A stretch of DNA of 64,000 nt from an uncultured delta proteobacterium (GTDB lineage Bacteria; Desulfobacterota; Binatia; UBA9968). The notes beneath the pieces are model-generated. The model was not told where the DNA came from. It saw only the letters and a program-made list of their open reading frames with translations, and ran no database searches. The translations under genes and the position numbers were made by a program. Below are positions 1 through 64,000 of the stretch, piece after piece; positions within the stretch are counted from its first letter, which is position 1, and each line of letters starts with the position of its first letter. The stretch spans positions 128,001-192,000 of the forward strand of contig CAVUZH010000014.1 of NCBI GenBank assembly GCA_963745835.1, written 5' to 3'.

Positions 1-1
1 G

Positions 2-943
2 CTCACCCGTCAGTGCAGGCCGGACCGACGACTTTTCGAAACTACCCGAGCTTGCATCATACATAACAGGAGCATCAGCGTTTTCGTCCCATACAATAAA
101 TCGTTGCGCTGATCCGCCGACCATGAGATCGGCTTCCGTCAAAACCGTTCCGGTATCGCTTCGCACGAGAAGCGGCCCGTTAGTCCATTGACTCACGAAC
201 TCGCGGTCGTAGAGCTTTTCTTCGATGACAACATCGATCAGAGCCAACGCCAATGCGCCATCCGCGCCGGGCCTAACTTGCAGCAGAACGTCCGCCTGCG
301 CCGCAGTTCCTACGCGCCGTGGATCGACGGCGACGATTTTCATGCCGCGTTTTTTCGCCGCAACGATGTCATGAGCCAGAATCAAAGACGTCGAGCTCGG
401 GTTATGACCCCAGAGGAGAAAGGTGTTGCTTTGAGCTACGTCGGGCGTAGGAATTTCCACGCCGAACGTGTAGCTAAAACCGGTATCCTTGTGCCAGTTA
501 CAAACATGCGTAGTGGAAACCCAGTTGGGGCTTCCAAAGCTGTTGAGAAAGCGCGCCAGCCAGCGCTCGGCATCGGAAACGGATGTGCCGCCGCGTGTGC
601 CTTTGGCCAAGGCGACTGCGCGCGCACCGAAGCGCTCGCGAATAGAAATCAGCCGCTCGGCGATTTCGTTCAGCGCCTGATCCCAGCTGACCCGTTGCCA
701 GCCGGGATCGGCATCGCCTTTCGGGCGTGTGCGCTTGAGCGGATAATTCAGTCGATCGGGATGATAAACCAACTCAGGCGCCGCTTTGCCCTTGATGCAC
801 AGCACGCCCCCGTTGGGATGATCATGGTCCGCATCGAGGCGAGTTACCTTACCGTCTTCCACTGTTGCGATAGTTGCGCAGTGAGCCGTGCAAAGCGCAC
901 AGTAGCCGCGCACCCTGTGCGAACGTTCTGTGTGATCGGGCAT
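2..943 (-). CDS. Molybdopterin (Mo/W-bisPGD) oxidoreductase, N-terminal part; runs off the window start
   Basis: Not in the ORF track. Manual minus-strand reading from ATG 943 gives MPDHTERSHRVRGYCALCTAHCATIATVEDGKV...GVLCIKGKAAPELVYHPDRLNYPLKRT...WQRVSWDQAL: CxxCxxxC...CxKG 4Fe-4S motif plus PDRLxxPLKR. The frame is still open at the window edge. Confidence 0.9.
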   Translation of the reverse strand, partial: MPDHTERSHRVRGYCALCTAHCATIATVEDGKVTRLDADHDHPNGGVLCIKGKAAPELVYHPDRLNYPLKRTRPKGDADPGWQRVSWDQALNEIAERLISIRERFGARAVALAKGTRGGTSVSDAERWLARFLNSFGSPNWVSTTHVCNWHKDTGFSYTFGVEIPTPDVAQSNTFLLWGHNPSSTSLILAHDIVAAKKRGMKIVAVDPRRVGTAAQADVLLQVRPGADGALALALIDVVIEEKLYDREFVSQWTNGPLLVRSDTGTVLTEADLMVGGSAQRFIVWDENADAPVMYDASSGSFEKSSVRPALTGE

Positions 944-980
944 AGAGTGGAGACTATGTCAAAGGCCGATGGATGCGCAA
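944..980 (-). promoter_or_regulatory. Putative sigma70 promoter, leaderless transcript
   Basis: TTGCGC-N18-TAGTCT-N7-ATG(943), no Shine-Dalgarno. Confidence 0.4.
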
Positions 981-1234
981 CTCTCCGCCGTCTCGAAATT
1001 CGAGACGAATTCTCGTCGTTAGGCAACGATAAATTCTGACGTTTACTAACAATTACTTTGTGAGGCTGCTCAATTCGTCGTAGAAATTTATGGATTCGCC
1101 CAGGGCAGGTAAGCTAGGAACGAGAAGGAGCGCAAAGTGCAACAGGTAGCGCGAGTACGATACGTTCCGGAACACGAACTTTGTTAGGAGGCTCGATCAA
1201 TTAACACTCAGCGTCAATTGTCTCTATCATGATC

Positions 1235-3070
1235 TCAGCGGTTGCGCAGTCGTTCACCGATGGCGCGCGCGAGGGGACTGGTCTCGAGTATTTCCAGAGA
1301 TTCAGGCAATGCCAGAGACCACGATGTCTCTGTGGTGCCCGGGATGTTGGGTCGCTGTTCCACGGCCAAAGCATCTTCCAATGTCGCCGTGACGATCGCC
1401 GAAGGCGCTTGCGCCAGAAGCTCGTAGGTCCGGGTGATCACTTCTTCGACCGGAGTCTCGTCGGTAATCCCCGTCATCGCGCTCAGCCGTTCGGCGATTT
1501 TCAAAGTCCCTTCTTCATTGGGCTCCAGCCCCAGTTCACGCTGCGCCTTGAGATCAGCGCCGCTCCACAAACCGGCAACCGTCGGCAAATCGTGGGTGGT
1601 CACCGCCCCAAGCGCCAATTCAGGATATCGCGCCGGCGGATCGCTCTCGAACCAGAGTAGCCGATAAGACAGGATGCGGCTTTCAGCGAGCTGCTTACGA
1701 ACACCCTCTTCCACCGTGCCGAGATCTTCGCCGACGATATACGCTTTCGACCGTTCGCTTTCCAAAGCCAGTATGGCTAATAACTCATGCTCGGGATAAC
1801 GAACGTAAGCCCCGGCAGTGGGACCTGCGCCTTGCGGAATCCAGAACAAACGGAACAAGCCCATGACATGATCAATTCGAAGTCCTCCGGCATGTCGCAA
1901 TGCTCCCCTTAGCGTCTGGATGAACGGATCATAGCCGGCGGCGCGCAGCTTTGATGGAACAAACGGCGGCAAACCCCAATCTTGACCTTGCATATTGTAT
2001 TCGTCGGGGGGACTGCCGATGCTAAATCCCTCGGCAAACACCTCCTGCCAGGCCCAGGCATCGGCGCCGTTGGCATCAACTCCGATGGGCAGATCTTGCA
2101 TCAAGGAAATTTCGACAGCGGCTTTTGCTAATTGCTCATCGAGCAGCCACTGCAGCCATTGAAAATAGCGCACACGGTTGGACCGCTCGCCGGCAAAACG
2201 GGTCACTGCAGGTGAATCCGGTGTGCGATACTCGCCGGGCCACTGGCGCCAGCCCGCTTGATAGTGCTCAGCGAGCGCACAAAAGGCGGCAAATTGTTCT
2301 AGCGGTTCTCCTTGGTCGCGGCAGAAATTTTCGAAATGGGAATCCCCTGAAAAGCGCTGCCATAGTATCTCTAACGCATCTTTCTTGAGCTTGAATACCG
2401 AATCACGATCGATGCGTTGCTGGCGATTAAGAGCTTTGCCGGCGGCCGCGATTCGTTCCAGATCAAGCTGAAGCTCAGCGGCGCCCGGGATCTCCTCGAT
2501 ACGCAGGTACAGTGGGTTGCGAAAACGCCGGCTACTGGGAAAATAGGGACTTCGCTCCTGCTGCGCATAGGGCGATGCTGCGCCCAGCGGATTGATTAAA
2601 AGCAACCCGGCGTTGAGCTCCCGTGCCGACCAGCGGCCCAACTCACGCAGATCGGCCAAATCCCCGATCCCCCAGCTTCCATCGGATCGAAGCGCATAAA
2701 GCTGCGCCGACCAACCCCAAATCCGCAGATGTTCGGGCAGATAACAGACTCCCGGGCTGACAATTAATTTAGTTTCGCGCTCACGATCCAGATAGCGCAA
2801 CGTGTGATAGCCGAGCGGTAGATCCTCCGGCAGTTCACTTTCCACTTGCAGAGCTGTGCTGTCCTCCAGCGTAATTTCCGCCGGGCCGGACAGGTGTCTT
2901 CGCTCGCCGCGCCGAAGAACCCAGACCGGCGCGCCCTCTTCTTCCGGCATTTGCCCCATCGCTGCGAGGATCGCCGCGTAGGTCTCATCACTGGCTTCAC
3001 GCCAGTTGCCGAAGGCATCCTGGTAATGCTTGACGATAGCTGTTGAGTTGTCCGCGTTCGCCATGGTCAT
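1235..3070 (-). CDS. malQ: 4-alpha-glucanotransferase (amylomaltase, GH77)
   Basis: WGIGDL, SPYFPSSRRF, DLPIGV, GQDWGLPP, LRIDHVMG, GEDLGT, THDLPT, NIPGT motifs; ATGA overlap with treZ. Confidence 0.95.
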   Translation of the reverse strand: MTMANADNSTAIVKHYQDAFGNWREASDETYAAILAAMGQMPEEEGAPVWVLRRGERRHLSGPAEITLEDSTALQVESELPEDLPLGYHTLRYLDRERETKLIVSPGVCYLPEHLRIWGWSAQLYALRSDGSWGIGDLADLRELGRWSARELNAGLLLINPLGAASPYAQQERSPYFPSSRRFRNPLYLRIEEIPGAAELQLDLERIAAAGKALNRQQRIDRDSVFKLKKDALEILWQRFSGDSHFENFCRDQGEPLEQFAAFCALAEHYQAGWRQWPGEYRTPDSPAVTRFAGERSNRVRYFQWLQWLLDEQLAKAAVEISLMQDLPIGVDANGADAWAWQEVFAEGFSIGSPPDEYNMQGQDWGLPPFVPSKLRAAGYDPFIQTLRGALRHAGGLRIDHVMGLFRLFWIPQGAGPTAGAYVRYPEHELLAILALESERSKAYIVGEDLGTVEEGVRKQLAESRILSYRLLWFESDPPARYPELALGAVTTHDLPTVAGLWSGADLKAQRELGLEPNEEGTLKIAERLSAMTGITDETPVEEVITRTYELLAQAPSAIVTATLEDALAVEQRPNIPGTTETSWSLALPESLEILETSPLARAIGERLRNR

Positions 3071-4830
3071 TGCCTCATCGCAGAACCGCGATTGCCGATC
3101 GCCTCAACGATGGCCACAGAGTCCGGCGCCAGTTCGATGCCGTTGCCAACGAGTTTAATTTCTTTATCCGAAGCAAGGACGATGCGCGCATCTTTGCCGA
3201 TGCTTAGCGGCGTTCGCTGCCGGCAGTCGCTTAGATTACATGCTACCGCTATCGGACCACGCGCCATGACCAGCCATTTCGCTTGCTCGTCACAGGTTAC
3301 GGTGACACGGTCCAGCCGTCCATCGGAGAGCGCGGCCAATTCATGGCGCAGCCGGATCACTTGGCGGTGCCAATCGAGCATCTCAGCATGCGGCCCGCCT
3401 CTGCATTCTTCCCACACGAGCTTGGAACGGTCGAAGGTCTCAAGCGCTTGCGGATCCGGAACATCGTTCGAGTGCGCGCTGAAGGCGGCAAATTCGCGCC
3501 GGCGGCCTTCCGTTACCAAGCGGCCGAGTTCAGCATCTTCATGATTTGTAAAATACAAAAACGGCGAACTCGCGGCCCATTCTTCGCCTTGGAAAAACAT
3601 CGGAATGAAAGGCGCGCTCAGCACTAAGGCAGCAGCGATCTTAAGCCTTCCGAGACTTAAGAGATGACTGCTCCGTTCTCCTTTGGCGCGGTTACCAACC
3701 TGATCGTGATTCTGCAAGTAGCCGAGAAAAGAGTGGCCGAGAATTCCCTTGGGAGGTCTTCCATGTCTGCGTCTGCGAAATGCCGAATAATTACCGTCAT
3801 GGACGAATACCCGCTCGATTGCTTTGGCCAAATCCGCCAGTGAGCCGAAATCGGCATAGTAGCCGTCGCGTTCACCGGTGAGCACAGTATGCAACGCATG
3901 ATGGAAATCATCGCTCCACTGAGCGTGGATACCATAACCGCCGATCTCCTGGGAGCGTACGATTTTAGGATCATTGAGATCGCTCTCGGCGATCAGAATC
4001 AAATGCCGGCCGCTTTGGGCCTCCAGTTCGGTCACCTCACAGACCAGCTGTTCAAGAAGGTGCGTAGCAGAGGTGTCGATCAGCGCGTGCACCGCATCGA
4101 GGCGCAGTCCATCGAAGTGATAATCGCGCAGCCACATCAACGCGTTGTCGCATACAAAACGCCGAACTTCATCGCTGTCCGGCCCGTCGAAGTTTATCGC
4201 CTGGCCCCAGGGCGTGGCATACCGCTCAGTGAAATACGGTCCAAAGCGCGCCAGATAATTCCCCGCCGGTCCCAAGTGATTGTAAACGACATCGAGAATC
4301 ACCGCCAAGCCGCGCCCATGACAGGCATTTACCAGACGCTTTAGCTCATCCGGCCCGCCATAGGCATGGTGCGGCGCGTACAGGTCGGCGCCGTCATAAC
4401 CCCAGCCTCGGCTACCGGAGAACTCGGCCACCGGCATCAACTCGATATGTGTGATACCGAGGTCGACTAAATAGTCGAGCTTGTCGATCACCCCGGCAAA
4501 AGTTCCTTGCGGCGTGAAAGTACCGACATGGAGCTCGTAGATAATGGCCGCGGATAGCGGTCCGGCTTGCCAGCGCTGATCGGTCCATGAAAATGCTTTA
4601 TGATCGACCATGCGTGAGGCGCCATGGATGCCCCGGGGCTGCCAGGGCGAGCGCGGGTCGGGCAGAGGCTCACCGCCATCGAGCACGAAGGCATAGTCAA
4701 CACGATTTTGATCGAAAGCTAGCTCGCCGTGCCACCACCCGTAATCAGTGGCCGTCATCGGCTGCCGGCTGCCGGCAACATCGAGTTCAACCCGTTGCGC
4801 ATGAGGCGCCCATACTCGGAACGGAATCAT
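3067..4830 (-). CDS. treZ: Malto-oligosyltrehalose trehalohydrolase (GH13)
   Basis: FRVWAP, YELHVGTFT, WGYDG, DVVYNH, GLRLDAVH, AQWSDDFHH, QNHDQVGNR. Confidence 0.95.
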   Translation of the reverse strand: MIPFRVWAPHAQRVELDVAGSRQPMTATDYGWWHGELAFDQNRVDYAFVLDGGEPLPDPRSPWQPRGIHGASRMVDHKAFSWTDQRWQAGPLSAAIIYELHVGTFTPQGTFAGVIDKLDYLVDLGITHIELMPVAEFSGSRGWGYDGADLYAPHHAYGGPDELKRLVNACHGRGLAVILDVVYNHLGPAGNYLARFGPYFTERYATPWGQAINFDGPDSDEVRRFVCDNALMWLRDYHFDGLRLDAVHALIDTSATHLLEQLVCEVTELEAQSGRHLILIAESDLNDPKIVRSQEIGGYGIHAQWSDDFHHALHTVLTGERDGYYADFGSLADLAKAIERVFVHDGNYSAFRRRRHGRPPKGILGHSFLGYLQNHDQVGNRAKGERSSHLLSLGRLKIAAALVLSAPFIPMFFQGEEWAASSPFLYFTNHEDAELGRLVTEGRRREFAAFSAHSNDVPDPQALETFDRSKLVWEECRGGPHAEMLDWHRQVIRLRHELAALSDGRLDRVTVTCDEQAKWLVMARGPIAVACNLSDCRQRTPLSIGKDARIVLASDKEIKLVGNGIELAPDSVAIVEAIGNRGSAMRQ

Positions 4831-7485
4831 CGGACTTCTTCCTCTCGTAACAAAAGCGCTACCGGAAAACGCTTTAACAGCTTAGCCACTGGAGCGACGC
4901 CGCCAGCCGACGTTTCGCCGGTGAGGTGATTGCGCCAACGTCCGTTGGGGATTTCGATGACGGTGTCGCCCCACTCTCCGGCGAGCTTCAAAGTCAAACG
5001 CGGCACCACCGTCACTGCGCGCTGGTTGCGCGCAAACGCGATGATATGTTCGCGTTTTCGCTCCGGATGGCGTCAATGCGCGGTAACTGTCCTGCGGCTG
5101 AAATAGTTTCCGCTCGTGCCGCGCTTTGAGAGTTTGCCGGATCAACCACAATTTAGGCAGACCCTCATCTGCCCGGGCCAATATCTGCTCGGGTGACATG
5201 CATTTTATCTCGGCAAGCAACCGGCGCCTCGATTGATAATCCACCGGCCGACGGTTGTCGGGATCGACTAGACTTAGATCCCAGAGTTCACTGCCTTGGT
5301 AAAAATCGGGAATGCCGGGGGCGGTGAGTTTAATCAGTGTCTGCGCCAGCGAATTATCCGGCCTGGCTCAACCAGCGGTCTGACGAAACTTTCCAGACTT
5401 TCCGTGAACTCGCAATTGTTCATGATGTCTTCGACGAAAGCTCGCAAAGCATCGTCGTAGATCGGATTCGGATCGGTCCAGGAGGTATGGGTCTTGGCCT
5501 CACGGGATGCTTTCTCCATGTAGGCAAGAACGCGCTCGATTTCGATCGGCCAGGCGCCGACCATGGTTTGATAAAGCAGGTATTCAGTATTTCGATCGGG
5601 AAAGCCCTCGCGGCGATAGCCGCCGTTGAGCTCGGCCCATCTTGTCACCGTCTCCATCCAACGCTCTGGAATTTCTGAAAGCAAATTGATGCGCGCGCGC
5701 ACATCCTCGCTGCGCTTCGTGTCATGTGTCGAGGAAGCGAGCATGGTGCGCGGCCAGCGTGCCTGGGCCGCGGCGCAGCCTAGGTGGAATTCATCTGGAG
5801 ACAGGCCGAAGCGTCCCGGATCGCCGCCCACTTCGTTCAGCGAAACCAGGCGGTTGAAACAATAAAAAGCGGTGTCTTCGACACCCTTGGCCATCACCGG
5901 CCCGGTCAGTTGCTGCAAACGCATGACCCACTCAGTCTCGAGCTGGCCGCGGTGGCGCAGGAGAAGAATGCCGCGAAAGAAATCGAACAACTCACTATCC
6001 AGGTCCGGCCGCCGCGCCTTGGCATCATCGATGGTGCGGTTGATGATTCGCGCATCCTCATCGCTTATAACTCCAGCTTCAGCGCGCACGTAAGTTCGAT
6101 AAATCGGGAAACACGCGATCAATTCGCGTAGCGCTTCGTGCAGCTCGTGTCGCGTGTAGTCGCGATGCCGGCGGTGGCGCTCGCAAATATCGACCAACAA
6201 AGCGGTCAGACGGTTGAGATCGCTGGCCAGAACCTCGCGCAAGACGAAATGTTTTTTGTCACGCACAACGCGCGGCAAAATCGGTCGGCTCGCCGGTGAA
6301 CTCGCCGTAAAACTCGGTCAGCGCCGCCTCCGCGGCCGGATCGACGAAAAGACTGTTCACGCGATAGATAAAGTCGTAGCCTGTGGTTCCGGCTATCGGC
6401 CATGATTCGGGAAGGCTTTCGCCAGGCTCGAGAATTTTTTCGGCTGTGATCCACGCCCGCGGGCACGCCGTATGCAGGCGATCAAAGTACTGTTCAGGAT
6501 CGCGTAGCCCGTCCGGGTGATCGACGCGGACACCGTCCAGCATCCCGCGATTAAGCCAATCGAGGATGAGCGCATGGGTTTGCGCGAACACCTGCTCGTG
6601 CTCCGACTGCAAACCCGCCAGTGTATTGATGTCGAAGAAACGCCGGTAGCCGAATTCGCGCCCTGCCGTGCGCCAAAACGCCAGGCGATAGTTCTGGCGC
6701 TCTAGTAGTGCATCCAACTGATCGGGATCCGAATTCACCTCAGCGACGATCTGATCGAGAGCCCGGGCGACTTGCGGCTGCTCTTCACAGAGCCGCACCA
6801 ACTGGCCTCGCAGGACCTCTTTGTTGCGGTGCCGCCTCTGCACCGCGGCCCAGTCAGTCGCCGTTGACGGCGGCAGTTGACGCAATGCCTCAGCGATAAA
6901 TGCTAAATCGTCCGAATCGCACCGTCGCGCGGCATTGGCGACTAGCTCATCCAAAGAGCGCGGCGAAACCGGGAACACATGATCATGATAACGGATAATA
7001 AACTGCCCGCCTTCGCGTTGCAGCGCGAGTTCGGCTTTTTCTAGCACTCGTCCGTAATGATCGCCCAGTACCGGCAGAAGAACCGTGTTGCGCAATTTGG
7101 CTTCGGGCGGATCCCAGTCGACATCGAAAAATGCCGCATAGCGGCTCGAAGGTCCGTTCTCGAGAACATCCCACCACCAGGGGTTTTCTCTGCCGCCGAT
7201 GGCCATGTGGTTAGGCACGATATCGAGCACCTGCTTGAGCCCATTTTCTTCGAGCGCGGCGCATAAGCGCGCATGACCCTCGGCTCCGCCGAGTTCCTCG
7301 TTGACCTGCTGCGGGTTCACCACGTCATAGCCATGCGTGCTGCCGGGAGCTGCTTGCAGGTAAGGTGAGCAATAAAGATGGCTGATGCCAAGTTCAGCCA
7401 GGTAATCGGTGATCGCGGCGGCATCGGTGAAGCCGAAGCCCGGATGCAACTGAATGCGGTACGTAGCCCGGAGATCAGGTGACAC
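4827..7485 (-). CDS. treY: Malto-oligosyltrehalose synthase, interrupted by three single-base frameshifts (sequencing error or pseudogene)
   Basis: ATYRIQ, GSTHGYDV, DIVPNHM, YRRFFDIN, RVDHPDGL, EKIL, AKGVEDTAFY, STHDTKRSEDVRAR and PGIPDFYQGSELWDLSLVDPDNRRPVD are spread over four consecutive frame segments. Breaks at ~6270, ~5354 and ~5056. Confidence 0.92.
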
Positions 7486-9581
7486 GCCGCAGCACCTTCA
7501 GCGATCGCGCCTCGACAGCAACTTCCTCGCCCGCCTTGTGCGACTCCTGTTCTTCCTGCGCTCGTGTGGCGGCGGTGTCCAAAACCACCGTCCATTCTTT
7601 GCCCCAGTTTTCTTTCGGGAGAACAAAGCGCAATGGTTCATGGTGAGCATTGAAGAGAACGTAATAGCTGTCATCGACGATCCGCTCGCCGCGCGGGTCC
7701 GGATCACCGATAGCTTCTCCATTGAGAAAAACTCCGACCGCTTTGGCAAATCCCTCGCCCCAGTGTTCCTCGGCCATCTCCACCCCTTCGGGCGTAAACC
7801 AGCCGAGGTCGGTGACCGCCGCGCCGTGAATCGGACGGCCCTGAAACCAGCGACGTCTACGGAAGACCGGATGCTGTTTGCGCAGTTCGATTAATTTAGT
7901 CGTGAATTCAAGCAAATCGTGATCGGCGGACTGCCCAATCAAACCAAGAGATCTCGTTGTCCTGACAGTAGCCGTTGTTGTTGCCCTTTTGGGTGCGGCC
8001 GATCTCGTCGCCGCCGAGCAGCATGGGAATGCCTTGGGATAAAAACAAGGTCGATAGAAAGTTGCGCTTTTGACGGTTGCGCAGCGCGTTGACTGCCGGA
8101 TCGTCGGTGGGTCCCTCCGCGCCGCAGTTCCACGAACGATTGTGACTTTCGCCGTCGCGGTTTTCTTCGCCATTGGCCTCATTATGCTTGTCATTGTAAG
8201 AAACCAAATCGTTGAGCGTGAAGCCGTCATGGGCCGTAATGAAGTTCACGCTTGCATACGGCCGTCGGCCCGTCCCCTCGTAGAGATCGGAGCTGCCGGT
8301 GAAGCGAAAGGCAAACTCACCCAGCGTCTGATCCTGTCCGCGCCAATAATCGCGCACGCAGTCGCGGTACTTGCCGTTCCATTCCAGCCACAACGGCGGA
8401 AAGTTTCCCACCTGGTAACCGCCTTCGCCGACATCCCACGGTTCGGCAATAAGCTTGGTCTGGCTAATGACTGGATCCTGTTGGATGATGTCAAAGAAAG
8501 CCGAAAGCCGGTCGACATCGTGCAGGCCCCGCGCCAAGGTGGACGCCAGATCGAACCGAAACCCGTCAACATGCATTTCGAGCACCCAATAGCGCAGCGA
8601 ATCCATGATCAGCTGCAGCACGTGGGGATGACGCATGTTAAGAGTATTGCCGGTTCCGGTGTAATCCATATAGAAACGGCGATCGTCGTTCATCAGGCGG
8701 TAATAGGCAGCATTGTCGAGTCCTTTAAAGGATAGCGTCGGTCCCAGATGATTGCCCTCGGCGGTATGGTTGTAGACCACATCGAGAATTACCTCGATGC
8801 CGGCTTCATGAAGCGCCTTGACCATCTGTTTGAACTCCTGAACCTGCTGGCCGGTCTGACCGCTCGAGGAGTATTCATTGTGCGGCGCCAAGAAACCGAT
8901 GGAATTGTACCCCCAGTAGTTGCGCAAGCCGCGCTCGAGAAGATGCGAATCGTGAACAAACTGATGGACGGGCATGAGCTCCACTGCGGTAATGCCGAGA
9001 CGCGTTAGATAATCGATCGCTTTGGGGTGACTAAGGGCGGCATAGCTTCCCCGCAATTCTTCCGGAATTTCCTCGAGCTTTTTCGAAAAACCTTTGACGT
9101 GCATTTCGTAAATGATTGTCTCGCTCCACCGGGTACGAGGATGGCGGTCGTTGCCCCAATCAAAAAAAGGATTGATCACCACGGATTTGGGCATGAAGGG
9201 AGCGCTGTCAGCTTCGTTGAGAGGGCCATCGGGATCATCGAAGCGGTACGAGAACACCGCTTCATTCCAATCCACTTGGCCTTCAACTGCCCGCGCATAG
9301 GGATCGAGCAACAGTTTCGCCGGACTACAGCGAATGCCGTCTCCTGGAGCCCAGGGTCCATGAACGCGGAAGCCGTAACGTTGACCAGGAACAATGTTAG
9401 GCAGGTAGCCGTGCCAGCAAAGACTCGTTGTCTCGGGAAGGTCGCAACGTGTCTCATTCCCCTGTTCATCGAACAAACAGAGCTCGACTCGGTCGGCTAC
9501 CTCGGAGAAAACTGAAAAATTAGTACCGGCGCCGTCATACGACGCGCCTAGAGGATAATTATTCCCCGGCCAAACCTTCAT
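7475..9581 (-). CDS. glgX: Glycogen debranching enzyme GlgX/TreX, one frameshift near 7935
   Basis: [60 protein letters not shown]; the C-terminus ([10 protein letters not shown]) continues in the frame of ORF 7475..8230. Confidence 0.93.
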
Positions 9582-9703
9582 CTAAACTACTCCCAGCGTG
9601 CTTCGAATGATCAGCCGGAAAGGATGGAGCGCGTCTCGATGTGATTCAATCGGCGATATTTCGATTGTCTGTTGGATTCTATGCTGGTTGAACATCTTGG
9701 TTC

Positions 9704-9719
9704 AGCAAAACGAATGCCA
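9704..9719 (-). promoter_or_regulatory. Putative sigma54 (-24/-12) promoter for glgX-treY-treZ-malQ
   Basis: Minus strand TGGCATTCGTTTTGCT = GG-N10-GC, close to the TGGCACG-N4-TTGCW consensus, ~120 nt upstream of glgX. Confidence 0.6.
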
Positions 9720-10111
9720 CCAGCGTGGGGTTCCCACGCTGCATCGCAGTTGAGCAACTGAGATCACGTCGATTGCGCTAGAAACTGCGCGCGAATGTCT
9801 TTGTCATTCGCGACCTCCAGTCGACCGATGGACTGCTAGTGCCTTGCACGACATTCGGACGCGTTTATATTTTTCATCTAGGCTCAACCGATTAATGTGC
9901 GAATCTGAAACATCCCTTATTGATACCCTATCCCACGAACGCTACACGGTCGCATTTCAGAAGGAAGCACGCGTGATCCGAGGCAGCAGCCACTTGAGAG
10001 ACGCCTCTGCCGAAGCCAGCTGCGGGTTCGTGCCTGAAGTTGGTTTCGTAAGACATAAGAAAGTTCAAGCAAGCGGATCGAAAGCAACTCTCAGACTTCA
10101 TGAAAGACATT

Positions 10112-10127
10112 GGGCGTGATTCTTGCA
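10112..10127 (+). promoter_or_regulatory. Putative sigma54 (-24/-12) promoter facing the diiron-enzyme cluster
   Basis: GGGCGTGATTCTTGCA = GG-N10-GC with TTGCA. Confidence 0.45.
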
Positions 10128-10485
10128 CAATGTACTGGTTTGCGGCTCGTATGGCTTTAACAAACCTATCTGAGTTCTTTGTCGGACTACGCGCTAAATA
10201 AAGTGACCACGCTGCAGAATCTTTTGCTGGTCAGGCTGATATCTCTGAGGGCAGGAATCATTGGGGAGCATCGCCGGCCCTCAACCTATGATCCTATACC
10301 TTCGTAAGACGCGTTTGCGATCATAAGATCTTCCTTCTGCTCTGGCGCTTCCATGGAGCGAACAAACCGGGAAGATAATGCTTCCACCTCGAAACAGCGG
10401 ATTCAGCATTTCATCCTGGGGAAGTTATCGAAAACGCGTCGCCCTTGCAAGAACAAACTTGTCGAGCAGCAAACGGAGGCGATGA

Positions 10486-11652
10486 ATGCAAAGTGAGCAA
10501 GCCGAACACATTAACCGCGCGCACTCGAAGTATGCCGCAATGGAGGAGCCAATATTGCCAGCAGAGTACGGAGAAGCGGAAGAGAGCTTTGCCGAGCTCA
10601 TAAAATCGAAGTGCCTGGACCACTACGTCACAGACCGCCCTGCGCCTGTTCGGCGATTCGAAGCCGCAGTTGAGAAAGCACTAAGCTATATCTATCCGGC
10701 AGGTCATAAAGGTATTAAGCCTCATTCAGGCCAAGCTGACGACTGCGCCCGGCTGTTCTTGCAGCGAGTGCTTTATCGAATCAATCGTCTCAAACTTTTC
10801 TGGTATGACAACCTCCAGAACTACGATAATGAACGTTCCGCCTATCTGCATCGGCTGCGAGATAGGATCGAGCAGGCCTGGCAAGCATGGGAACTGTCGT
10901 TCTTGGATGTTGCCGCGCTCGGCGGTGAGAACGTAGGTGAGGCGCTGCTGCGCCGCGCGGCATACGATGTCTCACCCCCGCCGTCCACGACCGGCCTCTA
11001 TTTTCGAGATCACGTGGGCCGGGTCGGTTATCGGCGCCTCCTGGCCATCGCATCTCTGGATGGCTTGGTCGAAGCGAGCCAGCTGTCGCGCACCCTTGGC
11101 GGAGTTTCAAACGACATACACTCAATGCTGACGCGCGTCCTGGTCGAGGAGTACGGCGGCGGGAAGCTCAATCGTAAGCATTCCACTTTTTTTTCTGCGA
11201 TGCTAAGCGAGCTCGAGATGCGCACAGAACCGGAAGCCTATTTCGACCTGGTTCCGTGGGAGGTGCTCGCGGCCATCAACCACAGCTTCTTACTCTCAGA
11301 ACGCAAACGGTTTTACTTACGCTACGTGGGCGGGTTGCTCTACACCGAAATCTCCGTGCCTGCTGCGTTCGATAATTATCGCGCGGCGGCCGAGCGGCTC
11401 GTTTTGCCAAAGGCCGCTCGCGGCTACTGGGAACTGCATATCAGAGAAGATAAGCGGCACGGACAGTGGATGCTTTACGACATAGCGTTGCCGCTGGCGG
11501 CGAGATATCCGGCGGAAGCCTGGGAGATCACGCTCGGTTATGATCAACAGAAGTTGATCAGCGAGCGTTCCGGCGCAAGCGTCGCTCGATCCGTGCGGGA
11601 CGCGGAGGTCGAAGCGGCGCATCAACAAACTGTTCGCCAGAGTGCAGCATGA
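10486..11652 (+). CDS. Heme-oxygenase-like diiron oxidase (iron-containing redox enzyme family)
   Basis: EEYGGG...KH, YTE, and WELHIREDKRH provide the E/H/E/H/D/H ligand pattern of HDOs; GGAGG RBS upstream. Confidence 0.85.
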   Translation: MQSEQAEHINRAHSKYAAMEEPILPAEYGEAEESFAELIKSKCLDHYVTDRPAPVRRFEAAVEKALSYIYPAGHKGIKPHSGQADDCARLFLQRVLYRINRLKLFWYDNLQNYDNERSAYLHRLRDRIEQAWQAWELSFLDVAALGGENVGEALLRRAAYDVSPPPSTTGLYFRDHVGRVGYRRLLAIASLDGLVEASQLSRTLGGVSNDIHSMLTRVLVEEYGGGKLNRKHSTFFSAMLSELEMRTEPEAYFDLVPWEVLAAINHSFLLSERKRFYLRYVGGLLYTEISVPAAFDNYRAAAERLVLPKAARGYWELHIREDKRHGQWMLYDIALPLAARYPAEAWEITLGYDQQKLISERSGASVARSVRDAEVEAAHQQTVRQSAA

Positions 11653-12713
11653 GCCACGCTGGATCCGCCCCCTTTCGTTGCACGTACATCTTGCCGATCC
11701 GGCGTGTGCGCGCGCGTTCCCAGGAAGCTCATGAGTTGGCGGGATACTTCCGCGAACTTGCGCGTGAAGGTTGCGAAGTCCTGGTTGTGGACGGCTCCTC
11801 TCCTGAGATCTTCGCACAGCACGACCACGCCTGGCGTAAGCTGTGCCGCCACGTTCCAGTCGATCGAAGGTACACTTATCTCAATGGGAAAGTGAATGGG
11901 GTCCACACCGGCGTTGATCTTGCGAGCTGCAAAAGCATTATTCTCGCCGATGACGACATCCGTTATTCGTCCGAAGATATCCGGCGCGCGTGTAAGCTGC
12001 TTAAGCGGCACGATATGGTACGGCCGCAGAATTATCTCGCGCCGCTACCATGGTGGGCGCGAACGGAGGCGGCGCGGATGCTGATCAATCGAGGCGTTCT
12101 ACGATCCGGAGATTACCCCGGCACTTGCGCGTTTCGCCGCTCCGTGTGTCTGCGCTTCGGCCATTACGACGGGGACGTCTTGTTCGACAATGAAGAAATC
12201 GTGCGCCACTTCATCTTAAATGGAGGCGATGTCTGCTACGCACCCGATTTTTTTATTCTGAAGCGACCTCCAACATTGCGCAAATGGGTCGAGCAACGTC
12301 CGCGTCAAGCCTACGAAGACTTCGATATGCGCACGAAAACGATCCTGTTCATGTCTCTGCTACCCTCGGCAATCGCACTAGCATTGTTGAGTGGCGCCCG
12401 TGCTGCGCTGGTGTTTCTCCTCGTCGTATCAATCTGCGCGGCGGTCGTTGCCGGCCGTGGCCTGTTGCGGGATCAAGCGTATCATTTTTTTCCTGCTCAT
12501 TTGATCCTCTATGCGCCGCTGTGGATACTCGAGCGTGGTCTGAGCGTTTATTGGGCGCTGTACTGGCGCCTCGCTCACGGCGGTTATCCGTTCGGGGAAC
12601 ATTTGCTGTCCAAGGGAACTGGGCGAGCATGGAGCGCGGCTCGCGCGTGTATGCGAAAGTCGCACGCTTTGACGGGTCCATCGCGCCAGGGCCTAACCCG
12701 GTCGAGTGATTAA
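11649..12713 (+). CDS. GT-A fold glycosyltransferase (GT2/GT21-like) with C-terminal TM helices
   Basis: VVDGS, NGKVNG, ADDD (DxD), QRPRQ (QxxRW-like), hydrophobic C-terminus; ATGA overlap with the upstream gene. Confidence 0.8.
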   Translation: MSHAGSAPFRCTYILPIRRVRARSQEAHELAGYFRELAREGCEVLVVDGSSPEIFAQHDHAWRKLCRHVPVDRRYTYLNGKVNGVHTGVDLASCKSIILADDDIRYSSEDIRRACKLLKRHDMVRPQNYLAPLPWWARTEAARMLINRGVLRSGDYPGTCAFRRSVCLRFGHYDGDVLFDNEEIVRHFILNGGDVCYAPDFFILKRPPTLRKWVEQRPRQAYEDFDMRTKTILFMSLLPSAIALALLSGARAALVFLLVVSICAAVVAGRGLLRDQAYHFFPAHLILYAPLWILERGLSVYWALYWRLAHGGYPFGEHLLSKGTGRAWSAARACMRKSHALTGPSRQGLTRSSD

Positions 12714-12730
12714 GATTAACGGAGAAAAGG

Positions 12731-14221
12731 ATGCTCGACAGCAAAGACGTGCACCGCTGGCCCGAACTCGGAGACATGCCGGCAGAGGAGTTCCGCGAAG
12801 CTCTGCATCGGGTTGCCGATTGGGTGGCAGACTATCGTGAGAGCATCGAAGAGCTGAGAATTTCGCCAGACATTGCGCCTGGCGAGATCAGCGCCCGGCT
12901 GCCGCAAGTTCCGCCCGAGGCTCCCGGACGGTTCAATGATATTTTTCGCGACTTTCAAAAATCGATAATCCCCGGCGTCGTGCACTGGGGACATCCTGCG
13001 TTCTTCGGCTATTTCGGCTCGACGACAACCGCTGCGGGAATTCTGGGCGAAATGCTGATGGGAGCACTCAATGTTAGTGCGATGACTTGGCGCACCTCGC
13101 CTTCCGCAACCGAACTTGAAACCTTGGTCCTCGACTGGCTGCGCCAGATGCTTGGGCTTCCCGTGGACTATACAGGTGTCGTTTACGACACCGCTTCAGT
13201 AGCTGTAATGCATGCCCTGGCGGCGGCGCGTGAGAATCTCGGTGTCAATGCCCGCGCGCACGGTTTATGCGGGCGGCCCGAAGTTCCTGGCTTGCGGATT
13301 TATGCCTCAGATCAGGCGCACAGCTCAGTTGAGAAAGCGGCTATCACCCTTGGCATCGGCGAACAAAATGTGCGCCGAGTGCCATGCGAGACGACCTATC
13401 GCATGGAAGTATCTGCGCTCCGCAGCGCCATCGACACGGACTTGCGCGGCGGCCTGCTGCCGATGGCAGTCATTGCCACCGTCGGCACAACTTCGACAAC
13501 CAGCGTCGATCCGGTGGATGAAATTGCCGCGCTATGTGACGAGCACCGGTTATGGCTGCATGTTGACGCGGCGTATGGTGGAGCGATGGCTCTCTTGCCG
13601 GAAGGTCGTTCCGTGATGAAGGGAGTCGAGGCGGCTGACTCCATTGTAGTCAATCCGCATAAATGGTTATTCGTCCCGCTCGACTTCAGCGCGCTCTACC
13701 TCAGAAGGCCGGAGCTCCTGCGCGCAACCTTCTCGCTCGTCCCCGAGTACCTGCGCGGCGATGCCGAACAGGCCGAACGCAACTATATGGACTACGGCAT
13801 ACAACTTGGTCGCCGCTTTCGCGCTCTCAAGGCCTGGATGGTTATCCGCAGCTTCGGCACCGAAGGGCTTGCCGCCCGGATTCGGGAGCACATTCGCCTG
13901 GCGCGCTTGTTTGCATCCTGGCTCGATGCCGATCCGGAGTTCGAGCTGCTGGCGCCGGTGACAATGGCTGTGGTCTGCTTCCGCATAGCGCCCCATGGGC
14001 TTGGAACTAGACAGGCGGTGGACCAAGAGCTTAACGCTTTTAATCGACGGCTCGTCGAAGCAGTCAATCGCACCGGCGAAGCCTATCTAACCTACACCAC
14101 ATTAAATGGCCATACTGCAATGCGGCTAGCGGTCGGCAACATCTTAACCACTGAGCGTCATCTCACGAAGGCTTTTGATCTGATCAGGCGTGAGGCCGCT
14201 CGGCTTTGCCCAGCTCGTTAA
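12731..14221 (+). CDS. Group II PLP-dependent (aromatic L-amino acid type) decarboxylase
   Basis: HWGHP.FFGYF, SPSATELE, SDQAHSSVEKA, WLHVDAAYGG, NPHKW (PLP lysine), GRRFRALK. Confidence 0.92.
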   Translation: MLDSKDVHRWPELGDMPAEEFREALHRVADWVADYRESIEELRISPDIAPGEISARLPQVPPEAPGRFNDIFRDFQKSIIPGVVHWGHPAFFGYFGSTTTAAGILGEMLMGALNVSAMTWRTSPSATELETLVLDWLRQMLGLPVDYTGVVYDTASVAVMHALAAARENLGVNARAHGLCGRPEVPGLRIYASDQAHSSVEKAAITLGIGEQNVRRVPCETTYRMEVSALRSAIDTDLRGGLLPMAVIATVGTTSTTSVDPVDEIAALCDEHRLWLHVDAAYGGAMALLPEGRSVMKGVEAADSIVVNPHKWLFVPLDFSALYLRRPELLRATFSLVPEYLRGDAEQAERNYMDYGIQLGRRFRALKAWMVIRSFGTEGLAARIREHIRLARLFASWLDADPEFELLAPVTMAVVCFRIAPHGLGTRQAVDQELNAFNRRLVEAVNRTGEAYLTYTTLNGHTAMRLAVGNILTTERHLTKAFDLIRREAARLCPAR

Positions 14222-14288
14222 CGCCGTTGCCGCTTCATAGAAGAGCATTACTAGCAGTCGGCAATGCCGCCGAAATCATTGAAGACCG

Positions 14289-15563
14289 ATGTATTCACAA
14301 GTAACAGTCAAAATTGAAAGCCGCGTCCATCTTCTGAGCACTCTCGCTGAAGCAGCCGAGCTAGAGCACGACCTGATGTGCATGTATCTCTATGCTGCTT
14401 TCAGTTTCAAGCGAACGACCGCTGAAGGTCTTACAGTCGAGGAGATGGACGCAGTCAATGGTTGGCGCAAGACGCTTCTCAATATCTGTGTTGAAGAGAT
14501 GACCCATCTGGCGCTGGTTGCCAATCTCACCACCGCAGTCGGCGGCGGCGCGCATTTTTTTCGTCCCGAGTTTCCCGTGCGACCCGGGTATTTCCCTTCC
14601 GAGTTTGTTCTGGGGCTCGCGCCATTTAACCAGGAGACGCTTCAGCACTTTATATTCCTTGAGCGCCCTGAGGACGAACCTATAGAAGATGCCGACGAGT
14701 TTATTCCGGAGAAAGAATACACCCGCAGCAGCGCGAGGGGCCGGCTTATGGATCATACGGGTGACTACTCGACAGTCGGACAGCTCTATGAAGCTATCGA
14801 GTACGGAGTTGTGTCTCTGAGCTCCGCTTTAGGTGAAAGCAATCTTTTCTGCGGCTCCCCTTCTGTGCAGATCTCTCCCGACGACGTAGAATTGAAAGGG
14901 CTGGCAGTCGTAACCGACAAAGCTTCGGCTATGGAGGTGCTTCGGCTGATCGTTGAGCAAGGCGAAGGGGCGCGCACAACGAAAGGGTCGCACTATGATA
15001 AATTCAGCCGGATAGCCGAAGAGTATGACTGGCTCCTAAGGAAAAACCCAACTTTTGAACCAAGCAGGCCCGCGGCCAGAAATCCTGTGATGCGAAAGCC
15101 GACGACCTCGGAGCGGCGAGTTTGGGTTAATCAGACGCCCGCGTCTGATTATCTGGATCTGGCCAACGCACTATATGGCCTGATGCTGCGATTCTTAGTT
15201 CAGGTGTATTCAATGGAGAACCGCAGTCAGTCGGTTAAAAACACTCTTCTCAAAGCCGCGTTTTCCTTGATGCATGCAGTGGCCGCCGTCGCCACGCTGC
15301 TGACTAAGTTTCCTGCTAGTCGCGATTGCCCCGGAACGACGGCGGGAATAAACTTTGCCCTCAATAGGTATTTCACACCCTCCGAACTGACCAGTGAGAA
15401 GCTTCTTCTTATCGAGCGGCTTGACGAGATTCTGGATGGTCTGCGACCGCTTCGCGATGACGCGGAAGATCAGAGGGCGGGCGAGAGAAAGGAGCTCGCA
15501 GCTAGTCTCGATTCAGTAAAGAACACGCTCGGAAAAGTTCGAGAGTCCTTGGAGATCATCTAA
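14289..15563 (+). CDS. Ferritin-like domain protein (PF12902-type, as in VioB/RebD/StaD)
   Basis: AAELEH..MCMYLYAAFS, EEMTHL...NL..AVGG, YSTVGQLY, IVEQGEG, SHY.KF. Confidence 0.8.
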   Translation: MYSQVTVKIESRVHLLSTLAEAAELEHDLMCMYLYAAFSFKRTTAEGLTVEEMDAVNGWRKTLLNICVEEMTHLALVANLTTAVGGGAHFFRPEFPVRPGYFPSEFVLGLAPFNQETLQHFIFLERPEDEPIEDADEFIPEKEYTRSSARGRLMDHTGDYSTVGQLYEAIEYGVVSLSSALGESNLFCGSPSVQISPDDVELKGLAVVTDKASAMEVLRLIVEQGEGARTTKGSHYDKFSRIAEEYDWLLRKNPTFEPSRPAARNPVMRKPTTSERRVWVNQTPASDYLDLANALYGLMLRFLVQVYSMENRSQSVKNTLLKAAFSLMHAVAAVATLLTKFPASRDCPGTTAGINFALNRYFTPSELTSEKLLLIERLDEILDGLRPLRDDAEDQRAGERKELAASLDSVKNTLGKVRESLEII

Positions 15564-15786
15564 TCGAGCAAACGGGCGGCGACCTACAGGCGCTGCAAGC
15601 TCGCGTTGCGCGAGGGGCCGACCTCGTCAGAGTCAAAGTAGCGAGGAGGATTGCTGGGACGAGGCCAAGAACTCTCACACATTTTGCGGACCAGGCACGG
15701 CTGCGTAGAGTCCTCTGGGTCGATGGTGCTCGCGAGCCGAACACAGCATAGGACTACTTTCAAGAACCTCTGAGAAGGATCACTGA

Positions 15787-17649
15787 TTGAGCACTATCAA
15801 CAAAACGTCCGGAGCAAGACGTCCGAAGCCGCGAGGAAGTCTTGCGCGGGCTCGTGCCGTCCGCGGCGACAAATTGCCGTCGGTACTAATTCTTCCAACC
15901 CTAATTTTAATCATTGCTACTCTCTATTTGGGGCAAGCGTTTCTAATCCCGGTTGCGCTGTCAATCTTGCTGACGTTTCTCCTAACCCCAGTTGCCGATG
16001 CTTTAGAGCGGCTCGGCTTAGGGCGACTGGCTTCGGTGATGATTATCGTCGTTCTGGCCTTTTCGCTGCTCGCCGCAATCGGTTGGCTGGTAACGGTCCA
16101 GCTGACCACCGTCGCCAACGAGTTGCCGACCTATAGAAGCAACATCCGAGAAAAGATTAGCGATATACGCGGCGCCGGTAAGGGAGGGGCTCTCGAGAAG
16201 ATTCGCGAGACTGCCGAAGAGGTGAAAGAGGAATTTAGCAAAGACGAGCCCGCAGCGGCCGCATCAAAGCCGCGCGAAGTTGTCGTTCAATCTGAGGAAT
16301 CGTCGACGTTCTGGCCCATGCCTCTGGCCACCGCGCCGATGTTGGAACGGATGGCTTCAGCCGGCCTGGTGATCGTGCTGGTGATTTTTATGCTCATCCA
16401 GCGCGAAAACCTGCGCAATCGTCTGATCCGTCTGATCGGTTATAGTCGAGTGACGATAACCACCAAGGCTCTCGAAGAAGCGACGCAGCGAATCAGCCGC
16501 TATCTGCTCATGCAATCAATTATCAACGCGTCATTTGGAATCGCAGTCTGCATCGCGCTTTACTTGTTCGGCCTGCCTTACGCGTTCCTGTGGGGATTCT
16601 TGGCTGCGGTACTGCGGTTTATTCCCTATGTCGGACCCGTTGCCGCGGCACTCCTGCCGAGCGTCCTTAGCATGGCGGTTTTTCCAGGGTGGACTTGGCC
16701 ACTCCTGGTGATTGCGACGATCATTGTCTTAGAACTCATCAACAATATGATTCTAGAGCCTCTCCTCTACGGTGAAAGCGCCGGCGTATCTGAAGTCGGT
16801 CTTCTCATAGCGGTCGCGTTCTGGACTTGGCTTTGGGGACCCATCGGTCTTGTTCTCTCGACGCCGCTGACAGTCTGCGTTGTCGTGATCAGCAAATATA
16901 TGCCTCAATTGGATTTCATTGGAGTTCTGATGAGCGACGAGCCGGTGATCGAGCCAAGCATCAGCTATTATCAGAGACTGCTGGCCATGGATCAGGACGA
17001 AGCGGCGGAAATAGTCGAAGAGCATCTAAAGTCACATCCTAAAGAGGAGATCTTTGACGATCTCCTGGTGCCGGCGTTAAATTATCTCAAGAGAGATTTC
17101 GCTTTCGGTAAGATGGCGGACAACGAGCAACAATTTGTCCTGCAAGCGACCCGCCAGATAATCGAGGAACTTGACGTCTTCAAAACGGAAAACGGGTCGT
17201 TGCCGGCACCGGCCGCGGAAATCGCAACGGCAGCTGCAACGCAAACTCCAGAGGGCACGCCCAAGGTCCAAATCATGGGCTGTCCGGTTCGCGATGAAGC
17301 CGACGAGCTGTCTTTGCTGATGCTTCGACAGTTACTCGATCCTCTCCGTTATGAACTTGAGGTTATTGCCGATGAGCTGCTGGCGGCCGAGATTATCGAC
17401 CAGATCGCCGACAAAAAGCCTGCTTTAATTTGTCTTGCTTCGCTGCCGCCTGGCGGCTTAGCTCAGACGCGATACCTGTGCAAACGATTACGCGCGCGAT
17501 TTCCCGACAGCAAGCTTATCGTCGGTCGATGGGGTGGCCGAACCGACAATAGCAACGCGCTGACCGATGCCGGCGCCGATAGGATCGGGAATAAAATTAT
17601 CGAAACCCGCGATCAGATCGTCCAGTTAAGCCAAATTCTTCCTCACTGA
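15787..17649 (+). CDS. AI-2E family transporter with C-terminal soluble (B12-binding-like) domain
   Basis: LIPVALSILLTFLL.P, LRFIPYVGP, EP.LYG...GVS, FWTWLWGPIGL.LSTPLTVC; start codon uncertain. Confidence 0.88.
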   Translation: MSTINKTSGARRPKPRGSLARARAVRGDKLPSVLILPTLILIIATLYLGQAFLIPVALSILLTFLLTPVADALERLGLGRLASVMIIVVLAFSLLAAIGWLVTVQLTTVANELPTYRSNIREKISDIRGAGKGGALEKIRETAEEVKEEFSKDEPAAAASKPREVVVQSEESSTFWPMPLATAPMLERMASAGLVIVLVIFMLIQRENLRNRLIRLIGYSRVTITTKALEEATQRISRYLLMQSIINASFGIAVCIALYLFGLPYAFLWGFLAAVLRFIPYVGPVAAALLPSVLSMAVFPGWTWPLLVIATIIVLELINNMILEPLLYGESAGVSEVGLLIAVAFWTWLWGPIGLVLSTPLTVCVVVISKYMPQLDFIGVLMSDEPVIEPSISYYQRLLAMDQDEAAEIVEEHLKSHPKEEIFDDLLVPALNYLKRDFAFGKMADNEQQFVLQATRQIIEELDVFKTENGSLPAPAAEIATAAATQTPEGTPKVQIMGCPVRDEADELSLLMLRQLLDPLRYELEVIADELLAAEIIDQIADKKPALICLASLPPGGLAQTRYLCKRLRARFPDSKLIVGRWGGRTDNSNALTDAGADRIGNKIIETRDQIVQLSQILPH

Positions 17650-17752
17650 TTGACGCGCAGAAATTCTCATCAGCAGCCGCGCTGCTTCGTTTAGAGCTTC
17701 CTTCGAATTCAATCTATTCCGATTAATTGCAACGATGCGCTGTACCACTCAC

Positions 17753-17788
17753 TTGGAATTAGCGCCTTGGTCAGTATAATTGTGTTGT
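17753..17788 (+). promoter_or_regulatory. Putative sigma70 promoter, (near-)leaderless
   Basis: TTGGAA-N16-TATAAT-N8-ATG(17789), no SD. Confidence 0.45.
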
Positions 17789-19297
17789 ATGCAATCGGTT
17801 TATGTCGCCGGAATCGGTATGACGAAGTTCGGTAAGGATCCGAGGTCCTTGGCCGAGATTTGCCATGACGCGGCTCAAACGGCGCTAACCTCTTCCGAAA
17901 TACAGGAAGTGGACGCAATTTATATCGGCGCCATGAATCCGGAGGAATTTACCGGTGACAGCAATATTGCTTCGCACATTGCCGACGCCCTGGGGCTAAC
18001 TGGGATCCCGGCGGTGCGTATCGAAACTGCGTCTTCCGCCGGAGCGGCGGCGATTCAGGCCGGTTTCCAAGCCGTAGCATCAGGTTATTACCGCCGCGTT
18101 CTGATTCTCGGCGGTGAGAAGATGACCCACCTCAGCACCAGCGCGACCACAAGAGTTTTGGCCGGCGTCATCGACAAAGAGGAACGCCAGTGCGGCGCCA
18201 CCATGCCGGCGTTGGCGGCGATGATCACTGAAAAATATCGCGAGAAATTCAATCTGTCACAGTCCCGGTTGGAGACGATGTTGTGCGCCGTCGCGGTAAA
18301 GAATCACGGCAATGGCGCGCATAACCCGATGGCGCAATTTCAGAAGCCGATCAGCCGCGAGACCTATCTGGCGAGCAAATACGTCGCCACCCCGCTGCGT
18401 CTTTATGACTGTTCGCCGATTACCGACGGCGCCGCGGCAGTCGTGCTTACCGGCGAAAAAACAGACGTGCGGTTGGCGGGCGTCGGTCAGGGAACCGGCC
18501 CGCTCAGCCTGCGAGGACGAGAGATTTTTACCTCATTTCCAGCCACCCGGATGGCGGCAGCGCGCGCCTATCAGATGGCTGAGACTTCGCCGCAGGGAAT
18601 CGAGTTTGCCGAGGTGCACGATGCGTTCACCCCCTTCGAAATTATCACCACCGAGGATTTAGGTTTTTTTGCCCCAGGCAAAGGCGGCGATGCGGTCCTG
18701 GAAGGCGTCACCGCAATCGACGGACGGTTGCCGGTAAACCCGTCAGGCGGTTTGAAAGCGCGCGGACATCCCGTCGGGGCGAGCGGACTGGCGCAGATCG
18801 TCGAAGCGGTGAAAAGGCTGCGCGGCGAAAGCGGTTCAAAACATCAATTTAACCGAGGCCTGACACAGAGCACCGGCGGGCTTGCCAGCAATAACTTCGT
18901 CACCATTCTCGAGCGCACTGACGCATCGTTGCCGCGCACTTCTGGATTTCCGCAGCCCGCTCGGCAAGTCGCGAAGAGCCGCCCGGCGAAGATGCCACTG
19001 AGCAACGAGGGCGTGATCGAAACCTTCACGATCCTCTATGTCACCCCGGACGGATTTTTGCCGCCGCTGGCGCTCGCGTTGGTCCGGGAACAGAATGGTC
19101 GCCTGATCGTGGCGCAGGGAGAAGAAAGCAAACACCTGAAGATCGGCCGTGAAGTTTACCTGAAGCGAATTGAGGACTACTATCTCTTTACCCTCAAGGG
19201 ACGTTTCAAGATGGTCCAGGACTCTCTGAAAAGAAGTCTTTGGCAACGCGCCAGAGCTCTCGTAAGAAAGCCGATCCCTGCAGACGGTAAATTATAA
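17789..19297 (+). CDS. SCP2/archaeal-type thiolase-fold protein fused to a C-terminal DUF35-like OB domain
   Basis: GIGMTKFG, CSPITDGAAA, EVHDAF, VNPSGGLKARGHPVGASG; C-terminal G.IETFTI...P.GF.PP..LALV resembles the DUF35 OB fold. Confidence 0.85.
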   Translation: MQSVYVAGIGMTKFGKDPRSLAEICHDAAQTALTSSEIQEVDAIYIGAMNPEEFTGDSNIASHIADALGLTGIPAVRIETASSAGAAAIQAGFQAVASGYYRRVLILGGEKMTHLSTSATTRVLAGVIDKEERQCGATMPALAAMITEKYREKFNLSQSRLETMLCAVAVKNHGNGAHNPMAQFQKPISRETYLASKYVATPLRLYDCSPITDGAAAVVLTGEKTDVRLAGVGQGTGPLSLRGREIFTSFPATRMAAARAYQMAETSPQGIEFAEVHDAFTPFEIITTEDLGFFAPGKGGDAVLEGVTAIDGRLPVNPSGGLKARGHPVGASGLAQIVEAVKRLRGESGSKHQFNRGLTQSTGGLASNNFVTILERTDASLPRTSGFPQPARQVAKSRPAKMPLSNEGVIETFTILYVTPDGFLPPLALALVREQNGRLIVAQGEESKHLKIGREVYLKRIEDYYLFTLKGRFKMVQDSLKRSLWQRARALVRKPIPADGKL

Positions 19298-19299
19298 TT

Positions 19300-19980
19300 A
19301 TGCTAGGCGCCAATCGAGCAGAAAAAAAATTCAGAGCGTCGGTTGAGGACGCCGCCGGCGAGATTCGAAAGGCAATCCTCCAAGGCAAGATATTGCCCGG
19401 AGAGCAGCTCTCGGAAGAAAAGCTGGCGGCCTCTCTCCGCGCCAGCCGGGTGGTGCTTCGAGAAGCGTTACGAGCATTAGAAGCGCAGGGCTATGTGACG
19501 TTTTTGCCCAATAAGCATGTAGTCGCCAGCAATCCATCGCGCGATGACATGCATGACTACTACACGATCGCCGGCGTGCTGGAAGGCTTGGCGGCGCGGC
19601 TTGCCGTAGAGAGAGCGCAGCCGGACGAGATCGCCCGCCTGCGCGAACTGCACCAGGTTCTCAGAGAAGCATGCCATAAGGGCGATGTGCTTCAGTACTT
19701 CGATGCCAACAGCAATTTTCATCGCTTCATCGCCGAGCTGTCGCACAACGAGCGGCTCTACCAGTTGATAGAGGAACTGCGGCGTGAAATTCAGAAAACC
19801 CGTCTGCTGTCGTTGCATATGCCGCAGCGACTCGACTATTCGATGCGCGAGCATGATCAGATCATGGATGCTTTTCTCAAGAAAAATCCCCAATTGGCCG
19901 AAAGCATGATGGTGCAACATCTCTCTAATCATTTGAAAGCCCTCGGAAAGGCCCTCGATTCGGGCAGCGAACCGCGCTAG
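19300..19980 (+). CDS. GntR family (FCD) transcriptional regulator
   Basis: PGEQLSE..LA..L.ASR...REAL..L HTH; N..FH and EH..I FCD motifs. Confidence 0.92.
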   Translation: MLGANRAEKKFRASVEDAAGEIRKAILQGKILPGEQLSEEKLAASLRASRVVLREALRALEAQGYVTFLPNKHVVASNPSRDDMHDYYTIAGVLEGLAARLAVERAQPDEIARLRELHQVLREACHKGDVLQYFDANSNFHRFIAELSHNERLYQLIEELRREIQKTRLLSLHMPQRLDYSMREHDQIMDAFLKKNPQLAESMMVQHLSNHLKALGKALDSGSEPR

Positions 19981-20138
19981 AGCGGCATCCCCTCGCGTAA
20001 CCCGCGCGCATCAAATACAGGGCACTTAACTCGCTCGTGAGTTCGATCCGGTTCTTTGTTTTGCTCATGCGCCGCTGACAATAGCCCAGCAGTTTAGTAC
20101 CTGCAGCGTAGCTGCGAGCTCAAAGCTTTAACCAGGAG

Positions 20139-20174
20139 ATGACATCCGAACTGTTTTTGAGTAGAGTCCTCGCA
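20139..20174 (+). promoter_or_regulatory. Putative sigma70 promoter upstream of anSME
   Basis: ATGACA-N17-TAGAGT-N7-ATG(20175). Confidence 0.5.
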
Positions 20175-20228
20175 ATGGATTGCGTCCCGCGGCGGCCACT
20201 TCTTTTAGGCTTTGGAGGTAACGGTTGA
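20175..20228 (+). CDS. Candidate 17-aa leaderless peptide [17 protein letters not shown] (CxPxR motif)
   Basis: ATG lies at the predicted +1; TGA overlaps the TTG start of anSME (TTGA). Confidence 0.3.
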
Positions 20229-21520
20229 ATACAGCGTCTCGTGAATTTCAGATCATGGTCAAGACTGTCGGTGCCATCTGCAATCTAGATTGCCATTACT
20301 GCTATTACTTGAAAAAAGAGGAGCTTTATCCCAAGGGCTCCAACTTCCGCCTTAGTGATGAAACTCTCGAGCGCTACATCATCCAGCATATTGAGGCGAC
20401 ACCCAAAGAGATCGTCAGCTTCTCGTGGCATGGCGGCGAACCAACCCTGCTGGGCGTCGATTTTTTCCGCAAGGCCGTGGAGTTGCAAAAAAAGCACTTG
20501 CCGGCGGACAAGAAAATCATCAATGGCATTCAGACCAATGGCACGACCCTGGATGAGGAATGGTGCGAATTTTTTGCCAAAGAAACATTCTACGTTGGGC
20601 TAAGCCTGGACGGGCCGCAGGATCTGCACGACCATTACCGTGTCACCAAGGGACAGAAGCCCACCCACAAGCAAGTTGTCCACGCTTTCCACATGCTGCG
20701 CCGGCACAAAGTTCATGTCGATTTGCTGTGCGTCGTTCACGACATCAACGTGAAACATCCGATTGCCGTGTACCGCTATCTCAAAGAAATCGGCGGGCAG
20801 TACCTACAATTTCTGCCGCTGGTAGAAAAACCCGAGAAACCCGGCGATCCTGCCGGCTCGCGTTCGGTACCGGCGGCCGGTTATGGCGAATTTCTCTCGG
20901 CGATCTTCGATGAATGGGTGCGCCACGATATCGGCAAAGTTTTTATTCAGCTATTCGATGAGTCGGTGCGGCCCTTTCTCGGCATGGAGCACGCGCTCTG
21001 CATTTACCGTGAGACTTGCGGCGACGTGCCAGTCATCGAGCACAACGGCGATTTTTACTCTTGCGATCACTACGTTGAGCCAGAATACAAAATAGGCAAC
21101 ATCTATGAAAAGACTCTCGCATCGATGATCGATCATCCCGCGCAGCACGAATTCGGCAGGAAGAAATGGACGAGCCTGCCCCGGTACTGCATGGAATGCG
21201 AGGTTCGCAGCATGTGCAACGGCGGCTGCCCCAAGGACCGCTTCATTAAAACACCGGATGGCGAAGAGGGGTTGAATTATCTTTGTGCCGGACTGAAGAG
21301 CTTCTTCGTTCACAGCAAGCCCTATTTGAAAAAATTCGCGGAACTTGTCGATGCCGGCGAGGCGGGCGAAAAACTCATGCAAATCGTCCGCGCCGGTGAC
21401 GCTAAAAAGATCGTCCCTCAAGCCGGCCGCAATGATCCCTGCCCCTGCGGCAGCGGAAAAAAATACAAACGATGCTGTGGCGCCGGCAAATCCAGATCGC
21501 AGGCCTCGGTAACGCTGTAG
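20225..21520 (+). CDS. Anaerobic sulfatase maturase (radical SAM/SPASM) with C-terminal SEC-C motif
   Basis: [26 protein letters not shown]...ETCG, YSCDHYV, CxxCxxxxxCNGGCPK, [18 protein letters not shown]; GGAGG RBS. Confidence 0.93.
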
Positions 21521-21612
21521 GACAGCCTACGCTACGGCCCGCTAATCTCCGATAACACTCACCGGCCGGACGAGGATTACGCTCTTAAAATCAAGATCGA
21601 AGGAGTCTGCGC

Positions 21613-22503
21613 ATGAGCCTATACGACGAGATGATCGAAGGAGGCATCGACGTTCATTGCCACATCGACTTTGAATTTTCGGCCAAAGAAAGAAAGCGTG
21701 AGCCGGAATTTCTCTGGTTGCCCAAAGCCGAGGCCATGGGAATGCGCGGTGTGGTTCTCAAGTCGCATTGGTGGCCGACAATCAATGTCGTCCCTTACAT
21801 TCTTTCGTCGGTCGAGACGCGGGTCCGTTTGTGGTCCAGCGTCGCGCTCAACAGCACAGCCGGTGGTCCCAACCCATGCATCATCGAATCTTGCGCTCAG
21901 CTTGGCGGCAAAATGGTTTTTCTTCCGACTTGGAGCGCGCGCAACGATGTGGAACGCAAAGGCTTTAGCAACCGCCTCAAATCCTATTATAAGAGTCATG
22001 CGCAGCTCGATAATCCCAACTATTACTTCCTGGATGACAAAGGAAAGCTGATTCCGCTGGGCTACGAAATTATCGAGTGCTGTAAGGCGCACGACCTAAC
22101 TCTTGGCATGGGCCATGTCTCCTGGCAGGAATCCCTCGCTTTTATCGAAGCGGCGCGGGACATGGGTTATAGCCATCGGATCATCGTCAACCACGTGCAA
22201 AGCCATATCATCGCGATGCCGCTGGATGCCATGCAGCGCGCTGCCGGGATGGGAGCGTTCCTTGAGACCTGCTGGAATGCGCTTGCTCCCGGGCGGATGG
22301 ATTCACCCGAGCTCGTGCAACAGTTCCGCCAGATCGGGTTGCAGCAAATTATTGCGAGCACCGATTACTTTCGCCCGTACAGTCCGAATCCCGCCGAGCT
22401 CTTCCGGATGTTTCTTGGCATGCTGCACGAAGGCGGTCTCAGCAAAGATGAAGTAAAGCAGATCGCGTGTACCAATCCGGCAAGGTTGATGGGCTTAGAA
22501 TAG
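21613..22503 (+). CDS. DUF6282-like metal-dependent TIM-barrel (amidohydrolase-related) protein
   Basis: IDVHCH, VVLKSH, FLPT, GH.S, NH, STD, NPARL. Confidence 0.75.
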   Translation: MSLYDEMIEGGIDVHCHIDFEFSAKERKREPEFLWLPKAEAMGMRGVVLKSHWWPTINVVPYILSSVETRVRLWSSVALNSTAGGPNPCIIESCAQLGGKMVFLPTWSARNDVERKGFSNRLKSYYKSHAQLDNPNYYFLDDKGKLIPLGYEIIECCKAHDLTLGMGHVSWQESLAFIEAARDMGYSHRIIVNHVQSHIIAMPLDAMQRAAGMGAFLETCWNALAPGRMDSPELVQQFRQIGLQQIIASTDYFRPYSPNPAELFRMFLGMLHEGGLSKDEVKQIACTNPARLMGLE

Positions 22504-22614
22504 AAACTCAATTACAAGCACGCTGCCCGAGGAATGACACCGACCGAAAGCTCATGGGCGCATTCATCGCTATGTCGCACCAGACTTGCGAGCTCGTTTC
22601 GGCAGACAGTTTCC

Positions 22615-22980
22615 TCAGTCTGGTTGTTTTCGTGCAAGCAACGCCTTTTCCTCATCCGGCACAACATCGGTAACCAGATCGCGAATCAGCCGGCGCTTTG
22701 GCAGTGGCTCGACGGTCACAATGCCTGGCAGCAGTTTGGCGATGCAGGTATATTCTACTTGACCATCGACTAGCGCCATGCAGGTTTTACAGGCGTTGGC
22801 GTTGATGCAGCTGTAACGAATTGCCAGTGTGCTGTCCCGGTGGATCCGGATCCAGCGTAGCGCATCGAGCACCGACATGCCGTTTTCGAAGGGAACTTCG
22901 AACTCGTCGAAGCGGGGAGCATCGCCGGGGCCACCGCGGCGGACACGCAAAACCGTTTTGTCAATCGCGACTTCAACCAT
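22615..22980 (-). CDS. Stand-alone 2Fe-2S ferredoxin domain (SdhB/FrdB N-terminal type)
   Basis: SVLDAL..I....D.TLAIRYSC.....CKTC...V.G....TC, EPL....IRDLV; overlaps the flavoprotein stop. Confidence 0.85.
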   Translation of the reverse strand: MVEVAIDKTVLRVRRGGPGDAPRFDEFEVPFENGMSVLDALRWIRIHRDSTLAIRYSCINANACKTCMALVDGQVEYTCIAKLLPGIVTVEPLPKRRLIRDLVTDVVPDEEKALLARKQPD

Positions 22981-24679
22981 TTCTGGGTAGCCCCGCAGTG
23001 AGCCGGACCGGAGTGACCCAGCTGGATATCAGAGCGCCGTTCTTCAGTCGCAAGACTTGATTCCGAAGATACAGCGGGTCGGGGTTCGGATAGTCTTCTC
23101 TCTGATGCGCGCCACGGCTTTCGGTTCGCGACAGCGCCGATGTTAGCACCGCTTCAGCGGTCGTCAGCATGGCACGCAATTCGAACCAATCCTGGATGTC
23201 CATATTGAACGCGCCCTGACCGGCGATCTCGAGGTCAGGCAGCTCTTGCTCGCGCATCTCGCGGATCCGATCCAAGGCCTGGGAGAGCTTTTCGCCGGTC
23301 CGAAACGGTCCGGCCTTCTCCCACATCAGCTTTTGCAGTTCGGCCTGAAGCGCAACTGGCGCGGTTCCTAGTTTAGAGCCACGCGGCGGCATCGACGCGA
23401 TCCGATCGAGAGCAACCGCCGTCAGCTTAGGGTCCCCGTTCTCTTGCATTGTCTTGGCTTGTTTGCCGGCGCATGCGCCGGCGCGCGCGCCGAAAACAAA
23501 CGCTTCCGTGATCGCATTACCGGACAAACGATTAGCGCCGTTGGCGCCGCCAACCGCTTCACCGGCCGCATACAATCCTTGAATGCAGGTTTCCATACGC
23601 GCGTTCACTCGGATACCGCCCATGTGATAGTGCGCCGTTGGACCGACTTCGACCGGCGTCTTGGTGAGGTCGATGCCGTTGGCAAGCAAGCGATCGATCA
23701 CCGGTCCGAAGGCTGCGCGCAACTGCGCTTCGGGAATGTGGCGGAAGTCGAGATAAGCTCCGCCATGCGGCGTTCCCCGGCCGGCTTCGACTTCCTTGAG
23801 AATGGCGTACGCGGCGATATCGCGAGTGGCAGTATATTTGCCAAAATCGACGGCGCCATAGCGATCGACGAATTCAACGAAGCTGCCATTAAGGAGTTTT
23901 CCGCCAAGCTTATAGCGAAAAGGATCCCACATGATCGGATCCATACCCACCAATCTCGGCGCAAGATGACCGATGGGAAAAAACTGCACGAATTCCATGT
24001 CGATCAGCTCAGCGCCGGCCCACAAAGCCAGAGCGTAAGCTTCCCCACCCATGTTCGATGATGCGCTATTACGTTCGTAAAGCTTGGTAAGGCCGCCCGC
24101 GGCAAGAATGATCGCTTTGGCATGGCAGGTGACCAGTTCGCCCGCAGCGAGATTCAATCCGATAGCGCCGATGGCGCGGCCGTCTTTAATGATAAGATCA
24201 ACCACCGCGATGTTGCTGAGGCGCCGAACTGCGGCAAGTTCGCTCACCTTGCGGCGCAGAGTAGCCGCGACGGCGGGACCGGTATTGAGAAAGTCAACGT
24301 AGCAGCAGCGCTTTCGGCTATGGCCCGGCGCTATTTCCTGCCTTATGCGGTCACCGGCACGCGCCCAGCGGGTGCCCCACTCTTCCATCTCAAGAATGCG
24401 CTCCGGCCCGTCATAGCATAACAGCGCGGACAGTTCTTCATTACAGAGCCCGCGACCCGCTTCGAGAGTATCCTTGAGATGGGTTGCGCAGTCATCCGGC
24501 TCTTCCTGCCCAAGCGCTGCGGCGACCGTCATCTGCGCCATGATGGTCGCGCCGCCGCGGCCGATCAAGCTTTTATCCAGGAGCAGCACCGAAGCGCCTT
24601 GCCGCGCGGCTGAAATCGCCCCATACATGCCCGCGCCGCCTGCGCCTACAATCAAGACATCGGTAGAGACTTGCCGCAT
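22973..24679 (-). CDS. Succinate dehydrogenase/fumarate reductase/L-aspartate oxidase family flavoprotein
   Basis: GAGGAG, DMEFVQF, TRD, HYHMGG, GLYAAGE, GANRL.GN, RTESRGAH.REDYP. Confidence 0.88.
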   Translation of the reverse strand: MRQVSTDVLIVGAGGAGMYGAISAARQGASVLLLDKSLIGRGGATIMAQMTVAAALGQEEPDDCATHLKDTLEAGRGLCNEELSALLCYDGPERILEMEEWGTRWARAGDRIRQEIAPGHSRKRCCYVDFLNTGPAVAATLRRKVSELAAVRRLSNIAVVDLIIKDGRAIGAIGLNLAAGELVTCHAKAIILAAGGLTKLYERNSASSNMGGEAYALALWAGAELIDMEFVQFFPIGHLAPRLVGMDPIMWDPFRYKLGGKLLNGSFVEFVDRYGAVDFGKYTATRDIAAYAILKEVEAGRGTPHGGAYLDFRHIPEAQLRAAFGPVIDRLLANGIDLTKTPVEVGPTAHYHMGGIRVNARMETCIQGLYAAGEAVGGANGANRLSGNAITEAFVFGARAGACAGKQAKTMQENGDPKLTAVALDRIASMPPRGSKLGTAPVALQAELQKLMWEKAGPFRTGEKLSQALDRIREMREQELPDLEIAGQGAFNMDIQDWFELRAMLTTAEAVLTSALSRTESRGAHQREDYPNPDPLYLRNQVLRLKNGALISSWVTPVRLTAGLPRNG

Positions 24680-24720
24680 CTATAAACTCCGCTCAAACGA
24701 TTCAAGGGCACCTGCGATGA

Positions 24721-25422
24721 TCAAGGCTCAAGGTTGTCGCTTTTTTGTAGCTCGTTCAGTGCTTGTTTGGCGGCTTCCTGTTCGGACTGCTTTTTTGATC
24801 TGCCTTCGCCGGTACCCAGCACCTTGCCACCGACGGAGATCTCTGTGACAAAACACTTGTCATGATCGGGACCGGTTTCGGAAAGCAAACGATAAACCGG
24901 CGGCGTTCGGAAAAGTAGTTGGCTGATTTCTTGGAGTCTGGTTTTATAATCCTGTTGGCCCAGCGTTCGTTCGATCACATCACCGGCGAAATAGCGTTCG
25001 ATGATGCGCCGAGCCGGATCGTAGCCGCCGTCCCGATAAACTCCGCCCAGTAAGGCTTCGAATGCGCCCGCAAGAATCGATTGCTTTTTTCTCCCGGCAC
25101 TGCGCTCTTCGCCCTTGCCTAAAAACAAAATGGGACCGAGCGCCAGCGCGCTGCCCTTCTCGGCCAAAACAGCAGAGTTGACCAGCCCTGCGCGCATACG
25201 CGACAGGTCGCCCTCGCTCCTCTCGGGAAAACGCCGGATCAACAAATCACTGATCGCCAGATCCAGCACTGCGTCGCCGAGAAATTCCAGGACTTCGTTA
25301 TTGGTTCCGGTTTTTTTTCGATCGTAGGAAACGTGCGTCAGAGCCTTCACCAACAGAGACGGGTCTTTGAAGCTATAACCCAGCTCCTTTTGAAGCGCTT
25401 CTAACTGTGATGAAATCTTCAA
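24721..25422 (-). CDS. rnc: Ribonuclease III
   Basis: ALTH.S, NE.LEFLGDAVL, dsRBD (DYKTRLQE, GPDH, G.GRSKK.SEQ.AA). Confidence 0.96.
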   Translation of the reverse strand: MKISSQLEALQKELGYSFKDPSLLVKALTHVSYDRKKTGTNNEVLEFLGDAVLDLAISDLLIRRFPERSEGDLSRMRAGLVNSAVLAEKGSALALGPILFLGKGEERSAGRKKQSILAGAFEALLGGVYRDGGYDPARRIIERYFAGDVIERTLGQQDYKTRLQEISQLLFRTPPVYRLLSETGPDHDKCFVTEISVGGKVLGTGEGRSKKQSEQEAAKQALNELQKSDNLEP

Positions 25423-25431
25423 ATCCGCTTG

Positions 25432-26766
25432 CTATGCGCCGGCCCTGCTTCGGTCTTTGCGCTCTCCAGTACAAATGGCAGCGCCGGTCAAGCAGCCGCC
25501 AGCGAACCCGTCGATCTGTACATCCACCTCTTCATTCACCCGATAATTTCCACCGCTGACAATGATGGGCAAGTAATTCCGGCTAAAGCCGCGGCGACCG
25601 CCGCTGCCGCGATCGATCTTCTCTTCGATCAGAACCGGCATGCGCCGGCCGCGGAACGTTTGGCAGAATTGCTCTTTTTTCTGGGCTCCGAGTTGTCGCA
25701 TTCTTTGCGCGCGCGCTTTCTTGATCGGAATAGGCACTGGGTCCGGCAAGATCGACGCGGCGGTGCCGCGACGTGCCGAATACGGAAAGACGTGAAAATA
25801 AGTCAGCGGCAGCGATGCGAAGTAAGTCAATGAGCTTTCGAACTGCTCATCGCTCTCACCCGGAAAGCCGACGATGATATCACTGCCTAACGCCGCTTCG
25901 GGCAAGCGCTCGCGGGTTTTACTTAGCAGCTCGCGGTAATAGGCGGTATCATAATTGCGCCTCATCTGTTTGAGAATGGTGTCCTCGCCCGCCTGGGCGC
26001 AGACATGCAGGTGCGGGCAGATAACCTCCGAGCGGGCAATGAGATCGAGCAATCGGTCCGGCACTTCGCGCGGATCGAGAGAGCTGAGGCGAATTCGTCG
26101 AACCAGGCTGCTGTCGCCGAGCATTTCCACAAGCGCGGTGAGATCCATCTTTGGAGTTAAATCTTGGCCATATCCGCCGAGATGAATTCCGGTCAAAACG
26201 ATTTCCGCATAACCCGCATCAGCCAGCAAACGAACTTGATTCAAGACCTCCCGCGGCGCGACACTGCGACTGAGACCGCGAGCCGCCGGGATAATGCAAT
26301 ACGTACAGGTGTAGTTGCAACCTTCTTGAATCTTTAGAAATGCCCGAGTGTGTCCTGGCAAAGCCCGGGTGCCGAGGACCGGCACTCCGCGCTGACGTTG
26401 CACATCGCTGACGTGAATTCGGGGAGAATTTAAATCTGTCGTTTCGACCAGACGGACCAAGTCATCGAGCCGGTTGAGCCCGACGACAAAGTCTACCCCT
26501 GGAACTCGCGCCACCTCCGCCGGACTTACCTGCGCGTAACAACCGGTCAGCAGCACCTTGCTGCTCGGGCTCCGGCGTTTGGCGCGGCGCACCAATTGCC
26601 GGGCTTCCCAATCGGCGCGATCGGTGACCGTGCAGGTATTGATGATATAACAATCCGCTTGCTCGTCGAAAGGCACAAAGGAATGCTTCTCTTCCAAGCG
26701 CGACCGAATCACCGCCGAATCATATTGGTTGATTTTACAACCGAGTGTTGTCACTGCTATCCGCAT
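25432..26766 (-). CDS. mtaB: tRNA t6A37 methylthiotransferase
   Basis: TLGCKINQYDS, NTCTVT, KIQEGCNYTCTYC, IVGFPGE, HVFPYS.R.GT. Confidence 0.93.
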   Translation of the reverse strand: MRIAVTTLGCKINQYDSAVIRSRLEEKHSFVPFDEQADCYIINTCTVTDRADWEARQLVRRAKRRSPSSKVLLTGCYAQVSPAEVARVPGVDFVVGLNRLDDLVRLVETTDLNSPRIHVSDVQRQRGVPVLGTRALPGHTRAFLKIQEGCNYTCTYCIIPAARGLSRSVAPREVLNQVRLLADAGYAEIVLTGIHLGGYGQDLTPKMDLTALVEMLGDSSLVRRIRLSSLDPREVPDRLLDLIARSEVICPHLHVCAQAGEDTILKQMRRNYDTAYYRELLSKTRERLPEAALGSDIIVGFPGESDEQFESSLTYFASLPLTYFHVFPYSARRGTAASILPDPVPIPIKKARAQRMRQLGAQKKEQFCQTFRGRRMPVLIEEKIDRGSGGRRGFSRNYLPIIVSGGNYRVNEEVDVQIDGFAGGCLTGAAICTGERKDRSRAGA

Positions 26767-26805
26767 AGGCTTAGACAATAGGCATGAGGCAGAAGTAATA
26801 GTTGC

Positions 26806-27894
26806 TTATTCCCTAGTGGCTAATGCCTTCGAGCGAATCGCGTGTTCAATCCAGCCGCCGCCAAGGAGCTTTTCTCCGCGGTAAATGACCGCGGCCTGTC
26901 CCGGGGCTACCCCCGGATGTGGTTCATTGAAGCGCACCTGGCACGGCTTGTTTTCGGCTAGACGGATGATAGAGCGAATCGCCGGCGAACGATAACGGAC
27001 TTGCACCTGCGCTTCGAACTCTTGGGCAACGGGCGGCTCGAGCCAATTCATTCCCTCCATTGTCAGACCGCTGCAAGCAAGTTCACTTTTGATGCCCACG
27101 AGCACTCGCTTGGATGGGTGATCAATCTCGAGAACATAAGAAGGTTGCGGCGCCGCAATGCCAAGCCCGCGGCGTTGGCCAATGGTTAGGCGGTGAATGC
27201 CGTTGTGCCTGCCAAGTACTTTCCCGGAATTGTCGACAATATCGCCGCCGCCGAGATCTTTGACATTTGCATGGGATTGGACCAGCGCTTTGTAGTCGCC
27301 GAAACAGATGTCCTGGCTCTCGGGACGATCGGCCACCGATAAACCAAAGCAGCGCGCTTTTTCCCGGACCTGGTTCTTATGCATATGGCCGAGAGGAAAA
27401 ATCGTGTGCGCCAGTTGATCCTGGGAAAGAGCGAACAAGAAATACGACTGGTCTTTTGTCTTATCGACGCCACGCAGTAGTGAGGTTTGCCCGGATGCGT
27501 TGTCGCGCTCGACGCGGGCGTAATGGCCGGTGGCCACGTAGTCCGCCTGTTGCTGCTTGGCCCATTGCAGCAGGCTGCCGAGCTTGAAATCGCGATTGCA
27601 GGCCACGCACGGATTGGGCGTGCGGCCGCGAATATACTCCTGCGTAAACGGTTTAACGACGGTTTCGACGAACTGCGAACGCAAATCCAAAAGCTCGTGA
27701 GGAATGCCAAGGAACTCCGCGACCTCCTTGGCGCCGCGATGGTCGGAACAAACGCGCGGGCCGAGCCGTCCTTCCCACATACGCAGCGACACGCCTTGCA
27801 CGTCGTAGCCTTGCTCCACCAGCAAGCCCGCTGTGACCGAACTGTCGACGCCGCCGCTCATGGCAACGACAATCTTTGGCTTTCTCTTACTCAT
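26806..27894 (-). CDS. mnmA: tRNA-specific 2-thiouridylase
   Basis: AMSGGVDS, TPNPCV.CN, ATGHYA, KDQSYFL, ESQDICF, TIGQRRG, PGQAAV. Confidence 0.96.
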   Translation of the reverse strand: MSKRKPKIVVAMSGGVDSSVTAGLLVEQGYDVQGVSLRMWEGRLGPRVCSDHRGAKEVAEFLGIPHELLDLRSQFVETVVKPFTQEYIRGRTPNPCVACNRDFKLGSLLQWAKQQQADYVATGHYARVERDNASGQTSLLRGVDKTKDQSYFLFALSQDQLAHTIFPLGHMHKNQVREKARCFGLSVADRPESQDICFGDYKALVQSHANVKDLGGGDIVDNSGKVLGRHNGIHRLTIGQRRGLGIAAPQPSYVLEIDHPSKRVLVGIKSELACSGLTMEGMNWLEPPVAQEFEAQVQVRYRSPAIRSIIRLAENKPCQVRFNEPHPGVAPGQAAVIYRGEKLLGGGWIEHAIRSKALATRE

Positions 27895-28032
27895 CAGACT
27901 CTGAGAAGTTTTTTATTTCAGCTCTTGAATAGAACGGAACCCGGAGGCGCAACGAAACAATTTAAAGGCGCATTATTTTCGCCGAGAAAATTGCTCCTTC
28001 TCACCGGATGCCGGCTTGGCAGCTCGCGCTAT

Positions 28033-28764
28033 TCAACTCGAATGTTTCAGCAGCTCTTTAACTTTATCTATGACTTCACTCTGCTCGGCCCGCTGCTCCT
28101 CAAGTCCGCCTTGCCGGTCGGTCAATTCGTCTAGCCGTTTTTCCAGCTTCTGAATGTAATCGGCGAGCGCTCCAATAGCTTTGGCGATGGGATCAGGTAA
28201 ACGCGCGTGATCCAGATCGATGATATGAGCATGAGCGTCTCGGCGGGCGGCTTCGCCTTCGACTACCCGTCCTGGAATTCCCACCACTGTCGAATGCGGC
28301 GGCACACTGGAAACCACAACCGATCCTGAACCTATTCTACTGTTATGACCGATAGTCACCGGCCCGAGCACGGTAGCGCCGGCGCCTATGACGACCCAAT
28401 CTTCCACCGTCGGGTGGCGCTTTTCTTTTCTCAAACTGGTGCCGCCGAGAGTAACTCCTTGGTAAATAGTCACATCATCTTTGATCTCGGTGGTCTCGCC
28501 GATCACTACCCCCATGCCGTGATCGATGAAGAAGCGCCGGCCGATCAGGGCTCCCGGATGGATTTCAATGCCAGTGAAGAAGCGGCCGAGATTGCTGGCG
28601 AATCGAGCTAGGCCTTTGAAGCCGTTGATCCACGTCGCATGGGCGACCCGATAGAAGAATAGCGCGTGAAATCCAGGATAGGTAAAAACGATCTCCCAGA
28701 CATTACGGGCTGCCGGATCGCGATCGAAAACGACCCGGATGTCTTCTTTGAGCACATCAAACAT
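28033..28764 (-). CDS. cysE: Serine O-acetyltransferase
   Basis: [39 protein letters not shown]; start at ATG 28764 or TTG 28785. Confidence 0.95.
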
Positions 28765-28815
28765 AAGATTAGCCGGCGTCGCCAAGTGACCACGTTAACG
28801 TCACCACGACCCCGT

Positions 28816-30396
28816 TTAGTTGGCCCGACGCCGGGCGTCCTTATAGAGTTTGTAATCGATGCTGTCGACCAGAGCCTGCCAACTCGCCTCAATTACGTTG
28901 TGCGAAACGCCGACAGTACCCCAACGGGCTTTGCCATCGCCGGACTCGATCAGGACTCGCACCGAAGCCGCGGTTCCTTCTCCCGAGGATAGCACCCGGA
29001 CTTTATAATCCAACAACTCAACATCCTTGAGACCAGGGTAAAATTTTGTCAATGCCCGGCGCAGTGCCTGGTCGAGAGCGTTAACCGGGCCATTGCCCAT
29101 CGCCGCCGCGTGCTCCATCACGCCGTCCACTTCTACCATGATGGTCGCCTCCGAGCGTGGCGCCTCGCCTTCCTGTCTTTTTTCGTCGATGACGCGAAAA
29201 CCCACCAGTTTGAAGTTTTTCTTTTTTCTACCCAACGCTTGCTGGATCAGCAGCTCGAATGAGGCTTCCGCCGCCTCGAATTCGTATCCTTGGCTTTCCA
29301 GTTCCTTGGTCCGCCGCAGAATTTCTTGCACCGCTTTATCTTGACCCTCGAGATCGATGCCGTACTCTTTGCCTTTGTAGACAACGTTGCTCCGCCCCGC
29401 GAGATCCGAAACCAGCACCCTCTGCCGATTACCGACGAAATCCGGATCGATATGCTCGTAGGTCTCGCGGTTCTTCAATACGCCGGATACATGGAGACCG
29501 CCTTTATGCGCAAAGGCGCTGTCGCCAACGTAAGGCTGCCGTTTATTCGGTTGAATGTTCGCGAGTTCATAAAAGAAATGCGATACCTCGCGCAGCTTTC
29601 TCAGCTGGTTCGGTTTGATGCAGTTCTTGCCCATCTTCAACTGCAGATTGGGAATCAATGAGATGAGATTGAGATTGCCGCAGCGTTCACCAAAGCCGTT
29701 GATCGTTCCTTGCACCTGGCGCACGCCCATTTCAACTGCCGCCATGGTGTTGGCGACCGCGAGCTCGCCGTCATTGTGGCAGTGAATCCCGAGCGGCGTC
29801 GTCACGGACTCAGTCACCTTGGCAATGGCTTCACGAATTTCGGCGGGCAAGCGGCCGCCGTTGGTATCACATAGAACGATCCAATCGGCGCCGCCTTGTT
29901 GCGCCGCCTGCAAGCACTCCACCGCATATTCCGGATTGGAGCGAAATCCGTCAAAAAAATGTTCGGCGTCGAAAATCACCTGATCGACGCGGCGTTTCAC
30001 GTAAGCGATCGAGTCGGCGATAACTTCCAGATTCGCCTTCTTACTGATCCTTAGATCATCGCGCACATGCAGATCCCAAGTTTTGCCGACCAAGGTGACC
30101 ACCGGTGCATCGGCGCTCAGGAGAATTTTGAGGCTCAGATCCTGCGCTGCCTTTGCGCTGGGTTTGCGGGTGGTGCCGAAGGAGGCAACTTTGGCGTTCT
30201 TGAGATTGAGCTTCTTTATCTCTTTGAAAAAGTCCGCATCCCGGCTATTCGATCCGGGATAGCCGCCCTCAATGTAGTCTACTCCCAACTCCTCGAGCTT
30301 CTCCGCGATGCGCAGCTTGTCCTCCAAGGTAAATGAGATATCCTCCGCTTGACACCCATCCCGCAGTGTCGTGTCGTAGATCAAAACATCTTTCAT
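28816..30396 (-). CDS. cimA: Citramalate synthase
   Basis: [54 protein letters not shown]. Confidence 0.92.
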
Positions 30397-31616
30397 ACAT
30401 TCCCCTGTTTGCCGATAAATGCCTCGTGCAACACCCGCACCGCCAGCTCTGTGTACTTGGCGTCGATGACGACCGAGATCTTAATTTCCGAAGTGGAAAT
30501 CATCTCGATGTTGACTCCCTCCTCGGCCAGAACCCGGAACATCTTTGCCGCCACTCCGGCGTGCGTGCGCATACCCACACCAACGACGGAGACCTTGGCG
30601 ATATCGGTATCAACATCAACCCCTTTCGCCGCTATATCAGGGGCGGTCTTCTCAACGATGGATAGAGCCTTTTTATAATCCGCTTTAGAAACGGTGAAAG
30701 TCAAATCTGTGGTGCCATCGGCGCTGGCATTTTGAATAATCATATCGACGACGATGTGGGCGTCGGCGATGGGGCCGAACACCTGGGCGGCAAGACCGGG
30801 CCGGTCGGGTACACGAAGGATGGTAATTTTCACTTCGTTCTTGTCGTAGCTCACCCCCGAGACCAGCAGATCTTCCATGCTCTCATCCTCCTTGACTACC
30901 CATGTCCCTTCGATATCGCTAAATGTAGAACGGACGTGCACCGGAACAGCGAATCTTTTGGCGAATTCGACCGAACGGATCTCCAGGACTTTGGCGCCGG
31001 TGCTGGCAAGCTCGATCATTTCCTCATAGGAAATTCGCGGCAATTTTTGCGCATCGGCACAGATTCCCGGATCGGTGGTAAAAACCCCGTCGACATCTGT
31101 ATAGATTTCGCATGCGCTGGCATTGAGAAACGCCGCCAGCGCCACCGCAGTGGTGTCCGATCCGCCGCGTCCCAGGGTGGTGATATTGTCGTCCTCGTCG
31201 ATTCCCTGGAATCCAGCCACGACCACGACTTCGCCCTCTCTCAACGATTGCAAGATTCTCCTGGAATCAATGTTGCGGATGCGCGCCTTGCCGTATGCGT
31301 TATCAGTTTCTATTCTCACCTGATGACCAAGAAACGAGCGCGACGGCTGCCCGCGCTCTTTCAACGCGAGGCTTAGCAAGGCAATCGACACCTGCTCGCC
31401 CGAGGCCAGCAAAACATCTTTTTCACGCTCATCGGGCATCTCTGAAATCTCATGCGCCAGCCCTAAAAGCCGGTTGGTTTCTCCGGCCATGGCCGAGACC
31501 ACCACGATCACATCATGACCGGCGCGCTTTGCGGCCCAGACTTTCTCGGCTACATGCTTGATGCGCTCTATCGTTGCGACCGAAGAACCGCCGTATTTCT
31601 GAACCAACAATGACAT
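30393..31616 (-). CDS. lysC: Aspartate kinase
   Basis: [33 protein letters not shown], two ACT domains, STSEIK. Confidence 0.96.
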
Positions 31617-31702
31617 ATTCAATGCGCCGTCAAGCCTTTCAAACGTTTAGTTCCACGACCGGTAATCCGAGTAGTTAACGGGCTAAACCTTAATCTTTCG
31701 AT

Positions 31703-32185
31703 TTAGGACTTACCTGTCTGCCGCAGTGCGTTAACCAATTCGTCGTAATGCGCCCCGTGAGGTATAAACGTCACCTGACGTTTGCTGCCCTCACGATACA
31801 TCAGCTTAATTTCCAGATGATCGCCCACCTCGTCGGCGGGAAAATACTCGAACCACTCGATCAGGCTAACGCCGTTCGAGTAGAGGTACTCTCGGAGATT
31901 TAATTCTTCGAGCTCGTCCGTGCTTTCGATTCGGTAAAGATCGATGTGATAAATGGGTAGGCGACCATGATACTCATTGACAAGTGTAAACGTGGGACTG
32001 CGAATCCACGTTTCTTGGCTGACCTCCAACCCCTCGGTCAAGCCTCTCACAAAACACGTCTTGCCCGTTCCCAGTTCTCCGACAAGACCAATAATTTCGC
32101 CGCCTTGCAACAGCTTTCCTAAGCTATTGCCCAAGCGTCGGGTATGCTCGGCGGAGCGCGAAATAACCGCCCAATGCATCAGCAA
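31703..32185 (-). CDS. tsaE: t6A biosynthesis ATPase TsaE
   Basis: GELGTGKT, SPTFTLVNEY, HIDLYR, LIEW. Confidence 0.95.
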   Translation of the reverse strand: MLMHWAVISRSAEHTRRLGNSLGKLLQGGEIIGLVGELGTGKTCFVRGLTEGLEVSQETWIRSPTFTLVNEYHGRLPIYHIDLYRIESTDELEELNLREYLYSNGVSLIEWFEYFPADEVGDHLEIKLMYREGSKRQVTFIPHGAHYDELVNALRQTGKS

Positions 32186-32232
32186 CGCCGCTCCATAAAC
32201 ACAACTAGTATATTTTGCAGGAAATTTCGAGT

Positions 32233-33786
32233 CTAAACGGCAGCCGATAGGGTGCGAAGACCAGCGGGTAATCCGTCGATGATATCGGAAGCAATCATGC
32301 CGAGCATCCCTCGCTTCGCAGCAATTCGGTCCGCGATAAAACCATGCAGATAAACCGCCAACTTCATCGCCTCTTCAGAAGAGAGCCCTTGGGCGAGGAG
32401 CGCTGCCAAGATGCCTGCGAGAACGTCCCCCATGCCACCGCTGGCCATGCCCGGATTGCCCGTCGGATTGATGGAAATTTTGCCGGCAGGCGTGGCGAGA
32501 ACTGTGCGCGCGCCCTTAAGCACTACATAGCAGCGATGTTCGGTCGCAAATGCACGCGCCACGCCGATGCGGTCCTTGTTAACGTCCCGTGCGTCTTTGC
32601 CGATGAGCCGCGCCATCTCACCTGGATGAGGCGTCAAAATCGGCGCAGTCCTGGCCTTGCGCAGCCGATCGATATCGAGGGCGAGGTTATTCAGTCCGTC
32701 GGCGTCGATCACCCAGGGTATACTCAAGTGACGTAACAGCCAACGCAAGTTGTTTCGCGTAGAATCGGTGACGCCGATGCCGGGACCAAATAACGCCACC
32801 GTCTTGCGTTCCAACAGCCGGCGCCACTCATCCTCAGTCAAAGATTCGGTTTCTTCCTCGGCAGTGTCTCGCAACGGTTCGGTCATCACCTCGATCATGG
32901 CGCCGGCAAAAACATTGTTAAGCGATCGCGGCGCTGCCAAACTAGTCAATCCCGCGCCGGCGCGCATGCATGCGCGGCTGGCGAGAATGGCCGCGCCTGT
33001 TTTCCCCCGGGAACCGGCGATCACCACGACGTGTCCATACGTTCCCTTGTGCGAATCCGGTTTCCGGACCGGAACTAACGGACGTATTTCTTCAGGGGTC
33101 AGAAGTTCTGCAGCGGGCGCCACCTCGGCTACTGCGGCCGGCTCGATGCCGATGTCGGCAACTACAAGCTCGCCGACATATCGCACGGCTGGATAGATCA
33201 CTTGCCCTAGCTTGGGATAACCCAGCGCAACGGTCATGGCAGCTTGAACGCCCCCCCCCAGCGGTGTTCCTTTGTCAGCATCCAGCCCGGAAGGTATATC
33301 AACGGCGACAATCGGCAATCCGGATTCGTTCATTGCGCGGATAACGTCGCCGTAAATTCCGCGGATCTCATTTTTTGTGCCGGTACCCAGAATCGCATCC
33401 ACCAGCAATCCTTTGCAGGCGATTGATTCGCTGAGCAATCCCAGATGATCGGCATCGATGCCGACCACCTTGCCTCCGGCTGTCAAATACCCCTCTAGGT
33501 TGTGCGCTGCGTCGCTGGAAATCTCGTTGGGTTTGGCCAACAGGGCGATTGCACAGGATACCCCTTGCTCTCTGAGCAAGCGGCCCACCACAAAACCATC
33601 GCCGCCATTGTTACCTTTGCCGGCAACGACCAAGACACCTTTGCTCGCCGGTTCGACGAAACGCTCAAGAATGGCCTTCACAACCCCCGCGCCGGCGCGC
33701 TCCATCAGCGTAAGACTCGGAATGCCATACTTCTGGATCGTCAATCGATCCATCTCGCGCATCTGCTCGGAGGTAACGACAATCAT
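32233..33786 (-). CDS. nnr: Bifunctional NAD(P)HX epimerase/dehydratase
   Basis: LMERAG, GKGNNGGDG, DAILGTG, DIPSG, HKG.YG, DADGL, TPHPGEM, GGMGDVL; probable start ATG 33786 (the ORF-track extension is repeat-derived). Confidence 0.94.
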   Translation of the reverse strand: MIVVTSEQMREMDRLTIQKYGIPSLTLMERAGAGVVKAILERFVEPASKGVLVVAGKGNNGGDGFVVGRLLREQGVSCAIALLAKPNEISSDAAHNLEGYLTAGGKVVGIDADHLGLLSESIACKGLLVDAILGTGTKNEIRGIYGDVIRAMNESGLPIVAVDIPSGLDADKGTPLGGGVQAAMTVALGYPKLGQVIYPAVRYVGELVVADIGIEPAAVAEVAPAAELLTPEEIRPLVPVRKPDSHKGTYGHVVVIAGSRGKTGAAILASRACMRAGAGLTSLAAPRSLNNVFAGAMIEVMTEPLRDTAEEETESLTEDEWRRLLERKTVALFGPGIGVTDSTRNNLRWLLRHLSIPWVIDADGLNNLALDIDRLRKARTAPILTPHPGEMARLIGKDARDVNKDRIGVARAFATEHRCYVVLKGARTVLATPAGKISINPTGNPGMASGGMGDVLAGILAALLAQGLSSEEAMKLAVYLHGFIADRIAAKRGMLGMIASDIIDGLPAGLRTLSAAV

Positions 33787-33792
33787 AATTAG

Positions 33793-33870
33793 ACCGTCCA
33801 AGCCGTTCAAAATGTTCAAAGCGTTAAAGCCGCCGGATCTAACGGCTTGAACGGCCTGAACGGTTTGAAC
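33793..33870. repeat. REP-like imperfect palindrome built from 9-bp units (NCCGTTCAA x~4 / TTGAACGG x~3)
   Basis: accgtccaa gccgttcaa aatgttcaa agcgttaaa ... aacggcttg aacggcctg aacggtttg aac. Confidence 0.75.
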
Positions 33871-33874
33871 CTGT

Positions 33875-34597
33875 TTATTCTTTAGCCTTGCTCAGCAGAT
33901 CCTTCATCTCGCGAACCGCTTGCTTGATGCCGACGATAATCGCTCGAGCAATGATACTGTGGCCGATATTGAGCTCGGCCATCTCGGGGATCTGCGCGAT
34001 GGCCAGAACATTGTCGTAATTGAGGCCGTGGCCGCCGTGAACCTCGAGTCCGAGACTCTGCGCAAGCTTAGAAGCTTCGATAATTGTCTGCAGTTGCTTC
34101 TCGCGCTCGAGGCTTAGAGCGTTGCAATAGGCGCCGGTGTGAATTTCAACCGCATGCGCGCCAGCGTCGCGGCTGGCTTCGATCTGCGCCGTCTCCGGGT
34201 CGACAAACAAACTTACGCGCACAGCGAGGCTCTGCAATCGTTGCGTCCCCTCGCGAATCTTTTGTCGATGAGAAACGACATCCAAGCCGCCTTCAGTGGT
34301 GAGCTCTTCCCGCTTCTCCGGTACGAAGCAAGCGTCATCGGGACGGACCTTTTCGGCAAAGGCGAGCATCGCCGGGGTTACGGCCATCTCCAGATTGAGC
34401 TTGGTGTGCAGGCGCTGGCGCAGGATCCGCACATCTCGCTCTTGAATATGGCGCCGGTCTTCGCGCAGGTGCACCGTGATGCCGTCGGCGCCGGCGGTTT
34501 CGGCCAGCAAAGCGGCTTCGACTGGATCCGGCACGTCTACCCGCCGCGCCTGGCGCACGGTCGCAACGTGGTCGACATTGACTCCCAAGCGAATCAA
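33875..34597 (-). CDS. pdxJ: Pyridoxine 5'-phosphate synthase
   Basis: [53 protein letters not shown]; TTG 34597 overlaps the glmM TGA. Confidence 0.96.
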
Positions 34598-36045
34598 TCC
34601 TTCACTCCTATTTCCGTACGGATTTCGTCGGCGATCTCCTGCGCCATGGCGCAAATCTTATCTTCGTCTTCGCCTTCCAACATGATCCGGGCCAGCATCT
34701 CCGTGCCGGAATAGCGCACCAGCGTGCGGCCGCGGCCGTTCAGTGATTGCTCCACAGAGGCAATCGCCCGACTCACCTTTGGCATCGCCTGAAATTCTTT
34801 TCTTTCCGTCACCCGAACGTTTAACAAAATTTGCGGCATGCGCGTAAAAATACGCTTCAACTCGCCCAGGCGTTTACCCTTTTCGACCATGAGCGCGAGC
34901 ACCTGCAAGCAGGTAATGGCGCCATCCCCGGTGGTATTGTGGTCCAAAAACAGAATGTGTCCGGACTGTTCGCCGCCGAGATTGTAGCCACGTTCGAGCA
35001 TGCGCTCGACCACGTAACGATCGCCCACCTCGGTTCGCTCGAGATTCACCCCGATCGCTTTAAGGGCAAGATCGAGGCCGAGATTGCTCATCACCGTGGC
35101 CACGACCGTGCGTCCTTTGAGGGTGCCCTTTTCCTGCATGTCTTTGGCGCAAATGGCCAAGACTTGATCGCCATCGAGAACCTCACCCGCCTCGTCGATA
35201 AAGATAGCGCGGTCGGCATCGCCATCCAGAGAAACGGCAAAATCGGCTTTCTCGTGGAGCAACACGTCGCGCGCTGTTTCGGGGTAGAGAGCGCCGCAGT
35301 GGTGATTGATATTTTCTCCGTCGGGATGCACCCCTATGGGAATCACCTGAGCGCCCAGTTCCGATAACATTTCGGGAACCACTCGGTAGGCCGCGCCGTG
35401 ACCGCAATCCACCACAATGCGCAGGCCCTCCAGGGTCAAATGACGCGGAAAACTATTCTTGACGAAGACATTGTAACGCCCTACTGCGTCGGAAATGCGA
35501 AACGCCTTGCCGATTTGCGACGCGGTGGGCCGCTCGCGATCGGCTTCTCCACTGAAAATCATCTCTTCCATGCGCGCTTCGACTTCGTCGGGCAGCTTGA
35601 AACCGTCGAAGGAAAAAAACTTTATTCCGTTATCTTGATAGGGGTTATGAGAGGCCGAGATCACTACTCCCGCGTCGGCGCGCATAGTGCGGGTGAGAAA
35701 CGCCACCGCGGGTGTCGGTAACGGACCGACCAGTTGAACGTCCGCCCCCATTGAGCAAATCCCGGAAGCCAGCGCGGTTTCCAGCATGTAACCGGACAGG
35801 CGAGTATCTTTGCCGATAAGAATCTTATAGCGATGCGCGGTATCGCCGCCGAGAGTTTTAACCAACGATGGCGATTTCGACCGGCCCGATCCTTGAGTAG
35901 GCTGAGCGATGGGATCATGCAATACCTTGGCAATGGCTCGCCCTAGCTTTAGAGCCATTTCTGATGTCATGGGTTCCTGATTGGCAATACCGCGGACACC
36001 ATCAGTGCCGAACAGACGTCGCTTTTGTTTTTGGACTTGAGCCAT
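34594..36045 (-). CDS. glmM: Phosphoglucosamine mutase
   Basis: [52 protein letters not shown]. Confidence 0.96.
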
Positions 36046-36064
36046 GATGTCGCTCCTAACCGAC

Positions 36065-36994
36065 CTATGAATGAGATTTACTGATTTTAACTTTAAAGTG
36101 CGCCGGCTTTCGCTCCGCCACTTTAATTTCAGCCGGGAGATTGAACTTCAGGTCCACAGAATGCTCGCCCGGCGGCAAGCCATCGAGATCCACATACACC
36201 TGATCTGCGCCAAGCTCCAGTTTATCGAGAATTCTGCGCGGCCCGAATAGCCGCACCTGAGCAGACTTCGGTGTTATCACGAAGTCGCCGCTAGCTCCGC
36301 GCGCGCCAATCTCGACGTTTTTGAAATCTTTGATCGAATCCTCTTCCAGAATCGTGATCGTGACCGATACTTGCTCAGGCATAAATGACAATGGCTTTCC
36401 ATCGGTTGAAAGCCGAACGCTGCGCTTGATTGAACTGCGGCTTCCTTCGACGTCGATCGGCAATGTCTCGACTAAACTCATGCGGCGGATTTCGTCAGCC
36501 GGGCCCCGCACTGAAATCGACTCGGGCTGCACCGCCGTTTCCTCGATTTTGTAGCCGGCCAAAGGCTTGCCAGAAAGCCGGATGCTCACGGGCAGTTCCC
36601 GTTTAATCACCGGGTCAAGTCGCAAGTGAAGGATCGGCGGCGTGATGCGCGCAACGGTCACTCCGCGCGGAATGTTAAACGAACTCGGTCCCAAGGGAAA
36701 GCTCAACGAACCCGATTTGCTTCCGTAAAGGTCCACTGGCAACTTCAAATCGTCGGCATCGAGAGTGGAGACTAAGGTTCGGGGACCACTGAGTCGTAAA
36801 ACAACGTAATCGACACGGTTATCGAGCACCATTAGATCGGATGGGATGTTGCGAAACTCAACGGGAACCTCAATGGCTCGTTCGATATCCCGATGGCCGG
36901 CAATCCATAGCCCTAGGGCTATGATCAAGGAGAGCACTGCCAGGCCGACATTGCTCGATGCCGTTGAACCGATTTGCCGCCAGATCTCCTTCAT
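36065..36994 (-). CDS. cdaR: CdaR/YbbR-domain diadenylate cyclase regulator
   Basis: N-terminal TM helix, repeated V.L.GP beta-rich YbbR-like domains; lies between cdaA and glmM. Confidence 0.88.
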
Positions 36995-37746
36995 AGCTTC
37001 ACGAGACCCTCGAGTGCGTTGCGCAGCCGCGATGCATCGAGTCTCTCGGTGAGATTGCCACCCACCACCAGTGCGATCGTACCCTCTTGTTCGGAAACCA
37101 CAATTGCTACGGCATCGGTTTCTTCCGTCACTCCGATGGCGGCGCGATGGCGAGTGCCTAGGGTCGTGCGAAGATTAGGGGTTGCGCTCAATGGCAGGAG
37201 ACAGCGAACTGCGGTTACGCGTCGTTTCTGAATCACCAGCGCGCCATCATGAATCGGCGACCCTGGTAAAAAGACGCTTTCAATGAGCTCGCGGCTGACC
37301 CGGGCGTCCAATCGGGTGCCGATCTCGATGTATTCGTTCAAACCGACTTCGCGCTCCAGCACGATCAGGGCTCCGACTCGCCTGGAAGCGAGATTGCGAA
37401 TGGCCTCGGTAACTTCTTCAATGATGTCCTCGCGCCGCTGCACCATCCTCTCGGCGCCGAAAAGTGGCGCCGTTCCCACCTGCGTCAAGGCGCGACGAAT
37501 ATCGCTCTGAAAAATCACGATTATAACGAGAATGATCGACGCTAAGAAATTATCTAAGATCCAGTTGAGCGTGAACAGACCAAGAACGCGGGATAAGACG
37601 TAGGACATCAAAATGACGGCTAGGCCGATCATCATCTGCATCGCGCGACTGCCGCGAAGCATCTGCAACAAACGGTAAATCAGATACCAAATAATGCTGA
37701 TATCTAAACCATCCTGCCAACGCAGCTGACCCAAAACTTCCGTCAT
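36991..37746 (-). CDS. cdaA: Diadenylate cyclase CdaA/DacA
   Basis: Three TM helices, FQ.DIRRAL, GALIV, HDGA, GTRHRAA, VVSE..G. Confidence 0.95.
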   Translation of the reverse strand: MTEVLGQLRWQDGLDISIIWYLIYRLLQMLRGSRAMQMMIGLAVILMSYVLSRVLGLFTLNWILDNFLASIILVIIVIFQSDIRRALTQVGTAPLFGAERMVQRREDIIEEVTEAIRNLASRRVGALIVLEREVGLNEYIEIGTRLDARVSRELIESVFLPGSPIHDGALVIQKRRVTAVRCLLPLSATPNLRTTLGTRHRAAIGVTEETDAVAIVVSEQEGTIALVVGGNLTERLDASRLRNALEGLVKL

Positions 37747-37927
37747 CGCCCACCTATATTAAGTAATTACCAAACAGTTTCGTCGTCGCCTTTCCCGATC
37801 AAGTAGTTGCCCCAAAAACTCCGTCAACGCTCACCTGAATCAAGCAAGTACCAACCAGTTTCGTCGTGGCCTTCTCTATCAAGTAGTTGACGCAAAATTC
37901 CGTCATCGCCCACCTGAATCAAGCAAA
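37724..37927. repeat. Degenerate tandem array of ~40-bp units (A-B-A-B-A, ~80-bp superperiod) between folP and cdaA
   Basis: Units start at 37741, 37781, 37822, 37862 and 37901, each cgtc..(c/g)gc...at(c/t)aag(t/c)a. Confidence 0.85.
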
Positions 37928-38812
37928 CGGCCCAAGCCGAATCGCGTCGGCCACGCGAACAGCGCGAACGGTTTCGCTCACATCGTGGACGCGCAAAATG
38001 TTGGCCCCGCTCAAGGCCGCCGCTACTGCCGCGGCCAGACTGCCTTCAAGCCGCTCCTCTGGACCCGCCGCATTTAAAATCTTCCCGATAAATGCTTTTC
38101 GTGAGACGCCGATCAACAGCGGCTGCTCAACCGATTTCAACGACTGTAAATTCTTGAGCAGCGCGAGATTGTGCGCCAAGGTTTTACCGAAGCCGATGCC
38201 CGGATCGATAATAATCTGTTCCTGACCAATTCCCGCCTGGTTAGCGCTGCGAACGCGCTCCGTCAGAAATTCTCGCACTTCCCGAATGACATCACCGTAG
38301 TGCGGCTCCCGTTGCATGGTTCGGGGCTCTCCCTGCATGTGCATGAGAATGATCGGCACGCCTTCACGGGCAACCAGCGCCGCCATCCCCGGATCGAATC
38401 GCAGCGCGCTGATATCATTGACGATGTCGGCGCCCATGTCCAAAGCGGCGCGGGCGACAGCTTCTTTGTAGGTATCAATGGAAATCGGCACTCTGGATAC
38501 ATTACGCAGCTCTCGAATCACCGGAAGCACGCGCCTTAATTCTTCGTCGAGGGATACTGGGTGAGCCCCTGGCCTGGTTGACTCGCCGCCAATATCGAGG
38601 ATTTCGGCACCCGATTCGATCATCTCGAATCCATCAGCGGCTGCTCTTGCACTATCGAATCGTTTGCCGCCGTCATAGAAGGAGTCCGGGGTTACATTGA
38701 TGATACCCATAACAACCGTATGGCACGTGATATCTATGCGGCCATGCCGAGTATCTAGAACTCGCCTCGGCGAATCATGGGCACTATCAATAGGATCTAT
38801 GGTGGAATTCAC
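37919..38812 (-). CDS. folP: Dihydropteroate synthase
   Basis: MGIINVTPDSFYDGG, DIGGESTRPG, SIDT, NDIS, MHM, DPGIGFGK, SRK, RVHDV; start uncertain. Confidence 0.96.
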   Translation of the reverse strand: MNSTIDPIDSAHDSPRRVLDTRHGRIDITCHTVVMGIINVTPDSFYDGGKRFDSARAAADGFEMIESGAEILDIGGESTRPGAHPVSLDEELRRVLPVIRELRNVSRVPISIDTYKEAVARAALDMGADIVNDISALRFDPGMAALVAREGVPIILMHMQGEPRTMQREPHYGDVIREVREFLTERVRSANQAGIGQEQIIIDPGIGFGKTLAHNLALLKNLQSLKSVEQPLLIGVSRKAFIGKILNAAGPEERLEGSLAAAVAAALSGANILRVHDVSETVRAVRVADAIRLGPFA

Positions 38813-39095
38813 ATTAAGACAGTCTACGAAGTGGCGCTCTGCCGAGCGTGCATTGCGCAGGCCGAAATGACAGAGCGAATAAGTTTGCCGCTCAACGAGA
38901 ACCGGCCTTTGGTTTGTCTCGGGTCTACAATTCTCTGCCGCTGTAGTCTATGCGGTGAGCCCAGCACCAGGCATCTATGACAATGAGAGTATTCGTTTCG
39001 CTCCCTCACTGCGTATGGGTCAGCCGGCAGAGGACTCAACTATTGCGAATCTGGATTGACATGACATTGTCGCAACTAAACGTGACCACAAGTCC

Positions 39096-39137
39096 AAAGA
39101 AGCAGGATCGTTTCGCGCCGTCACGAAACGATCCTGC
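39096..39137 (-). terminator. Intrinsic terminator after ftsH
   Basis: Perfect 14-bp stem GCAGGATCGTTTCG/CGAAACGATCCTGC (39102-39137), 8-nt loop, followed on the minus strand by TTCTTT. Confidence 0.75.
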
Positions 39138-39178
39138 GATATCAAAGATAAGACTGAGAGTAGAGTATTTAACCCGAA

Positions 39179-41017
39179 TCAAGCAACGGCTGCTGCCCGT
39201 GTCGGGTTCAGCGGGTCGCCGCCGTTGCCACTAAAGTCTCTAACGATGGCGTCGATTTCCGAGCCGTCCAAAACTTCTCGTTCAAGAAGCGATTCGGCGA
39301 CTTTGTGAAGCAGCGCCAGATTCGTTTTAAGAAGATCTTTCGCCTTGTGATAACTCTCCTGGATGATGCGTCGAACCTCACCATCGATCTCAATGGCTGT
39401 GCTTTCAGAGTAGTCAGCCGTCTGAGTGAAATCCCGCCCCAAAAAGATTTCCTCTTCCTTCTTGCCGAAAGTCATCGGACCGAGTTTTTCGCTCATACCC
39501 CATTCACAGACCATCCGGTGCGCGAGTTCAGTGGCCTTTTCGATGTCGTTTCCAGCGCCGGTTGTCATATGATTGAGGACCAGTTCCTCAGCGACCCGAC
39601 CGCCAAAGAGAATGACGAGATTATTGAGCAAATACTCTTTCGGGTACGTGTGCTTCTCATCCATCGGCAATTGCTGAGTCAAACCCAAGGCCATGCCGCG
39701 GGGAATGATGGTGACTTTGTGAATCGGATCGGCGCCGGGAAGCAGCTTCGCCACCAACGCATGCCCTGCTTCGTGAAATGCGGTAATGCGCTTTTCTTCG
39801 TCGCTGATAATCATGCTGCGCCGCTCGGCGCCCATCATCACTTTGTCTTTGGCCAGCTCAAAATCGCGCATATCGACTTTGTCTTTGTTATTGCGCGCCG
39901 CGAGCAGAGCGGCTTCATTGACCAAGTTTTCGAGGTCCGCACCGGCAAAGCCCGGCGTCGCCCGCGCCAGCACGGCGATGTCGACATCCGAGGCGACTGG
40001 AACTTTGCGGGTATGCACCTGCAAGATTCCCTCGCGGCCTTTTACATCCGGCCGTGGCACCACTACCCGCCGGTCGAACCGGCCTGGTCGCAACAGCGCC
40101 GGGTCCAAAACATCGGGCCGGTTGGTCGCGGCAATCAGGATGACACCTTCATTGGCTTCGAAGCCGTCCATCTCGACCAACAACTGATTGAGGGTTTGCT
40201 CCCGTTCATCATGGCCGCCGCCAAGACCAGCGCCTCGATGCCGTCCCACTGCATCAATTTCATCGATGAAGATAATACAAGGCGCGTTTTTCTTACCTTG
40301 CACAAAGAGATCACGTACTCGTGACGCGCCCACACCGACGAACATTTCAACGAAATCCGAGCCACTGATGCTAAAAAATGGCACGCCCGCCTCGCCTGCG
40401 ATTGCGCGGGCGAGCAGGGTCTTCCCCGTTCCGGGAGGACCCACAAGCAAGCAACCTTTAGGAATGCGGCCGCCCAGCCTGGTAAACTTTTTGGGATCTT
40501 TTAGAAACGCGATGATTTCCTGGAGATCGTCCTTAGCTTCTTCCGCGCCGGCTACATCAGAAAACGTAACCCGGTGCTGATTCTCCGTAAGCAGTTTCGC
40601 CCGGCTTTTGCCAAACGACATCGCCTTGCCGCCGCCGACCTGCATCTGGCGCATAAAGAAGACCCAGACACCAATCAGCAGTAGCATTGGGAACCAGTTG
40701 ATCAGCAGCACGTAGTACCAAGGCGAATCATCCTCGGGCTTGGCGGCAATCTTAACTTTCTTCTCACGCAGACTCTTGACCAACTCAGGGTCATCAGGGG
40801 CGAAAGTGCGGAAACGCTCGCCATTTTTGTATTTGCCTTGAATATTGTGACCCTGAATAACGACTTCTTGGACTTCTCCACGTTCCACAGCCAGCAGGAA
40901 TTCACTAAAAACAACTTCAGGATCGCGGCCGGCCTGCTTACTAAAAACGCTGAAGATGCCGAGAAGAACCAGCAGCAGGACCAACCAGAGAGCGATATGT
41001 TTTGATGATTGACTCAA
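39179..41017 (-). CDS. ftsH: ATP-dependent zinc metalloprotease FtsH
   Basis: Two TMs, [36 protein letters not shown]. Confidence 0.98.
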
Positions 41018-41088
41018 CCCGAATCCTCCGATTTCAAGAACCAGAAAAGACTAACACACGCAACCAGTTAGATCAATATAGAGTTTTC

Positions 41089-42504
41089 CTACCTAGGTTG
41101 AGGAATTACCTTCAAATGCAGAGAAATCTTGGTCGCCCATCCGATCCGGGCCGAATCACTCCGGCCGTATCCGGGTATCCACAGGATTTCGTTATCCATG
41201 ACGAGCAAAGGTAATGCCGCTCGTGTACGCAACGGCAATTGATTGGCAATGAATAAATCTTTGACCTTTTTATGTCCGCCCATTCCCAAGGGCTGAAATC
41301 GGTCACCCTTTCGGAAATTTCGCACTAGCAGGTTGCCCTTTAAGAGATCGGCATCGAACACAGCTTCCATGAAGTTATCCGGCAATTTTCCCGGCGCCGG
41401 ATCAATTAATTCGCTGACAATCGTGATGCCGGCCTCTATCACCGTTAAAGTCGATCCAGGTTTAAACTGATAGCTATAGCATCTTGGTTTAACATTTGGA
41501 CGATCAAAGGTAATCGTTTCGTATTCGCGTGCCAATTGCCAACCGCCGGGAAGAGCCAGGCGGCCCTGAGGCGCCCCAGCAGCGATCAACGACAGCGCTG
41601 ATTCTACATGATCGAAGTCTATGGCCCGCAAGTGACCGCGTCTCTGTTCGAACCAAAGCCGTATCACTCGCCTCTGAAGAGCCTTGTTGAGGTTGAGAAA
41701 GAGCTTACGACTTAATTTGTTTCCATCGCTCACGTTCTCCAGCTGCTGCCGGGTCAGCTCCGCAAGGTAGTCCTCCTCGTCGCCCAGCACGTGCGCTTGA
41801 GCGCAGAGCCGTGCCGGCAGTTTACCGCCGAACCTCTCGCCCACTTGCGGCATGAGTTTTAGACGGATCCAGTTGCGCAAAAAGAACAAATCCCTATTAC
41901 TGCTATCCGTACGATAAGGGAGTTTCCGCTGCTCAAGAAAATCCATCACCTCTCTTCGCAAGGCATTAAGCAAGGGCCGAATCAGCAGCACATTTGCGCA
42001 ACGGCGATCACCCGCAACCGTCAGTTGACGCATTGGCGCGATGCCGCGGAGGCCGGTTCGACCTGCGCCACGGAATAGCCGCATGACAATCGTCTCGGCT
42101 TGATCGTCTGCGGTATGGGCCGTTGCCACCGCATCGAGGCGACGTAGTTGAGCTGTTTCAGCAAAAAATTTGTACCTTTCGAATCGGCCGATCTCTTCGA
42201 GGCTAGTTTTACGCGAAGCTATTTTGAGTTGCGGTAGATCGATTTCTTTTAGATGACAGATCAAACTTAATCGCTCCGCCAATCGAGCAACAAATCGCGC
42301 GTCCTCGATCGCTTCTTCGCCACGAATTCCATGCTGTAGATGGGCAACTTCGATCGTAAGCTCAAATTCTTCGCGCAGATCATAGAGAAGATAAAGCAGA
42401 GCTACAGAATCCGGCCCACCCGAGACGGCAACTAAAATCCGCTGGCCAGGAGACAGCATCCGCTGCTTCTCGATCGTTTGTTTAAATTTTCTTGGCAAAT
42501 CCAT
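41089..42504 (-). CDS. tilS: tRNA(Ile)-lysidine synthetase
   Basis: AVSGGPDS, H..HGIRG, AHTADDQAET, IRPLL, DSSN, RN.IR, C-terminal TilS_C (GDRF.P.G..G.KK). Confidence 0.95.
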   Translation of the reverse strand: MDLPRKFKQTIEKQRMLSPGQRILVAVSGGPDSVALLYLLYDLREEFELTIEVAHLQHGIRGEEAIEDARFVARLAERLSLICHLKEIDLPQLKIASRKTSLEEIGRFERYKFFAETAQLRRLDAVATAHTADDQAETIVMRLFRGAGRTGLRGIAPMRQLTVAGDRRCANVLLIRPLLNALRREVMDFLEQRKLPYRTDSSNRDLFFLRNWIRLKLMPQVGERFGGKLPARLCAQAHVLGDEEDYLAELTRQQLENVSDGNKLSRKLFLNLNKALQRRVIRLWFEQRRGHLRAIDFDHVESALSLIAAGAPQGRLALPGGWQLAREYETITFDRPNVKPRCYSYQFKPGSTLTVIEAGITIVSELIDPAPGKLPDNFMEAVFDADLLKGNLLVRNFRKGDRFQPLGMGGHKKVKDLFIANQLPLRTRAALPLLVMDNEILWIPGYGRSDSARIGWATKISLHLKVIPQPR

Positions 42505-42675
42505 ACTATGAGGGGAGTCTGCGCAGTTTCCGCATCGGAATCAAGAAGAAAGCTCGGTTGAATCACCGATCGCTACCGAGCGGCTATGGATCGATCGTGT
42601 GAATCTAATGAGGTTGGAAGAACGGTTTGATATTCTGAAATTCAATCTCTAGATCAAGGATGAGTCAGGCCGGCG

Positions 42676-43674
42676 TCACTCACCATAGAGATTCTTGATA
42701 AAGCCGCTCTGCTCGAGCTCTCGCAAATTCGCCACATCGATAAAGCTGCCGGGCTGAAGACTTTTAGCCTTTGGATTTCGCGAGCTCATCTCATCGAGCA
42801 CCATCTGAATGCCTTTGGTGGTTGGATACGGCACCCGCGGCATCACTTTGACCGCATAATGCTGGTAGGTCTCTTCCAGAGCATCCGCTTCACTGATGCG
42901 CGAATACTTACCGATTACCTTCATGGAAAAGGCTTTATCGGTCTTCAACCGATGCAAACCTTCGACATAAGCGCGCAAGTAGCGACGGATCGTCTCCGGA
43001 TTTTCACCCAGATAGCGCTGTGTGGTAACCACACCGGCGCCCTGATAGTCAACACCGATGGCGCTCAGGTCCGCCAACATAGAAAAACCCAGCTTGCCGG
43101 CCCGAAGATGTAGCGGCGATGACAGTAAGCCCCCGTCAACACTTTTGGCGATCATTCCAGCCAATGTCTCTTGTGAGCCGCCCATCTGGATCAAGGCCAC
43201 CTCCCGGTCGGGCGCTATTCCCCATTGTCCCAATACGTAACGCAAGAGAAAATCGTCCGATGTACCGAAACGCGTCACGCCGATTTTTTTACCCCTTAGC
43301 TCCTCCGGTTTCTTTATCTCCGGTCTGACCATAATTTTCTGCCCGGGCTTGTGATTAGGCCCGGCAAGCATCACCAAGTCAGCGCCTGCCAAATTGGCCT
43401 GAATCACCGCTGGAATGGCGATCTCGGCAATCGGAATCTCTCTAGCCAACATGGCTTGAACAACCTTGGAGCTGCCGCCGATGTAGATTAGCTCGACTTG
43501 CAGTCCGTGCTTCTCGAAAAGCCGTGCTTCTTTGGTGACCCAAAGCACAGCCATGGAACCGACAGTGGTCGGATAGGCAACATTAAGTTTGATGGTCTGT
43601 GCGATCGCAGACCAAGGCTTAGTGCCGCAGGCTAGCAGCAATGCTAGAAATGCTATCTTGATCTTCACGAGCAC
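42676..43674 (-). CDS. ABC transporter substrate-binding protein, NMT1/SsuA/TauA family
   Basis: Signal peptide, FEKHGL.VEL, LRGKKIGVTRFGT, G..DG motifs. Confidence 0.85.
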   Translation of the reverse strand: MLVKIKIAFLALLLACGTKPWSAIAQTIKLNVAYPTTVGSMAVLWVTKEARLFEKHGLQVELIYIGGSSKVVQAMLAREIPIAEIAIPAVIQANLAGADLVMLAGPNHKPGQKIMVRPEIKKPEELRGKKIGVTRFGTSDDFLLRYVLGQWGIAPDREVALIQMGGSQETLAGMIAKSVDGGLLSSPLHLRAGKLGFSMLADLSAIGVDYQGAGVVTTQRYLGENPETIRRYLRAYVEGLHRLKTDKAFSMKVIGKYSRISEADALEETYQHYAVKVMPRVPYPTTKGIQMVLDEMSSRNPKAKSLQPGSFIDVANLRELEQSGFIKNLYGE

Positions 43675-43824
43675 CTCGTTTGTGAAATGGCTTTGGGATT
43701 TTGGATTTTGGATTGGACTAGCAGATCGGGAGTGGATAGCTCATGCAGCCGCCGAATGTACGATCCGGGATGAAGCGAGAGGCGGGAGCCGACGTTCAAC
43801 ACCTAACACCTGATACCGAACCCG

Positions 43825-44904
43825 CTATGGGTGAACCGATTCCAAAAACCAGTCGGTCGGAATCTCTCGTCCCACTCGGGCCTCCCGAGCACGCGCCAGC
43901 ACTTCGCTGCCAACTGCGGCGAACTGCAAGCCGAGACCTACGTTATTACAAAAGCAACTGATCGCCTCGTCCTTGGTCCTTCCCGGATGCTGCCCGTTTA
44001 CTAACTGCGAAATCGTCGGCAAGTCCCACAGCGGAGTATCTTCCCGTGTAAGCGGATGCGCCCAACCTTCAGCGACATCCGGAATCGATTGCGGATCGAC
44101 GCCGCCAATGACGATTTGAAACGGCTTGGCCTCTTTCCAGTGGATGATCAGCGGGTCCGATCGCTGGTAGGTGGAGGCGTCCAGCTCGCAAGGCTTGACG
44201 CAGGATACATGGACTCCCGGCTTAAGCAACTCACCAGGAAACAGAGCGGAAATTGAATTCGTGGTGCAGGTAACGATATCCGCGCCGTCGATGGCCTCAG
44301 CGGCGCTACCGGCTTCGACAAGTTCCGCGGAAATATTGTTGCTCCACTCCTCCAGGAAACGACGCCGGGAGTCTGCGTTGGGGCTGAAGACTCTGACTTT
44401 CTTAAGATCACGCACCAAGCTAAGCGTAATTAGATGAGCGCTGGCTTGCCACCCACTTCCGAGCAGCGCCATCACAGATGCGTTCTTGCGCGCGAGATGA
44501 CGCGCGGCGATTGCGCTGGCCCCTGCGACGCGGAGTTTCTGCACATAACCGTCGGGGAAAATCGCCAGCGGCTCACCGGTTTCAGTGCTGAAAAGCATGA
44601 CCAGGCCAACGTAACGATTGCCCCCGGCAACTGGAAGCTTGTCTTTGCGCACGCCGCCGTTCTTTTCGTACCACGTAACCACGCTTGAATTGAGGCGCAA
44701 TGCCGCGATTTTGCGATTCGGCAGAACACCGCTCATGGTTTTGTATTCGTAGAATTCATTTGGCTTGGTCGGACTGAAAACATCATAGCGCGGCACCGTC
44801 GCTGCCATGCCACTGCCGAGATCGCGATAGGCCTCTTCTAGGACTTCGAGACAAGCGCCCACCGGCAGAATCTTTTCAATATCTTCGTTCGATAAAATGA
44901 GCAT
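43825..44904 (-). CDS. Ornithine cyclodeaminase/mu-crystallin family protein
   Basis: LF..ETGEPLA, LRVAGASAIAA..LAR, GSGWQA..H, ADIV...TNS, GLGLQ. Confidence 0.88.
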   Translation of the reverse strand: MLILSNEDIEKILPVGACLEVLEEAYRDLGSGMAATVPRYDVFSPTKPNEFYEYKTMSGVLPNRKIAALRLNSSVVTWYEKNGGVRKDKLPVAGGNRYVGLVMLFSTETGEPLAIFPDGYVQKLRVAGASAIAARHLARKNASVMALLGSGWQASAHLITLSLVRDLKKVRVFSPNADSRRRFLEEWSNNISAELVEAGSAAEAIDGADIVTCTTNSISALFPGELLKPGVHVSCVKPCELDASTYQRSDPLIIHWKEAKPFQIVIGGVDPQSIPDVAEGWAHPLTREDTPLWDLPTISQLVNGQHPGRTKDEAISCFCNNVGLGLQFAAVGSEVLARAREARVGREIPTDWFLESVHP

Positions 44905-45171
44905 TGGCTACCTCCAGGCGGCACGCTGCCATAGTTATTGCCATGGAAGGATTTTTTTTCAAAGCCTTTCACGCGCGCGCGGTTGTTGACACGAGGCTAG
45001 TGCTGTTGTCATATCAGACGACCGGATATTTATCGATGATTTAACATCGGCTCATTGAGCACGTTGAGATCCGGATGCGGTTTCGTTCGCGCACCACATC
45101 TATTCAAGTAGTCTATTCAAGTAATTCTTCCCACACCCTTGACCGACGCGCCAACAGCACCGCGCCTGACT

Positions 45172-46473
45172 ATGACCACCCATTTACAGCCGAAGCGGCG
45201 GCGATTCTTCTACGGTTGGTACATCGTTGGAGTCGCGATTTTGGTCAACATCGCCGGAACATTTGCCTTCTCGAGCACTTTGAGCATTTTTCTCAAGCCG
45301 ATCACTGAGGAGTTAGGAGTTACACGCGGCGCATTTTCGTTGATCCGCACTTTCGAGATCGGCATCGCCGCTATGATCGTGCCGCTCCTTGGCCCATGGC
45401 TCGATCGGCACGGCGGACGGGGCATCCTCGTCGTCGGAGTACTGATGGAGGGGACGGGCTTGTTGCTTTCCAGCCTCGTGCATAGTTTCTGGCAATTTGT
45501 TCTGGTGCGCTGCTCGCTTGTAATTGCCGGCGAAGCTTTACTGGGTTCGTTGGTCATCAACGTCACCATCGCTCAGTGGTTCGTGCGCAACCGCGGACGC
45601 GCCATGGGCATTGCCAACTTGGGAACCGGCATTGCCAAGCTCGGCATACCGCTGATCGCGGCATCGTTGTTTGTCCTAGTCGGTTGGCGCGGGACCTGGG
45701 CGGTATTCGGCATCATCGCGCCTATTCTGGTGGTGGCGCCGGCGCTGATCTTTGTACGTAGACGACCCGAAGACATGGGACTTCAACCGGACGGAGCAGC
45801 GCCACCTCAAAGCTCTGAGCTATTGCCAGCTAACGGTCTGAGGCCGTCGAATGCCCGACCAAGAAGTCTGTTCCGTGAAACCTCATGGAGCCGGTCGGAG
45901 CTCGTGCGATTGCCAGTCTTTTGGCTTCTCGTAGTCACCTTCGGCATCGCCAGCATCGGCATCGCCGGTCTCAATCTGCACATCTTTTCTTATGTCACCG
46001 ATATCGGCTACTCGCCTCTGATCGCGGCTTCTTTTATGAGCACAATAGCGCTAACACAACTCGGCTCCACACTTGTTTGGGGTGTACTCGCCGACAGATT
46101 CGATCTTAGGAAGGTGTCCTGCATCCAGTTCTTGATCCAGGGAGTAGGACTGGTGATCGCCATAGTTAGCGTTGATATTCGTCTCGTTTACCTGGGGTTC
46201 TTTCTGTATGGCACCGGATTGGCTGGGAGCTTTGTTCTGCGTGAAGTGATCTGGGCTAATTTCTTCGGCCGAGCGTCTCTAGGGAAGGTACGCGGACTGT
46301 CGCTATTCTTTTCTCATCTATTCGCGGCCAGCGGTGCGCCTTTCTTCGGCTTTCTTCACGATCGCATGGGCAGTTACAATATATCCTTTACGATCTTTTC
46401 CTGCGCTCTATTCACATGTGCATTTTTGATCTTGTTTGCTAAACCGCCAATGGACCCGTCGAACAAGGAATAA
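45172..46473 (+). CDS. MFS transporter
   Basis: FFYGWYIV, G..LDR.G.R motif A, WF...RGRAMG, PEDMGL.PDG, ~12 TMs; start 45139 or 45172. Confidence 0.9.
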   Translation: MTTHLQPKRRRFFYGWYIVGVAILVNIAGTFAFSSTLSIFLKPITEELGVTRGAFSLIRTFEIGIAAMIVPLLGPWLDRHGGRGILVVGVLMEGTGLLLSSLVHSFWQFVLVRCSLVIAGEALLGSLVINVTIAQWFVRNRGRAMGIANLGTGIAKLGIPLIAASLFVLVGWRGTWAVFGIIAPILVVAPALIFVRRRPEDMGLQPDGAAPPQSSELLPANGLRPSNARPRSLFRETSWSRSELVRLPVFWLLVVTFGIASIGIAGLNLHIFSYVTDIGYSPLIAASFMSTIALTQLGSTLVWGVLADRFDLRKVSCIQFLIQGVGLVIAIVSVDIRLVYLGFFLYGTGLAGSFVLREVIWANFFGRASLGKVRGLSLFFSHLFAASGAPFFGFLHDRMGSYNISFTIFSCALFTCAFLILFAKPPMDPSNKE

Positions 46474-46523
46474 AACAAAGTACTGCCTTACGGCTCAAGT
46501 CAATCACTTATCTCCGGTCGCTG

Positions 46524-46551
46524 TTGACAACTTTCTTTGGCGCCACATAAT
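46524..46551 (+). promoter_or_regulatory. Putative sigma70 promoter
   Basis: TTGACA-N16-CATAAT upstream of the GGCT gene. Confidence 0.55.
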
Positions 46552-46597
46552 TGTTTGTTATCACAGGATACGAATAGCGAATAGAAGGATAAGTTCG

Positions 46598-47038
46598 GTG
46601 TATTACTTTGCTTACGGCTCAAATCTGAACTGGCCACAGATGCAACGTCGTTGCCCGTCATCACGTTTCATTTGCATCGCCAGGTTGCCGGATTATCAAT
46701 TCGGCATCACGCGCCATTCGCGCTTGCGCAACTGCGGCACGGCCAATGTGATTGCAGCCCAGGGCAAGGAAGTTTGGGGCGCCGTATACGACATCTGTGA
46801 TGAGGACTTGCTCATGTTGGATAGCTTTGAAGACGGTTATCGCCGCGAGATTTTGCCGGTTTTTGGCCTAAACGGCGGAGAGGCGCCGTTTCAGGCGCTG
46901 GTTTATATCGCCGAACTGGAGCTCGATGTTCCATTGCCCAATGCCGAATACAAGCGATTGATTTTAGAAGGCGCCAAACATTGGAAGCTACCTAGCCTCT
47001 ATCTTTCGATACTCGAGGAGATAGAGGCAGCAGGATAA
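46598..47038 (+). CDS. Gamma-glutamylcyclotransferase family protein
   Basis: YFAYGSNL, VWGAVY, LD.FE..Y; GTG start with AAGGA upstream. Confidence 0.88.
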   Translation: MYYFAYGSNLNWPQMQRRCPSSRFICIARLPDYQFGITRHSRLRNCGTANVIAAQGKEVWGAVYDICDEDLLMLDSFEDGYRREILPVFGLNGGEAPFQALVYIAELELDVPLPNAEYKRLILEGAKHWKLPSLYLSILEEIEAAG

Positions 47039-47214
47039 TCCGGTCAGCGATCAGAGTTCCAGCAATAAAGAAAATCTTGCGAGAACTGTTAGCGCCTCAT
47101 CGAGCATCCGCGACATCATCCGTTTCGGTTACCAATTCGACAGCGTCTCTTCATGGACAAGCCTTACTTCCTAGAGTAATATCTCGCTAGTTTCCTAAGA
47201 GCTACTTTTTACCA

Positions 47215-50200
47215 ATGGCATTTAACGCAACGCAGCTCTTCAGTCGCGGGCGCAATTTCACCGTTCATCCGCGTACCCACAAAATCGCTATTTGGACGGT
47301 CTCCGTCGTTGTTGCCTTTGGCGTGCTGCTGGGATTAGTTGCGCCGCCGCTACTACGCGGCAAAATAACCGCGGACCTTTCGCAAAAACTGCACCGCGAA
47401 GTCACCATCGAGCGGATCCGTTTGAATCCCTACGCCATGACCGCGACCATACGTGGTTTTCTGATGAAAGAGCGTCAGAGCCAAGCCACCGCAGTATCCT
47501 TCGATGAGCTGCACGTCAACCTGGAACTGCGGTCTATTTTCCGTCTGAGTCCGGTCATCAAAGAGCTTCGTCTGCTGAAGCCTTACGTCAATCTCGTGCG
47601 CAACGAGGATTTTAAGTACAACTTCCAGGATATAATCGACGACCTAACGTCGGGACCGTCCGGTGGTCCGACGCCAAAGTTCGCCTTGAACAACATTCAG
47701 TTGATCGATGGCCGAATTGAATTTGACGATCGGCCTGAACAGACCAAGCATTTGATTTCATCGATCAATATCGGCGTGCCGTTTATTTCCAGCCTGCCGT
47801 CCTATACGGATATCTTCGTCAAACCTTCGTTCTCGGCAGATATCAATGGAGCTCCTTTGCATATCGGCGGAGCCTCCAAGCCATTTCACAGCTCGCACGA
47901 AAGCACAGTCGATTTGAACATCGACAAACTGCAGATCAACAAGTATCTCGAATATTCGCCCGTAGCTCTGAATTTCAAAGTTCCTTCCGGCGAACTGAAT
48001 GGCAAGCTCAACGCATCCTTTAAGACCGCCAAGGAGAGCCCGTCGGTATTCACGATCACCGGGAATTTGGCACTAACGGAGCTGGCAGTCGAGAAAAATG
48101 GCGGGACGCCTTTTGGCAAGATTGCCGACCTAGACGTGGTAGTCGAGTCGATCGACGTACTCAACAATAAGACGCGCTTAAAATCGATCAAAGCTCACGG
48201 CCTGGAGTTGCATCTAGCCCGAAATCGCGATGGATCTTTGAATACCGCCGATTTGATTAGAACCTCGCCGAAAACGACTTCAGTCGAATCGACGAAAAAC
48301 ACTAAACCGCTAGGCTACGAAGTTGATGACATTCTGATCGATTCGGGCACCCTGCACTTCATCGATGAGTCTTTGCAGCGGCCCTATAAGACCCGACTCG
48401 ACAATATTCGCATCGCAGTAAAAGGATTGACCAATGAACCGGCCAAAGAGGCCGATATGGAAGTCTCGTTTGAATCGGATGCAAAAGAGCGGGTCAGCCA
48501 AACTGGCAAAATCCAGCTGGCACCGTTTGTGGCAGAAGGAAAGATAGCGATCGAGAGTTTTAAGCCAGGAAATCTAAGCCCGTATTATCAGAATGCCTTG
48601 GCCCTGGAGATCAAGGAAGGCTTATTAGAACTCTCCACCCAATACAGATTCGAAGCGAAAGACGATGGATCGGATCTAAAGTTCACCGATCTGAATGCCA
48701 ATTTAAAAACTGTGCGGTTGGATTTCCCCGGGCACCCGGAACCGCTTTGGCGCATTCCATCATTGATCATTAAAGACGGTACGCGTCGACGTCTCAGGTA
48801 AAACAGTCGTTATCGGCGCGATTCAAGGCAAAGATGGCATCGGGCACGTCCAGCGGGATAAAGATGGCACTCTGAACTATGCGCGCATCGTCAAGGCCCA
48901 ATCATCCACGGCGCCTGTTAAAGAGCCGATAAAAAAAGACGAGACCGAGTGGAAGGTCGAAGCCAAACAGATTGCTCTGGATAGCTTCAAAATCGACGTC
49001 GACGACCGCGGCGCCGCCGCTCCGGCGAAGTTCGCGCTGTCCGATCTTTTCGTTCGCGTCGACAACTTTTCCAACGCGAAAAATCAAGCCGGTAGGACCA
49101 GGCTGCGTACTCGCATCAACAAGAATGCTTCATTGCGGTTGAACGGTACCGCGGCTACGAATCCAATCGCGGCTAAGCTCGCAGTCGAGGCCTACGATAT
49201 CGATGTTCTGTCTCTGCAGCCTTACTTCGGCGATCAGGTCAATTTTCTATTGACCGGGGGGCGAATCAGCACAAAGGGCAGCTTTACGTTAGCTGGCGGC
49301 GGCACCGGTCCGGCAAAAGCAAATTATCAGGGCGGAATAGAGCTCTATGATTTCGCCAGTATAGAAAAGGACAATAAACAGGATTTGGTGAAATGGAAGA
49401 ACCTCGGGCTCCATCAGTTCGAATTGACATCAGAACCGCTGCAAGTGCGCATCGGCGAAGTCGACGTCAACGATTTCTACTCGCGCGTGATCATCGGTCC
49501 CGAAGGCAAGATCAATTTGCAAAACCTGACTGCGCCTAAAGCGCAGAACCAAGAGGAGGCCTCAGCAGCGCAGGCGCCTGCCAGCCCCGCCGTGGATACA
49601 CCGGATACTGAGAAGCGGGTCACCATCGGCAAAATCAATCTTCACGGCGGCAATATCAATTTCAGCGACTTCCTGGTCAAGCCCAACTATTCGGCTAACC
49701 TCACCGATGTGCAGGGAACCATTTCAGAGCTTAAACCGGAAGCGCCAGGCGATATCGACATCCAAGCTAAATTGGATGGATCTGCGCCGGTCGATATCGA
49801 TGGCAAAATCAACCCGCTGGGCAAAGAGCTGTTTTTGGACATCGTAGCCGACGCTCGCGAGATCGAGATGAATCCGTTCTCACCTTACTCCGGAAAATAC
49901 GTCGGCTATGGAATCGAATCGGGCAAGCTCTCGTTCAATGTCAAATATAAAGTCGAAAACCGTAAACTAACTGCACAAAACAAAATTATTCTTAATCAGC
50001 TGACCTTCGGCGAGAAGGTCGAGAGCCCGCAAGCCACCAAGCTGCCGGTGTTGCTCGCAGTCGCGTTGCTGAAAGACCGGAACGGCGTCATCGACGTCGA
50101 TCTTCCAATCAGCGGCTCTCTCGATGACCCGCAGTTCAGTGTCGGCGGCATCGTGCTTCGGCTGGTGATTAACATCATCACTCGAGCAGTGACTGCGCCG

Positions 50201-50821
50201 TTCGCGCTTCTCGGCTCCGCCTTCAGCGGCGGCGGAAGCGGTGGCGGCGAAGAACTGAGCTACGTTGAATTTGATAGTGGGCGCGCCAGTCTCAACCAGA
50301 TTGCTCAAGGCAAGATTGAGACGTTGGCAAAGGCGATGAACAATCGTCCGGCTTTACGTCTCCAACTGAGCGGCCGCGCCGATCCGGCCACGGACCTGGA
50401 TGGGCTTAAACGGGTTTCGATGGAGCGAAAAGTGAAGGCACAGAAATTACAAGAGCTGTCCGGCAAGGCCGACGCTCCTAAATCGGTTGACGAGGTGCAC
50501 ATCGAAAGCAGCGAGTATCCGCAATATTTAAGACAAGCCTACCGCCAGGAGAGTTTCCCAAAGCCGCGCAATGCCATCGGCCTGTTGCGCGATTTACCCG
50601 TTGTAGAAATGGAGAAACTGATGATCCAGCATGCCACCGTTGGCGAGGAGAATTTAGGTGAGCTTGCCAATCAGCGCGCTCAGACAGTGCGAGATGCGTT
50701 GGTGACGACCGGGCAGGTGAGCGCAGACCGGCTGTCTATCGTTCCCGCCAAGCCGCTCACCAGTGAAGAGAAAGCCAAGCTAAAAGGTAAACCCAACCGC
50801 GTCGATTTTTCTCTGAGGTAA
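47215..50821 (+). CDS. DUF748 (AsmA-like, repeated beta-groove) protein with OmpA-like C-terminus; one frameshift at ~48784
   Basis: N-terminal TM, RLNPY, repeated DUF748-like segments, SPYSGKY.GY.I..GKL, LLKDRNG.IDVDLPISG, RVDF. The frame from 48785 is open and continuous with ORF 49133..50821. Confidence 0.85.
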
Positions 50822-50946
50822 TCTTTTACCTCCGATCATTTCACAGGAGCAACTTGCGCGGACAAGCGCGTAAAGGCATTTCTCAGCGTTAAGTTGTGTA
50901 GCTTAATCTTCTGGTATAAACTCATGGCGATTCAGGAGGCGCCTTC

Positions 50947-51192
50947 ATGAACCAACCGAAGAAATCCGCAAACCCAAAAGTCACTATCATCGCCAGCAAA
51001 GGAGCGAACCAAGCTATCAATTATCTGTTGGAAGACCGTGACGAACTAGAATGGCTCGTAGCCATCGGCCGCAACAAGAAAGGCGATATTTTCTTTTACG
51101 ATACGGGCGGCGACATCATTCAAGACTTGGGAGCAATTTCTTACATAAAAGAGCGAATTCTAAGAGACTACTTCGGCGAGACGGATGAATAA
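50947..51192 (+). CDS. Hypothetical protein (81 aa)
   Basis: AGGAGG RBS, ATG, fills the gap, 8 nt before the next gene. Confidence 0.7.
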   Translation: MNQPKKSANPKVTIIASKGANQAINYLLEDRDELEWLVAIGRNKKGDIFFYDTGGDIIQDLGAISYIKERILRDYFGETDE

Positions 51193-51200
51193 CGTAGGCC

Positions 51201-52287
51201 ATGCGACAAACCGGGATTGCTCAACTCCCGCTCCACGGCGGCAAGGCGCCTGTATGGCTATTTCAAAGAATGGTCAGGCTGGGACGCGAGATCACCCGCC
51301 TCATAATTGAAAACGACGGACCTCAGGCATTCCTCCAACGGATAGCCGATCCATACTGGCTACAGTCTTTAGGTTGTGTTCTTGGCTTTGACTGGCATTC
51401 TTCCGGCGTGACCACCACGGTATGCGGCGCGCTTAAAGAAGGCCTCAAAGGCAGAGAGAAGGAACTCGGCTTGATTATCGCCGGCGGTAAAGGCGCGACT
51501 TCCCGAAAAACTCCTGGCGAGATTATTGCCGCAGGCGAGAAATATCCTCTCGATTGCAGTGCCGACGCCCTGGTTTACCTAAGCCGGCTCACCGCCAAAA
51601 TCGATAACAATGCAATCCAGGATGGGTTCCAGCTTTATCATCACAGTTTCTTTTTCACTATCAACGGCTCCTGGGCGGTGGTGCAGCAAGGCATGAACGA
51701 ACGCTTTGCCCGGCGCTACCACTGGTTCTCCGAAGACGTCCGGACCATGACTCTCGAGCCGCACACGGCGATCTGCAGCAATCTGCAAGAAAGAGCGGGC
51801 GCTCAATCTAGTTGCGTTGGATAGTCAACCGGCGCAGTCGATGATTACCAATCTCTCTCATGAGCGGCCGGAAAAACTCATTGGCGAAATCCAACGGCTG
51901 CAAACATTATCGTTGCCTTCGCATCATCAAGTTTCCGTCAGCGACATTCACCCGAAATCGATCGAAAAGATTCTGCTGAAAACCTACGAACGTAAAGTCA
52001 CGAACTTCGAAGAGCTGTTGAGCATGCCCGGAGTCGGCGCCAAAACTTTGCGGGCTCTCACTCTTATTGCTGATCTGGCCTACGGCACTGCCGCATCCTG
52101 GAAAGACCCGGTAAAATTTAGCTTCGCGCACGGTGGCAAGGACGGACATCCCTATCCGGTTGATTGCAAGCTATACGACGACTCCGTTGAATTTCTGCGT
52201 CGCACAGTGGAGCGAGCGCGAATTGAAAAACACGAGAAAGAGAACGCGCTAAAAAGACTGCAGAGACTTTTCGCCTCCGAGAATTAG
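51201..52287 (+). CDS. DUF763 domain protein; one frameshift at ~51786
   Basis: LPLHGGKAP.WL, DWHSSG.TT, GGKG, DGFQLYHH, VVQQGMN, ARRYHW; second part GVGAKT.RAL, FSFAHGGKDGHPYPVD. Confidence 0.88.
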
Positions 52288-52344
52288 GACCAGAACTCAT
52301 AACGGCTCTTTCGCAACTCTCCTTAGCACTTCAGGCAAATACGT

Positions 52345-52380
52345 TTGACTCACTCGCTGCATTGGTCTAGCGTGCGGCGG
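52345..52380 (+). promoter_or_regulatory. Putative sigma70 promoter, leaderless transcript
   Basis: TTGACT-N17-TAGCGT-N7-ATG(52381). Confidence 0.5.
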
Positions 52381-53601
52381 ATGTCTGCCATCGCCGGCTT
52401 TTTTGGCTTGGGTATGCTGGCGCCGGAGAAGCGGCGCTCGCTAAGCTTGGTTTATGCCGCAAGCCTGGCGCTTATGATGGGCGTCAATTTCATTCAACCC
52501 GCCTTGCCGGCAATGACCGAACCCTTCGGCATCAGCGATTCGGCTCTCTCGCTGATCATGACTGTTTTCACCGCGCCGGCCATTGTGCTGTCACCGATCT
52601 TTGGCGTGATCGCCGATATGTACGGCAGAAGATTGCTTCTCGCTGGCGGGCTCATATTGTTCGGCATCAGCGGCACGGCGATGGCACTGGCGACCAGCTT
52701 TACCTGGCTGCTAGTGTTTCGCGCGATTCAGGGAATTGGTTTCAGCGCCGTGATTCCGCTCACGATTGTTCTGATAGGCGATCTGCTCGATGGCGACGAG
52801 GAGATCGCCGGCCAAGGTTTGAAGGTGTTTCTCGATCGTATCGGCTACATGATTCTGCCGCCGCTGGGCGGACTGTTGGCTGCGTTTGCCTGGTACTGGC
52901 CCTTCACTCTTTATATCATCACCGTGCCGTTGGGGATAATGACGTTTTTCTGGATGCCCGAAACCAAAGGCAGCGTAACCAGCGGAACCCGCGCCTATTT
53001 GGGCGAGATGCTCAAGCTAACGCGTCATCCCCGCTTAGTCGTCGCTTTTTCGGCGGGTTTCTTGCGCTTCTTCCTTGACTATGGATTTCTGACTTACTTT
53101 CCCCTTTTTCTTGTGCGCACCCACGGCATCTCGACGGCAACAGCGGGCTTGTTGTATGTCTTCTTTTCAGCGGGCGCTATGATTACTTCCAGTCAGGCAG
53201 GGAGACTGGCGGCTGGCAGAGACAAGGCCCGGGTACTGTTTATCGCCTTCTTGGTCAGTGGCATCGCGTTGGTGGCTGTGCCGTTTATGCCCGGCGTCTG
53301 GTTGGTAGGCGGCGCGTTATTTTTTTATGGCATCGCCAACGGTGTCATCTCGCCGATGCAAAAGAGTTTGCTCACGCAGAATGCGCCGCTTCAAATGCGC
53401 GGCGGGATCGTGTCTTTCGATCGCTTGATTCAACAGGCTTCAAAAACTATCTCAACATCTGTGGTCGGCTTGCTCTTGATAACCGCAGAGCTGCCGACAA
53501 TTTTCTGGATGCTTGGATTGCTTTCTTTACTCAGCGTAGCGTTAATGGCGCTCTTACTGCCGTCACGCAAGTCCGCTCTGGCTAGCCCAAGCGTCTCCTG
53601 A
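52381..53601 (+). CDS. MFS transporter (DHA1-like)
   Basis: PALP, G..AD.YGRR, RAIQGIG, PPLGGLL; ~12 TMs. Confidence 0.9.
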   Translation: MSAIAGFFGLGMLAPEKRRSLSLVYAASLALMMGVNFIQPALPAMTEPFGISDSALSLIMTVFTAPAIVLSPIFGVIADMYGRRLLLAGGLILFGISGTAMALATSFTWLLVFRAIQGIGFSAVIPLTIVLIGDLLDGDEEIAGQGLKVFLDRIGYMILPPLGGLLAAFAWYWPFTLYIITVPLGIMTFFWMPETKGSVTSGTRAYLGEMLKLTRHPRLVVAFSAGFLRFFLDYGFLTYFPLFLVRTHGISTATAGLLYVFFSAGAMITSSQAGRLAAGRDKARVLFIAFLVSGIALVAVPFMPGVWLVGGALFFYGIANGVISPMQKSLLTQNAPLQMRGGIVSFDRLIQQASKTISTSVVGLLLITAELPTIFWMLGLLSLLSVALMALLLPSRKSALASPSVS

Positions 53602-53660
53602 GTTCAACAGTGTTATTGCCGCGCTTCGAGAAAATCCTTTCGACCAACTTTCGGGCTGCA

Positions 53661-54533
53661 CTAAAAACCTTTGAACTCCGTTTCTTCGCGGCTCTCGGTT
53701 TCCAATTGGATGGTCGTGTGCTCGATGCCGAAACGCTGCTTGAGGGTTTCTTCGATACCGTTCAAAACTTCATGAAAATCTTCGCCGTCGACAATGACGG
53801 CGTGCGCGCTGAGGGTGAAAATCCCCGAAGTCACCGCCCAAACATGAAGATCGTGAACCGCCATGACGCCTTTCACATCCTCGATGGTGCGCTGGACTTC
53901 TTCGAGTCGAATCGTTTTGGGAACCGACTGCATAAGAATACTCAGTGCCTCTCTAATCAAGTTCCATGACGAGTACAGGATCAACAATCCGATAAAGACA
54001 CTGATCAACGGATCGGCCAGATACCAAGCGGTAAAATACATTATAAGCCCGGCGACAATGGCGCCCACGGAGCCGATGGCATCACTGATCACGTGCATGA
54101 ACGCGCCGTGAAGATTGAGATTATGGTGATGCGATTCGTAGAGAATGAAGCCGGCGGCAATGTTCACCATCAAACCAATTGTAGCGACAATGATCATGCC
54201 GAGGCTCTCTACTTCCGGTGGATTGTTGAGTCGATTGTACGCTGCGGCAAAAATCACCCCGACAATCAGCCAGAGTGCCAGGCCATTAAACAGAGCGGCT
54301 AAGATTTCCGCGCGATGATAGCCATAGGTGCTCTCCGCCGTAGCCGGCCGCCGAGCCATTCGAAAGGCAAAAAGACTGACGACGATGGCGCCGATATCGG
54401 ACAGCATATGCCCGGCATCGGAAAGCAAGGCCAGGCTATTGGTGAGAAAACCCGCAATGAGCTCCGCGAAGAAGTAGCCGAGGCTGATGGCGAGCGCCAA
54501 CTTGAGCCGCCGCGTCTCGCTGTGTCGTTCCAT
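53661..54533 (-). CDS. Cation diffusion facilitator (Zn/Co/Cd, CzcD/ZitB-like)
   Basis: SLALLSDAGHMLSD, TYGY.RAE, N..GAF.HV..D, VHDLHVW, HTTIQLE. Confidence 0.93.
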   Translation of the reverse strand: MERHSETRRLKLALAISLGYFFAELIAGFLTNSLALLSDAGHMLSDIGAIVVSLFAFRMARRPATAESTYGYHRAEILAALFNGLALWLIVGVIFAAAYNRLNNPPEVESLGMIIVATIGLMVNIAAGFILYESHHHNLNLHGAFMHVISDAIGSVGAIVAGLIMYFTAWYLADPLISVFIGLLILYSSWNLIREALSILMQSVPKTIRLEEVQRTIEDVKGVMAVHDLHVWAVTSGIFTLSAHAVIVDGEDFHEVLNGIEETLKQRFGIEHTTIQLETESREETEFKGF

Positions 54534-54623
54534 ATTCGAAGTATTTTAGTACGCTACTCTTCCGGCCAGTACAGTTTCAAGAACAAACCGCGCTCAGGAT
54601 GAACGGAGAGTCTGCCTCTCTAT

Positions 54624-55808
54624 TTAACGAGATAGCGCTCCCCGGGCCTGAGTCTTCAACATCAGGAAATAAATCTTCCCGGGGCTATTCATATAACCCG
54701 CGTGAGCGCCCGCATCATCACCGCTGCCCATATACAGATCCGCGCGTTGAAAACCGCGGATCGCCCCGCCGGTATCTTGATTGAGCACAAAGCGAACAAA
54801 AGGCCGCCAGCCAATCAATCGCCCGGCGGCATTCAGAACCGGACTTTCACTGTAGATCAGCGCCGCGGCTCCCTTTGGAAAAAGACGAGAATCGGTCGCA
54901 ATCGATCGTCCCGTAGTCACCGGCACTTCGAGACTGCCAAAAGGACCTGTTTCAGTAACCCGGAAAAAGACGTAACTCTCATTATGCGCCATGATCTCGT
55001 CGCGCTGCTCAGGATTTTCCGCCAAGTGACGGCGTAAGCGCTGCATCGACATCTCGGTTTGGGAGATTTTGCCTTGATCGATGAGTAGCCGGCCGATGCT
55101 CCGATAGGGACGGCCGTTTTGACCGGCATAACCGATATGCACCTGCCTTCCATCCGGCAGGCGCAAAACACCTGAACCCTGGATGTGAAGAAAGAATAAC
55201 TCGATGGGATCCTTGACCCAGGCGATCTCAAGCCCGCGCCCGCGCAACAATTTCGCGTAATCAATCTCGCGCCGAGTGTAGTAAGGAGCAAAGCGGTCGC
55301 CCTCGACTCGCCCACTGATTTTTCCTGCAGTTTCGTCGGAACCTGCCGCAACGCCACCAAGGGTCACCAGATCCGTCGGTTTGCCATAGATCGGATAGCG
55401 GTATTCGCTGGTTTCGACAAGATTGCCTTCGATGACCGGTTGATAGTAGCCGGTAAATAACACTTCTCTCTGCTGTTCATCTGGGGTTGACGGTACCAGC
55501 TCAAAACGGGATTGAAATTCTTCAACGAAACACTGCCAACAGCTCCAGCGATCAAGCAGTCGATGGAGAGCCGCAAGGCTGGTCAGGACTTGTCCGGCAT
55601 TAACTTGCCGGGGTTGCTCTCCGACGATGCGATCTGCTGGAAGCTTCCTCAAATAGGATATGCTGCGATCGATAGCGAGCCGGAGCGACTCACTATCGAG
55701 GTCGTCCGTGATCGGCAGCGTGGATGCGACGATCTGGCCATGAACCAGTTGAATTCCGAGTAACAGCCACGTGAGCAAACCGAACAGCGCGAGAATTGGT
55801 TTCCGCAC
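54624..55808 (-). CDS. mltA: MltA-family lytic murein transglycosylase (3D domain)
   Basis: FTGYYQP, LFFLHIQGSG, YAGQNG.PY.SIG, N.SYVFF, SIATD, QDTGGAI.G..RAD; GTG 55808 with AAGGAG RBS. Confidence 0.9.
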   Translation of the reverse strand: MRKPILALFGLLTWLLLGIQLVHGQIVASTLPITDDLDSESLRLAIDRSISYLRKLPADRIVGEQPRQVNAGQVLTSLAALHRLLDRWSCWQCFVEEFQSRFELVPSTPDEQQREVLFTGYYQPVIEGNLVETSEYRYPIYGKPTDLVTLGGVAAGSDETAGKISGRVEGDRFAPYYTRREIDYAKLLRGRGLEIAWVKDPIELFFLHIQGSGVLRLPDGRQVHIGYAGQNGRPYRSIGRLLIDQGKISQTEMSMQRLRRHLAENPEQRDEIMAHNESYVFFRVTETGPFGSLEVPVTTGRSIATDSRLFPKGAAALIYSESPVLNAAGRLIGWRPFVRFVLNQDTGGAIRGFQRADLYMGSGDDAGAHAGYMNSPGKIYFLMLKTQARGALSR

Positions 55809-55854
55809 GGATACTCCTTGAACTCGACTGTCCATTCGTGCAAGCATTTTAGCA

Positions 55855-56223
55855 TTGAATGACAAAGAATTAAGAGAAGAAGCTGCCCGCGTGCTCGACG
55901 AATTACCCGAGGAGTTCCGAAGGCAGTTGCATAATCTCGAGATCGTAGTGCAGAAAAGACCGAGCAAACATCAGTTGGCGGAAATGGATTTAGATTCTCA
56001 CGAAGAGATCATCTACGGGCTCTACGAAGGAATCCCTTTGCCCGACCGGTCCGCGTTCGATCCGCCTATCCTGCCGGACAAAATAACTCTGTTCTCCGAA
56101 CCTCTGCTCAGCGACTTCCCTGATCCCGATGAACTGCGCGAACAGATTCGACTTACCGTAATACACGAGATCGGCCACTACTTCGGTATGGACGACGATC
56201 AAATCGAAAAGCTGGGTTATTAA
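55855..56223 (+). CDS. Zinicin-like metallopeptidase (DUF1025)
   Basis: LDELPEEF, GLYEG.P, PDKITLF, TVIHEIGHYFG (HExxH). Confidence 0.88.
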   Translation: MNDKELREEAARVLDELPEEFRRQLHNLEIVVQKRPSKHQLAEMDLDSHEEIIYGLYEGIPLPDRSAFDPPILPDKITLFSEPLLSDFPDPDELREQIRLTVIHEIGHYFGMDDDQIEKLGY

Positions 56224-56404
56224 CTTGAAGCGATCCGCGGTCAGAACGAACCGAGAAACCATCAGTGATTAAATCTGAACAAACTGCTCCCTCACCGCGA
56301 ACCACTCATTCTGATCCTGACATCCGATAGTGGACCCATTGAGAGTCATTTCGGATCAAGTCCCGCGACTTTAGCCTATTGGATGCTGGGCGATGTTCCA
56401 CCGC

Positions 56405-56647
56405 TCAGGTTTCGATGCCGATGAGCTCCATTATTTTGATCTGATCAAAGCCGACTACCGCTTCCCCGTCGACGATCGTCACGGGCGTGCTTTGATAGCC
56501 CATGTCGATCAACTCTTTTAATGCCGCCTTATCGGCGCGCACATTTTTTTCCACGAACTCGACGCCCTTTTGAGATAGAAACTCCACCTCCTTGTGACAA
56601 GGTCCTCAACCCGGCTGCGTGTAGACGACGATTGTTTTTGCCGCCAT
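56405..56647 (-). CDS. Selenocysteine-containing glutaredoxin/NrdH-redoxin (UxxC), 80 aa
   Basis: GGAGG RBS, ATG 56647: MAAKTIVVYTQPG-U(TGA 56608-56606)-GPCHKEVEFLSQKGVEFVEKNV...STPVTIVDGEAVVGFD. Confidence 0.88.
56561..56605 (-). promoter_or_regulatory. Putative bacterial SECIS element
   Basis: 15 nt after UGA: stem GAGGUGGA/UCUAUCUC with G-initial loop GUU; possible lower stem GACCUU/AAGG..GUC. Confidence 0.6.
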
Positions 56648-56852
56648 CCTTACCTCCATAAGCGATTTCTACTCATAGTATCTTTTTGCAACTTGTGATG
56701 AAAGACGTAGCGTCGGCTATTACAAGGTCACCTCCAATTACTAAATAAGCTTTTGTGCATTGCCGATGCAGGTTACATGTTTCAAAGGCCGAGCCGGTTT
56801 GTTAATTTACTGATAGCTTTGTCATGTCTGAACAGAGACTTAAAAAATAACT

Positions 56853-58703
56853 ATGCGAATTTCAAAATCTGACTCGAAGCGCGCTTGCGTACTTGGGCTT
56901 TCTATTGGTCTCGGCTTACTGTTTGCGTTTTCTGCTTGGTCTCTCGATAGCCGGTCTCTAACATCGAGCGTTAACGTTCTGACAACTCATGCGCGATTCC
57001 TCTCATCCGAGAAGCTCACGGGCCGAGGCATCGATACTCCTGGTATAACGGTTGCGCGTGACTACATCGCCGGCGAGTTTGCCAGGCTCGGCCTGACACC
57101 TGGAGGTGACAACGGCAGCTACCTGCAATCCTTTGACGTTGCCACGGGTGTAAGGGTCAATCAACCTACAAGCCTCACCTTGGACAATCGACCAGCTCTG
57201 ACACTGAACCAGGATTGGACTCCATTAGGTTTTTCCGCTTCAAAAAAAATAGAAGCCCCGGTCGTGTTCGCGGGCTATGGCATTACCATAAAAGAGTATG
57301 GTTATGATGACTATCGGGACATTGATGCCAAAGGGAAAATTGTCATTGTCTTGCGCTACGAACCGCCGCCCAAGCACGCCAACAGCCCGTTCCGTAACTA
57401 TCCTAACAATTCGCTTCATGCTGCGCTCCGTACCAAAGCAAATAATGCGCGGGATCACGGCGCTGTCGGCATGATCTTGGTGGATCTGCATCATCAAGAC
57501 AATGCCAAAGGTGAACTCATCTCCACCAAAAACAGCTTGTGGCGCGGCGGGACCGGTTTGGTAGCCGTGCAGGCGGGGCGCGCACCAATCGAAAACTGGT
57601 TGGAGAGCCATGGTGTTTCGCTAACAGAGTTGCGCGGCAAAATCGATTCTGAGGAAAAACCGGCGTCCATGGAGGTGCCCGCCAGCACGGTGAAATTAGA
57701 AGTGAATCTGGAAGAGATTCGACAGCCCACAGAGAACGTTGTCGCCGTTCTTCCCGGTTCGGATCCTTATCTAAAAAATGACGGTGTGGTGATTGGCGCG
57801 CATTACGATCACATCGGCTTTGGCCACTATGGCACCCGCACTTCGAGCACTGAGGGACAGATTCATCATGGCGCCGATGACAATGCCTCGGGCACTGCTG
57901 TACTGCTGGATCTCGCGCGGCAACTGAGCGAAAGCGATATCAAACCGGCAAGGACGGTCGTCTTTGCCGCCTTCTCGGCGGAGGAATTAGGACTCTTCGG
58001 ATCGCGACACTATGTCAATCATCCCGCCGTCCCACTATTTTCGACCAAGGCAATGATCAACCTCGACATGGTGGGCCGTTTACGCGACGGGCGAGTGACC
58101 GTATTCGGCACACGTACTGCCCAAGAATTTAGCGGCATCGTAAAGAGTGCGGCCACGGAATTGGGACTGGAGATTGGCGAGTCCGATGGGATTGGACGGA
58201 GCGATCACATGGCTTTTTACAGCAAAAAGATTCCTGCGCTTCATTTCTTTACTGGCGTGCATTCCGATTATCATGCGCCCGGCGATACTTGGGACAAGCT
58301 CAATCTCGAAGGAATGGCGAAGATCAGCGAGCTGGTTTTGGCTACGATTCGGTCAATCGTTAACACCAATGCACCATTGAACTTTGTCAGCCTGCCATCA
58401 GTACCGCGCGCACAGGCGATCAGCGAAGGCCCGGCTTCGACGACCTATCTTGGCAGTATTCCGGACTATTCGGGGACGGACGAAGGGGTGCGGCTCGCCG
58501 GAGTTTCGGCCGGAAGCCCGGCTGCGCTGGCCGGTCTTCGTGCCGGAGATGTGATCGTCATGTTGGCTGAAACCAAGGTTCAAAATCTGGAGGATCTGAT
58601 GCTCGCCTTAGTCAGCAAGAAACCTGGTGATGAGGTCGAGATCGTCGTGCTTAGAGGAACGCAACCGCTCAAGCTTAAGGCAGTGCTCCGGGCTCGGGGT
58701 TAG
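56853..58703 (+). CDS. M28 family aminopeptidase with PA and PDZ domains
   Basis: Signal peptide, L.GR, VFAGYG, GAHYDH, GADDNASG, FSAEE.GL.GS, NLDMVG, SDH, DYH...D, C-terminal PDZ (GSPA..AGL..GD). Confidence 0.92.
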   Translation: MRISKSDSKRACVLGLSIGLGLLFAFSAWSLDSRSLTSSVNVLTTHARFLSSEKLTGRGIDTPGITVARDYIAGEFARLGLTPGGDNGSYLQSFDVATGVRVNQPTSLTLDNRPALTLNQDWTPLGFSASKKIEAPVVFAGYGITIKEYGYDDYRDIDAKGKIVIVLRYEPPPKHANSPFRNYPNNSLHAALRTKANNARDHGAVGMILVDLHHQDNAKGELISTKNSLWRGGTGLVAVQAGRAPIENWLESHGVSLTELRGKIDSEEKPASMEVPASTVKLEVNLEEIRQPTENVVAVLPGSDPYLKNDGVVIGAHYDHIGFGHYGTRTSSTEGQIHHGADDNASGTAVLLDLARQLSESDIKPARTVVFAAFSAEELGLFGSRHYVNHPAVPLFSTKAMINLDMVGRLRDGRVTVFGTRTAQEFSGIVKSAATELGLEIGESDGIGRSDHMAFYSKKIPALHFFTGVHSDYHAPGDTWDKLNLEGMAKISELVLATIRSIVNTNAPLNFVSLPSVPRAQAISEGPASTTYLGSIPDYSGTDEGVRLAGVSAGSPAALAGLRAGDVIVMLAETKVQNLEDLMLALVSKKPGDEVEIVVLRGTQPLKLKAVLRARG

Positions 58704-58853
58704 CCCGTGCGGTGAGTCGCGGGCGTAAAACTGCTTCGACCTTGAACGAAGAACTAGATCAAGCCCCGGCGTAGCGATAAGTCTTCCTCTTAGACGGACC
58801 ATCCTCCCGAGTCTGCGCCGGTAAACACACATGTTTTCGCCGCCAGTCTAAGG
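58703..58853. ncRNA. Candidate structured RNA element (unassigned; rod with internal bubble)
   Basis: Nested helices 58719-58731/58833-58843 and 58766-58774/58813-58821 plus small hairpins; judged by eye only. Confidence 0.3.
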
Positions 58854-58929
58854 AAAAATGCTCGCAGCGTGTAATACCTTATGTTAGTATAAATTCAGTG
58901 AATGCTGTGGTGACACTTCTAGGAGGCTG

Positions 58930-59538
58930 ATGATGATCAAGTTGTATACTTTCCCCCCGTCCACTAATTCCCGCAAAGTTAGAATTGCGCTGATTGAGAA
59001 AGGATTGGAATTCGAGCGAGTCAATGTCGACCTTACCAAGCGGGAGCAGAAAAACCCGGAGTACCTCAAACTTCATCCGTTCGGTCAGATTCCAACTTTG
59101 GACGACGAGGGATTTGTTATCTACGATTCGACCATCATCAACGAATACCTGGAGGACGAGTATCCTTATCCGCCATTGATGCCCAAAGACTCGGAAGGAC
59201 GTGCCCGGGCGCGCTTAATGGAGGATTTTCGCGACAATCACTTCAATGCTCATTTTGTTCACATCATTCAGGAGATTCGCAAACCGGAAGGCGAAAGGGA
59301 CAGCCAGCGGATGGACAACGCGAAGGCAGAAATCGCAAAAGCGTTCGACCGAATTGAATGGGAATTGGAAGGGAAAGAGTATTTGGCCGGCGCTTTCAGT
59401 CTCGGGGATATAGCTTTTATGCCGAACATCGACCTGCTGGATCGTTTTGGTATCGCTGTCGATCCGAACTATAAAAACACAACTGCCTGGATCGAACGTC
59501 TGAAAGCGCGGCCCAGCTTTGCCGCTTCAGCGACATAA
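58930..59538 (+). CDS. Glutathione S-transferase family protein
   Basis: S.NSRKVRIAL.EKGL, HPFGQIP.L, DSTIINEYL, YLAG.FSLGDI, W..RL..RPS. Confidence 0.94.
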   Translation: MMIKLYTFPPSTNSRKVRIALIEKGLEFERVNVDLTKREQKNPEYLKLHPFGQIPTLDDEGFVIYDSTIINEYLEDEYPYPPLMPKDSEGRARARLMEDFRDNHFNAHFVHIIQEIRKPEGERDSQRMDNAKAEIAKAFDRIEWELEGKEYLAGAFSLGDIAFMPNIDLLDRFGIAVDPNYKNTTAWIERLKARPSFAASAT

Positions 59539-59546
59539 GCGGTTGG

Positions 59547-60263
59547 ATGACCGCACGCCTGATCTTCGCTTGGCTAGTTCATCTTTACAGCGCCCTCGGG
59601 GCAGTCATCGCCTTTATAGCGATTCTCTTCATTGAGCAGCTTCGTCTTCAAGAAACTTTCTTTCTAATGACATTAGCCGTCGCAATCGACGCTTCGGATG
59701 GCACTCTTGCGAGAGCGGCGCGGGTCAAAGAGTTGCTGCCGAACTTCGATGGAGACCGCCTGGAAGACATCATTGATTACTCCAACTATGTCGTCGTGCC
59801 GTGTCTGTTGCTCATCCGCGCCAATTTGTTGCCGTCTCAGGATGCGCTCTGGTTGATTGCTTTTCCTTTGCTGGCAAGCGCTTACGGCTTCTGTCAGAAA
59901 CAAGCCAAAACGGCCGATCATTTTTTCTTGGGGTTTCCCTCGTACTGGAATATCGTGGCTTTGTACCTCTACGTCCTAAGGGCCCCGCTTTGGTTCAACG
60001 CCTTTTTGATTCTGGCGTTAGCGATCCTTGTGTTCGTGCCGATTAGATATATATATCCAAGCCGGAGCCCGTACTTGCGTTCCTGGACAAACACTCTGGG
60101 CATTCTCTGGGGCCTCGCGATTTTGGCTATAATTTACTGGCTGCCTGACCCACCGCGTGAGATTGTTTTGGTCTCTCTTATCTTTCCAATTTACTACGTC
60201 TGCCTTTCCTTCTGGCTTGAATTGCGCCGGGTCAGACTCGAACATAACGAAAGTCCAGGTTAG
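59547..60263 (+). CDS. pcs: CDP-alcohol phosphatidyltransferase, phosphatidylcholine synthase-like
   Basis: AWLVHLYSA.G, D.SDG.LAR...VK..LP.FDG..L.DIIDY, F.GFPS.WN, P..Y.YP. Confidence 0.75.
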   Translation: MTARLIFAWLVHLYSALGAVIAFIAILFIEQLRLQETFFLMTLAVAIDASDGTLARAARVKELLPNFDGDRLEDIIDYSNYVVVPCLLLIRANLLPSQDALWLIAFPLLASAYGFCQKQAKTADHFFLGFPSYWNIVALYLYVLRAPLWFNAFLILALAILVFVPIRYIYPSRSPYLRSWTNTLGILWGLAILAIIYWLPDPPREIVLVSLIFPIYYVCLSFWLELRRVRLEHNESPG

Positions 60264-60264
60264 G

Positions 60265-61704
60265 ATGACCCAATTTCTTCGTCGCTCACTCGCCTGCGCT
60301 GTCGCGGTCTCGCTGCTAGTTGGCGGCTGGCTCATAATCAGAGCGGGCGCAGGGCAAAGCCAATCGACCTTCCCTAAGTACATTTTTTTATTCCTTGCAG
60401 ACGGCGGCGGCATCGCCCACCTCGAGATCACCCGTCAATACAACCGACAAGTGTATAATGAAGGAATGGTGATCAGCGACAGGATCATGAAGGAAGGAAG
60501 CGTCGGTCTAATGACAACGCATGCGGCGAATTCCCTTTCCACGGATTCCGCCGCCGCGGCCACCGCTCTGGCCAGTGGGTGTAAAGCCAACATCGGCGCC
60601 TTGGGTGTGTGCGCCGACGGCTCGGTACCGAGTACGGTGATGGAGCAGGCCAAAAAACGCGGCATGCGCATTGGGCTTGTAACGAATTCAACCGTCTACG
60701 ACGCCAGTCCCGCGGCGTTTGTCTGCCATGTTCCCAATCGTCGGCATTTCGCCTCGATCATCGATCGTTATCTTGAGCTCGAGCCGGACGTCATTCTCGG
60801 CGGTGGCAAAGAGCACTTTGTGCCCAAGGGCCAGCCCGGAAGCCGGCGCAACGACGAAACCGATGCGATCGCCGCCTTCCAAAAAAAAGGCTATCAGAAG
60901 GTTAGCAACAAACTCGAGCTTGAGCGGACTTCAGGTGGCAAACTTCTCGGCCTGTTCAGCGATAAAGAGATGAGCTTTGAGATTGAACGCAAAAAAAACA
61001 GCGAGCCATCGGTCTACGACATGACCCGTGCCGCGATTCGTAATCTGCACGATGATAATCCACATGGATTTTTCGCATTCATAGAAAACGAGAACATCGA
61101 TACCGCGAGCCATCTCTCCGATATCGCGGCCGTGATCCATGATTACCGCGAATTCGACCGCGCCGTCGCACTCGCCTACGAGTTTTACAAGAAGTACCCG
61201 CGCGAGACCCTGATCCTGGTTACCTCGGATCATGAGACCGGCGGGTTGGGTTTTACCATGGCTTTGAAAGATCTAAGCAGCACAAGATCGGACAACCAGG
61301 CAGCGGCCACCAACGCTGACCTAAAGAAGCTTCAAGCCATCACCATTTCGCTTCAGCAAGCGTCGCGGATTCTCGGACCGGCGCCTACGGAAGAGGGCGT
61401 CGATAAACTGATGCGGGAGCACTTCAGCGGATTCGCGCTGGCGCCGGAATTCAAACAAGCGATCATCGCCCGCCAGCCGCCGTCGCGCACGCTGTATATC
61501 GATCCAACCGCTCATGCTCTGGGATTGATGATCGCCAACAACACGCAAGCTTATTGGCAGACATCCTCGCATACCAACAATCCGGTTGCGGTCGCGGCAC
61601 TTGGAGTCGGCTCAGAACAATTCAAAGGATATTACGACAACGCTGATTTCGGCAAGAAGTTGTTAGCGCTCCTGGACGACAGCAGAACTTTACTCCGACG
61701 CTAG
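60265..61704 (+). CDS. Alkaline phosphatase (PhoA family)
   Basis: FLADG, TDSAAAATALA.G.K (Ser nucleophile), DASPAAF, DVILGGG, ID..SH, TSDHETGG, HT. Confidence 0.9.
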   Translation: MTQFLRRSLACAVAVSLLVGGWLIIRAGAGQSQSTFPKYIFLFLADGGGIAHLEITRQYNRQVYNEGMVISDRIMKEGSVGLMTTHAANSLSTDSAAAATALASGCKANIGALGVCADGSVPSTVMEQAKKRGMRIGLVTNSTVYDASPAAFVCHVPNRRHFASIIDRYLELEPDVILGGGKEHFVPKGQPGSRRNDETDAIAAFQKKGYQKVSNKLELERTSGGKLLGLFSDKEMSFEIERKKNSEPSVYDMTRAAIRNLHDDNPHGFFAFIENENIDTASHLSDIAAVIHDYREFDRAVALAYEFYKKYPRETLILVTSDHETGGLGFTMALKDLSSTRSDNQAAATNADLKKLQAITISLQQASRILGPAPTEEGVDKLMREHFSGFALAPEFKQAIIARQPPSRTLYIDPTAHALGLMIANNTQAYWQTSSHTNNPVAVAALGVGSEQFKGYYDNADFGKKLLALLDDSRTLLRR

Positions 61705-61745
61705 CCGGCAGCCAACGATCCTGGTCGGGCCGGAGCGTGGTTAAC

Positions 61746-62873
61746 TTACCCCGCCACCGATACTCCAAACAACCAGCCCGCACCATAGGTGATTGCCGAG
61801 GCCAGCAAGCCGATACCCAGCATGCGCAGCCCGCTTATCCATGGCCCCTTCGCCGTAAAGATCGAGATAATCGCGCCCACGCCTAACAGTGCTAGACAGC
61901 TAAGCAACCCACTCGCGAACCAAGCAACTTGTCCGGAACTAAACAGATAAGGCAGCACCGGAATCAATGCGCCGACTATGAAAGCTAGAAACGAGCTCAG
62001 CGCCGCGGTCCAAGGCGATCCCAGCTCCGAAGGATTCAAGCCCAACTCTTCACGGGCGAGCGTATCAATAGCGGTCTTCGGATTGGAGATAATGCGTCGC
62101 GCCAGCATCGCAGCCTCTCTCTCGGGGATTCCCTTGGCTTGGTAAATTAACGAGAGCTCCTCCTCTTCCTCCTTGGGTGACATCTCCAACTCTTGTTGCT
62201 CCATAGCGATCTGCTGCTCGAAGAGTTCGCGCTGCGCGCGCATCGAGACATATTCACCCGCTGCCATTGAGAACGATCCCGCTAATAACCCGGCCACGCC
62301 GGCGAGCAGAACATACTCAGGCCTCGCATCAGCGCCCGCAAAGCCCATGACCAGACTGAAATTCGAAACCAGTCCATCGTTGATGCCGAAAACAGCGGCG
62401 CGCAGGCTGCCACCCCGCGATATCACGTGCCATCGTTCGCTGCCGATAATTGCGTCTTGGCTGGAAATCCCTTCGTCCATGGCGCGCAATGCGCGGCTGT
62501 GCGCTCTCTCCTCGGCTGGCAATCCAGCTGCCTCCGGCTGATTTAAGTATCCCGGCTCATCGCTGGCTTCCAGGCTACTGATAATTGGGATCACTCGATG
62601 GGTGCCGAAGTGCTTCGCCATCCAGCCCAGCACCCGGACCCGGACTGTGGGACGATATTCCGGCACTTGAAATCCGGCCGCCTCGATAAGCCGCACCCAC
62701 CGCCGCGCATGTCGCTCCTCGGTCTGCGCCATTTTTCGAAAAATCACCGCGCGCTTCTCGTCTTTTTCAGCGGCGGCCAGTGCGCGATAGAGCTCAATGC
62801 CGTCCATTTCGACGAGATAGTTTTGTCGGTAACGCGCAACATCCGCTGCACTGATCTCCTGCGTAGGCATCAC
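61746..62873 (-). CDS. VIT1/CCC1 transporter with N-terminal rubrerythrin/ferritin-like domain
   Basis: N-terminal E...Y..LA..E, EERH, EERAH; LRAAVFG.NDGLVS, AG..SMAAGEYVS, EELG, GA.IP..PY. Confidence 0.9.
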   Translation of the reverse strand: MMPTQEISAADVARYRQNYLVEMDGIELYRALAAAEKDEKRAVIFRKMAQTEERHARRWVRLIEAAGFQVPEYRPTVRVRVLGWMAKHFGTHRVIPIISSLEASDEPGYLNQPEAAGLPAEERAHSRALRAMDEGISSQDAIIGSERWHVISRGGSLRAAVFGINDGLVSNFSLVMGFAGADARPEYVLLAGVAGLLAGSFSMAAGEYVSMRAQRELFEQQIAMEQQELEMSPKEEEEELSLIYQAKGIPEREAAMLARRIISNPKTAIDTLAREELGLNPSELGSPWTAALSSFLAFIVGALIPVLPYLFSSGQVAWFASGLLSCLALLGVGAIISIFTAKGPWISGLRMLGIGLLASAITYGAGWLFGVSVAG

Positions 62874-63014
62874 GCGTCCTTTGCCAAGCCGTAACTTCGC
62901 TTCATTTTCTCGGCATTCTATCTCGGCTTGTTACCCAGGGAATTGCTCGGACTGCCCTGCAAGGTTCATCCTTGCCACAGGGCGGCTTGCCTAGTCAAAT
63001 TTTATTCATTCGCC

Positions 63015-63050
63015 TTGCATGCACTGATAAATTCATTCTAGGTTAGCAGC
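63015..63050 (+). promoter_or_regulatory. Putative sigma70 promoter, leaderless transcript
   Basis: TTGCAT-N18-TAGGTT-N6-ATG(63051), no SD. Confidence 0.45.
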
Positions 63051-64000
63051 ATGCTGAGTTTTGTCGACGTTGAAGAAGCACGAAAACGCATCCGCGACCA
63101 AATCTACCTCTCGCCCCTCTCGTATTCCGAAACCATTAGCCGGATGAGCAGCAGTGAAGTCTTTTTCAAGTTGGATAACTTGCAAATGACCGGCTCATTC
63201 AAAGAACGGGGCGCGCTCAACCGTTTGCTGACCCTGACGACGGACGAGGGCGAGCGCGGTGTGATTGCCGCTAGCGCCGGCAATCACGGTATGGCAGTGG
63301 CATTTCACAGTCGGCGCCTGAATGTTGAGTCCACGATAGTTATGCCGGTTCATGCCCCGCTGATCAAAGTGGGACGGGTGCGACTATACGGCGCACAGAC
63401 CATATTGCATGGCGAAGATTACGATGGAGCTTTCACCGAAGCCCAGCGGCTGAGCCAGGAAAGAGGGTTGACGTTCCTGCACGCGTTCAATGATCCGACA
63501 ATCATCGCCGGTCAAGGCACCATCGGTCTCGAGCTCTATGAGCAAAATTCACATTTAGACGCCGTTATCGTCCCGGTGGGCGGCGGAGGTTTAATTGCCG
63601 GTACCGCACTGGTCCTCAAGGTTCTCAATCCGCATATTCAAATCATCGGCGTACAGGCGGAGGCCATACCCTCTATGAAAGCGGCACTGGAGATAGGTGC
63701 GCCGATTAGGCTCGCGCCGGCAACCACGATCGCCGACGGCATCGCAGTGCGCAGAGTCGGCGAGACAGCATTGGAGCTGGTCAAACAGCACGTCGATGAG
63801 ATTGTCACAGTAACCGAAGGTGAAATTGCCAATGCTGTGCTGCTTTTATTAGAGATAGAAAAGACCATCGCCGAAGGCGCCGCTGCGGCTCCCCTCGCCG
63901 CGCTCATCAACAAGAAGGTCTCTTTACGAGACAAGAACATTGCCCTGATCGTTTCCGGCGGCAATATCGACGTCAATCTGATATCGCGGATTATCGAAAA
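63051..64000 (+). CDS. ilvA: Threonine ammonia-lyase, partial; runs off the window end
   Basis: Not in the ORF track. MLSFVDVEEARKRI...FKLDNLQMTGSFKERGA, ASAGNHG, IIAGQGTIGLE, PVGGGGL, TIADGIAV, EGAAA, SGGNID. Confidence 0.92.
   Translation, partial: MLSFVDVEEARKRIRDQIYLSPLSYSETISRMSSSEVFFKLDNLQMTGSFKERGALNRLLTLTTDEGERGVIAASAGNHGMAVAFHSRRLNVESTIVMPVHAPLIKVGRVRLYGAQTILHGEDYDGAFTEAQRLSQERGLTFLHAFNDPTIIAGQGTIGLELYEQNSHLDAVIVPVGGGGLIAGTALVLKVLNPHIQIIGVQAEAIPSMKAALEIGAPIRLAPATTIADGIAVRRVGETALELVKQHVDEIVTVTEGEIANAVLLLLEIEKTIAEGAAAAPLAALINKKVSLRDKNIALIVSGGNIDVNLISRIIE

Follow-up and report, generated by a model that had tools for sequence, protein, structure and literature searches.

Do four co-directional genes in an uncultured delta proteobacterium, proposed in a first-pass annotation as an undescribed biosynthetic cluster, form one functional unit, and what could that unit make? 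The genes lie in the window, as we call the whole 64,000-nucleotide stretch of DNA analysed here, and encode a heme-oxygenase-like diiron enzyme (HDO), a glycosyltransferase (GT), a PLP-dependent decarboxylase and a ferritin-like protein, with a fifth gene, for an AI-2E transporter, downstream on the same strand (Table 1). The gene layout was confirmed from the ORF list and the sequence: the HDO and GT genes share a 4-nt start/stop codon overlap, ATGA, within the letters gcagcATGAgcc, and by coordinates the following gaps are 17 nt (GT to decarboxylase), 67 nt (decarboxylase to ferritin-like gene) and 223 nt (ferritin-like gene to transporter). A Pfam search returned the domains as first assigned, and the 12 ORFs examined from 5.3 to 21.5 kb included no NRPS, PKS or terpene gene. 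Our best explanation is nevertheless a three-gene accessory cassette and not a four-gene cluster. Its product would be an N-oxygenated, aromatic-amino-acid-derived glycoconjugate, a reading with a probability of roughly one half in which substrate, product and step order are what we infer from the genes and their relatives.

Table 1. Features of the locus, with positions counted from the first letter of the window.
Feature	Position	Strand	Length	Basis
Non-coding region, divergent glgX to HDO gene (presumed promoter/regulatory region of the cassette)	9582..10485		904 bp	
HDO, predicted N-oxygenase of SznF/RohS type	10486..11652	+	388 aa	PF14518, profile search, ligand residues
Membrane-anchored GT-A (GT2-like) glycosyltransferase	11649..12713	+	354 aa	AF2 model, Foldseek, weak Pfam
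Group II PLP-dependent decarboxylase, aromatic L-amino acid type	12731..14221	+	496 aa	PF00282, PDB matches
Variable cassette	14247..15757			blastn breakpoints vs L007, L009
Ferritin-like protein (PF12902), strain-variable	14289..15563	+	424 aa	PF12902
AI-2E family transporter with fused B12-binding domains	15787..17649	+		PF01594, PF02607, PF02310

The HDO, GT and decarboxylase genes occur in the same order and on the same strand in 37 of 80 related HDO-containing genome loci, and recurrence of this arrangement is thus far beyond chance for three genes. The other 43 loci comprise two with HDO and GT and no decarboxylase, one with the GT at a contig end, four whose short length prevents a call and 36 with HDO alone. 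Loci with the trio come from Binatia, Pyrinomonadaceae and other Acidobacteriota, Rokubacteria and Thermodesulfobacteriota. The expectation that all four families would co-occur elsewhere was thus borne out for these three but failed for the ferritin-like gene, which was found in none of the 80 loci. Within 41 relatives, HDO and GT matches fall in the same five genomes, the other 36 having neither; decarboxylase matches at 83-100% identity are restricted to those five, and eight other genomes hold only paralogues at 31-34% identity. The trio is best read as an accessory cassette that is patchy within the genus. On a quick HDO tree with SH-aLRT support only, the trio label changes 4 times, compared with a shuffled mean of 25, and the HDO from the window sits in a starred 15-row clade whose rows are all trio-linked. 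In the midpoint-drawn tree this HDO is nested in an otherwise Acidobacteriota clade, a position that would fit transfer between phyla, although both a transfer and any direction given to it are inferred.

The region upstream of the trio, presumed to be regulatory, lies within a single blastn alignment to same-genus loci that runs from 9000 to 14226/14246 of the window, with 89-95% identity over the whole piece. Except for one 91-aa TTG ORF, a search of this region for ORFs of at least 80 aa found none, and searches for an Rfam match at E<=0.1 and for a sigma-70-like site on the + strand were likewise negative. Soil metatranscriptome contigs from three libraries cover all three genes of the trio; the HDO/GT junction is spanned by one RNA-library contig and the GT/decarboxylase junction by two more, although such contigs may include DNA and presence in a library is not equivalent to a single transcript.

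The decarboxylase matches Pyridoxal_deC (PF00282) with 337.8 bits over model positions 1-374 of 375, and its top PDB matches (6eew, 7xin and 6eei, E about 1e-110) are plant and bacterial AADC, DDC, TyDC and TDC enzymes. The PLP lysine is kept, with NPHK311W aligned to SPHKW/NAHKW of these three structures, and so is the catalytic-loop tyrosine, with Y340 of PEY340L aligned to the Y of NPEYL in 6eew; a Tyr in this loop marks decarboxylases, whereas aldehyde synthases have Phe. No NCBIfam equivalog reaches its cut-off: the best, DABA decarboxylase, scores 198 (cut-off 900), the models for tyrosine decarboxylase give 78 (cut-off 299) and 53 (cut-off 905), and a match to an arginine/ornithine decarboxylase model was sought and not found. 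The similarity to known aromatic decarboxylases, together with the retained K311 and Y340, upholds the original call of an aromatic-type group II decarboxylase. As judged from its sequence, the enzyme is of the aromatic L-amino acid decarboxylase type, and aromatic activity is predicted. Its likeness to 6eew, 7xin, 6eei and 1js3 is full-length (E 1e-101 to 1e-110). Unlike those enzymes, however, it shares its operon with genes for an HDO and a membrane GT.

The HDO matches Haem_oxygenas_2 (PF14518) over residues 186-350 with 93.2 bits (cut-off 28.9). Compared with solved structures, a profile of 20 homologues retrieved RohS (9pfx, 1.9e-14), SznF (4e-12) and HrmI (0.01), so that the HDO assignment stands and the protein groups with N-oxygenases. 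Across 20 sequences, D192, E196, E222, H232, E288, H318, D322 and H325 do not vary. The six core ligands, E222, H232, E288, H318, D322 and H325, align with DEYG/KHS/TE/HxxxDxxH of SznF, whose DEYG, KHS and TE positions we take to be ligands, and E196 and D192 align with SznF E189 and D185. For SznF, His311, Asp315 and His318 have been named as metal ligands, and a seventh has been described, a Glu on auxiliary helix 2 that N-oxygenases retain and CADD and UndA lack (10.1101/2020.07.29.227702). The seven-ligand, 3-His/4-carboxylate signature of SznF is complete in the HDO, with E196 as the seventh-ligand Glu, and the protein is predicted to be an N-oxygenase of the SznF/RohS type.

The closest characterised N-oxygenases share some features with this HDO and differ in others. 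SznF, which works with SznE in the streptozotocin system of Streptomyces achromogenes, shares the 3-His/4-carboxylate set with its additional Glu in auxiliary helix 2, as well as the Asp close to that Glu. However, SznF carries a C-terminal cupin domain in chains of 471-491 aa, whereas our HDO is a shorter protein without a cupin, and the similarity is at profile level only (E about 4e-12). Their partners also differ, a methyltransferase for SznF as against a GT2 and an aromatic-type decarboxylase here, although relatives of this HDO in other phyla are paired with methyltransferases, as SznF is with SznE. RohS is the N-oxygenase that converts 2-aminoimidazole to 2-nitroimidazole in azomycin biosynthesis (PMC13133933). 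It is the best solved relative, with the match extending over residues 142-358, and is likewise a single-domain HDO N-oxygenase, but at about 306 aa it lacks the conserved 140-residue N-terminal part of our HDO family. In the azomycin pathway RohP, RohQ and RohR act on arginine; their genes belong to the RohS context, and none was seen at this locus. HrmI and BelK, which are lysine N6-oxygenases forming 6-nitronorleucine, oxidise a primary alkylamine first to the hydroxylamine and then on to the nitro level, the same chemistry that is proposed here for an arylethylamine. Their substrate, however, is an amino acid side chain, HrmI is only a weak match, and it has a 3H/3C ligand set, according to a review, rather than the seven-ligand set found in the window.

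For the GT, all domain scores are weak and below cut-off (PF00535, 23.1 against 23.3; PF13506, 19.5 against 21.7; PF13641, 18.8 against 27). Its AF2 model (pLDDT 83, pTM 0.81) consists of a Rossmann-like alpha/beta domain and, after it, three long helices within 228-310 (228-248, 250-279 and 283-310), and a hydrophobic stretch at 229-275 has a mean hydropathy above 1.6 in windows starting at 229-256. Foldseek matched the model to PcManGT, hyaluronan synthase, ArnC, DPMS, GtrB and BcsA (E 1e-10 to 1e-7), with moderate TM-scores of 0.35-0.63, and both D48-G-S and a DxD motif, D101-D102-D103, are invariant in 31 sequences. The modelled GT-A fold and membrane helices support the glycosyltransferase part of the first proposal, and the protein is, on this model, a membrane-embedded GT-A (GT2-like) enzyme. 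With these assignments a pathway can be sketched. The decarboxylase would convert one of the aromatic amino acids Tyr, Trp, Phe and DOPA into an arylethylamine, the HDO would oxidise the nitrogen of the amino acid or the amine to the hydroxylamine, nitroso or nitro level, with either order of the two steps possible, and the membrane GT would attach a sugar at the membrane's inner face. The end product would be either a glycoside or a glycoconjugate that is linked to lipid or bound to the envelope.

The same GT evidence bears on a different use of the three genes. The acceptor could be a polyprenyl phosphate, unrelated to the HDO and the decarboxylase. In another reading, the GT would make a polyprenyl-phosphate sugar or glycolipid, and the other two enzymes would provide or modify an amine group carried by a surface glycan or lipid, with no diffusible metabolite. 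The top structural matches are indeed polyprenyl-phosphate GTs (PcManGT, ArnC, DPMS, GtrB) and membrane synthases, and flanking genes include UDP-galactopyranose mutase in 5 loci and a GT1-family gene in 4, such genes lying directly upstream in two of the loci. However, the TM-scores are only moderate and the conserved core has no flippase, polymerase or acyltransferase. In addition, a GH1-like glycosidase is present in 11 Acidobacteriota-type loci, in most of them directly downstream of the decarboxylase, and this partner fits glycoside logic and is a better match to a small glycoside. We consider envelope modification a doubtful alternative to a glycoconjugate pathway.

What the HDO itself acts on has to be judged also from where it occurs outside the trio. 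In 36 of the 80 loci, at 53-62% identity, it is found without GT or decarboxylase, and whole-genome searches of five trio-less genomes turned up neither a GT homologue nor a close decarboxylase in any of them. Since the HDO is found in other genomes without these partners, its substrate need not be the decarboxylase product. The first-pass order of amine formation followed by N-oxidation is likewise not established, because HDOs in other phyla lack the decarboxylase and GT. In cyanobacteria, Nitrospirota and Nitrospinota, trio-less HDOs adjoin methyltransferase, MOSC or nitroreductase-domain genes. Partner genes seen across the related loci include an EgtD-like PF10017 methyltransferase in two loci, a nitroreductase-domain protein in one locus and, by clustering, in a second, a MOSC gene beside the HDO in 8 cyanobacterial loci, a HemK-like methyltransferase in 12 loci and in one fusion protein, and a DDAH-like hydrolase with a C-terminal GSLSC motif directly upstream of the HDO in 23 loci. 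MOSC enzymes act as reductases of N-hydroxylated compounds, and the partner genes are of kinds acting on amino acids or N-oxidised nitrogen.

Links to DDAH-like, MOSC and SznF/RohS proteins are compatible with a guanidino (arginine-type) substrate no less than with an aromatic one. The HDO might then oxidise arginine, methylarginine or a related amine to N-hydroxyguanidines or NO-type products, with the decarboxylase acting on that amino acid or only loosely coupled. SznF and RohS, the nearest characterised relatives, oxidise guanidine-type nitrogens according to published work, and the methyltransferase partners recall the SznE/SznF pair. Against this, the decarboxylase of the trio resembles aromatic decarboxylases at about 1e-110 and matches no arginine/ornithine decarboxylase model, the family of the EgtD-like partners is annotated as histidine-specific, and a search of the window's own genome for a DDAH-like homologue found none. 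A guanidino substrate is thus distinctly unlikely for the trio, and an aromatic one is preferred.

The fourth gene was proposed as a VioB-type enzyme, and with it a pathway can be imagined in which the ferritin-like protein couples or oxidises a Trp- or Tyr-derived intermediate together with the trio, with export of the product by the AI-2E transporter. The decarboxylase and ferritin-like genes are on the same strand, separated by the 67-nt gap given above, with no terminator-like site on the + strand between them, and PF12902 (153 bits) is also matched within the VioB model. However, the VioB model TIGR04492 gives only 70.7 bits against a cut-off of 1250, with the best stretch at 598-736 of 1003 positions. 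VioB, StaD and RebD, which share the PF12902 domain, are about 1000 aa long, more than twice the length of the ferritin-like protein, and the 12 scanned ORFs include no neighbouring Trp oxidase of the VioA/RebO/StaO type. The AF2 model (pLDDT 87) has a single clear structural relative, 3hl1, a ferritin-like protein of unknown function (Foldseek E 7e-6), and the VioB-type label is not sustained. All of 30 sequences keep the ExxH motifs at positions 24 and 70. In unrelated taxa, homologues occur either as single proteins or as fusions with Fer4_19 and CDGSH iron-sulfur domains, and these fused relatives suggest a self-contained redox protein.

Nor is the ferritin-like gene a conserved partner of the trio. 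It was absent from all 80 HDO loci, from 40 relatives, 4 of them with the trio, and from trio-carrying genomes of the same genus; among 400 other genomes of the phylum, 1 had it. In blastn comparisons with the same-genus loci L007 and L009, similarity ends at 14226/14246 and restarts at 15758/15763: the 1.5-kb piece that holds the gene is swapped in these closest relatives for an unrelated spacer of about 270-300 bp, and soil DNA and RNA contigs have loose ends at 14228/14246 and 15758 that agree with the short form. The gene is cargo of a variable 1.5-kb indel cassette in the decarboxylase-transporter spacer, carried by some strains only, and was rejected as a conserved cluster member. Nevertheless, L088, a metagenome contig from a more divergent relative, has the gene at the same site with a ferritin-transporter junction of 84% nucleotide identity, and one RNA-library contig extends about 70 nt upstream of the gene, with letters that by reading resemble the decarboxylase-ferritin spacer of the window. 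Because of these two observations, a strain-specific functional link to the trio may exist. The transporter, identified by PF01594 (154.9 bits) and C-terminal B12-binding domains, adjoins the trio only in L007 and L009 and is absent from the other 78 of 80 loci; it is a neighbour through local synteny only. A four-gene pathway is, on this evidence, quite improbable.

That the genes are functionally unrelated and adjacent by chance is hardly credible and was already disfavoured: the HDO is also found alone, but the identical order and strand in loci from several phyla, the restriction of HDO, GT and close decarboxylase orthologues to the same five relatives and the overlapping start and stop codons all argue against it. 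No published description of the trio was found in the literature searched. The HDO, GT and decarboxylase genes thus constitute a conserved, uncharacterised cassette common to several groups of soil bacteria.

[quoted passage not shown] The first-pass annotation had drawn a cluster of four genes, up to and including the ferritin-like gene, and its description of their arrangement and domains proved correct by ORF listing, sequence and Pfam: the first two genes share an ATGA, and gaps of 17 nt and 67 nt follow the second and the third. Rfam had nothing at E<=0.1 for window positions 9000-18000, and a promoter and terminator scan returned counts no higher than those of shuffled sequences, with nothing useful 5' of the HDO gene. 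Both glgX and treY are broken into ORFs, at a position where L009, a related locus of the same genus, has unbroken ORFs of 701 and 884 aa; the splits are frameshifts, from either pseudogenes or assembly indels. At its C-terminus the transporter has B12-binding_2 and B12-binding domains; such a fusion is unusual and suggests that control of the transporter is linked to cobalamin or light. The thiolase-domain gene after it is followed by genes for a GntR/FCD regulator and for a SEC-C-motif anaerobic sulfatase maturase.

Positions of the genes in the window and of selected features in related loci
Sequence	Feature	Position	Strand	Match or remark
Window	glgX/treY region	5334-9581	-	
Window	treY ORFs	6259-7485, 5334-6278	-	broken
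Window	glgX ORFs	7908-9581, 7475-8230	-	broken, overlapping
Window	gene 1, HDO	10486-11652	+	PF14518, 93 bits
Window	gene 2, GT	11649-12713	+	GT2/GT21 near threshold: 23.1 vs 23.3; 19.5 vs 21.7
Window	gene 3, decarboxylase	12731-14221	+	PF00282 full-length, 338 bits
Window	gene 4, ferritin-like	14289-15563	+	PF12902, 153 bits
Window	gene 5, transporter	15787-17649	+	PF01594 and B12-binding domains
Window	thiolase-domain protein	17780-19297	+	C-terminal stretch weakly like ChsH2 OB fold (PF01796, E 0.0016)
L009 (genome G006)	GT and decarboxylase	10164-12559		GT in two pieces with one TAA; decarboxylase match ends at residue 437
L061 (Betaproteobacteria)	1006-aa protein	11275-14295		after HDO and GT, in the decarboxylase's place
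L036 (Nitrospinales)	709-aa protein	6664-8793		directly 5' of HDO
L068 (Nitrospinales)	545-aa protein	7164-8801		directly 5' of HDO; same cluster as the L036 protein

A profile built from 20 HDO homologues found the family in 497 records of a species-representative genome collection, spread over Acidobacteriota, Binatia, Rokubacteria, Nitrospirota, Nitrospinota, cyanobacteria and others, and the best 80 of these 497 loci were classified after tblastn with the window's proteins. HDO, GT and decarboxylase lie in the same order and on the same strand in 37 of the best 80, but the ferritin-like gene is present in none, so that only three of the four orthologues proposed to belong together co-occur elsewhere. 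Another two loci have HDO and GT without the decarboxylase, one has the GT at a contig end, four are too short for judgement, and 36 have the HDO alone. The trio loci are mostly acidobacterial (Pyrinomonadaceae 26, Blastocatellia 3, other Acidobacteriota 2), the remainder coming from Binatia or 'delta' (4), Rokubacteria (1) and Thermodesulfobacteriota (1), and those with the HDO alone come from cyanobacteria (22), Nitrospirota (7), Nitrospinota (5), Sericytochromatia (1) and Burkholderiales (1). Five genomes with such a solo HDO were searched whole, and none of them had a GT homologue or a close decarboxylase. On a quick maximum-likelihood tree of the HDO the trio label changes 4 times, against a shuffled mean of 25, and is thus clustered. 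The 1006-aa protein of the betaproteobacterial locus L061 gave no match in a Pfam scan.

Given that none of the trio genes has a match in three same-genus genomes of 95-96% completeness, the cassette is accessory. Among 41 relative genomes, HDO and GT matches fall in an identical set of five, with none in the remaining 36, and decarboxylase orthologues at 83-100% identity are confined to the same five; eight further genomes have decarboxylase paralogues at 31-34% identity. The window's HDO is nested in an otherwise acidobacterial clade (same quick tree, midpoint-drawn), a position that would fit transfer between phyla, with no direction implied. The cassette of L009 is either decaying or affected by long-read assembly errors. 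Contigs 90-99% alike across the trio genes occur in three soil metatranscriptome libraries, each from a different study, and some of them span the HDO/GT and GT/decarboxylase junctions. Such contigs fall short of proving a single transcript, and RNA libraries can contain DNA; stretches that no RNA contig covers are given no weight.

The ferritin-like gene belongs to a variable 1.5-kb cassette and is not a conserved partner of the trio, contrary to what had been proposed. Among relatives it occurs in the window's genome only, and one of 400 further genomes from the phylum has it, at 43% identity. By blastn, the window and the closest loci are alike from 9000 to 14226/14246 and again from 15758/15763; the spacer in between measures 1.5 kb in the window and about 270-300 bp of unrelated sequence in L007 and L009, both of the same genus. 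These two are also the only loci of the best 80 of 497 with the transporter beside the trio. Because soil DNA and RNA contigs have loose ends at 14228/14246 and 15758 that read as in the short form, and the window has the long form, both forms circulate. The window's assembly is not alone in having the long form. A metagenome scan with the ferritin-like protein gave one locus only, the short contig L088, which has the ferritin-transporter junction at 84% nucleotide identity; one DNA run holds a piece identical to window 14306-15718, and one RNA-library contig extends about 70 nt 5' of the ferritin-like gene, where by reading it resembles the window's decarboxylase-ferritin spacer. The HDO fragment P0032 and the ferritin-like protein P0128 share the figure 5641 for longest contig, a hint of one further contig with both genes.

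A VioB-type coupling role, as first suggested for the ferritin-like protein, is unsupported: it scores 70.7 against the VioB equivalog cut-off of 1250, and the sole match of its AF2 model (pLDDT 87) is 3hl1, a ferritin-like structure of unknown function (E 7e-6), while a sequence search of the PDB gave nothing significant. Two ExxH motifs are invariant in 30 sequences. Homologues are stand-alone proteins in Oligoflexus and Nitrospirales; in Bdellovibrio, Leptospira and Steroidobacter they come as fusions with Fer4_19 and CDGSH iron-sulfur domains. Recognizing the gene as a variable add-on saves effort in expression designs.

The HDO itself resembles N-oxygenases. Searched against the PDB, its profile matches RohS (9pfx, 1.9e-14), SznF (4e-12) and HrmI (0.01), each of which is an N-oxygenase. 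A function of the CADD, UndA, BesC or AetD type was considered; none of the four appeared at E<=1 in that search, and a C-C cleaving or nitrile-forming role is less likely. By alignment, D192 and E196 correspond to SznF D185 and E189, and the SznF ligands in DEYG/KHS, TE and HxxxDxxH correspond to E222/H232, E288 and H318/D322/H325; all eight residues are invariant among the 20 aligned HDO sequences. In the part of the SznF structure preprint drawn on here, Glu189 is described as an extra ligand marking N-oxygenating HDOs, and Asp185 as the sole charged residue in the pocket (10.1101/2020.07.29.227702). Many of the HDO hosts are soil-crust organisms, for which reason DtpC, described as an Acinetobacter HDO for desiccation tolerance (PMC13232832), was considered; no weight is placed on it here.

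The other two members of the trio retain the catalytic residues of their families. The decarboxylase finds its top PDB matches among aromatic decarboxylases of plants and bacteria (E ~1e-110); it keeps both NPHK311W and Y340, the loop tyrosine, and scores below every curated NCBIfam equivalog cut-off. For the GT a sequence search of the PDB gave nothing significant. Its AF2 model (pLDDT 83, pTM 0.81) has a membrane GT fold, a GT-A domain with three long hydrophobic helices, for which the top Foldseek matches are PcManGT, hyaluronan synthases, ArnC, DPMS, GtrB and BcsA; D48-G-S and D101-D103 are invariant in 31 sequences.

Partner genes differ between lineages. Among loci of the Pyrinomonadaceae type, 23 have a DDAH-like hydrolase directly 5' of the HDO (NCBIfam DDAH 173 and 149 bits, under the cut-offs; C-terminal GSLSC motif conserved), and 11 have a GH1-like protein of clan GH-A, mostly right after the decarboxylase (exceptions L011 and L023); Crp-type and response-regulator genes often come after these. 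The window's genome has no homologue of the DDAH-like or the GH1-like gene. Solo HDOs have MOSC and NifU-like neighbours. A HemK-like methyltransferase adjoins the HDO in 12 loci (11 cyanobacterial); in Nitrospirota the neighbouring methyltransferase is of class I, and in the two Nitrospina loci L076 and L066 it belongs to the EgtD family. The 709-aa neighbour in L036 ends in a nitroreductase domain by Pfam scan, and its L068 counterpart is linked to it by cluster membership. The lone outcome of a search for longer HDO proteins was P0245 (metagenome, 681 aa), in which an HDO with 55% identity to that of the window is fused to a HemK-like methyltransferase (residues 419-533) of the family that adjoins the HDO in those 12 loci; only one contig, 2779 bases long, encodes it, and it may be a gene-calling artefact. 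Taken with the glycosidase and the DDAH-like protein, the MOSC and nitroreductase domains and the methyltransferases for amino-acid nitrogens would all fit a small molecule that derives from an amino acid, is N-oxidised and in some cases glycosylated; these partners do not decide between an aromatic-amine and a guanidino substrate.

In the pathway we propose, an aromatic amino acid would be decarboxylated by the decarboxylase, a nitrogen would be oxidised by the diiron enzyme, in either order, and a sugar would be added last by the membrane GT. A March 2026 review, in the part used here, puts the number of HDOs with a known reaction at only about a dozen, none of them in such a gene context (PMC13108848). 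A full-text search confined to the main texts of a collection of papers found the combination of HDO, aromatic decarboxylase and membrane GT described in none of them. We regard the trio as an orphan cassette centred on an N-oxygenase; it does not amount to a new category. A bolder reading, to which we give roughly one chance in eight, is that the HDO family works as a conserved module for N-oxygenating aromatic amino acids, which in soil Acidobacteriota and Binatia has become part of a 'two-component' chemical defence. The decarboxylase and N-oxygenase would then yield an arylethylamine in a reactive N-hydroxy or nitro form, the membrane GT would convert it into a harmless storage glycoside, and the GH1-like glycosidase encoded at the 11 loci would free the reactive compound on demand. 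If true, bacteria would have their own counterpart to the nitro- and cyanogenic glycosides of plants.

Trio proteins are 56-94% identical across Pyrinomonadaceae, Binatia and Rokubacteria, which are uncultured and abundant soil lineages, and their presence in soil RNA libraries as well therefore points to a metabolite, probably N-oxidised and glycosylated. Its producers would be bacteria with almost unexplored chemistry. Moreover, since the partners of the same HDO vary between phyla, the trio and solo loci together provide a clean comparative set for deorphanising this HDO clade.
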